Positions 1-64,000 of a stretch of DNA of 64,000 nt are shown in pieces; the stretch's first letter is position 1; every line of letters begins with the position of its first letter. Location: positions 310,001 through 374,000 of the forward strand of contig NIVC01000882.1 in assembly GCA_002269645.1 (NCBI GenBank), written 5' to 3'. The stretch comes from Macrostomum lignano. Taxonomy: Eukaryota. Both the position numbers and the translations under genes were made by a program. The notes under the pieces were generated by a model. The model was given only the letters and a program-made list of their open reading frames with translations. It searched no databases and was not told the DNA's origin.

Positions 1-225
1 CACAATAATATACATGTAGGGTAACAGATTGCGCTGAGACCACGAATGCTTCGCAATAATTTATAAACTATCATCTACATCCACGTTATATTGTTTAAAG
101 AGGTTTCTGCAAGTTTACAGCCATCAATAGAAGCCTGGGTGGGTAGAAAAGAATTGAGATATCAAGCTAGAGCAAAGAGAACAGAGTTAATAGGGCACAA
201 AGAGCAGCGACCAGAGCACAAAGCA

Positions 226-908
226 CAGAGACCAGAGCACAGAGACCAGAGCACAGAGACCAGAGCACAGAGACCAGAGCACAGAGACCAGAGCACAGAG
301 ACCAGAGCACAGAGACCAGAACACAGAGACCAGAGCACAGAGACCAGAGCACAGAGACCAGAGCACAGAGACCAGAGCACAGAGACCAGAGCACAGAGAC
401 CAGAGCACAGAGACCAGAGCACAGAGACCAGAGCACAGAGACCAGAGCACAGAGACCAGAGCACAGAGACCAGAGCACAGAGACCAGAGCACAGAGACCA
501 GAGCACAGAGACCAGAGCACAGAGACCAGAGCACAGAGACCAGAGCACAGAGACCAAAGCACAGAGACCAAAGCACAGAGACCAGAGCACAGAGACCAGA
601 GCACAGAGACCAGAGCACAGAGACCAGAGCACAGAGACCAGAGCACAGAGACCAGAGCACAGAGACCAGAGCACAGAGACCAGAGCACAGAGACCAGAGC
701 ACAGAGACCAGAGCACAGAGACCAGAGCACAGAGACCAGAGCACAGAGACCAGAGCACAGAGACCAGAGCACAGAGACCAGAGCACAGAGACCAGAGCAC
801 AGAGACCAGAGCACAGAGACCAGAGCACAGAGACCAGAGCACAGAGACCAGAGCACAGAGACCAGAGCACAGAGACCAGAGCACAGAGCACGGAGACCAG
901 AGCACAGA
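226..908. repeat. 14-bp minisatellite (GCACAGAGACCAGA)n
   Basis: Direct tandem copies visible; explains ORFs 91..978, 162..905, 167..1204 and 187..1098. Confidence 0.97.
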
Positions 909-2223
909 GAAGAAGGACTATAACAGTGTGGCAGTCGCAGCATACGAACAAACCAAGCGGAATCAGAGTTGCTATTAGAGTGCAGAGGTTCAAAAGAACA
1001 TTGCGCAACCCAATTAGAGATGAGAAATAGGTCGAGCGAAGCCACCCAAAATTTCGCTGGAACTCCCCCCCCCACAAAGTCTGCGTAGCCGCATGCAATC
1101 AGTGCGGGTGGCTTGAAGCTATTTTGCATATCTGTTTCCGTCAACAAGGCCAGCAGCTTCAAAGCAGGGCTTCCCATCGTGCGGGCGCAAGTCGCAATAT
1201 CCATACTGGTCTTTTGTCTTCTTCCTGTTAATTTATTTTCCTCTGACCCCTCGCATGGTAGCTGGAATTCATAATCTTCTCCTGGACAGGAAAAGGACTG
1301 CGGAATCCCAAGCTTTGATTAGTGGCCAAGGATTTAAACAAACCCCAGCGCATGAACCCGTGGGCTTCTCACTGCGGGAGATGGCGGTACTGCAGGGAAG
1401 GGAGTGGCGATGGAACCGGGGTTATTAGACCCAGACATTTTGATTGGGAATGTTTTAATGCTCTTTTTGCAACAGAAATGACTGGAACAATGACAAAGTG
1501 CGCACACCCCGGTGCTCTTAGCAAGTGGTGCTCATGGGGAAAACTCTCAGCAATATTGTGAGCATAGCACACACACACAGACAGAGAAAGAACTCTAATT
1601 ACAAATACATAGGGAAAACATTGAAAGCACTTGGACTGCAAAGAGAATTGGGAAGGGAGTGGAGAGATAGCTAGAGAGAGAGAGAGAGAGCGCTGCGAGA
1701 GCAAGAAGCTTGAGCAACTGAAGCCACTCACAGAGACGAAAAAGTTGCCTGCATACACGACACGGCGCGGAGCAAAGAGTGAAGCTGAAGCTATGTAGAA
1801 GCTGAAAGAGTTGCAGCTTAAGCTACTATCAGGCCATGAGTGGAGTCGGTGTGTGAGTGCGTGAGTGCGGCCGCGACACGGTTTTGCCGGGGAGATGGAG
1901 GAGCGTGAGTGAAGGAGCAAGAGGTGGAGGCGCAGACAGGACTAATGGTGTTTAGCCGCGCTAGAAGCCTCAAGTGTAGCATCTGGAGTTCATTCTCTTT
2001 CCTGCAGCAGTTTCATATTAGCCCAGACAGACAAAGCGCCCGCCGACTACAAAGGGCGAGGAAAGGCTGGCTGTATGGGCGGCGAAGTTTGTTCCTTTAG
2101 AGCGGTTTGTCCCAGAATCCTATGAATTCCGGAAGTCTGTGTACTTTTTTAGGCTTGAGATGTTTGTTACCAAATAGCAAGGGTCATCATTCAAATGACT
2201 ATCCCCTTCTTAAAAGGTCTCAC

Positions 2224-3358
2224 CGATTGGTACGAACAGGGACCTGGCCAGGAAGGGAAAGGACAGCAGGAAGATGGTGTGCCCCACGTCAGTCTTGTAC
2301 ATCTGGTGATAGTAGCTCTGCATGCACACCGAGCTGATCTGGAATGTCCAGTCGTCCGCCGCGTAGGTGAAGAATATGGCGTACACCTGTCGCGACTTGA
2401 AGATCTCCTTCCAGGGTATGCGAAGCCTGCGGTGAGCAAACAGCACCTTCTTGGTGATGCTGGACTCCAGGTACAGTCGTTCCTGCTTGCCGAGATTCTT
2501 GTCCTTCAACGGTTTCTCGTCGATCAGGCGCCACCAGAAGATGCACCAGATCAGGCCGATGTTGGCGTAGATGTAGAATACCACCGCCCAGCCCCAGTGG
2601 TTCTCGATCTCCTGGCACACGGGCAGGCCGATCAGCGGGCCGAGGGACACCCCGATGACGGCGAAGCACAGCAGGGAGGAGCGCTCGCCCTCCGGGCCCC
2701 AGAAGCGCATCACTCCAAACACAGCGGGGATGAGGCAGCCCTCCGCCAGACCCTGCAGCAGCCGGAGCACCACAATCACCGTGATTGAAGCGGAGATGTC
2801 GGCCGTAATCTGCGTCACCAGCGGCAGGAACAGGTTGAGTCCGCAGGTGAGCGCCACGGAGCAGCCCAGCAGCAGGGAGCTGTCGTGGTGCACAGTCAGG
2901 TAGCCCCCGAGCGGGCTGGCCACCAGGTAACCAATAAACACCGAGTTCTCAATCAGATCGTTGGCCGTGTTCTGCCAGGGCATCTTGCGATGCGTCATCG
3001 GCTGGAAGATGCTGCCGCTGCTGCCACTGCTGCCGGAACGAGTTGTCGCTGCAATCGTGGTGTTGAGGTTCGCCTTGCGGTTCAGGTAGTCCATGATGGC
3101 CACCATCTCGGCGCGCATGCCGATCACCACGGTGAGGCCGAGCGAACACAGCAGGGCGATCAGGTAGCGCTTGCGGCCCGGCCCGCAGCAGCAGAACACC
3201 GGGTCTCGGCGGTTGCGGCGGCCGCGGACAACACCCCCGTCGTTGCTGCCTCTGCCGCAATCGTCTCCGTCTCTGGCGCCGCCGGCGTAGCTGCCGTCGA
3301 CCTGCGGATTTTCGCCGTAGAACAGAAGCGAAGCGGAGGGCGAGACCGGTCCCGCCAT
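2224..3358 (-). CDS. SLC17 family MFS organic anion transporter, VGLUT/EAT-4-like; large first coding exon (TM1 to TM8), remaining exons not found in window
   Basis: ORF 2210..3418 carries VGLUT-like motifs: KRYLIALLCSLG..GMR, SVFIGYLVASPLGG, RLLQGLAEG..P......WGPEGERS, W..VFY.Y...G..W, PW..IFKS..VYAI....WTF. Likely ATG at 3358 (MAGPVS); GTGAGA donor after 2224. Confidence 0.88.
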
Positions 3359-3970
3359 GCCTCGCTGGTGGCTTTCCGCCGAAGTCTCGTGAGCTGATGT
3401 ACTTTTCAGTTTGAGCACTCTGTTCCCTTAGCCAGATTTTTTTGCGAGCGCATCTAGCAAGGTTTTGAGCACTCAGCACGGCTGTTCTCAGCTTGGCTGA
3501 CAATGCTGGCGCCCGAGACGTCGCTGATGAAGGCTGGCGGGAGGCTGATTCGCGACCCTCCAGCTGAGCCAATTGGCAGCGCACTAAGCCAGTCTTCAAT
3601 GAAGGGGAGAGGGAACTCCGGGAGCGGGGATTAAAATAGGCGGAGGTGGGGCAGGCCGGGCCCGGGGAAGGGAAAGTCTCAGCCTCCAGCAGGACTCTTT
3701 GTCGCCAACCCCAGCCCGATCCGAAAAGCTGCATTCACAACTGCAGCAGCCGAAGCGAAATCCGTGCGGCAGAGAGGGAGAGGGAAGGCGGGGGAGACAG
3801 AGGCAGCGGAGACATCTGGGCAGCCGGCAGGTTAATTTCCGCTCCGACGCCGTCGCTAGCTGTGGCTCAGCGCCTCCTGGACTTCAGACACTTCGCGCCC
3901 GCTGTCTTCGGCTCAGCCTGCCGGATTCGGCCTTCCGATTCTGCCGTGGGGATAGAATTCAAAGCGAGCT

Positions 3971-3977
<7 letters not shown>

Positions 3978-4040
<63 letters not shown>
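3978..4040. repeat. (CT)n microsatellite
   Basis: Direct inspection. Confidence 0.95.
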
Positions 4041-4043
<3 letters not shown>

Positions 4044-4693
4044 ACTGCAGTCCCTCATCCTCCGTATCATCTTGTCCCGGCCATATTGCCATGTCACCAA
4101 GGGAGGCAAAATAAAATTTTACTGAAAGTCAAGCTTAAGTGCGGCCGCTAAAGCTGCTGTCTTTCCTGTCACAGAAATCCCCGGATTATCCTTCCCGCAC
4201 TGACTGACTCGTCTCTATGCCTTTCTGTATTTGCTCCCCTCTCAGTGGGGAAGATTATCCCACTGGATGCCGAATCCTCTGGTTGGGGATAAAGGAGCTA
4301 TAAAGCACAGCTGTTTGGTTATCTTCATCCCACCTGCTCTGCAAAGGGATAAAAGACAATAAAGACTAGAGAGGGCAGTAAGCTGTGGGGGTGGGGGTTG
4401 CCTGACCGGCCTCAGCTCGGCGCAAAGAGGCCCGGCTCTGCCTACCCACCTGCCTTCCTACCTGGCAATTAGTTACTATCGCCGGCAGTCGATAATTCTG
4501 CGTGATTGATCGGTTCGTATTTGTCCACTCTGCCCCTCAGCCTCTTCCCCTCTGGCATGCTCAACGAGTGAGAATTGCTCTGAGGAGGCGGCCTGGGCTC
4601 AGTGCTGGAGTTCTGGCAGCAAATAGATTTCTAGACAAGAAAGCACGCTTCGACTGTCTCGCGCGGTTTCCCTTAGACGGTCTGTGTTCCTAC

Positions 4694-5538
<845 letters not shown>

Positions 5539-6910
5539 ACACCGACAAGCCATGCAAGAGCTTGCAGCCCAGTTGGATCAAGCAGCTACATGCAGTACAT
5601 GCATAATACAACACAGAGGTGCCAGGTCGCAGACAGCTCGCACACGCATTGCACGCATACAAATTCATTCTCTGAAGCGATAGGCCTGCCGAACGAATGC
5701 AAAGTCCCGGTTCAGCTCGCTGGACAGAGCAGAACAGAAAACTTTCCTCTCGTCCGTCTCTGATTTTTTGCTTTCCCGCAGAACAAGAATGCAGAGCTGA
5801 GCTGATAGAGTCGCACGCAATCGTGCAGTCGAGTTCGAGCTGAGAAAAATTCACTATTACGCCTCGCTTATCGGCCCCTCGAAATTAGGGCCAAGTTGCG
5901 GTGCTGCTATCTAGTTGCTACAGCTATACTTTAAGGTAAATAACGCACGCACACAAATGCCATAAGAGTATCGCAGCAAACAAGGAAACGGCTAAACAGT
6001 GCAAATTTCAGCAATTAGTGATCCGCCTCATCAGGTGAGTCTTTCGATGAGTTTGCAAGCAGGCACTGCAGGGCTATTCGTTTCAGATTTTTCCAACGAA
6101 CAGTCAGGGACTGCGTTTCTAAGAAAATGTTTATGAGGCTGATTTTCGCCGAAAAATACACTACGGAGATTGGAAGTTTTTATTTTTTAAGCACAAAAAA
6201 TGTTATTGCTTTTGATAGAAGACAAACCAAATGTTCATCTTTTGATATGTTGTGCCTTTCTTATAGCTCTTTCAATATTTACAAAGCTTTTCGTTCAGAA
6301 AATTAGGATTCTATGTTAATTTGTATTCTCCGTACAATTACACACGTCCTAAGAGGAAAATTACTAAGAGGAAAAACCAATAAAATGGCACGGCTCATTG
6401 GTTTTATGACCCTATTTTTTACTCTTAGCTGACTGTGCAACAATGTGTTTCAGAGATGATAAGGTATGTTGACCTCATTGACCTCCCCTGGATTCCCCGT
6501 CAACTTTTTCACCCACTTTTCCTAAAGTAAGGATTTAGGAAAGGATAAGGATAAGGATTTTCCTAAAATAAATAAAATTATTTGTGACTACAAAACCGAG
6601 GTTTCCCTGGGGAACTCATAAATTAACTATCGAGAATTTATATTCTTTTGGCTGGTTCTCAATTCTTCAGCTTTCAATCTGCCGTAATCCTGGTGACACT
6701 GAAGAATAGCGCCAGACCCACCTGGTTCCTGATTAAAATCAATCACTAGGCGCTGCTGTACTTCTCTTTTTCATGGAGAAACTATCGAATTGTTAACCAA
6801 TTTATTCTCTGCAGTCCACTTGCCTCCAGACGAAATCTGTTGCTAACTATTGAAAGCCTTCAACTCAGACAGTGCGCCTTTGGTGACGTTAAGGCGACCA
6901 AGCTTCTAGA

Positions 6911-9334
<2,424 letters not shown>

Positions 9335-9545
9335 GTGAGTAGCATAGCGCGAGAATCAGTACCGGACATATTCAGCATGAATTTTATGACATTTTCTAAC
9401 AAAAATACTGACCTGCATGAGCAGCACCAGAAACATGTGAACTGCAGGCAATCAGTATTGAGGTTAACTTCAGTATTGGTCGAATTTTAAATTCCCAAGT
9501 GATTTGCATGTTACTAATTGTTTCAAACTACCTGCCTGTCTAGAC

Positions 9546-9791
9546 CAGGGCTTGGAAAACCTTTTTAATTCAAGTGTCAGATAAAGAATCCAGCTCATGG
9601 CTGCGGTCCAGATGAGAGAGGAAAGGAGAGGGAATAGAGGAGAGATAAGAGGGGAAGACTAGACAGGAGATTAGAGGATATATGAGACGCGGAGAGAAGA
9701 GACCTGAGAAGAGACGCAAACCTTGAGCGAACCGGATTGCTATTGTGAAGTTTCACGGGACCCGAGGACCGGATTTTACCGACCCCCACTG
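9546..9791. mobile_element. hAT (Charlie-like) non-autonomous element / MITE
   Basis: Ends CAGGG.../...CACTG; 8-bp TSD GTCTAGAC / GTCTAAAC matching the NTCTAGAN target preference; 9720-9790 is an inverted relative of 53395-53445. Confidence 0.55.
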
Positions 9792-11242
9792 GTCTAAACA
9801 ATCACTGAACTGCCCTCTATAGATGCTACTTGAGTGAGTAATACTTTGGAAACTACCTAATATGTTTCTGCTTTCTGCGTTAGTTGCAAAATCTTCGCTT
9901 TGAGTGCGGCATAGTGTAGTGTAGGTACCTAAACAAGTTTCTAACTTCATATTTCTGTGCAAAATTCTCTAACTTCGTACATTAGTATCGAGAGTTTGAA
10001 ACGGTTTAAACAACGTATTAACAAACAACCGCCAACTGAATAAAAAAGCAGACAGAAGAAATATTGCGAATCTCGTTCATGTACGCTTGCACCTCTTACC
10101 TCTAAGCCTCACCTTGCTGCGGGGTGTGTGTGTGCCACGAATACTTCGCCATACGGTATGTGGAGGTTATACCTGAATGCAAATGCAAGGAATGAATACA
10201 AACAATCGTGCAATGCATTCGCTATCGCATGGCGTGAGAGTTGTGCAATGTCAGAGGCAGCCAGTGCTTGTGTGCGTGCGCAAAATGTCTGTCAGCCCCA
10301 GAGGGCGTCCTCTCTACCTCAGCCGACCAGCCCCCACGCTATCGGGTCTTGACTGCGTGCAGCCGCCGCCAACCACCGCATTCGAAAGAGTGCGAACAGG
10401 GCCCTAGTTATGTACAGCGTGCGGAAAGACCTCTGACCACCCACCCCACCACCCGAGCACCCCAAAGCCTTTGCTAGCTGGAAGCGCGCTTGTAAAAACT
10501 GGTCAACGCTAAGAGGCAGAGGCCGGCTACCTTAGTCTTCTAATTTCTGCTTTTAGATACATTTCTTAGCCGGCTTTGCCACCATAGTTTTGTCTGACAA
10601 ATTTCCAAGTTTTTCAAGCGAGCTTGGTTAACTGCCTGTGCAGAAAGTCGAGCTTCTTATTACTGGGAAGATTTTCATCTATAGCTGAGCAATGAAAAAA
10701 GCCCTAGCAAATCTTGCCCTGGGCTGCGTTGGGGCGCATGGAAGTGCTCAAAAAGAGAAAGAGTTGGCCGATAGATCCAGCCAGCCGATAGCCAAGCCAG
10801 ATTGTAGCGCTGAGGATCTGGTAGCTGAAGGTAAGGTGACCCCCAAAACGTATCTGAAGCATTGAAACGCACATTGAAATGGCATCCGATTTAAAACTTT
10901 TACTTTTATCATTTTTAGCCGGAAATGACAGCGTGCAGTCTATTAATGGGTGAGTGACGAATCTATACGTGTACATTTACATTATAGCTCGTGTAGTCAT
11001 TGGTGAATGAATGCTCCTCTGTGATGGACCCGCAGCAGCGCTAGCCGCACGAGCAGCACGTCGGATGTCACCCGGACAGAACGAGCTGAGATTTTTCTCA
11101 GGGTAAGATTTTACAGATGCATTAGATAGAGCAGCAGGCAGGACATTGAAAGCCAGTGTCAGATCTGGAGATTCTCGATAGAGGGTTGGGAGGTGACAAA
11201 GTCTTGGGCCAGTCGAAGGACCAACGCTCGTATTGGTAGCTT

Positions 11243-14200
11243 CCTAGCTCCATCGGATGAACCTGAGGGTAGCTCCATCGGATGAATCTGAGGGTAGCTC
11301 CATCGGATGAACCTGAGGGTAGCTCCATCGGATGAATCTGAGGGTAGCTCCATCGGATGAATCTGAGGTTAGCTCCATCGGATGAACCTGAGGGTAGCTC
11401 CATCGGATGAACCTGAGGTTAGCTCCATCGGATGAATCTGAGGGTAGCTCCATCGGATGAATCTGAGGTTAGCTCCATCGGATGAATCTGAGGGTAGCTC
11501 CATCGGATGAACCTGAGGGTAGCTCCATCGGATGAACCTGAGGGTAGCTCCATCGGATGAACCTGAGGGTAGCTCCATCGGATGAACCTGAGGGTAGCTC
11601 CATCGGATGAATCTGAGGGTAGCTCCATCGGATGAATCTGAGGTTAGCTCCATCGGATGAATCTGAGGTTAGCTCCATCGGATGAATCTGAGGGTAGCTC
11701 CATTGGATGAATCTGTGAGTTGCTCCATCGGATGAACCTGAGGGTAGCTCCATCGGATGAACCTGAGGGTAGCTCCATCGGATGAATCTGAGGTTAGCTC
11801 CATCGGATGAACCTGAGGGTAGCTCCATCGGATGAATCTGAGGGTAGCTCCATCGGATGAACCTGAGGGTAGCTCCATCGGATGAACCTGAGGGTAGCTC
11901 CATCGGATGAACCTGAGGGTAGCTCCATCGGATGAACCTGAGGGTAGCTCCATCGGATGAATCTGAGGGTAGCTCCATCGGATGAATCTGAGGGTAGCTC
12001 CATAGGATGAACCCGAGGGTAGCTCCATCGGATGAATCTGAGGGTAGCTCCATCGGATGAACCTGAGGGTAGCTCCATCGGATGAATCTGAGGGTAGCTC
12101 CATCGGATGAACCTGAGGTTAGCTCCATCGGATGAACCTGAGGGTAGCTCCATCGGATGAACCTGAGGGTAGCTCCATCGGATGAACCTGAGGGTAGCTC
12201 CATCGGATGAACCTGAGGGTAGCTCCATCGGATGAATCTGAGGGTAGCTCCATCGGATGAATCTGAGGGTAGCTCCATCGGATGAATATGAGGATAGCTC
12301 CATCGGATGAATCTGAGGGTAGCTCCATCGGATGAACCTGAGGGTAGCTCCATCGGATGAATCTGAGGGTAGCTCCATCGGATGAACCTGAGGGTAGCTC
12401 CATCGGATGAACCTGAGGGTAGCTCCATCGGATGAACCTGAGGGTAGCTCCATCGGATGAACCCGAGGGTAGCTCCATCGGATGAACCTGAGGGTAGCTC
12501 CATCGGATGAACCTGAGGGTAGCTCCATCGGATGAACCTGAGGTTAGCTCCATCGGATGAACCTGAGGTTAGCTCCATCGGATGAATCTGAGGGTAGCTC
12601 CATCGGATGAATCTGAGGGTAGCTCCATCGGATGAACCTGAGGGTAGCTCCATCGGATGAACCTGAGGGTAGCTCCATCGGATGAACCTGAGGGTAGCTC
12701 CATTGGATGAATCTGTGAGTTGCTCCATCGGATGAACCTGAGGGTAGCTCCATCGGATGAACCTGAGGTTAGCTCCATCGGATGAATCTGAGGGTAGCTC
12801 CATCGGATGAATCTGAGGGTAGCTCCATCGGATGAATCTGAGGGTAGCTCCATCGGATGAATCTGAGGTTAGCTCCATCGGATGAATCTGAGGGTAGCTC
12901 CATTGGATGAATCTGTGAGTTGCTCCATCGGATGAACCTGAGGGTAGCTCCATCGGATGAACCTGAGGGTAGCTCCATCGGATGAATCTGAGGGTAGCTC
13001 CATCGGATGAACCTGAGGGTAGCTCCATCGGATGAACCTGAGGGTAGCTCCATCGGATGAACCTGAGGGTAGCTCCATCGGATGAACCTGAGGGTAGCTC
13101 CATCGGATGAACCTGAGGGTAGCTCCATCGGATGAACCTGAGGGTAGCTCCATCGGATGAACCTGAGGGTAGCTCCATCGGATGAACCTGAGGGTAGCTC
13201 CATCGAATGAATCTGAGGGTAGCTCCATCGGATGAACCTGAGGGTAGCTCCATCGGATGAACCTGAGGGTAGCTCCATCGGATGAACCTGAGGGTAGCTC
13301 CATCGGATGAACCTGAGGGTAGCTCCATCGGATGAACCCGAGGGTAGCTCCATCGGATGAACCCGAGGGTAGCTCCATCGGATGAATCTGAGGGTAGCTC
13401 CATCGGATGAATCTGAGGGTAGCTCCATCGGATGAACCTGAGGGTAGCTCCATCGGATGAACCTGAGGGTAGCTCCATCGGATGAATCTGAGGGTAGCTC
13501 CATCGGATGAATCTGAGGGTAGCTCCATCGGATGAATCTGAGGGTAGCTCCATCGGATGAACCTGAGGTTAGCTCCATCGGATGAATCTGAGGGTAGCTC
13601 CATCGGATGAACCTGAGGGTAGCTCCATCGGATGAACCTGAGGGTAGCTCCATCGGATGAACCTGAGGGTAGCTCCATCGGATGAATCTGAGGGTAGCTC
13701 CATCGGATGAATCTGAGGTTAGCTCCATCGGATGAATCTGAGGGTAGCTCCATCGGATGAATCTGAGGGTAGCTCCATCGGATGAATCTGAGGGTAGCTC
13801 CATCGGATGAATATGAGGATAGCTCCATCGAGGGACCTGTGGGTAGCTCCATCGAGGGACCTGTGGGTAGCTCCATCGAATGACCTGAGGGTAGCTCCAT
13901 CGGATGAACCGAGGGTAGCTCCATCGGATGAACCTGAGGGTAGCTCCATCGGATGAATCTGAGGGTAGCTCCATCGGATGAATCTGAGGGTAGCTCCATC
14001 GGATGAACCTGAGGGTAGCTCCATCGGATGAATCTGAGGGTAGCTCCATCGGATGAATCTGAGGGTAGCTCCATCGGATGAATCTGAGGGTAGCTCCATC
14101 GGATGAACCTGAGGTTAGCTCCATCGGATGAACCTGAGGGTAGCTCCATCGGATGAACCTGAGGGTAGCTCCATCGGATGAACCTGAGGGTAGCTCCATC

Positions 14201-14690
14201 GGATGAACCTGAGGGTAGCTCCATCGGATGAATCTGAGGGTAGCTCCATCGGATGAATCTGAGGTTAGCTCCATCGGATGAATCTGAGGGTAGCTCCATC
14301 GGATGAATCTGAGGGTAGCTCCATCGGATGAATCTGAGGGTAGCTCCATCGGATGAATATGAGGATAGCTCCATCGAGGGACCTGTGGGTAGCTCCATCG
14401 AGGGACCTGTGGGTAGCTCCATCGAATGACCTGAGGGTAGCTCCATCGAATGACCTGTGGGTAGCTCCATCGAATGACCTGTGGGTAGCTCCATCGAATG
14501 ACCTGTGGGTAGCTCCATCGAATGACCTGTGGGTAGCTCCATTGAATGACCTTTGGGTAGCTCCATCGAATGACCTGTGGGTAGCTCCATCGAGGGACCT
14601 GTGGGTAGCTCCATCGAATGACCTGTGGGTAGCTCCATCGAATGAACTGTGGGTAGCTCCATCGAATGACCTGTTGGTAGTACCATTCCA
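11243..14690. repeat. 25-bp minisatellite (AGGGTAGCTCCATCGGATGAAYCTG)n, about 3.4 kb, grading into 24-bp variants at the right end; intronic in the RhoGEF
   Basis: Direct tandem copies with no unique spacers; source of the MELPSGSSDG/RFIRWSYPQ ORFs. Confidence 0.98.
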
Positions 14691-15734
14691 GTCTTGTGAA
14701 TATTTCCAGGGTTAGCCACTGAGAGTTTTTGGTATTTAACTGAAATTCCAAGTCATTATTTAGAATCGAATAAGAATTAAAGTGCATTGCAATCCTACGA
14801 AGTTGAGTTAGTTTGTTAAGCTACGAGCGTGCGTGAAACTCGTGGTCTAGCAGTGCGCTATCTATCCAGCTACATTTTACCAGCAACTAGACATGTGGCA
14901 AGTCTACAGTACGCTTTCAGTTGCAATCTAAAAGCTAGACAGAAGTGTGGGAGAGCAAGGTTCATCATATTTTGTGCTTGCTCTAGAATCGTTTCTCTTT
15001 ATTTTTTACTGTGCTAAGCAAATTTTTTTGCAATCTATTAAGTAATGTAGGAGGTTCTCTCCTGCACTGTTTCTTATGCGCGAAGCAATTTAATTCACTG
15101 TACAGATCTGCCTTGCTAATATTACAGACGAACTGGTTCTGTGCCCCTAGAAATTAGCGACTTCCTCCATTGCCCCCAGTGCGACTTTCTCTCGAGCAGT
15201 GCGCAATTCCTAGTTGCGAATCTGGCTAATGACCCGAGTGCTCGACTATTGTAACACGATATAAAAGTGTAAAAGCGTGCATTAAACGCTAAAAGCGTGC
15301 TTAAATGGCTCGTGATCGTGTATTGGCTGGAGTCATTTAATGCACGAGAAATATAAATCGTGTTACAATACTACTCAAAACTTGGTTTTTCTTGCTAAAA
15401 GTCTATGGCACTCAATAACCAAGTATATGAATCCGATATTGCTTTCTGCTTTTTGCAGCTTTATAGAAATTGGTAACCAGCAATCCTCGCCCACCTTTTT
15501 TGGAGGCAAGAAAGAAAGAAAAAAATTAATAAACTACATGTCCAGTCACCTTGTACAGTCACCACTTGATTTTTTAAGGAAATGGTGTCTGAAGTAAGAA
15601 AGCAATCCGATCTGAAAGAGCTATCTAGACTACGGTAGCAGCATCCCCTGTGAGCTTTGGCTCAAAGGATCTGAGTAACCCCTATGAGCCACAGCATTTC
15701 AGAATTCTTGACTTTTCAGCAATCCCCTCATGAG

Positions 15735-16350
15735 ACTTGACATCTCAGCAATCCCCCATCAGCCTTGACATCTCAGCAATCCCCCCATAAGCCTTGACAT
15801 CTCAGCAATCCCCCATCAGCCTTGACATCTCAGCAATCCCCCCCATAAGCCTTGACATCTCAGCAATCCCCCATCAGCCTTGACATCTCAGCAATCCCCC
15901 ATCAGCCTTGACATCTCAGCAATCCCCCATCAGCCTTGACATCTCAGCAATCCCCCCATAAGCCTTGACATCTCAGCAATCCCCCATCAGCCTTGACATC
16001 TCAGCAATCCCCCCATAAGCCTTGACATCTCAGCAATCCCCCCATAAGCCTTGACAACTCAGCAATCCCCCCATAAGCCTTGACATCTCAGCAATCCCCC
16101 ATCAGCCTTGACATCTCAGCAATCCCCCATAAGCCTTGACATCTCAGTAATCCCCCATCAGCCTTGACATCTCAGCAATCCCCCCATAAGCCTTGACATC
16201 TCAGCAATCCCCCATCAGCCTTGACATCTCAGCAATCTCCCCGTTAGCCTAGGCATCTCAGTGATTCCCCCATCAGCTCAGCCTTGGTGTCTCAGCAATT
16301 CCCCCATAAGCCTTGGCGTCTCAGCAATTCCCCCATAAGCCCTGACATCT
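15735..16350. repeat. 28-30-bp minisatellite (AGCCTTGACATCTCAGCAATCCCCCATC/AA)n
   Basis: Direct inspection. Confidence 0.95.
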
Positions 16351-16576
16351 TAGTAATTTTCTCAAAGAGTCACAGTATAGCAATTCTCTCCGAGCCTTGA
16401 CAACTTAGCAAATCCCAAATGAATCTGTCACAATATGTTCGACATTACGCTTCTTAGCATTTGTTATTATTCTGCAGAATTTGAATTTTTTGAGTGGCAC
16501 AAGAGCATACTGTCAAAGGAGTTGATGCTCCGTGTTCCTATCTACATGTACATCTGTCATTGCTTCTGTCTTATAG

Positions 16577-19500
16577 GACCAAGCGGTGAAACTGCAGGAT
16601 CGCAGTAAATACAAGTCCATGTTCGACGACAGAGTAGGAGTCGACTACGAGGAGGTGCACGGTAATACCAATGAAGACATTGCTAATCTCATCAGTTGTT
16701 GCTTACAGATTTACCTGCAATCCTGCCCATCTTCAGACGTGCTACGCATATCGTTTCTCGAAGAGGAAGAAGACGAAGAATCGGCAGAGGAAGGAGAAAA
16801 GACTGCTCAGAAGGCGGCCAAGGAGCAGGGCGGTGAGGAGCTGACCGGCCGGTTCACAGGCAGCGGGCCTGGCCGCACTCTGTGGCGCAACATGCAGGAG
16901 GTGGAGGCCTCCGGACTGCTCTCAAAGCTATCTAAGGAGGAGGTCAAACTGCAAGAGGTTATTTTAGCAGCTAATTCTTTTATTATTCGATTAGCCGTTA
17001 CGTAAGAACGCAGTTTACAATTGTTTATTAAATTATTGGCCATACACCGTACAGGCGCAATTTGAAGTGATAACAACTGAAGCCACCTACTACAAGAGTC
17101 TCATGGTCGTGATTGATGTGTTCTACAATAGTCCACTCTTCGATCACACGCGGCCCAATGCTATTGTCCGAGCCTTGGACAAGCATTATCTGTTCTCAAA
17201 TATTGTTGACATATTTGACTGCTCAGCAACGTGAGTTCTTGAGAGTAGAATTGATTACAAACTACGCAGCTGTTTTAGTCAAGCATACAGCAAGCAAATT
17301 TGCACTCTACAGATTCCTGAAGTCCCTTGAAGACGAGTGGAAGAAAACAGTCATAATGGACTCCGTCAGCCAGGTGATTCTAGATCACATTGAGAAGCTG
17401 AAGGTGTACAAAGTCTACTGCCGCAACTTCTATTACCAGACAAAGACTCTGGAGAAGCTGCGCACCAATCCTGAATTCGTGGCGCAGCTCACCGAGCTGG
17501 AGAGGCGGCCCGAATGCCGCATGATCCCGCTGCAGAGCTACCTGGAGATGCCGATGAAGCGCGCGATGAGCCTCCAGCTGCTCATGGACGCCGTGATGCG
17601 CCGCATGCCGGAGAACTCGCACCGCTACAGCCTGGGCATGCGGGCGCTGGGCCAGCTGCTCAGCCTGGCCAGAGAATGCGACCAGGAGTCGCGAATGATG
17701 TCCGAGAAGGAGCAGATGCTGAAGCTGCAGAACCAGCTGTGCTTCTCTAAAGTCAAGGTGCGTCAGAATAGATTGTCGACAATTCTTTTTTTGTTTTGTT
17801 TTGCTTGCATAACTCAGGTGTACTTTCGAACTGAAGATTCGTACTTTCAAGATAATCGAACTCAATCGCTTAACTTCGCCATTTGCCTCGATAGAAAGTC
17901 GGCTGCTGGGGAGGAAACCGGCATCTGATCAAGGAGGGCCAAATGCGAGTGATCAACGCCGTGCCCAACACGCAGGGCTTTGTGAGCAAGATGTCGCTGA
18001 GAAAGACCTACCTGCAGTTGCACGCATTCTCGGACCTGTTGATCGTGTCCAAACCGAAAGGGTGAGCAAAGGCTTGGTTTTGCCTCTATCATCTTATGAG
18101 CGTACTTTCTCTTACTTTTCAATTTACCACTACTTGCTACTTACTTTGCAGTGATCAAGGCTTCCAGGTGTTGAAGCACTGCCCTCGCTCGTTTGTTGAC
18201 GCCGATTGCGCTCCGGTGCAAGGAGGCGGAAGCAGCGGCAGCGCCAGCGCCAGCGGTGGAGCAGGTCTCAGCGGTAGTTCGAGCTCACTTCAGAGGTGGA
18301 CCCTTCGGCTGCGCATTCTCGACAGATCCGATGGAACGCCGGAGGTGAGCAGGCGGCTTTGCAGTTCTGATTTTGATTGATCACCTGCTGTGTACTCCGA
18401 AAAGACGAAAATGTACGCAATGCGTCAATATGTTATTAAAATATCGTTGAAAAATCCAGATAGTATGAAACTACCTGGTGTTACATACCGTACTGGCTTC
18501 ACAGGCTCTTTAGACCAGGTCCAGAGGGGTTTTAGGGGGCTGTAGCCTAGTGGTTAGAGCGTCGGACTCACGATTGAAATGTCGGGGGTTCGATTCTCGA
18601 CCCACTCGAAACAATCTGTGTCCTTGAGCAAGACACTTAACTCTGCATTGCTTCAGTTCACCCAGCTGTAAAATGGGTGCCAGCATTAGCTGGGGTAATT
18701 GAGGGTGTGCGGCGACCCCCCAGTCCTTGGACTGAACAGCCGTACGCAGCCTTCAGATGCGCCGCGCAATAGCTGTGGCTGAGCTGTCGGTTGCATATCT
18801 GGCCCAATTGGGCAGGTGTAATCAATTATTATTATCACTATTAGAGGTCCAGAAGTGGATCAGAAAGGATCAGAAATAGTTTCAAAAATATGTTAGTCCC
18901 GTCTCACAAATGCATTTTGCCTCCCCGGCTCAGGTGACGCTCCTCCTTGAGCCGAAGTCCCGCGAAGAAGCCGACCGCTGGCTGATGATATTCAGCCCGA
19001 GAGACGAACTCGGCGACCCGGTGTACGACCCGGACGACTGTCCACAGGCCAAGGTGGTGAAAGCCTACAGGGCGCAGCAGAAGGACGACCTTGAATTGCG
19101 TGAGGGAGAAATTGTCAGTATCTACAAGAAGACTGAGGAGGGTGAGTCACAGGGTTAGTCTTGCTCATTATATGACCCATCCCCAACTTGCTATCTTAGT
19201 GCTGATTCGGCCAAATCTGTGATGCTTTTTAGCTTGCCAGTGCTACGATCGTACTCATTTTCAGCAACTTGAGCTTCATATAGTCACAAGTAGTGTGCCT
19301 GTATCGCGTAAGAAAAACTCGTAGAAACTCGCATTTTTGAAACAACTATGTGGTTGTGCTTACAATAGTTAAATAGACCATTGAACACAGCAGGGCCATA
19401 CACTATAGTTTTTTGGGGATGGGATGGTGTAGCACACATAGTGGTCCATAGACTATAGCTGTTGGGGATGGTGTTGCACTCATAGTGGGCCATAGACTAT

Positions 19501-21926
19501 AGCTGTTGGGGATGGTGTTGCACTCATAGTGGGCCATAGACTATAGCTGTTGGGGATGGTGTTGCACACATAGTATAGACTATAGCTGTTGGGGATGGTG
19601 TTGCACTCATAGTGGGCCATAGACTATAGCTGTTGGGGATGGTGTTGCACACATAGTATAGACTATAGCTGTTGGGGATGGTGTTGCACTCATAGTGGGC
19701 CATAGACTATAGCTGTTGGGGATGGTGTTGCACTCATAGTGGACCACAGACTATAGCTGTTGGGGATGGTGTTGCACACATAGTGGGCCATAGACTATAG
19801 CTGTTGGGGATGGTGTTGCACTCATAGTGGGCCATAGACTATAGCTGTTGGGGATGGTGTTGCACACATAGTATAGACTATAGCTGTTGGGGATGGTGTT
19901 TCACACATAGTGGGCCATAGACTATAGCTGTTGGGGATGGTGTTGCACATTCTATCGCAGGTAGGTCGCACATGGGGAGGGCATATCTAAGGTATAAACA
20001 CAAACTTGAACTTTAATGGCGATGAGGCCAACTGTAGATTGCACCGCTTTTAATAAATTTCTGCTGGAGCTTCAGTTCCGTCTAGTCAAAGATTTTTTCT
20101 TATCCTTTTTTGAAGTTTCTAAAAGTAATCGCATTTGGGGTGGCAGTTGCACAAACTTGCTCATCACTAAGAATTTTTTAACATCAGCACCCAGTCAAAA
20201 GACACCTAGCTATTACGCGTAAAAACGGTCACTAACAGGTTCTTTCCATGCTCAACAAGCTACCCATTCTGGGAAGCATTTTTCAGTTTAGTCTCAACAA
20301 AACCGCTGTAAGTTGTTTTAATGCATGATTGATTGCGCCAAGACAGTTCAACTATTCTATTCAATATAAGTTTTTCATGAGTCTCGTACAAACCACAAGA
20401 TTCAGTACCAATTCAGTAAATGTTTGGATTGGATAAATTAATGTCAATAAAGCCGCATGCATCACGGAGGATCTCAAAGTAAAAAACGCTTTCGAGTTTG
20501 ATGGAGCTGATTATAAAAATACAAATGCGATTGCCACCCCGGTGCTTGCGTCCACGGTCTATATAATAGCTTATAATTTATGATGTCACTTTTTACTGAT
20601 GGAGATTGGAGCAGGATACGATACTGACGCTATTTTTAGGTAGTTAAACTTTTCGTGAAGCTATGCATGACCAAAGTGCACCGGCAAATTTCAGTTTGCC
20701 GGTGCACAACCCGGGTTGTAGCCTGGTAGTGGTGGTGTAGTGGTTAGAGTGTCAGATTCACGGCTGAAAGGTCGGGGGTTCGATTCTCGACCTTACTCGC
20801 TCGGAACAATCTGTGTCCTTGAGCGAGACTCTGCATTTCTTCAGTTCACCCAGCTGTAAAATGGATGCCAGCATTAGCTGAGGTAATTGAGGGTGTGTGT
20901 GGCGACCTCCCAGTCCTTGGACTGAACAGCCGTACGCAGCCTTCAGATGCGCCGCGCAATAGCTGCGGCTGAGCTGTCGGTTGCACATCTGGCCCAATTG
21001 GGGCAGGTGCAATCAACTATACTAATTAATTAATTCTCGTTCTTTTTCTTCAATGAAGGCAATATTTTTTAATAAATAATTTAGCTAATTGTTTTGCACC
21101 TCTTATCAAGGACGACAATATTGAAATTATTCGCACTAACCAATTAAACAAAAAGGTTTAAACCAAGGACAACTCAAGTAAAAGGACGGGAAATTACGTT
21201 TCTTAGAAAATGTTTAGAAGGCAGGTTTTGCCAGAAAAATACCGGAAAAAGCCAAACATAAAAAGATTGAATGAACCAGCCTGTGCCTTTGTTATGATTT
21301 TTTGGCACATGTCACGGATCTGATACGTAGAATAGAAAACTAACATAGATTCCTAATTTTCCAAACAAAAGGCTCTAAGAATATCAAACTAAGCTATAAG
21401 AAAGGCAATTCATATCAAAAGATGCAAATTGGGTCTGACCGCTATCAAAAGCAATTACAATTTTTTCGGTAAAGCCTGCATCCTAAAATTTTCCAAGAAA
21501 CATACTTTCCCGTCCTTCTTCTTGAGTAGTAGTCCTTGGTTCGAACGTAGATATTCGCGAACCCAAGCCAAGGAAAAAGACGATTGAAATTTAATGATTG
21601 ACCGTTTCAATAGTTGTGAATTAAATGTCAGTCTTCTATTTTCCGACACATCTGTTGGGCTATCTATGGAAAATCTTTAGAACCCCTCCCAATACAAATC
21701 ATTTCGAACGATTTGGACACACATCAACCTCATGCTTATCGCTTCATCAACAGGCTGGCTGCTGGGCAGCAGGCTCGCAGATCCCAACGTGCGCGGCTGG
21801 TTCCTGGCCAGCCACGTTCGCGAGATCGAGAACGACCACTACCGAGCCAAACTGCGGAAAGTGTCCTTCCGGCGGAAGAACGCCATTGCAATGTACGCCA
21901 GGAATAAATTTGAGAGCAAAGTTTGA
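16577..21926 (+). CDS. Ephexin/SGEF family RhoGEF (DH-PH-SH3); exons 16577-16654, 16709-16957, 17055-17230, 17313-17757, 17895-18061, 18152-18344, 18934-19141, 21754-21926
   Basis: Family pre-DH motif RTLWRNMQEVEASGLLSKLSKEEVKLQE|AQFEVITTEATY; DH core (HYLFSNI, VYCRN, LQSYLEMPMKR); PH (RHLIKEG, HAFSDLLIVSK); SH3 (AYRAQQKDDLEL...EGW...RGWF). All junctions are GT-AG and phase-consistent. Confidence 0.93.
18535..18843 (+). mobile_element. tRNA-derived CORE-SINE, family A
   Basis: A box TAGCCTAGTGGTTAG, B box GGTTCGATTCTC, MIR/CORE-like TGTGTCCTTGAGCAAGACACTTAAC...CAGTT...CTGTAAAATGGG, (ATT)n tail; three copies in the window. Confidence 0.88.
19447..19948. repeat. 44-bp (with 38-bp variant) minisatellite CATAGACTATAGCTGTTGGGGATGGTGTTGCACTCATAGTGGGC
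   Basis: Direct inspection; intronic. Confidence 0.95.
20730..21030 (+). mobile_element. CORE-SINE family A copy
   Basis: Colinear and highly similar to 18535-18843. Confidence 0.88.
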
Positions 21927-22214
21927 GTTTGTTGTGTTCCATTTAAGCGTGCTAATGAAATCCCTGCGAACCCGTAAGTTCTCTTGCGCCTAGCAGTGCA
22001 GCTCCCATTGTTCATTTTGTACTTGAATCTTCACCCATATTGTATGTACATGTAACTCTGTAAATTTTTTCACTTCCGACGAATGACCTTCCATTTCATT
22101 ATTAGCTTAATAACAGTTCTCATTGAGCCGAAACCCAGTTGTCCGGCCGATGACAGCGCTTTACACATTATTCTAAACTTGGCTTTAATAACCTTCACTA
22201 CTTTGACCCGGCTT

Positions 22215-23375
22215 CCAGTACCCTCCACTACTTCCAGCGAGGTTTCAGTACCCTCGACTACTTCCAGCGAGGTTCCAGTACCCTCGACTACTTCCAGCGA
22301 GGTTCCACTGCCCTCCACTACTTCCAGCGAGGTTCCACTGCCCTCCACTACTTCCAGCGAGGTTCCACTGCCCTCCACTACTTCCAGCGAGGTTCCACTG
22401 CCCTCCACTACTTCCAGCGAGGTTCCACTGCCCTCCACTACTTCTAGCGAGGCTCCACTGCCCTCCACTACTTCCAGCGAGGCTCCACTGCCCTCCACTA
22501 CTTCCAGCAAGGTTCCACTGCCCTCCACTACTTCCAGCAAGGTTCCACTGCCCTTCACTACTTCCAGCAAGGTTCCACTGCCCTCCACTACTTCCAGCGA
22601 GGTTCCACTGCCCTCCACTACTTCTAGCGAGGTTCCACTGCCCTCCACTACTTCCAGCGAGGTTCCACTTCCCTCCACTACTTCCAGCGAGGTTCCACTG
22701 CCCTCCACTACTTCCAGCAAGGTTTCACTGCCCTCCACTACTTCTAGCGAGGCTCCACTGCCCTCCACTACTTCCAGCGAGGTTCCACTGCCCTCCACTA
22801 CTTCTAGCGAGGCTCCACTGCCCTCCACTACTTCTAGCGAGGTTCCACTGCCCTCCACTACTTCCAGCAAGGTTCCACTGCCCTCCACTACTTCCAGCGA
22901 GGTTCCACTGCCCTCCACTACTTCCAGCAAGGCTCCACTGCCCTTCACTACTTCCAGCGAGGTTCCACTGCCCTCCACTACTTCCAGCGAGGTTCCACTG
23001 CCCTCCACTACTTCCAGCGAGGTTCCACTGCTCTCCACTACTTCCAGCGAGGTTCCACTGCCCTCCACTACTTCCAGCGAGGTTCCACTGCCCTCCACTA
23101 CTTCCAGCAAGGTTCCACTGCCCTTCACTACTTCCAGCAAGGTTCCACTGCCCTCCACTACTTCCAGCGAGGTTCCACTGCCCTCCACTACTTCTAGCGA
23201 GGTTCCACTGCCCTCCACTACTTCCAGCGAGGTTCCACTTCCCTCCACTACTTCCAGCGAGGTTCCACTGCCCTCCACTACTTCCAGCAAGGTTCCACTT
23301 CCCTCCACTACTTCCAGCGAGGCCCCACTTCCCTCCACTACTTCCAGCGAGGTTCGACTTCCCTCCACTACCTCC
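22215..23375. repeat. 30-bp frame-preserving minisatellite (CTTCCAGCGAGGTTCCACTGCCCTCCACTA)n; possible repetitive protein exon
   Basis: Tandem copies without indels; translates as PSTTSSEVPL (+), EVVEGSGTSL (-) or LAGSSGGQWN (-). Confidence 0.95.
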
Positions 23376-24164
23376 ACTTGACTTTTTCTTTAACTTCACC
23401 TCATCCTCAGCTTCCTGTTCTGCTCTGTCTGTACCTCTATACTTAAACATATATATTCTATACGTAACATTTCATACCACCAGCTTCGATCTCGCCGCGA
23501 GATTAAAAGGAAGCAAACCTGTCTTTCAAATTTCAATTTCAAATTCTCCCTTATCATTTGAGCCCCATCCCAATGCTGCTCTTAAATCTATTTGATTTTT
23601 TTAATTCTGCCTGACACCCCAGCGTGAAGTTCGTATTCCGTGAATCATATTTAAGTAAGCTAGTTTAATGAACAAAATTCAAGTTTTTTTATTTAAATTA
23701 TGGTGAAAGTGCGCACCTCCAAAACCATATACACAATCTACCATTGTGTTAAATACTGTATTTTCTACACTGTAAGTCTACTTTATCTTATGCATGCCTG
23801 CTTCGCATTAGATAATATCAATGTAAACTTGCTCGCCATTATTGTTGATAGACAATTGCTACTAAGGAGTGGTTAATTGACGGTCCTGTACTTGTATTAC
23901 GAGCGTACGATCACACTATGGAACTTCATTGCAGTGTTACACCACTGTTCCACAATATTTTTATACAGACTGCACATGTAATTTTCATCTCAAGCTGTCT
24001 GTTTCTACCTGTGTTATATTTGTATCCTAGATTGTTTTTAGCCAAGATGACATGCTCAAATGCCTTTGTCTCAATAAATATTATTTTAAGTACATAAATC
24101 TTATACATTCAGAATCTGTGTTTATATCTTATACATGCTATATTATACATAATCTTATACATTC

Positions 24165-24330
24165 AGAAGGTGCCGAAAATCCCGTAGGTCCCGAAGGTCC
24201 CGAATGTCCCAAAGGTGCCGAAGGTGCCGATGGTCCCGAAGGTCTCGAAGGTCCCGAAGGTCCCGATGGTCTCGAAGGTCCCGAAGGTCCCGAAGGTCCC
24301 GATGGTCTCGTAGGTCCCGAAGGTCCCGAA
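24165..24330. repeat. 9-bp repeat (GGTCCCGAA)n, GPE-like in one frame
   Basis: Direct inspection; embedded in AT-rich DNA. Confidence 0.85.
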
Positions 24331-25184
24331 ATGGAAGTGACAGACAGGCCTCTACGACGATGTAATATTTCGAGCTTTGAAAGCGAGCATTTGTACTGAA
24401 ATGTCCAATTAAATGCAAGTAAAAATACCATATGTTTACTTCTCGAAAATTCATATTTGTGAAACGAAAATAATGTATTACCAACTTTTAAAATTCTTTT
24501 AATAAATTGCTTATAATAAATTAAGCGCTTTTTAACTTAGAATTACATTGTTTACAGATCAAAAGCTTTACTACTCAAAAGTAGTAAGCAAAATTTTATT
24601 AAAGACCGCAAAATGGAGCATTAACTTGGAGGTGAAATAGTTTAGAATTCAGTCAGTTTTGGAGCAATATATACATAAAGTTCAATTTCGAATTACAGCT
24701 AATCATAGGAAAGGATGAAGACTATTCACAGTAGTTACAAATATTTGAGTAAATTATTCGTTTCTTAGAATGAACTATCTTAGAATCCACTTTAGTAGGC
24801 CCTGGTCGTTGAACCTTTAAACCGCGAGAACTTGGTCAAGAAGCTAGAGTACCAATTATTTTGAGTACAAACTCCCAATTTAACAAATTTTTTGGTCAAT
24901 CCAATTCTCCGAATCTCATTTTAATTAGTATCGTAGGGTTTTGAGTTTTAGCCAATGTGAGCTGTTTTTGACAGAGTTTCTGAAAGAAACAATTTACGGA
25001 AAAAAGGTTGTCACGCAAAAAAATCAATGGTTATACAACCAAGGTTTTTGAATTTCAGTGCGAAATTTGGTTTTAATTGAATTTGGTTTGACCAAACTTA
25101 AATTCTGAAAACTTGAGCCAGTCTTTTAAAATGAGCATTTAGTGAAGTTTTGCCACTTAACATTAAACCAAAAACAGCTCAGAA

Positions 25185-25498
25185 GGAGTTGCAGCCTAGT
25201 GGTTAGAGCGTCGGACTCACGACTTGAAGGTCGCGGGTTCGATTCTCGACCTTACTCGCTCGGAACAATCTGTGTCCTTGAGCAAGACACTTTACTCTGT
25301 ATTGCTTCAGTTCACCCAGCTGTAAAATGGGTGCCACCATTAGCTGGGGTAATTGAGGGTGTGTGTGGCGACCCCCCATGGCCAGTCCTTGGACTGAACA
25401 GCCGTACGCAGCCTTCAGATGCGCCGCGCAATAGCTGCGGCTGAGCTGTCGGTTGCACATCTGGCCCAATTGGGCCAGGTGTAATCAGTTATTATTAT
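25185..25498 (+). mobile_element. CORE-SINE family A copy
   Basis: Colinear with 18535-18843; 3' palindrome CTGGCCCAATTGGGCCAG. Confidence 0.88.
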
Positions 25499-25568
25499 AA
25501 GTTTTATTTTATGCCACTAGAGATTCTCGTTTGAACCCTGTTGAGCTCAACTCATCCCGTCGTCAGGG

Positions 25569-28500
25569 TCAGAGCAGCGGCAGCACCAGCACAATGAACA
25601 GAAGGATGACCGCCAGCACGCCGACGGTCATCAGGCCCTGGTCGATGCGCGTCGCCAGCCGCTTCATCGCCTGCGGACAGTCGGCATCGGTCCCTACCGC
25701 CCGCAGCGCCGCCCGCAACGGCTTCCAGCTCAGTCTGGATGAGTCGTCGCCGGACAACCCGACCAGGCGGCTGGTGGCCGCGATGGCGCAGACGTAGAGA
25801 GAGGCGATCAGCATCAGGCCATTGAGGAAGTGGCCTGACAATGGTTTTCAAGGAATAGGACATAGGGTTAGTCGATAGAGTTTGAACTACAGATAGGACT
25901 TTATGGGGATGATACGTGTCTTGGCGTACTACTGAGTAAAACATCAAACTGATGTAAAAAGATGTAGCCTTCAGGCCAAAGATTAGCAACTGACTGATTC
26001 TTTCGGTATAAATTAATCATCGAAAACTTACTCAGAGCTGGAACCTGCTTGATTTTAGGCATCATCTGATCGGTGAGCATGAGGTAGACTGTGAACGCCA
26101 GCAGCACAGTCAGCGACAGCTGGATCTTCTCCGACCCGTTGGACACCGGCAGTGAGAACACCATGAACAGCAGCAGGACCAGGTAGAGCACAGGTAGCAG
26201 CATGCTCACCAAGTAGTACCGGTGCTCCCGGCGTACGCTAATTGAGAACGTGTACACCGAGCGGCGGTACCCGCCTGGCCAGGCCACTGCGGCGACGCTG
26301 TCCGCCACGGTCAGCACCTGCCAGCCGCCGTTGCAGCCGGCCAGGAAGTCGGCCGGGCCATCGTTAGTGGTGCGCAGCTCGAAGCGGGCCTCCGAGTCCG
26401 ACAGGCTGTCGGAGAATAGCACCTGCGGCGAGGAGATGAAGGGCGGGAAGATTCAGTGGGATGGTCAGGGCAAAAGTCCTAATTCAGCAACCTCCAGTTT
26501 TAATTTTTATTAAGAGCCAGGGGGGCTGTGTGCCCATTCCGCCCGACTCCTCTGAGCAGGCACACAAGCGCGCGGATACGTACGCAGTCATACGCACAGG
26601 TACACACTCACACAGGAGTGTACAGCGGCCCTAACTTTATTTATCGTTAGGCATGTACACTTCACTGCGCTTTGGGGGGTTGGCCTTCAAGGGCTTTAAT
26701 TGCACGAGCAGAGCCAAGCCGAGATTCTAATTCAGCCCCAAATTAATGCGACTGCACTTGGAATCGAGTCTAGGCCGCTGGCGCATCAGAGCGCCGCGCC
26801 AGACCACTGGGCTACGGCCGTCCGGCACCTCCAGTTGACCCAGACTGTTCGCGGGAGAGACCTCTAGTCTTCCAACGTTTTCTACCGAAAATTGTAACTA
26901 ACATACGCGAGTCTTTTAGCTTGAGCATTTATACAAATACCTGAGACGGTAGTTGGGAGCTAAATCGACTTCAACAAGAAGCTTCGGGCCTTGTTGACAT
27001 TCCAGGCGGTCTCAGTTACTCTTTAGTTTTGAAAGTTTGCAATGTTACAAAAATGTAGCACAAATTCCACTAAGTTTTACATTTAACACATCTTTCGAGA
27101 CATTTTGGACAGCTTTGGGGGTTAACTGTATTTACACAGGGGGGCCGTAGCCCAGCGGTAGCGCAGCTGCTCTGGTGTGCCAGCGACCCAGGCTCGATTC
27201 CAAGTGCAGTCACATTAATTTGGGGCTGAATTGGAATCTCGGCTTGGCTCTGCTCGTGCAATTAACGGCCTTGAGAGCCAACCCCCCAAGGCGCAGTGAA
27301 GTGTACATGCCTAACGATAAATAAAGTTAGGGCCGCTGTACACTCCTGTGTGATTGTGTGCCTGCGTACGTATCCGCGCGCTTGTGTGCCTGCTCAGGGG
27401 AGTCGGCGGAATGGGCAGCAATGCCTCTCGCCGGTTGTGTGCCAATGTCGCTTAAAGTGCGCCAGGGTGCACACAACCCCCTGCCTCTAATAAAAAAAAA
27501 CTGTATTTATACAGGTGTAAACAGAGAACAATGTAAACGGCCGACCAGGAACAATGAGCATCAAGCAATGCGACCTTCACCTGAAAGCTGCAGTTATGCC
27601 GATCTTTGGGAAAGTGCACAAAGTTGACGTGATCGCAGTGGCCCACTGGCTGCAGAATGAGCTCCGTAGATGCGGCCATCAGCCGTCCCGTTGACGTGTG
27701 TCGCTCCATGCGAAGTCGATGCTGCGGATGCAGCGCCTGTCGGTCCGGGTCGGCGATTTCGGCATTCCACAGGGCCAGCCTGGGCTGCCAGTGCGCCGGG
27801 CTGTCGGCGGACAGATTCCAGCGCTGCAGCGGGTGTGAGAGCTTGTGATTACCGAGTGACAGTGAGTGTTCAGGCACCAGATGCCAAGTGACAGTGAGTG
27901 TTCGGGCACCAGATGCCGAGGGACAGTGAGTGTTCGGGCATTAGATGCCGAGTGACAGTGAGTGTTCGGGCACCAGATGCCGAGGGACAGTGAGTGTTCG
28001 GGCACCAGATGCCGAGGGACAGTGAGTGTTCGGGCACCAGATGCCGAGGGACAGTGAGTGTTCGGGGACCATGCAGATGCCGAGGGACAGTGGGTGTTCG
28101 GTGGGTGTTCACTACCGAGTGATAGTGATTTTGAGACTGAGTGATGTTTGGGTATCAGAGAAATTATTCGGAGTACAAGGTGCTACAAGTAAGCTCACTT
28201 TTCAGCTGTTGTACTACTCACTCAGGGATCTTGAGTAGTACAAGTGCAAGACAGTATATAGGGACTTTGTCTCACCAGTGCCAAAACTCCGCTGCTGTAG
28301 AACGTTTGACTGCTTACATCCTAAAATTGATGAGTGAAACTGTTTTCAGCAGAATAAAATTGAGCACATTCTGAATAGAAAATAGTCTCTAACCATGCTG
28401 TGAATCTTCTGCACGTAATAACGAATTTCCACTACGCGGGTGTCCACGCGGTGCGGCTCCTGGTCAGCAGCTCTCGGGGCCTTCGCGCTTGAATAAACAA

Positions 28501-29120
28501 CTTTCTGCTGCCCAGTCGGAAGACTTTCAATCGGTGCTACTGTAAGTCGACAATTGTGCAAAGTGACAAAGTTTATTTTAGATAAAGGATACTAAAAATG
28601 CTATTTGACTGTATCGAGAACAAGTGACAGACCACAGAAGTGGAAGTTCTTTCTAGAATTTTTTAAAACAAATTCAGATTTGTTGTTTAAGATTTTGAAT
28701 TTTGGTCCGGCGGTTGTACATGTAATGGGGAATCCCAGCTCGATACTGCTTGGACTCTTGGCGAGTACGCGGATGTGATAAATTATTTATCATATTTTAG
28801 GAATTACACACTACGAAACCAGTGCATTGATCAGAGGTTCGAGAAGTTATCTTATCAAGCTTGTCAGTGCACAAAACGCATACTGGCTTCACCTGCAATT
28901 CGGAAGGTCTTATGGTAAGATGTTGTAAATTCTGTGCTAAAAATGAACAGGAAACCTTCTATAGTGAAGCAGCTGAGTAAAAGCTTCGGTGATGTTAAAT
29001 TTTGTCAGTTCTACGGCTCTCACCTGCCAGAGACGCGACAAGTTGCGTGCAGCCGCTGCACCAGCAGCACCACCAGAGCCAGGCAGCGAGAGCAAGCATT
29101 TTCGACGAAGGCCTCATCAT
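25569..29120 (-). CDS. Divergent Cys-loop ligand-gated ion channel subunit (nAChR-like TM domain, cation-type); exons 29120-29024, 28539-28394, 28320-28276, 27841-27581, 26422-26032, 25834-25569
   Basis: Signal peptide MMRPSSKMLALAAWLWWCC...; WQPRLALWN; Cys loop CDHVNFVHFPKDRHNC; M1-M2 LP..NGSEKIQLSLTVLLAFTVYLML...MP; M3; M4 RIDQGL. GT-AG junctions are phase-consistent; the exon 4 acceptor is weakest. Confidence 0.87.
26520..26823 (-). mobile_element. tRNA-derived SINE family B copy
   Basis: Reverse complement of 27139-27498; A box GTAGCCCAGTGG, B box CTCGATTCC. Confidence 0.87.
27139..27500 (+). mobile_element. tRNA-derived SINE family B, full length with A tail and TSD
   Basis: A/B boxes, AATAAAAAAAAA tail, TSD of about 15-17 bp AACTGTATTTA(C/T)ACAGG at 27124-27140 and 27499-27515. 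Confidence 0.9.
27852..28100. repeat. 32-bp minisatellite (CCGAGKGACAGTGAGTGTTCGGGCACCAGATG)n in channel intron 3
   Basis: Direct inspection. Confidence 0.93.
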
Positions 29121-29565
29121 CAGCTGCTCCAATCTGTTTCAAAGCAGGGGTGGCGCGCTTCTCCAGTGAGATGAAGCTAAACGGACGCTGGACTGCTTGG
29201 TCAAACTCCGAAAAATTTATCCCATTGTTCAAGTGTTTGTGTTTGACCCAAAAGCCTCAGTATTTATTCAAAGACCATGCAGGGCCCACACGCCCTCAGC
29301 AGTCCAATTCGCAGGCATTAAAAGCGCGCAGCATCCATTCTGGCCTTGCCAGGTGTCCGCTTTCGTTTGCGTATGCGCTGCGCAGCTGAGAGTCCGCGAA
29401 TGCCAGAGGTTGCCTGAGGTGAATCAGAAGTGCCAAGAATGCAAGAATGCGTAGCGCTGGATTGGTCAGTCCATTATAGGCACAAATTTACTTGCATGAA
29501 TGAATGGCTTGGTAGGAATCGTCTGCAGATCGAGATTTGCCCCGCAGCCCAGTCTCTGAGCTGCT

Positions 29566-30243
29566 CATCACTATCCCCATCACTATCCCCATCACTATCC
29601 CCATCACTATCCAAATCACTATCCCATCACTATCCCCATCACTATCCCCATCACTATCCCCATCAGTATCCCCATCACTATCCCCATCACTATCCCCATC
29701 ACTATCCCCATCACTATCCCCATCACTATCCCTATCACTATCCCCATCACTATCCCCATCACTATCCCATCACTATCCCATCACTATCCCCATCAGTATC
29801 CCCATCACTATCCCCATCACTATCCCATCACTATCCCCATCAGTATCCCCATCAGTATCCCCATCACTATCCCATCACTATCCCCATCACTATCCCATCA
29901 CTATCCCCATCAGTATCCCCATCACTATCCCCATCACTATCCCCATCACTATCCCATCACTATCCCCATCACTATCCCATCACTATCCCCATCACTATCC
30001 CCATCATTATCCCCATCACTATCCCCATCACTATCCCTATCACTATCCCCATCACTATCCCCATCACTATCCCATCACTATCCCATCACTATCCCCATCA
30101 GTATCCCCATCACTATCCCCATCACTATCCCATCACTATCCCCATCACTATCCCCATCACTATCCCATCACTATCCCCATCAGTATCCCCATCACTATCC
30201 CATCACTATCCCCATCACTATCCCCATCACTATCCCTATCACT
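29566..30243. repeat. 11-12-bp minisatellite (ATCACTATCCCC)n
   Basis: Direct inspection; source of the HHYP/ITIP/SLSP ORFs. Confidence 0.96.
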
Positions 30244-31015
30244 AACAGATACATACAATAGATACACAGAAAAGTCCAATTATTTGTTAATTTTGGTGTT
30301 TAGAATGTATTTTACTGGTAAATAATACACCTTGCTAATCAATAGGCGGAGACGTACAGTACGCTTGCACTTGTAAAATTCATACAATAGCCTAATAAAG
30401 CTAAGCGCGTATGAAGATGTCCAAAGTGATTTGGTTAATTTCACAGTGCAGTAAGGACAAAAAAATGGGAGGAGATGAAAATTGGTAACGAGCAATGTAC
30501 TTTTTGTACATAGAAATATTGTCCGAATGTTAGAATACTGGCATAAAATGTATTCGAGCTAATGTTTAAATTGGTGCCAAGTTCTTTATTGCAAAACAAA
30601 ACACCGTACGACCAAATACTTATTGCTTTAAGACCTCAACGAATCACCGTCATTAGTGTTGTCGCACAGTAATATGTGTACTAGTAATGGATGTGCTAGT
30701 TCGTACAGATCGCGACAAACCAGTCTGCATTGCAATTCTGAGAACTCACGCCGTAGGTTATTGTTTTAGTCCAACCAATATCTAGGAAATTGCCAAATCT
30801 GATTCCCGCACAAGTGTTGGGAGGATAATAAAATGCAATAAGGGGATTCTCTATCTGGACTTCCAACTCGTAGTCTTTCGACTGTTAAAAGACTTGAGCG
30901 GCAAAGAGTAGCTGCAGTTCTTTATTTTTCCACGCTAAACGTTTAAAAGCAACCCACGGCGTGCGTTCAGTGCAAAAATTCTGCTAGTCGGTTAGTTTAA
31001 ACTCGCCCTCAACAA

Positions 31016-34000
31016 TCACCAAGGTCCAATCGGTCCCATGATGGACGAAGATGCGTCAGCGTCTTGGCAGTCCAAGAATGCCGCGTCGATGTCCAGCTGT
31101 CGCTGATGCTGCTCAAGCTGCTGCTGCTGGTGCTGGTCGCGGCTAGAGTCAGCGAAGAAGTCGACCATATGGGCTTGCTGCTGCTGCTGCTGCTGATGCT
31201 GCTGCTGCTGTTGATGTTGCTGCAGCGGCTGAGACTGGCCAGGCAGCGCCAGTGGCACGAGGCTCGGGTCTGCTGTTCCATACTCTTCAAAGCAGATGAG
31301 GAATGGGATAGGCAAGACTCTATTAGCGAAGCTTCGCAGCCTATCCGACTCGCTTCTATCTAATCTCCGGCTTAATCTGTCTTCTTCTAGGTCCCATCTC
31401 CGCTTACCTGGCAGGTAGGTGAAGCAGGCTGGCTCGGACGACTTCTCGCCGCACACGACCTGGACCAGAACGTGAACAGGCTCGGTCAGCACCGGCAGGT
31501 CCCGTCCGGCATGCTGGCCGCCACTGCTGTTGCTGTCTTCGTCGTCATAGTCGGCGCCGTCGCTGCCGAATGCGGGCACCCGACAAACCAGATGGTTGGC
31601 GGCGCTGAACTCCGACTCCATGGCTGCGTAGGTCTCCCAATTGGCGTCGCGGCCGTTGCGCGGGACCGCTTCGCGGAATTGAACTCGAGCGCCTTTGCTA
31701 AAATTGCGACCGATGATGAACAGGTCGCCGCCGCCGCGGGCGGACGACTCGTGCGTAGACAGCCGGTGGATCTCCGGCTGGCCGGTTGGCTGACCTGTAA
31801 AGCCGGTTATCAAGCATCAAGTGTTCGCAGCAAACAGAGTGCTTCACTGACTACTTCCAGTACTCTCTATTCAGGTTCTGGCAGAGATTGCCTTGTTAGG
31901 TGCCATCCAGTTTGAACATACACCTGACAAGCTTTCCCACGAGCAATCGTAAAGACGGTTCTTCAATGAACCGAAAGCAAGTTTACGAAGGGAAAGGGAG
32001 ACTTACAGCACTCGATGGCCTGGGTGGCTGTCTGCAGCGTGACGCGGGTCCCATCGCTAAGCGGCAACACCACCCGGAACACCAGGCGGACCTTGGAGCT
32101 GCGTTTGCCATTAGCGGAGCGGCCTGATCGTATCAGCTTGGACGAGCGCTGCTGGTACAGCGGCTGCTGCTGCTGTTGATAATCAACGTCGGCATTGCGC
32201 AGCTTCAGAATGCCGATGCAATCGAGGCTGGAAGAAATGTAAGGAGTCGTGAAATCTTTTTATTGAAACATTGAAGTTCCAGATGAAGTCGCTAGTGCTG
32301 TTTACCTGATAACAGCTCCGTCTCTCGGCTGCAGAGGGATCAGCAGCATCCGCGTTCCGTCCTGCACCACCTCGCGAGCCTCGCAGCAGCCGTGCCGGCC
32401 GGCCACCCGGCACACCTGATAGTAACCGTGGGGCTTTGGCCGATTGCCAGTGTCCGAGCCGGCAAACACGCAGAGCTCCACTGGCTGCGACCAGCCTAGC
32501 AACTGAAAGCAGTTCGGATGAGATGGATGGTCAACTACTTGTCTAGGGAAACAGGTTCTGTTTGTTGCTGTCTGAGGTGGAAACAGGTTCTGTTTGTTGC
32601 TGTCTGAGGTGGAAACTGGTTCTGTTTGTTGCTGTCTGAGGTGGAAACAGGTTCTGTTTGTTGCTGTCTGAGGTGGAAACTGGTTCTGTTTGTTGCTGTC
32701 TGAGGTGGAAACAGGTTCTGTTTCTTGCTGTCTGAGGTGGAAACAGGTTCTGTTTGTTGCTGTCTGAGGTGGAAACAGGTTCTGTTTGTTGCTGTCTGGG
32801 GTGGAAACTGGTTCAAGTTTCGCGTTTAACCTCAGAAAAGCTGAATCAAGTTGGTCGGTTGGTTATTTGGTAATTCTAATTAATATGGTCAGCAATCACC
32901 CTCTCACCTGCACAGCCGGGTACCCAGTCTGTGAGCGGTCCTTAACTGCGCCCCTTGAGCCCTCAGTGAGATACCTGGCCCGGTGGTTGAGCTCGGGCTG
33001 GGCCGCCACCAACAGCTGGTAGGGTCCGTAGCGACTGTCGCTGATTGCAGTCTCCGCTTTGCTCTCCTGCAACCCGCGCCTTTCTCTGTACGCAAGAAAA
33101 TTGAAAATAAAGCGAATATTGTTGATGCAAGTCAATGCAAAATTGAATTCTGCTTTGGACTGTGGATTTATAAGGTAAAAAGGAGCACGAACTCGATTCC
33201 TGACAGCATATTGTCTGCACCAATCTGGCTGACTGCACAGGACTCGAATTTCACCAGATTCGGGTGGTCGGGTCAAGGCGATTTCACCCTCATCCGGGGG
33301 GGCAACCTGACTGACTGACTCTCTTTCCAAAGAGAGTTCTTTCTATGAGTCAGGTAAATCAATCATGTAAATAACTCTCATGTAAATCAATTCATAGGTA
33401 CACTTAAATCTTCTAAAGAAAAACATAGCTATTGTGAGGTGACCGAAAATGACAGCAGAACTGGACGTGACGCTCGAGGTTTTCCATTGCGCGTTAATAT
33501 CACGACCAGCTCGCGTGCTCTCTCGACAGTTGAAAGGGACTGGAAAGCAGTAATAAAATTCCCCCAGCCAGCGGTGGCTTCTTGCAATTCGGTTAGCCAG
33601 TTCTTATGGAAATTTCCAACCAAACTGGAATGATCACAGCTGCACTTGTAAGCTGAAAAGCACAACACGTTAGGCCCTAATGTTGACGCTTCACTGCCAC
33701 AGCCAAAGCTTATTTAGTATGATAAGCCCCGGGACAAGCTGATAAACAATCTCAGACAACGTGCAAGAAGTAACAGCAACGCCAACCTAGTTATGCCTTG
33801 CGGCGGTTTACCAGTTAGGTTTGTCGGTCAGTCCGGTTGTTTTATAACAAACCTGCATTTTCATGGCTTTATCCTGTTCAGGTTTAGCAAGAGGCGGGCG
33901 GGAGGTTGTCATTTTCAACCCAGCAGGCTGCCCGACCTGGGGGAGAGATAAGGATCTGCACAGGTAGACGACAGGAGATCACGCGAGAGAAAAATGAGAC

Positions 34001-34851
34001 ACAGAAGCTTAGCTCATTTAGAAGCAGCAGAACTTTTGTAGCTGCAGAGTTAGGTGATATGGCAGCAGACCGCAGAACAATACTATGCAATGTAACGACG
34101 ACAATATTGATTACAGTACGAGCGTATATCCTCAGCTATTCGAAATTACGAGTAGTTACAGCAATGTCCTCAAATTGAATTCAAGCCCGTACATGTTTCG
34201 CATGCTTAGCGCATGAGCATCCTCAGGCTCCGACCAAACGAATCGACCAAACCGAAGTTGGGTTCCCAGCCGGAGTCGGCTTGGCATTCATTGGGCGCCT
34301 CTCCCTCTCTCATCGCGGAATTTGCATCCAACTTGGGGCTGCGTAGGGCGTGCTTTTTCAGTATAACAGAAGCCGCGCACGGGCCCACAAGGATTGATTG
34401 CAGCTAAGACAATGCGGCGTCATGAATCTGCTATCATTGTGCTCCTATCATTCCACAAACAAGCTGCCTAGCCTAAATAATTCAAATTCAATTCAAGCGT
34501 CCATACGCCAGAAGGGTTCCCGTTTTACAAAGCTGGCGCCATGCAAAGCCAGGAACCCTATTGGCAGTTTGGAACGAATTAGGCATCCAAAACTGATGCC
34601 GCTAATGACCTGATCCTCCAGTAGATCTTATAGAATTTGGTCAACCTAGAATTTCACTGCTCACATTGCCGAATCAATCGGTGAGGGTCCGTGAACTGTT
34701 TTTTACTAATGCCTACGCGGCTTCTCTTACGCATCCGTGACAACAGTGCATGTGGAAGTGGCTGCTGTACCCTGCACAGCACTCACACCACTCAGTAGCG
34801 AGCATGTGGCTGGAAACTGGGTCTGCCTGTGCGCTGTCTGCTGCTGCTGCT

Positions 34852-34882
<31 letters not shown>

Positions 34883-36400
34883 ATCGTACTGATGCTGGTG
34901 TGGTCTCTTCAGACCCCTGTAATGGCGTGGAGGAAAGTTACAAATTAGCAACCTAGGGTGGTATCCTTTGCAACCAGATACTGAAGCACGAACAAGAGGT
35001 GAAATTTAGCTTAATAACTGAGCAATACGAATTCGCGTGCCTTTTGATGTGTCGGATAGGGGATTTTAAATTGAGCATAACGGTAGGCAGTTGAAGTTTT
35101 CCATTAAATTGGGTTTTATATCACAGGAAAAAATTGTTGATGAACTGGCTATACTGCGATTAATATAACAGGTTTTATGAATAACTGAAAAATCTTTGCC
35201 GGCGATCAAAGATGACCGAACCGAAGCACAATCTGCTGTGCACGAGCTTTTGCTGCTATATATCAAAATAAGGCCGAATGTTTTTGCCCGTAAATGCTTT
35301 TAGAAAAGCCAAGCAGATATTTCACTATCTTCAACGTGAACCAGACACTCAAACAGATTCCTGTCCTGTCGAGCATTTCAGTAGCTTAGAAGCACCATTG
35401 TACTTGAATGTCAGTGTGACTTACAGTCTTCTCACGCTCAAACTCAACTCAACCAAACAAACTGTAACTCAGTTCATAAACAATGCATCAATCAGACATA
35501 TCAAAGCTGAAGCTCACGAAGAACCTATAGCATTAGAACGTACAGTACCATGTATTTTTATACCAATACCTTGGTTGCATTGTTCAGCACATTCCCATGC
35601 AGTTGCTCTGCCAATGCCCGCCGAAGGTTCTGACCGCGGAAATGAAAAGAAAAATGCTTTGCATACGAAAGAGCATTGCGATGAAATGTCAGGGGAATGT
35701 GTAAAACTGGGGAGAGTGGAAGTGGCTATTTCACACTCACATAATAGCAAAAACTGCAAGCATACCTCACTGCTTCACGAACACCCGTGATGCCATTTAT
35801 ATCTCTTGCAAGAACTCCTTGGTCGCCAATGATCCCGGTCGTGCTGCTGCCGACGGCGCTCTTGATGATTCCGGCGTTACCTCCAGGGACGCCGCCGACA
35901 CCGCCGCTAGCGCCGCTATTGCTGTCATCTCCGTATGGGAAGCTACTCACTAGTTGACGGGTAGAGCGAAGATCTGCATCCAGGTTTGGCGAAGTGCATG
36001 GCGAACTGCCAGGAGACGATGAAGACATAGAAGAGACTGTGGCAACTTTAAGCCGCTTGTTATCAACCTGTGGAGCTGATGCTGGCAATCCCTGGCTAGT
36101 CTGTTGCAGCTCTGCCATCAGTGCTTTCAGCAGTGCCTCCGGGTTGCTTTGACTCATGCTAATAGCTGTCGACGTCTGGTTTTGAGGCTGCGAAGACTGA
36201 GTCATAAGAGCTGTTAGCATTGCTTGCGTCTGCGCAGTTTGGTTCGCTAGCGCTTGTAGAAGGCTCGCTAGATCCCCACTACTTGGCGAAGGCAACTGCA
36301 GCGGTGTTGAAGCCGGCTGCCACGCCGGATTAACCTTGGAGTTCATCTGCTGGCTTCGGTCTGAATTATTTCTTAGTGTGGAGCCGTCTAGAAGTTTCAT
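31016..36400 (-). CDS. NFAT5: NFAT5-type Rel homology transcription factor; RHD/IPT exons 33066-32908, 32502-32306, 32227-32007, 31794-31408, 31284-31016; probable N-terminal exons 36400-35766, 34916-about 34790, 33306-33205
   Basis: [31 protein letters not shown]; [13 protein letters not shown]; [13 protein letters not shown]; VRLVFRV; CQPTGQPEI...[11 protein letters not shown]...NHLVCRVP...FTYLP. These are NFAT/NFAT5 RHD and IPT signatures. The N-terminal exons are assigned by strand and phase only. Confidence 0.9.
32547..32815. repeat. 32-bp minisatellite (AGGTGGAAACAGGTTCTGTTTGTTGCTGTCTG)n in an NFAT intron
   Basis: Direct inspection. Confidence 0.94.
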
Positions 36401-38169
36401 CAAATTTATAAAATTAAAGGGTAAATGTCTTTTACTTGCTTTTATATTTTAAAACGTGATACTACCCCGTCTTAGAATTTATAAACCAACTTAACTGTTG
36501 CAAAGAGACCAAGAGACAAGCCTATTGTGTAAAAAAAGATATTACGAAAAATTATAGTCGAAGAAATTAATTTTCAAAAAACTGTGCTTGGAAAGCTTTA
36601 GGTTTCGTTCGGCGGTGAAAAACAATGTTAAAGGAAAACAATGGTTTCTTTATTTAATAGTAATGTTGAAACGATTAGATCTAAAAACGCAAGGATCAAA
36701 GAAGAACACAATTAGAAAAAAAAATGTAAAAGACACTTACTTAATTTGGACAAATGAAACAAAGTAAAAATCTCAGACTGAAAGATTTCGCGTTGCGTTG
36801 ACTTTCATGCGCGAAAAAATTTAGAGCCAGCCTTTTTAAAGTAATCTTGCAGTCTGTTACCACAAGCAAAAAATTTTTAAATATAAAAAATAAGAATAAA
36901 AAGTGTTAAGAAACTTTCAATTCTTCATATCCTGCACCAAGTCCAAAAAATCATACAGATTTTGTTAAAACGTACGTTTAAGCTCAGTGAGTAAATTTAA
37001 TCAAGTGTTATGTTATGAATAGCAATTTATAACGTAATTTTGAATTGAATTTAAAGTTGATTATTACGATTGTACTAGGCCCTCCCTACCAGTGGCCTAT
37101 ATATTTCGTTATATAGATTCAAGTTAGGCCTAAGCTCTTTATAACTGATTGATGTCTAGACTAGGCCTATAAAATAAAGTAGAAACTTAGGCCTAGCCGC
37201 CTACCTGGCCGCTGGCCTAGATTTTAGGTAGGCCTAGAGTAGTTTTAGTCTACAAAAATAATCTAAATATAGTCTAGACCTAACCAGGTTTAACTACTAA
37301 GTTTTTTAAAAAGTTTAACCGAATTCAGTAAGTTAAATTTGAAGTCTTGAGTCTTGGCTAGGCCTATTCAATTTATAAATTATTAAATTTAATTTCAAGG
37401 TGTAAATTTACTTTCGTTCGCGAAATTTTTTCTTTTAAAATGGTGCTAATGACGCAGAATGACGAATGGGAGTTGTCTATGGCCCATACTAGCCACATAT
37501 TAGACCAGGTCTAACTAGCTATTTGGCAAGGGGCCTTACCAGAGTAAGTAAAAAAAGCCCAACTAAAAATGGAGAAATTGTATTCGACATTTAGCCTTAT
37601 TAATACAATATAGTTGCTCTTTTTATTTACCCAAAATTACATTGATTTTTGCTTGTTTCTTTTGTAAATGGCATTTTTGGTCAAAAATAAGATCTTATAG
37701 CTAGTGTAAATCAGGGAGATTGCATATTTAAGAGCTTTAAAAAGGGATTGAATTTCGCACATCTAATAGGCCCCCCTAGCCTTTATATTTTTATTATACT
37801 AATGTTATATATTCAAAATCTAGGGGTTGGACAAGATCTTGATCTCAATCTTGATCATCAAGATCTTGCACTTTTTTCAATCTTAATCTTAGTTTTGAGA
37901 TCTAAAAAAGTCAAGATTTGTAACTATGATTATACAATATACAATTGATTGTATTGTATTGATTATAATCATATAATATGATTATACAATTGATAACTAT
38001 GATATTATAATATTTATATTTGATATATATCAAGTTACTAACAAGCACAATATTGTATAATTGCTTTTCCTTCTATTATCATCATTGTACACATTGAGGT
38101 ATAGACCTATTAGATGCTAATTAGGCTTAATCTTGAATCTTGATTATATCTCAATTATCTCTAAAGTAT

Positions 38170-38913
38170 TGTGACAGGCCTTTTGGCTCTGTCTTTCTAA
38201 ACTTCTAACTATTAGTGTTTATTAAATATCCTACGAGCTGCCACCAAAGTTGTTACAGGCCTTTCACCTCTTACTTTATCAATTTTAATCCCACCGATTT
38301 GCCAACTACAGTTATCCTGATTATACTTGCTTTTACTCCCTAACTATTTCTTAGAATTTCATTTAAATATTTCTGGGTAGCGTTCTTAGTAGCGTTTCTG
38401 GTAGCTTATGGCTTGCTTTCTGGTAGCGTTCTAGTAGCTTATGGCCTGAGCGGTCTAGTACTGGTATATGTATTAGTGTATAGTCCTAATCGGGCGTTCA
38501 CCGAGACTAGAGGGTCACGGCGCCTCTCTTGGTATATCTCCAAGAATTAGTCCCAATTCCCTTCTCTTAGCAAATTTCTTAGAATCGTTTCACAGGTTTT
38601 GCAAATAAATAAGTCGCTATTTAGCTCAAAGACTTTGAAATGGTTTAGATTGAACTGCTTATTCTGTTCGCAATTATTTGCTCACGAGTAAAAGACAGTT
38701 GGAGTATATTTGTCGCGAAACCACTCCTATATATAGTGATTTCCCCCACATACGATTAAAACAAAAAAATAATTCTCCAATTTATTTCGCGCATTAAAAC
38801 AAACTATTATTTGGCGTTCGCGTAGATTCAGTTTCTAAGAAAGATTCGAATATACAGTTATTACATTGAAAGAACATTCGAGTATACTATGATAAAGGCA
38901 TAGCACTAGTACA
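38170..38913 (-). repeat. 3' LTR
   Basis: No difference from 46080-46823 seen by eye; TATATATA at 38728-38735, AATAAA (- strand) at 38218-38223. Confidence 0.97.
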
Positions 38914-38914
38914 A

Positions 38915-38926
38915 CTTTCCTCCTCT
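38915..38926 (-). promoter_or_regulatory. Polypurine tract (AGAGGAGGAAAG)
   Basis: Purine run directly upstream of the 3' LTR on the - strand. Confidence 0.85.
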
Positions 38927-39199
38927 ATATATTAAATTTTGAACGAAATACTATATTATATGTATACAGTGAAAAATTGATATCGTAGGAAAATGCAGGT
39001 GAAAAGGTGCAAAGCAAGGTGCAGAAAACACAATTCAGTGCTAAAACAATTGGTGCATAAAATGGTTGTGATAGAACTATTATGTAGGTAAACCATTAAA
39101 GTGAGAACTATTATGGAAGCAAAGCGAACTATTATAAAAGTATTATAAAAGGCAAAATTGTTATTAAAGGCAACGCAAAAGTTAGTTCACCTCAGTAGT

Positions 39200-40072
39200 T
39201 CAGATAAACATGCAGGGTTCCGGGAGGTCGCGATAGTAGGGCCAGCCGACTTGAGCGAAAAACCATCGGTACTCTTCGTCGAGGACCGTCAGCGCTGGCG
39301 GCGGGTTGGCTCTTATAGCCGCTGGAGGCGATAGGCGACGTCCTGGAGAACAGCGACAGGTTCCTGGTAACTGAATTGATCCCTTAGAAACTTCAGGTGT
39401 CCAAATTTGCGAGCATTGGGGGTAGCGCTGTCGGCTGTCGGATCGGTGGTACGCTACTTTCAGTGCGTATTGCTCAATGTGGAAGCGTAGCTTTTCCACC
39501 TCTGCTCCGCGAGTCTCCACAAGTTCTCGGACGATGCGATGAAAATCTCTCTGCGAATTCGATTGCTGCTGGCTCGGCTGTAGTGCTGATGGCTGGCTAG
39601 ACTGCTGCGCTGATTGCAGGCTCGGCTGCAACGCTGACTGCTGCGCTGATTGCAGGCTCGGCTGCGACGCTGGCTGCTGAGCTGGCGGTGTCGCAGCTGT
39701 CGATTTCTTCTGCCGTGGTGCCGGGGTCTTTCTCGATGATGGGGCAGCTGGCGGTGACACCAACTGCTGCGTTCGGCTTGATGTCGACGATCCTGGCGTG
39801 GCCTTGACAACATAGGAGCGCACGGGCGCAGCTGCCTGTGCTGCCACCAGGGCGGCGCGCTTCTGCTCGGGGCCTTCGACCCTCATTTGGCGGCAAGGCG
39901 ATGAAGCTGGCGATGATGTTCTTGGCCGTTTGCTGGATACACCAGGCGCCTTTGGACGTGTTGCACATCGAAGCGGTGCCTCATTTTCGTCGGTGTTGGG
40001 CGCTGGCTGGGGCTCCATATCGTCTGACAGATTGCCAATTAACTCGTCCAAGATATCAATAGAGTTGTTCAT
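39200..40072 (-). CDS. Retrotransposon ORF3, 290 aa, unknown function, not env-like
   Basis: Intact ATG ORF between pol and the PPT; S/P/Q/A-rich N-terminal part, about 115-aa C-terminal part of ordinary complexity; no signal peptide or TM segment seen. Confidence 0.75.
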   Translation of the reverse strand: MNNSIDILDELIGNLSDDMEPQPAPNTDENEAPLRCATRPKAPGVSSKRPRTSSPASSPCRQMRVEGPEQKRAALVAAQAAAPVRSYVVKATPGSSTSSRTQQLVSPPAAPSSRKTPAPRQKKSTAATPPAQQPASQPSLQSAQQSALQPSLQSAQQSSQPSALQPSQQQSNSQRDFHRIVRELVETRGAEVEKLRFHIEQYALKVAYHRSDSRQRYPQCSQIWTPEVSKGSIQLPGTCRCSPGRRLSPPAAIRANPPPALTVLDEEYRWFFAQVGWPYYRDLPEPCMFI

Positions 40073-40155
40073 TTTGATTTCTCTGCGAATGGCTCTTAGA
40101 ATAGAAAGGAAGCTAGCAGTGAGCTATGGGATCTGTGGGGCCTGCAGGGTGCTCG

Positions 40156-40163
40156 TATTTATA
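40156..40163 (-). promoter_or_regulatory. TATA box (TATAAATA) of a putative internal ORF3 promoter
   Basis: CTATAAATA preceded by GC-rich CGCCCACGCGCG/CCCGCC motifs, about 85 nt upstream of the ORF3 ATG. Confidence 0.55.
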
Positions 40164-40471
40164 GGCTGGCGGGCCGAAAAACTGGACCTCTTCGAAGCAC
40201 TCCCCTCGCGCGTGGGCGGGGCATGCCAGATTTGACAGATTTGACAACTAAATTTTTATGGATTTTCTATTTCTTTTTATAACTTTTTTATTTTTTGATA
40301 GATTTTCTTGAGTAAAGTATCAAATTAAAGATCGCATTTTGTAGATTAATATGGTATTTACAGATTCGCTCTATGTACAGCATGTCAAATTTTATAAGCA
40401 GATAAGTAATTCTAATACGGAATTTTAACTATTTAACACTGTTTCTTATGGGAAATTGCTTACGTCATGAT

Positions 40472-50318: not shown

Positions 50319-51738
50319 TACCTTTTTACGTTCTATTTGATAAAAACTGCAACCAATTTGGCCACGGCTCAGCCTGACGCAGCCGCAGCAATTTTCCATA
50401 GACAGCCACCGCTAGCGGCAACCAATTTGGTAAAAACTGCGAGCTATTTTGCCAGCTTGAAGATAGCAGCTCAATAGCATAACAATAACGATAAAGAATG
50501 TTAACAATACATGCACGAAGTCAGAACATTATGTCCTCAGCATTCAAGCACCGATTGAAGTACGTCTGGGAATGGTTGATCCAGCGCAGGCACTTGAGAG
50601 GCGTGATGCAGTTCAGTGCTTGCTGCACTTCTCTCTTCAGAATGCGCATCCTGTGCTGATGCAGTGTCGCACCTGCTGCAGCAGCCAGTCCAGTATCTGC
50701 CACCTCGCGCTGAATGGCAGGTGATTGCAATTGCGTTTTCAGCTTGGCCTTCAGCGCTGAGCCTGCGTACTCCGCCGGGTTGATGAACGGCGAGTATGGA
50801 GGCAGGAATCGGTGAGCATGACCTTCAGACATCCCAGGGACACCTAGGTGAGCGCGAGCCCCATCGGACAGTAGCACAAACTCCTCTTCCATCAGAACAT
50901 CGATCTCAGAGAGGAATTCCATGAAGTGCTCGTTCTTAAAGCCTCCTTCGACGAGAGTGCTGTGAATCAGGCCGAGTTGCGAGATGGCCAGGCAGATGGT
51001 GAGATTCTGCCCACGCTGTCCGCTGACGACAGTCACAGCTGGGAGCCCCTTCGCTGAGCGGCCTTGAGTCCTCGCCGTCCAGATGTTCACCCCAAACTCG
51101 TCCATGAAGATGGTGTTCACCTGGCTTCCCTCGTCCAGCATCCATTCAACGTGCATCCTTCGCGCCTCCTTTGTAACAGGCATGTTCCAGTTCACAGGTA
51201 CCTGGCGCAGTAACTTCAGGGTGATGAGGCGACCATCCAGAGCACGACTGATAGTGGTCAGACTCACGTTGGCAACGTCATTGTGTTGGTGCAGCAGGTG
51301 CTCTCTCATTTGTTGCAGCGTCGCAGTAGGTTGACCTTCGACGAATTGAACAATGGTGTCCACCATAGCCTCCGTCAGCGCCATCCTCTTCACTCCTCCT
51401 TTTGGCAGAGTGCCAACTCTACCAGTTCGTTCATACGTGGTCACGATGTTCCTCACTGTCGGTTTCTTCATCCCCATCATTCTGCCAAGCTCTCCCCAGT
51501 CGTCGCCACTCCTGTACCCTCTCACGATTCGCTCTCGATCCAGCTGACTTATCTTTTGGTACGGCCCACGATTCGCCATCAGAGCAGCTGCTATCTTCAA
51601 GCTGGCAAAATGGCTCGCAGTTTTTACCAAATTGGTTGCCGCTAGCGGTGGCTGTCTATGGGAAATTCTATGTCTATGGTCAGGCTGAGCCGTGGCCAAA
51701 TTGGTTGCAGTTTTTATCAAATAGAACGTAAAAAGGTA
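50319..51738 (-). mobile_element. IS630/Tc1/mariner superfamily DNA transposon (Gambol-like) with about 150-bp IR/DR-type TIRs and TA TSD
   Basis: TACCTTTTTACGTTCTATTTGATAAAAACTGC... is inverted at both ends, flanked by TA; internal direct repeats CAACCAATTTGG and AAAAACTGC. Confidence 0.93.
50521..51579 (-). CDS. Transposase, 352 aa from MANRGPY, DDE catalytic triad
   Basis: N-terminal HTH; FMDEFG...RTQGRS..G.PA......RGQNLTICLAI; LSDGARAH; LPPYSPFINPAE. Confidence 0.92.
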   Translation of the reverse strand: MANRGPYQKISQLDRERIVRGYRSGDDWGELGRMMGMKKPTVRNIVTTYERTGRVGTLPKGGVKRMALTEAMVDTIVQFVEGQPTATLQQMREHLLHQHNDVANVSLTTISRALDGRLITLKLLRQVPVNWNMPVTKEARRMHVEWMLDEGSQVNTIFMDEFGVNIWTARTQGRSAKGLPAVTVVSGQRGQNLTICLAISQLGLIHSTLVEGGFKNEHFMEFLSEIDVLMEEEFVLLSDGARAHLGVPGMSEGHAHRFLPPYSPFINPAEYAGSALKAKLKTQLQSPAIQREVADTGLAAAAGATLHQHRMRILKREVQQALNCITPLKCLRWINHSQTYFNRCLNAEDIMF

Positions 51739-52160
51739 TATTAACCTAGATGGGTCACTCCAGTCGCCTGGCGGCAGCGAGAAAACCCCAGGATTTTTAC
51801 CATAGACTGTAGCTTCTACTGCAGCTCAAGACATTAGCAGTAGCTAGTGTCTGCGGCCCTAACCCCTCGGTTTTGGGGGCCTCGGAGACGGCCGCTAAAT
51901 ACATTAGCAAATGCAGGAGTGATACATCTAGGTAACATAGTCTGTGCCTTGCAGTGCGTATTTAACCTCGAAACACGAATCGGTTAACTAGAAGTTCGAG
52001 TTAACTACATGTACATGTATGCATTTAATCAGACATGTATAGTGTACGAAATTTTATGCTTTTTCGTACTGATTGTATTGTGCATTTTGCAGAAATTATT
52101 CCGGTTTAGGGTCAAATGTCAGTGCATATACCCTCGCACTTTTTCTGTTTTATGGGGCTC

Positions 52161-53294
52161 TTAAGTGATCATGCGGCGCTGCAGCAGCTGCCGCTTCCAC
52201 GGCGGCAGGCCCGCCAGTCGAGCTTCCTCGGCCTGTTGGAGGGCGGCCGCCTCAACATCGCGAGCTGCTCTTTGAGCCTCTTGACGGGCTCGATACTCGC
52301 GGAGCCACCGGGGCTGCTGCTGCGACTCTTCATCAACGAAGGGTTGCGGTCGCTTTTGCTGGTCAGCTGCCATCTCTTCATCGTCTTGTTTCTCTTCCCC
52401 AACATCAGCGCCGCCGCAGCTGTCGCCGTCATCTTGACCTTCCACCAGCTGCAGTTTCTTTAGATGTGCGCTGTTGAATCGCTTCAGCTCGGCTATCAGG
52501 TCTCCTTGCTGAGGCTGCCGCTGTTTTGAGACTGGGCCCTTCATGGCGGCATCGGCCAGAGCGCCGCAACTTGCTGGCCGTCGTACCGTCGAAGATTTTT
52601 TAAATCTAGGAGCCACGCTCTGGGGCGGAGGCGGCGGCGCTGGAGGAATCACCGAACACTGGTTGTTGACTGGCTGGGTGACCGGCGGAGCTGGTGACCG
52701 TATAAGCATTACTGACTGTTGCGAACCCGATGCTAGAGGCGGCGGAGGTGGCGGAGCCGGTGGTGGAGGTGGTGGAAGTGCTGGTGGAATAGCTAAGTTT
52801 CCAGCGGCTCCTTTGATCTCTGTAGACTGTTGTGAAGTTGAAGCTGAAGGAAAAGTCGAGGCGGTCCGTTTGATCATTGCATGTGGAAGTGGCGGAGCCG
52901 GTGGTGGAGGTGGCGGGGGTGCTGGTGGAATGTTTGAAGCGGCGGCGGTTCCTTTGGTGATTGGCTGCAGCGCGACGGAACCTGTCAGTTCTGTCGTCAG
53001 TTCAGTTGTCAGTTCTGTCGTTTCCTTGCTCATTGACGATAGCTCTGAGTCGGCGGTACCTTTACTAACCGATACAGGCATTGTTGGAACTGATTTATCA
53101 GCCGCAGCGGTGCCTTTGATCACGGATGGTGATCGCGTAGCCGTTGGTAGAGATGCTGACTGGATGCTGGAGTCCGTCATCCTGATTGTTGATTGCCGTT
53201 GTGGCGGCGGTGAAGGCGACACTGGCACTTCCGGTATTGAGTAGATTGATCTCGTCATTGGTGAAACTGAAGTCGCATTGACAGTGCCTGGCAC
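52161..53294 (-). CDS. ESPN: Espin/forked-like protein, last exon (proline-rich, WH2, actin-bundling module)
   Basis: Polyproline tracts; WH2-like DLIAELKRFNSAHLKK; C-terminal EEARLAGLPPWKRQLLQRR resembles espin EARLASMPAWRRDLLRKK; CAG acceptor at 53295. Confidence 0.85.
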   Translation of the reverse strand: MPGTVNATSVSPMTRSIYSIPEVPVSPSPPPQRQSTIRMTDSSIQSASLPTATRSPSVIKGTAAADKSVPTMPVSVSKGTADSELSSMSKETTELTTELTTELTGSVALQPITKGTAAASNIPPAPPPPPPPAPPLPHAMIKRTASTFPSASTSQQSTEIKGAAGNLAIPPALPPPPPPAPPPPPPLASGSQQSVMLIRSPAPPVTQPVNNQCSVIPPAPPPPPQSVAPRFKKSSTVRRPASCGALADAAMKGPVSKQRQPQQGDLIAELKRFNSAHLKKLQLVEGQDDGDSCGGADVGEEKQDDEEMAADQQKRPQPFVDEESQQQPRWLREYRARQEAQRAARDVEAAALQQAEEARLAGLPPWKRQLLQRRMIT

Positions 53295-53339
53295 CTGCGG
53301 GGAGCAATCGAGCCAGATTCTAATGGAAGCGTATAAGCC

Positions 53340-53450
53340 ATGGGAGTCGGCAAACTCTGGCTTGCGGATAAAATGCGGCCCGCGAAGCCTTTCTATTCGA
53401 CCCTCGGGTTCTTTGAAACTTCACAATAGTAATCCGGGCCCGGGCCTACT
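53340..53450 (+). mobile_element. hAT-type MITE end fragment
   Basis: GGAGTCGGCAAACT...TGCGGCCCGCG terminal-like motif; shares GAAACTTCACAATAG.AATCCGG with 9720-9790. Confidence 0.45.
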
Positions 53451-54412
53451 AATAGTAGCTGTGTTGTTTTACCGATATTATTGTTCAGAGGTAAAAATGT
53501 ATGGAGTTGATTGTATGCGGTGTCCTCAATTAGTTAAAAATATTATATTACATCTTCCATCTTACTATGCACTTTTTACATAGTAATCACACTATATGCT
53601 TTCACTGAGGTTTTGTTAGTGCTTGATCGATTCTAAGGGAATCGAATTGAAAGTACTAATCTTATGTGTACTTTCAATTTGTTGGGCATAACTTTGCATA
53701 CCTACTGACTTACTTGTGTGTCGCAAATTTACCAAAAAGTTTTTCTGGGTGCAGAATCATTTAATTAGCTAATTAGTGACAGCTGAAGTTATTTAAAATG
53801 TTTTTCAAATCTATCTAGCCCAGAGACAGGCGTGTACCGATTGGAAAGCCTAATTGAACTCAAATACAGAGCTCTCCACATTTTATTAAATATTATATGC
53901 GAAGCTAATTGCGTGTCAAGTGCATCCCCCAGGAAAAATCAATATTGAATTAATACTGGAAGCCTTCCCCCCAATTATTTTTCCCTTTACGTATTGCCAT
54001 CACCTCTTTCCATCTGCCTGTTTTACGCCAATGTCTATATTCCATAATTATCACCGTGAGTCCGCTGCAATTGCCCTGCAGTTTGTGTTACTTTTGAGCG
54101 AGCAGCCGCGACACTAATGGGCAGGGCAAGCTTATGGACAGTTATATGCTACAAAAAGCAACGCAGTCAAGAGGAGAGGACTGACTATAGATAGGAACAG
54201 ATGAGAACAATATCTAGCAGCCACGCCCTGAACTGCTGTATGGTTGCTCTATCTTGCCTAATATCTTCCCTCAGGCGATTGGCCGTTGCACGCTGTGCTG
54301 CATTTCTTCAGCAGTGCATTCCAGTGCTGAAAACGTTTCAAATGTCATCTCACAGACAGGATGCTGAAACAACTGATGCAGCCAACCCGTTGTCCATAGA
54401 AGTAGGCACACT

Positions 54413-54627
54413 TCTCGATTCCAAATGCAGTCACATTAAGTTGAGGCTAAATTAGAATCTCGGCTTGGCTCTGCTCGTGCAATTAACGGCCTTGAAGGCA
54501 AAAACCCCAAGGCACAGTGAAGTGTACATGCCTAACGATAAATAAAGTTAGCGCCGCTGTACACTCCTGTGTGAGTGCGTCTGTATTGCGTATGACTGCG
54601 TACGTACATGTATCCGTGCGCTTGTGG
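54413..54627 (+). mobile_element. SINE family B, truncated copy
   Basis: Colinear with the central part of 27139-27500. Confidence 0.82.
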
Positions 54628-54991
54628 GCCTATAGAGGACCACTGTAATTTTCGGAGACCAATTTCTATTAAAGCTGCCACCCTTAGTTCTCTGTGCTTG
54701 ATCAATCCTCATGAACTGGTTAAGGTTGAGGTGAAAACTTATCGGTGAACTCCTACACGCCGAAGAGGAGACTTTGATCATGGCTTTACTTATTACACAC
54801 AATTGCCGCAAAATACTGCCCATAACTACTGGTGCGGGAGGTTGACGCTGCTGCTGACTCTGCAGACACCCTATCAGCGAGAGCCGGAGCATGGCTTGCG
54901 TTTGCGCTGCTTTCTGCGATGCTGATTTTAAGACCTACTCACAGCGCATTTTGTTGCTGTTGTTAGCGTATCCCACTGTTCTCATTCTCAC

Positions 54992-55575
54992 CTGTCGCTG
55001 TTGCAGCAGTCCGAGGGTCTCATCGTCGTTGAGCCGGCAGAACTGCGCTGGCACGGCCCCGCTAGCCGATTGGTCGGCAGCCGAGCACGGAGTCTGGTGC
55101 AGCAGCCACTCAACTGCAGCCGCGTGGCCGGAGTAGGCCGCTACGTGCAGCAGGTTCATGCCCTCGGCGTCGCGGGCCAGCGGATCAGCTCGGCCTCCAG
55201 CAGCAGCCAGGTCAGGCAAGCCAACTGGCCTGCGGCGGCTGCGTTGTGCGCCGGCGTGTCGCCGAATTCAACTGCCGGTTGCGTCGCCGACAAGCCGAGC
55301 TCCGACACCAGATAGTTGAGAAGCTCCGGCGCGCCAGACCTCGCCGCGTAGTGCACAAGGCCGGCACCGTGCGAGTCGCGAATGTCGCTAAGGCGACGCC
55401 GAGGCTGCGCGCAGTCACTGTTGTTGCCGGTGCCGAAACCAGTCCAGCGAGCAGCTGCCAGCTTAAACGCCGCAACATCGCCGGCCAGCGCCAGCCGAAG
55501 GAGGTCTTCGGCAGCCTCGGTGACAGCAGTGTCATTAGCAGGCTGCGGTGGCTGGTTACCAGCGTCATCCTTGAT
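54992..55575 (-). CDS. ESPN: Espin-like ankyrin-repeat exon with an apparent 1-nt deletion at about 55190
   Basis: GAGLVHYAARSG..ELL.YL and GDTPAHNAAAAGQLACL.WL in one frame; ADPLARDAEGMNLLHVAAYSGH...VEWLL continues in another frame; GTGAGA donor after 54992. Confidence 0.8.
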
Positions 55576-57333
55576 GAAATGGTACGAATTTTTATGTACA
55601 TACAGTTTTTGAAACAGCATTTAATCAATAAATCTTAGAATCAAAAAACAAATAATGAATAGTAGACTGGAAAACCAAAATTCTGAAACTAACTATTAGA
55701 GCGACCAAGTAATATGAAGCGTATGCTTCAGATATGCCAACCCCTTGCATAGACACGTTTGAAGGTATATGTAACGACCATAATAACCATAAAATTCATA
55801 GATAGTTATTGAAGCACTAAGCAATAAAAGCTAATTTGCTACAAACTTAAAAAACTTGATAAATCGCGTTTAAAAAACGAACTAATCTGAACAGGCTGAG
55901 AAAATAAGGTAAAATAATTTATATTTAACAACAGTCTATTCGAAGTTACTCCTTAGTATAAAGGCATAAAATAGAATACATTCTAAATACTAATTTATAG
56001 TATGTACGAAAGGGCTTGTGAATTGCTGAACGAAGCTTTATAACAGCCTAAATATAATATTAAGAGAGTCACAAGATAGTCTCTCTTTCTGATGATCTTA
56101 GCAGATGACTCCTTTTTAGTATATTGGGTGATTTTTATTTGCATTTTGTATTTGCGATTTTGATGCAGATTGGATATTCAATATTGAACCCACAAATTTT
56201 CAATTATCGCGCTTACATGGCTCTTAATATAATAATCTTTAAGAGGACGAGATTTAACAGTTTAAAACACATTTTCATGAACTTCTTAAAACGCTATTCA
56301 CTTTAAATTCTTTAAATGTTAAGAAAGTTTGTTATATTGTACAATTTAGATTTTAACTTTTTGTTTTCATGTAGATTTCCCTGAAAGCAACTAGAAAATT
56401 ATTCTCCTCTCATTCGTATTCTATGTTCAAATCTATGTCCAAGTATTTAAACATTAAATAATTTGCGCAGTAAATACTCGAAACATATTCATACTTTACT
56501 TCGTCTTATACCTAAACGTACCTCGGAAACGGTATTATGTCTAACTTTGACAATCCCTTTGCTGACCCAAATAAACAGATGCAAGCAAATACAAATACAA
56601 GTCCATTTTCGGTAAGTTTTTTTACTTCATAGGAGGTTTCTATTATAATTTTAACAGCGTATCTGATTATTTTTTATAATGCATAAGTGCATAATATACA
56701 ATATTTTTTAAATATTGCATTGGTTCCTGTCTGGAGTCTAGACTAGTTTTCATTTGTATAAAAGTAGTCTGGACTAGTCTTGGATGTGCATAATTTGGTT
56801 GGAATTGAATTTCTTTATAACTATTGAATTCAATCTGGGTTATGATTGTGTATTTTTTCTATTTTACAATAAGTAGATGGATATTCAAATAATAAAAGAT
56901 GTTGATAAAAGGTATAAAATATAAATATATGGGGAAATCCAAAAATCGGGGGCAAGTTTTATGAAAATTCGTTTTTTGGCAATTTGAAAGCAATAAAGCT
57001 ATAAAATAAATTTATTCAAGTTTTTAAAAAGTAAAAAAGTCTATTAAAGCACAAATTATTTTCGTATAGCTTTATTTTTAATAAAATGATTTGTTAAAAC
57101 GGTAAGTTTAATTACGACCTAAAATGAGTCTAATGAAAATGATTGAAAAGCTATAATAATGTATTTTATTAACTTTAACTATCTTATAATGTTACACTCT
57201 ATAATTCTACAACATATTTAACATTATTTTAAGGTTTTATTTGTTTATCACTTTCGTTACTCTTGACAACGTGTATTTTATAGAGTTCGTTTGCAATAAA
57301 TTGTATTCAACGTAAGTTTATTATTTAAACATA

Positions 57334-58040
57334 CAAATTCCCGTAAGGATCGGAAAATTGCATTTTACTCAGCTTCTACTAAAGCGATTTGGAAAATTCT
57401 TTTTTTCCTGCATACACGCCGCGATGATACATGTTTTAGTGTAATTTCATTGTTCTTCGTCGCTTAATAAGCATACAGTAAGCATCTGATTTGGAAGCCG
57501 GGTAACACATTGGAATTCCCATAAGGATTGGAAAATTGCATTTTACTCAGCTTCTACTGAAGCGATTTGGAAAATTCTTTTTTTCCTGCATACACGCCGC
57601 GATGATACATGTTTTAGTGTAATTTCATTGTTCTTCGTCGCTTAATAAGCATACAGTAAGCATCTGATTTGGAAGCCGGGTAACACATTGGAATTCCCAT
57701 AAGGATTGGAAAATTGCATTTTACTCAGCTTCTACTGAAGCGATTTGGAAAATTCTTTTTTTCCTGCATACACGCCGCGATGATACATGTTTTAGTGTAA
57801 TTTCATTGTTCTTCGTCGCTTAATAAGCATACAGTAAGCATCTGATTTGGAAGCCGGGTAACACATTGGAATTCCCATAAGGATTGGAAAATTGCATTTT
57901 ACTCAGCTTCTACTGAAGCGATTTGGAAAATTCTTTTTTTCCTGCATACACGCCGCGATGATACATGTTTTAGTGTAATTTCATTGTTCTTCGTCGCTTA
58001 ATGAGCATACAGTAAGCATCTGATTTGGATGCCGGGTTCA
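57334..58040. repeat. 178-bp tandem repeat, about 4 near-identical copies
   Basis: CCC(G/A)TAAGG recurs at 57340, 57518, 57696 and 57874. Confidence 0.96.
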
Positions 58041-59175
58041 CATTTTGTGGTACCATTTTTTACCCAAAATTTTTAAGTCTAAATATAGGCATATTACAAA
58101 TACTAATACTATGCAAGTTGATATTTAAATGAAAGAAAACAACTTAAAGATTATTTTGCAACAAGGAATTAGCGATATATTTACTTTTAGAAAAAGATGT
58201 TTGCTGGCAAACTTTGCACTTTATATTAGTATGAATTTTTGCGAGTTTATATGGTTTTAGAAAAACTTTGAAATCCTTAGAAATACTTCATCTTTTTGAA
58301 TTGAATAAAAAGTAAAACACAGATTACTTTCTGTTTTGTAATTAGTAAAAAAATTAGCCTTCTCTAAGGCCTACAAGTCTTAAAATTAATTGTTTAATAA
58401 TGAAAAAAGTGAAACAAAAAATTGCAAATCGGTCAACTCGGACTTTCAAAATGCTTTTTTGTGGTTTTTTCTTATTTATTCAACAATATAAAGCATGAAA
58501 ACAATAGTTTTTATCCAGAACTATTTTCTAAAGACCTATCTATCTTTCAAAAACCTTTTTTAGATACATTACTTTCCATCGAATGTCCGCAGATTTGTTT
58601 TACCGTTTTATCCCACGTTTTTGGATTTCGCCATATCTAGGCCTATAAATTTGCCAAATATTATTTGTAATTATTATATTTTAACCATTTATCTTGCTTT
58701 TACCAATATTTTACATTGCAGCTAAATATAAACAAAATATATTTCAATATTTTTATGTCAGTTTCAATATATTGGATTCAAAAAATTTTATAAAGCATAG
58801 GATACTAGCCTATATAATATTTAAAAATAATTTTTTTACAATAAATAATTTTGAACACATATTCTTTAGCTAGTGAGAATAATATCAAATCAATGTTTTA
58901 TGGGATTGAGCCATTATATTTCTATGACAAAATATATCAACTTTTTGTCACTTACACATTTGAATAATCATTATCTTAAAATTATAAATATTTAGTTATA
59001 ATTTACCTATTTTTATTTCAAATTTGATTGATATTTGTTGATTCTCTATCTGAAATAAATACTTTATTACTCAAAATCAATCAAATCAATCAAATGAGTA
59101 TGTATACCTATGCTAAATTTTTGTAACTATATTTTAAATATCTAAATTAGTAACCTAATAGATCTCAACATTCAC

Positions 59176-61413
59176 ATGCAGGACCCATCTGTGCAGCAGG
59201 CCAGAGGTTCTCAGCCTTCGTCTACACGCGCTGCCATGGACGAGTTCAGTCCATTCAGCGCTGAGCAGCAGCAGCAGCAGCAAAAGCCACAGCCCCAGCA
59301 GCAGCCACAGCCGGCTATTCTTCCTTACCAGCCGCAGCAGCAGCAACAGCCACAGCCGCCCCCAGCTTACAGCGCCAGCGCTCAGCAGCGCATCACCTCG
59401 GAGGAGTTGGAGCGGCGCCAGCGAGAGTTAGAAGCGAAAGCGCGCGAACTTGAGCGCCGCGAAGAGGAGCAGCGACGGAGGGAAGCTGAGATGGCCTCAT
59501 CTGGTCCCGGCGGTCCGGCTGGCGGATGTGAGAGACTCGCTGGTCATTTCTCAGATCTTCAGACATGACTTGCCAATCATTTCTCAGATCCTCAGGCATG
59601 ACTCGCCAATCATTTCTCAGATTCTCAGCGATGACTCGCCAATCATTTCTCAGATCCTCAGGCATGACTTGCCAATCATTTCTCAGATTCTCAGCGATGA
59701 CTCGCCAATCATTTCTCAGATTCTGAGCGATGACTCGCCAATCATTTCTCTGATCTTCAGACATGACTTGCCAATCATTTCTCAGATTCTCAGCGATGAC
59801 TCGCCAATCATTTCTCAGATCCTCAGGCATGACTCGCCAATCATTTCTCAGATTCTCAGCGATGACTCGCCAATCATTTCTCAGATTCTCAGCGATAACT
59901 CGCCAATCATTTCTCATTTAAAAACAGGCGACTTATCCTGAAAATCTTGCAGCCCAATGCGCCAAAGAAAAGATATACTGTCCATTGCTTTCTCCACCAT
60001 CCCGAATCCCCGCAGTTCGGCAGAACAACTGGCCACCGCTGCCAGCTTTCTCCCCGGTGGGCCCCTGCTTCTACCAGGACATCGACGTGGACATCCCGTC
60101 GGAGTTCCGCTCCCTGGTGCGCCTGTCCTACTACCTGTGGCTGGCACACGTGTGCCTACTGTTGGTGAACATTCTTGGCACGCTGGCCTATTTCATTGGC
60201 GTGCAGGCGAGCAAGACCAACGCTGGCACCGTCTTTGGCGTGTCTCTAATCGTCTGCGTAGCATTCGTACCGGCCTCCTACGTGTGCTGGTTCCGCCCGC
60301 TGTACAAGGCCTTTAAGTGAGCGCTCAGGCTGAGTTTCCGGACTCCCAGATTCCCTCACTGGATCATTTTCAGTTGCTGGTCCGCCACCGCCACCCTCGC
60401 AGATCCTCAGTTGCTGGGGCCACCGCCACCCTCGCAGATCCTCAGTTGCTGGGGCCACCGCCACCCTCGCAGATCCTCAGTTGCTGGGGCCACCGCCACC
60501 CTCGCAGATCCTCAGTTGCTGGGCCACCGCCACCCTCGCAGATCCTCAGTTGCTGGGGCCACCGCCACCCTCGCAGATCCTCAGTTGCTGGGGCCACCGC
60601 CACCCTCGCAGATCCTCAGTTGCTGGGGCCACCGCCACCTTCGCAGATCCTCAGTTGCTGGGGCCACCGCCACCTTCGCAGATCCTCAGTTGCTGGGGCC
60701 ACCGCCACCTTCGCAGATCCTCAGTTGCTGGGCCACCGCCACCCTCGCAGATCCTCAGTTGCTGGGCCACCGCCACCCTCCTCCCAAATTCTCAGTTGCT
60801 GGGAAGTTGTCATTCTCAATTTTATCTTCAAACCCTCAATAAAAAATCTGAATCCTCTAGTTGAGCATAGAGTCCTCGTGTTGTCCTTACTGATCCAAAC
60901 TGGTTTATATCGAATAAAAACCACCGTTTCAGAAACGACAGCAGCTTCAACTTCTTTCTATTCTTCGTGATGTTCTTCGTCCAGTTTGTCATCCTGGCCA
61001 TCCAGTGCTTGGGCCTCGACTATCTGGGCAGCTGCGGCTGGATTAACGCCTTCGTCATGATGAAGCAGAGCACAGCAGTTGGCATGTTCATGCTGCTCAT
61101 TGCGCTGTGCTTCACTGCCCTAGCGGGACTGGACATGGCCCTGCTGGTCCGGGTGAGGCCTCGGCTCTTAATTGCGCATTCAACCTTTCCATGTACCTTG
61201 TCTTCTCCTCACTCTCTAACTGAGCAACCCGCTCTGCAGGTGCACCGCATCTACCGAAGCACCGGTGCCAGCTTTGCCAAAGCGCGCCAGGAGTTCAGTC
61301 AAGGCGTTCTGGCCAACGAAGCTGTTCGCGGAGCTGCTGCCGACGCCGCCGCCGTGTCTGCCCGGTCCGCCTTCACCGGTGGCGGTAGCGGCGGTGGCGG
61401 CGGTCGCTATTAA
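59176..61413 (+). CDS. SCAMP: Secretory carrier membrane protein; exons 59176-59527, 60016-60316, 60933-61152, 61240-61413
   Basis: QDPSV; ELERRQRELEAKARELERRE; NNWPPLP...PCFYQDI..DIP; SYVCWFRPLYKAFK NDSSFNFFLFF; GWI; VHRIYRSTGASFAKARQEFSQGV. Junctions are phase-consistent; the start is uncertain. Confidence 0.95.
59545..59915. repeat. 33-bp minisatellite in SCAMP intron 1
   Basis: (ATGACTCGCCAATCATTTCTCAGATTCTCAGCG)n. Confidence 0.95.
60370..60785. repeat. 35-bp minisatellite in SCAMP intron 2
   Basis: (CCACCGCCACCCTCGCAGATCCTCAGTTGCTGGGG)n. Confidence 0.95.
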
Positions 61414-61469
61414 TTTGACATGTGCTGACTGCTTCCCTGATTGGCTCTGATTAGATTTGGGGTAGCGGC

Positions 61470-61970
61470 CGTCGGCCGATTCTAATTGGTTCTGTCGGGG
61501 GCTAACGGTTGGCGGCCGATTCTAATTGGCTGTGCCCGATTTAGGGGTTGGCGGCCGATTCTAATTGGCTGTGCACGATTTAGGGCCGGCTTGTGGCCGA
61601 TTCTAATTGGCTGTGCCCGATTAAACGGTTGGCGGCCGATTCTAATTGGCTGTGCACGATTTAGGGCCGGTTTGGCGGCCGATTCTAATTGGCTGTGTCC
61701 GATTAAGTGGTTGGTGGCCGATTCTAATTGGCTGTGCACGATTTAGGGGTTTGTGGCCGATTCTAATTGGCTGTGCCCTATTAAACGGTTGGCGGCCAAT
61801 TCTAATTGGCTGTGCCCGAATAAACGGTTGGCGGCCGATTCTAATTAGCTGGGCCCGATTTAGGGGTTGGTGACCGATTCTAATTGGCTGTGCCCAATTT
61901 TGGGGTTGTTGGCCGATTCTAATTGGCTATGCACGATTTACGGGTTGGCGGCCGATTCTAATTGACTGTG
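61470..61970. repeat. 39-44-bp minisatellite, each unit with an inverted CCAAT box (GGCCGATTCTAATTGGCTG)
   Basis: About a dozen units directly downstream of the SCAMP stop. Confidence 0.92.
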
Positions 61971-62559
61971 CTGCCGGGCCGGGGTCAGGCGTGTTAGCAA
62001 AGGACCCTGGCGGGGCTAATCTGAAAATATGTAATCGATTTTTGCCGCCAATTAAATCGAATCAAATCATACGTTGTGGTTTCTATATGTGCTATCTGAG
62101 ATGTATTATCTAATGATCTACTTGTGTTTAACTAGTCTAAGCATCTCTTCTGTTTTTTGTTTTTAAGGTTACACGGGTAAACACGTTTTGTTTTAATTTC
62201 TCAAACCGTCGATAATCAGTTTATTGGCTATTGCTTTTTCCCTTGATAAATTTTATTAGCATTTTACAAGCCGTCTTACCAGTAAGTCACAACTTAGTGG
62301 GCCTCTAGTTAGTATGTTATTTAATATTGATCGACTATTTACAGTTCACTTGATCAAATAACTTGTGGAAATAAATCATACGAGTCGCAATACTCATTGT
62401 TCCTATATTAATCTACGCGTACGCATGCTATTTTACTTTCCTAATCTATTGATCTGTCTGTCAACAAAAGGTCAGTCACATGGTCTGAACTAATCAATGG
62501 TACAATATTAATTAAAGTACGTGCAGTTGTTTATCTATACTAGCAAAATAGTGTCAACA

Positions 62560-62700
62560 AACGTCGCTATTGGCTCTGAGTGATCACGTGACAACTGCCT
62601 CGTCCAATAGAAACGACTGGGTGATCTCTAAGACTTGTGTGTACGGACACGCGATCTATTCGCGGTTATATAGTGCATAAACAGGTCATGTGATTTAATC
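62560..62700. promoter_or_regulatory. Putative NF-Y/E-box promoter module
   Basis: ATTGG (about 62568), TCACGTGAC (62584-62592), CCAAT (about 62604), GGTCATGTGA (about 62683); no gene linked within the window. Confidence 0.35.
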
Positions 62701-63171
62701 GCAATTAATAATTGAGGTTGAAGGTAATTTTGTGCCTCCAAGGGAAGATCAAGCAGCAATTTTCTCAATGTTGTGTCTAAAATTCCGTGCATGATCCTTA
62801 CTTTGTGTCTTTTTGTGCTTTTATAGTTGTCCCACCCATGCCCTCTGTCTGTCTGTCTGAAATCGTATGAATGCTTGTCAATCAGAGTAAATTTGTTGTG
62901 TCGTAGTATTGATAATTATAGCCTGAGCACAGGTATTTTATGTATTCTTGCCCAGTGTAGTGAATAACTGTTTACTGTTAAAATGTTGGTCTATTATTGG
63001 TCTATGGTCTAACTTACACCGTATAATATGGAGGCAACCTTTGCATAATTTTTTGCTGAACTGTGTTATATTTCTCTTCACCCTATTTTCTTCACATCTC
63101 TTCCTTTTTAATTTGTTCCTTTACCTTTTCTTTCGGTTCATCTAATCCTCTCTTCTCTTTTTCTGTTCTGC

Positions 63172-64000
63172 TACCCTTCCCCTCCTCCTCCTCCTCCCCT
63201 TCCCCTCCTCCTCCTCCCCTTCCCCTCCTCCTCCTCCTCCCCTTCCCCTCCTCCTCCTCCCCTTTCCCTCCTCCTCCTCCCCTTCCCCTCCTCCTCCTCC
63301 CCTTCCCCTCCTCCTCCTCCTCCCCTTCCCCTCCTCCTCCTCCCCTTTCCCTCCTCCTCCTCCCCTTCCCCTCCTCCTCCTCCCCTTCCCCTCCTCCTCC
63401 TCCCCTTCCCCTCCTCCTCCCCTTCCCCTCCTCCTCCTCCTCCCCTTCCCCTCCTCCTCCCCTTCCTCTCCTCCTCCTCCTCCCCTTCCCCTCCTCCTCC
63501 TCCTCCCCTTCCCCTCCTCCTCCTCCTCCCCTTCCCCTCCTCCTCCTCCTCCCCCTCCTCCTCCTCCTCCCCTTCCCCTCCTCCTCCTCCCCTTCCCCTC
63601 CTCCTCCTCCTCCTCCCCTTCCCCTCCTCCTCCTCCCCTTCCCCTCCTCCTCCTCCTCACCTTCCCCTCCTCCTCCCCTTCCCCTCCTCCTCCTCCTCCC
63701 CTTCCCCTCCTCCTCCTCCTCCCCTTCCCCTCCTCCTCCTCCTCCCCTTCCCCTCCTCCTCCTCCTCCCCTTCCCCTCCTCCTCCCCTTCCCCTCCTCCT
63801 CCTCCTCCCCTTCCCCTCCTCCTCCTCCCCTTCCCCTCCTCCTCCTCCCCTTCCCCTCCTCCTCCTCCTCCCCTTCCCCTCCTCCTCCTCCTCCCCTTCC
63901 CCTCCTCCTCCTCCTCCCCTTCCCCTCCTCCTCCTCCTCCCCTTCCCCTCCTCCTCCTCCCCTTCCCCTCCTCCTCCTCCTCCCCTTCCCCTCCTCCTCC
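63172..64000. repeat. Polypyrimidine low-complexity repeat (CCT)nCCCCTTCC, runs off the window end
   Basis: Pure C/T strand; ORF 63142..63660 is an artefact. Confidence 0.96.

Follow-up and report, generated by a model that had tools for sequence, protein, structure and literature searches.

A third, non-env gene in a Ty3/Gypsy element of Macrostomum lignano, with a likely internal promoter and a possible role as activator of its own LTR

The extra ORFs of Ty3/Gypsy elements were regarded in the original prediction as usually env-like and made from spliced RNA. This stands as the usual route, and exceptions are found in the Env of Tor elements (internal promoter), in Grande gene23 and in the ORF3s of bdelloid rotifers. 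According to the accessible parts of the papers cited here, Oikopleura Tor3b/4b are animal gypsy-like elements, in which the third ORF, a membrane glycoprotein Env, is expressed from an internal promoter in the spacer between pol and ORF3, and sister groups take another expression route (PMC4402516). Maize Grande gene23 and Retand TRP28 are plant-specific, antisense, non-env ORFs in the interval between pol and the 3' LTR, and a regulatory role was proposed for them; the additional ORF of Grande has its own promoter and encodes a nuclear protein (PMC7264820, PMC11963269). The GDSL and DEDDy ORF3s of bdelloid rotifers are non-env genes of invertebrate Ty3/Gypsy elements and are also kept in a non-autonomous family. 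They are captured enzymes with known folds, are assumed to be spliced, and show mostly neutral intragenomic variation (PMC5408684). In foamy viruses, the 3' accessory gene Tas/Bel1 forms a second transcription unit with an internal promoter (PMC517496, PMC7828637), and Tas has been shown to be an acidic-class activator (PMC517496). VANC of the Arabidopsis VANDAL DNA transposons is a family-specific, anti-silencing accessory protein, which targets tandem motifs and diverges together with the non-coding DNA of the element (PMC6719617).

Here we describe a third gene, ORF3, of an element in a window of 64,000 nucleotides (the whole stretch of DNA that was analysed) from Macrostomum lignano. The family to which it belongs seems not to have been described before, encodes a new domain and is likely to have an internal promoter. 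No description of this ORF3 family was found in the literature searched; an earlier Macrostomum LTR classification might mention it. In the covered part of a Macrostomum LTR survey (part of the text, term counts and supplement 1), the term "ORF" is absent and no such gene appears (PMC12801592), and the flatworm elements treated in the accessible text of PMC13524379 are env elements only. In our reading, ORF3 is a conserved, selected accessory gene with a likely internal promoter, and we tentatively propose that its protein is a trans-acting activator of the element's own LTR.

The element and its ORF3 gene family

The window element is a young minus-strand Ty3/Gypsy element (Table 1). The LTRs, PBS, PPT, TSD, gag and the order PR-RT-RH-INT expected of a Ty3/Gypsy LTR retrotransposon are all present, and the reading frames of gag, pol and ORF3 are all open. 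Database proteins with an identical RT, or with a homologous ORF3, carry the label Macrostomum lignano. The PBS is presumably of the tRNA-Leu type. The 3' part of the LTR (46080-46220 and 38170-38310) contains duplicated LTR-end and PBS-like words, as if old ends had been captured during LTR growth. Elsewhere in the window, 8-bp and 25-bp tandem arrays (4540-5075, 11095-14500), a dispersed repeat of ~250 bp (26543-27475, 47326-47560, 54414-54603) and a low-complexity ORF of 224 aa with no Pfam match (35726-36400) were observed. Tandem elements with a common LTR, in which the 3' LTR is directly followed by the PBS, are present at L015 and L020 and in G000:C2404 and C241.

Table 1. Positions of the element features in the window and of the related host locus
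Feature	Position	Strand	Remarks
5' LTR, TG...CA, 744 bp	46080..46823	-	identical to 3' LTR; 4-bp TSD
PBS	46065..46077	-	by sequence
gag, 334 aa, CCHC knuckle	44974..45978	-	
pol, PR-RT-RH-INT order	40472..44791	-	Ty3/Gypsy
AT-rich spacer, 75% AT, upstream ATGs present	40240..40471	-	AATAAA at 40292-40287, chance level
GC box, CCCCGCCC at 40221	40214..40221	-	subfamily-specific; CCAAT box in most others
Core motif GGTCCAG + T run	40175..40193	-	most conserved promoter-proximal motif; also at LTR-less host locus
TATA box TATAAATA of the putative internal promoter	40156..40163	-	
Putative start region	40119..40136	-	CA at +26 to +30 and conserved TCAC at ~+43 from TATA
ORF3, 290 aa	39200..40072	-	ATG is the first one past the TATA box
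Acidic N-terminus with hydrophobic helix	39983..40072	-	possibly activation-domain-like
APLR..TRP motif (invariant), then KR and KRAA basic patches	39857..39982	-	possibly NLS-like
C-terminal domain, conserved, five helices, no known family	39203..39550	-	modelled on natural sister copy L008
Out-of-frame stretch of the window copy, codons ~225-251	39320..39400	-	flanked by two small indels
Polypurine tract	38915..38926	-	
3' LTR	38170..38913	-	AATAAA at 38786 and 38223, candidate ends of ORF3 mRNA
L122 host locus	L122:4500-5260 (G000:C846)		also L123, L124; LTR-less

A DNA search of the genome gave 40 matches (40 of the 64 candidates scored), and 33 of them are near-full-length with at least 93% identity. 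ORF3 is carried by all 33 near copies, so it is not absent from most siblings, and in 16 of the 33 it has its full length in the common form. Flanks are distinct in 23 of the 26 near copies with a readable 3' end. The ORF3 of the window had been called an intact frame of 290 aa. It is open but not intact, as two small indels near 39400 and 39320 shift codons ~225-251 in the middle of the C-domain, and 31 of the 32 other near copies have a sequence unlike the window at both sites. The first break (near 39400) is probably real because it is also present in L002, which is the same insertion as the window assembled twice and differs from the window at one indel site. The second break (near 39320) may be an assembly error. 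The sister form is found at the indel sites in contigs of all four sequencing runs. The window copy probably yields a garbled C-domain, and it would depend on sister copies for a working ORF3 protein. As the window ORF3 is atypical in this way, the natural sister copy L008 was used as the reference for all protein work. The C-domain ends quoted in the original prediction (RDFHRIV..., EYRWFF...) lie outside the out-of-frame stretch and are valid. Another frameshift, in a C run at ~39422, is common to L003, L006, L018, L019, L023 and L029, and represents either a broken sub-lineage still spreading by trans complementation or a homopolymer error.

When the genome was searched with the C-domain, 150 candidates were scored and yielded 151 matches, the most distant of which are 24-30% identical; many lie in open frames of 280-410 codons. 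For diversity, 46 diverged ORF3 loci were taken; these are mostly open frames, and intactness counts among them are biased. A second query found further families (RT 85-87% identical), whose ORF3s occupy the same slot and have 301-535 aa. Throughout the clade, the homologues occupy the interval between pol and the 3' LTR. Between subfamilies, pS of the C-domain is 0.6-0.8 (near saturation) and pN is 0.10-0.43. Where dS is finite, omega is 0.04-0.26, and that of the low-complexity N-terminal part is 0.09-0.29 (22 and 7 pairs). In every pair dN is far below dS, and no sign of positive selection was detected. Neutral evolution, named beforehand as an outcome that would speak against the gene, is thus contradicted by purifying selection across copies. 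ORF3 is a real, old and selected gene family of a Ty3/Gypsy clade in Macrostomum lignano. The ORF3 of L037 is a mosaic with an N-terminus of the L031/L032 type and a C-domain of the window type, pointing to recombination within ORF3.

A search of 1.84 billion protein representatives gave six matches: four labelled M. lignano, one Logan protein and one repeat-protein artefact (P0006), which was rejected. P0007, a member of the Logan cluster, shares the layout of ORF3 and is only 39-45% identical to anything scored in G000; the family is therefore likely to be present in another genome. A search of longer proteins with the wider profile A3 gave no match, a weak result as A3 also missed P0001. 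In a sister clade (INT ~53%), an ORF of 236-278 aa begins 2-5 nt past the pol stop in 8 of the 20 loci examined. The alignment of its C-domain with that of ORF3 extends through 93 columns and has an hhalign E of 0.0034 with a probability of 9.5%; the J-domain control gave E 0.47. This ORF is a probable remote homologue of ORF3. The post-pol ORFs of L160 and L163 were rejected as homologues, as they do not align with the C-domain. They are sense ORFs of 277 and 324 aa past pol (L160:3468-4298, +; L163:2999-3970, -) in distant Gypsy families and are seemingly unrelated.

ORF3 occupies the env slot and is disrupted in 17 of the 33 near copies, as could be expected of an env-like, fusogenic protein or of a neutral passenger. 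Some of the breaks may be assembly errors, and the strong purifying selection argues against a passenger. The original prediction of no signal peptide or TM segment was correct: the maximum Kyte-Doolittle value of any 19-mer is at most 1.11 and a signal-like stretch is absent in all 27 homologues, and Cys residues and sequons are few. Both readings are largely refuted, and their chance of being right is very slight.

The spacer and expression of ORF3

The spacer between the pol stop and the PPT is AT-rich, as was expected. Its AATAAA is present, one position away from where it had been placed, and is not supported as a poly(A) site, since it occurs at chance level in shuffles (P=0.79) and 10 of 39 related promoter regions lack it upstream. 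Moreover, strong polyadenylation within the spacer would truncate the genomic RNA ahead of the PPT. The predicted GC box is likewise present but not conserved (4 of the 39 regions), and CCAAT at ~-50 to -105 is found in 21 of the 39. The predicted TATA box was confirmed, with a probability of 0.0125 by chance in the GC-rich part of the window spacer (2000 shuffles). The core motif is found in 37 of the 45 diverged loci. In the other eight, the cognate gag/pol is missing upstream and the loci are fragment-like. The TATA box after the core motif is canonical in 11 of 17 representatives and degenerate in 6, and TCAC is conserved ~43 nt 3' of it. TATA and CCAAT are also present in L125-L130, from the RT-85% families. 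L131 has no TATA box, which counts against the promoter reading, and was excluded from the following test with the 17 representatives.

In all 17, the first ATG more than 25 nt 3' of the TATA-like box starts the conserved frame, even in L038, L080 and L094, where the longest ORF begins further upstream. The 300 nt 5' of the box contain 2-7 ATGs. The product P of 1e-7 from this ATG and leader analysis is overstated because the families are related. The pattern of conserved motifs and an ATG-free leader fits a capped start that would lie between the TATA box and the ATG, and would be a poor fit to reinitiation on genomic RNA. ORF3 is thus likely to be transcribed from an internal Pol II promoter in the pol-ORF3 spacer. 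Quite likely, a short unspliced mRNA would begin 30-45 nt past the TATA box and end in the 3' LTR. The predicted separate accessory gene with its own promoter is therefore upheld in being selected and non-env, is likely in its internal promoter, and is not supported in its poly(A) site in the spacer. The probable homologue of the sister clade has neither spacer nor TATA box and its acidic helix is internal, which counts against both the promoter and the activator readings. This sister clade (L145-L156) suggests another expression route, for example reinitiation.

Splicing is the usual route for such genes in the accessible text of PMC5408684, and ORF3 could be expressed through splicing or trans-splicing of an LTR transcript, with the conserved block acting as a recombination or RNA signal. 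The window copy has a look-alike of a branch point, polypyrimidine tract and AG at 40123-40096, cassette breakpoints fall at 40157-40128, and the sister clade lacks a spacer promoter. However, the look-alike is present only in the window subfamily and no splice acceptor aligns across the families, the ATG-free leader starts at the TATA box, and the block persists at an LTR-less locus. We consider a spliced origin highly improbable. Two contigs ending at 40122 were rejected as a 5' end, as X10 shows a graph fork between two ORF3 alleles. None of the seven listed joints of assembled contigs enters the ORF3 leader, although contigs cannot show the absence of splicing. Leader-like loose ends number zero in the contigs of four runs, which are not on record as RNA and cannot show absence. 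The contigs X2, X6 and X15 span pol, the spacer and ORF3, and have no bearing on transcript structure. Rfam gave no match, and a sigma-70 promoter scan was set aside as the host is an animal.

The LTR-less locus is present in three copies (L122-L124) with flanks 94-99% identical. It contains the promoter block, the TATA box, TCAC, and a C-domain-only ORF of 118 aa with AATAAA downstream of it; gag, pol and LTRs are absent within 10 kb. The ORF has neither the acidic N-terminus nor the terminal GWP..C.F motif, and the locus carries an NCBI gene annotation. Against the nearest elements the ORF is synonymously saturated, and the core block is 74-76% identical, compared with ~55% for the far upstream spacer. 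As the core block is kept here, it is argued to work as DNA outside a replicating element. Among the differences between the copies, 8 of 12 are synonymous across pairs, which is weak evidence. It may be speculated that this ORF is a domesticated, dominant-negative repressor.

The ORF3 protein and its possible role

According to the ORF3 alignment, an N-terminal D/E-rich helix (DDFLxxLL-type, LxxLL-like) is followed by variable repeats, the invariant APLR..TRP motif, the KR and KRAA patches, more repeats and the C-domain of ~115 aa. The net charge of the first 30 aa is -7 to -10 in 22 of 27 homologues, namely in all those whose longest ORF begins at the conserved start. The C-domain is modelled as five helices (pLDDT 89, pTM 0.85), and the rest is predicted to be disordered except for two short helices, one of them at the N-terminus. 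In the conserved columns of the C-domain (at least 60% of rows, column 118 included), 8 are basic and 5 are acidic. By resemblance to familiar patterns, these parts may be an activation domain, an NLS and a nucleic-acid-binding domain.

The C-domain had been called unrecognised, and the searches agree. No Pfam family matches ORF3 (PF04195, the TRP28 domain, included), and the sequence search of the PDB gave best E values of 0.14 and 0.071. Foldseek gave no match at E<=0.001 to PDB and viral structures, and the Atlas search gave no usable match. The VIA fold search gave the AppA helical bundle (best Z 7.5, rmsd 2.5, 82 aligned) and KaiA (Z 7.6, rmsd 3.1, 81 aligned), both of which lie within the noise level of helical bundles; the likeness to AppA (also E 0.13 by sequence) was treated as generic. 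A J-domain identity was rejected, since HPD is absent from the alignments A2-A4 and hhalign against 11 J-domains gave E 0.47 and 0.15. J-domains themselves are present in high copy in ~332-codon frames (G000:C303:646432 and ~20 equal-scoring loci; G000:C245:56290 and ~20 more). The C-domain is thus a new domain that is confidently modelled.

Elements with 97-100% identical RT nucleotides carry ORF3 C-domains only 43-80% identical. Among the elements whose RT protein is 100% identical to that of the window (dS 0.036-0.085), the C-domains are 55-99% identical. L083 and L094 share 99.3% of RT nucleotides, compared with 43% in the C-domain and 63% in U3. The similarity to the window stops inside the promoter, at 40128 in L038 and at 40157 in L076. 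In the deeper branches, the trees of RT and ORF3, with 13 rows in each, are in rough agreement. In addition, 18 loci have paired LTRs (93-100% identical) and a short Gag-like ORF or remnant but no RT, and 12 of the 18 keep a full ORF3. For the 11 pol-less elements with a U3 call, ORF3 and U3 give the same best autonomous partner in 8, and 3 are near-ties. These results indicate that ORF3-U3 cassettes are swapped on near-identical pol backbones. The linkage could come from adjacency alone, which counts against functional matching, and in L032 and L037 the LTR is 96% identical and ORF3 is synonymously saturated, which counts against a matched cassette. The Gag-like ORF of the pol-less L031, L071, L084, L088, L092 and L103 has 191-197 aa, lies directly past the 5' LTR and is ~38% identical to Gag 1-147. 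It has a hydrophobic stretch, an unusual CxxC...H.C knuckle and no Pfam match.

If ORF3 is an activator, its basic patches would direct it to the nucleus, binding to family-specific LTR DNA or to chromatin would fall to the basic, helical C-domain, and co-activators would be recruited by the acidic helix. Taken together, these steps fall a little short of probable, and they are the reading that we prefer. Such a model would account for the joint movement of ORF3 and U3, as a matched cassette, between pol backbones and into elements that lack pol. The composition and predicted helix of the acidic N-terminus fit an activation domain, and the predicted layout speaks more for a transcriptional activator than for a generic silencing suppressor. 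Acidic helices are also generic docking motifs. The activator is opposed by the lack of a DNA-binding fold matching the C-domain and by the core motif, which has a look-alike in just 4 of 30 LTRs. No response element shared by the internal promoter and its own LTR was found, as shared 8-mers number 4.5 on average compared with 5.2 for other LTRs, a comparison that is weak for degenerate sites.

The missing LTR response element would suit a counter-defence adaptor. In this case the helical domain would engage a silencing factor of the host (from the piRNA or chromatin pathway) and the acidic helix would recruit another host protein, so that repression is lifted without classical transactivation, in a VANC-like or viral accessory-like manner. 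Most of the weak fold matches are to helical bundles that bind proteins, and deeply diverged old alleles on homogeneous pol backbones resemble an arms race. On the other hand, dN below dS in all pairs does not suggest such a race, pol-less elements need not carry a general suppressor in cis, and the acidic helix, NLS-like patches and basic domain suit an activator no less well. We regard such an adaptor as unlikely, though worth considering. The basic conserved surface, and ORF3 kept in pol-less elements with a short Gag-like ORF, would also be consistent with a post-transcriptional helper, which binds element RNA or Gag for export, packaging or nuclear entry of cDNA. For such a helper, which we consider improbable, the conserved acidic, activation-like N-terminus is unexpected, and so is the C-domain-only copy that persists at the host locus without LTR or Gag.

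The activator proposal can be extended to a "complex" retrotransposon, which would encode a transactivator specific for its LTR, with a novel fold for DNA binding and with expression from an internal promoter. The ORF3-U3 cassettes would be the family identity, swapped between pol backbones and acquired by pol-less parasites, and the activation-less host copy of the C-domain would be a dominant-negative restriction factor. As a whole, this extended scheme is rather unlikely.

Comparison with known systems

The following comparisons hold for the accessible parts of the sources given above. The flatworm ORF3 shares with Tor an animal gypsy-like element, a likely internal promoter in the pol-ORF3 spacer, and sister groups with another expression route, and differs in being soluble and non-env. 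Like Grande gene23 and Retand TRP28, it lies between pol and the 3' LTR and is non-env with a regulatory role proposed, whereas it is a sense gene of an animal with no Pfam match. Unlike the bdelloid ORF3s, with which it shares an invertebrate, non-env setting and retention in non-autonomous elements, it has an orphan fold and is under strong purifying selection. It resembles VANC in being family-specific and in diverging together with the non-coding DNA of the element, although no tandem target motifs were found for ORF3.

In the literature searched, no LTR retrotransposon with a demonstrated transcriptional activator of its own was found; the additional ORFs of plants are merely proposed to be regulatory. 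Macrostomum lignano already has transgenesis and LTR reporters in use, according to the covered part of PMC12801592. The natural cognate and non-cognate ORF3-LTR pairs, together with the truncated host copy, allow a direct test of the activator model.

The closest likeness in arrangement is to foamy-virus Tas/Bel1, as in both cases a 3' accessory gene forms a second transcription unit with an internal promoter, which is likely here. The acidic class of activator, shown for Tas, may apply to ORF3. Ty3/Gypsy elements are not Retroviridae, env is absent here, and the acidic part is N-terminal in ORF3 and C-terminal in Tas. Pfam and fold searches gave no match to Tas/Bel1 (remote homology may escape such searches), and, unlike in Tas, no response element common to the internal promoter and the LTR was found. 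If the proposal is true, this env-less Ty3/Gypsy clade would have arrived at a Tas-like circuit by convergence with the complex retroviruses.
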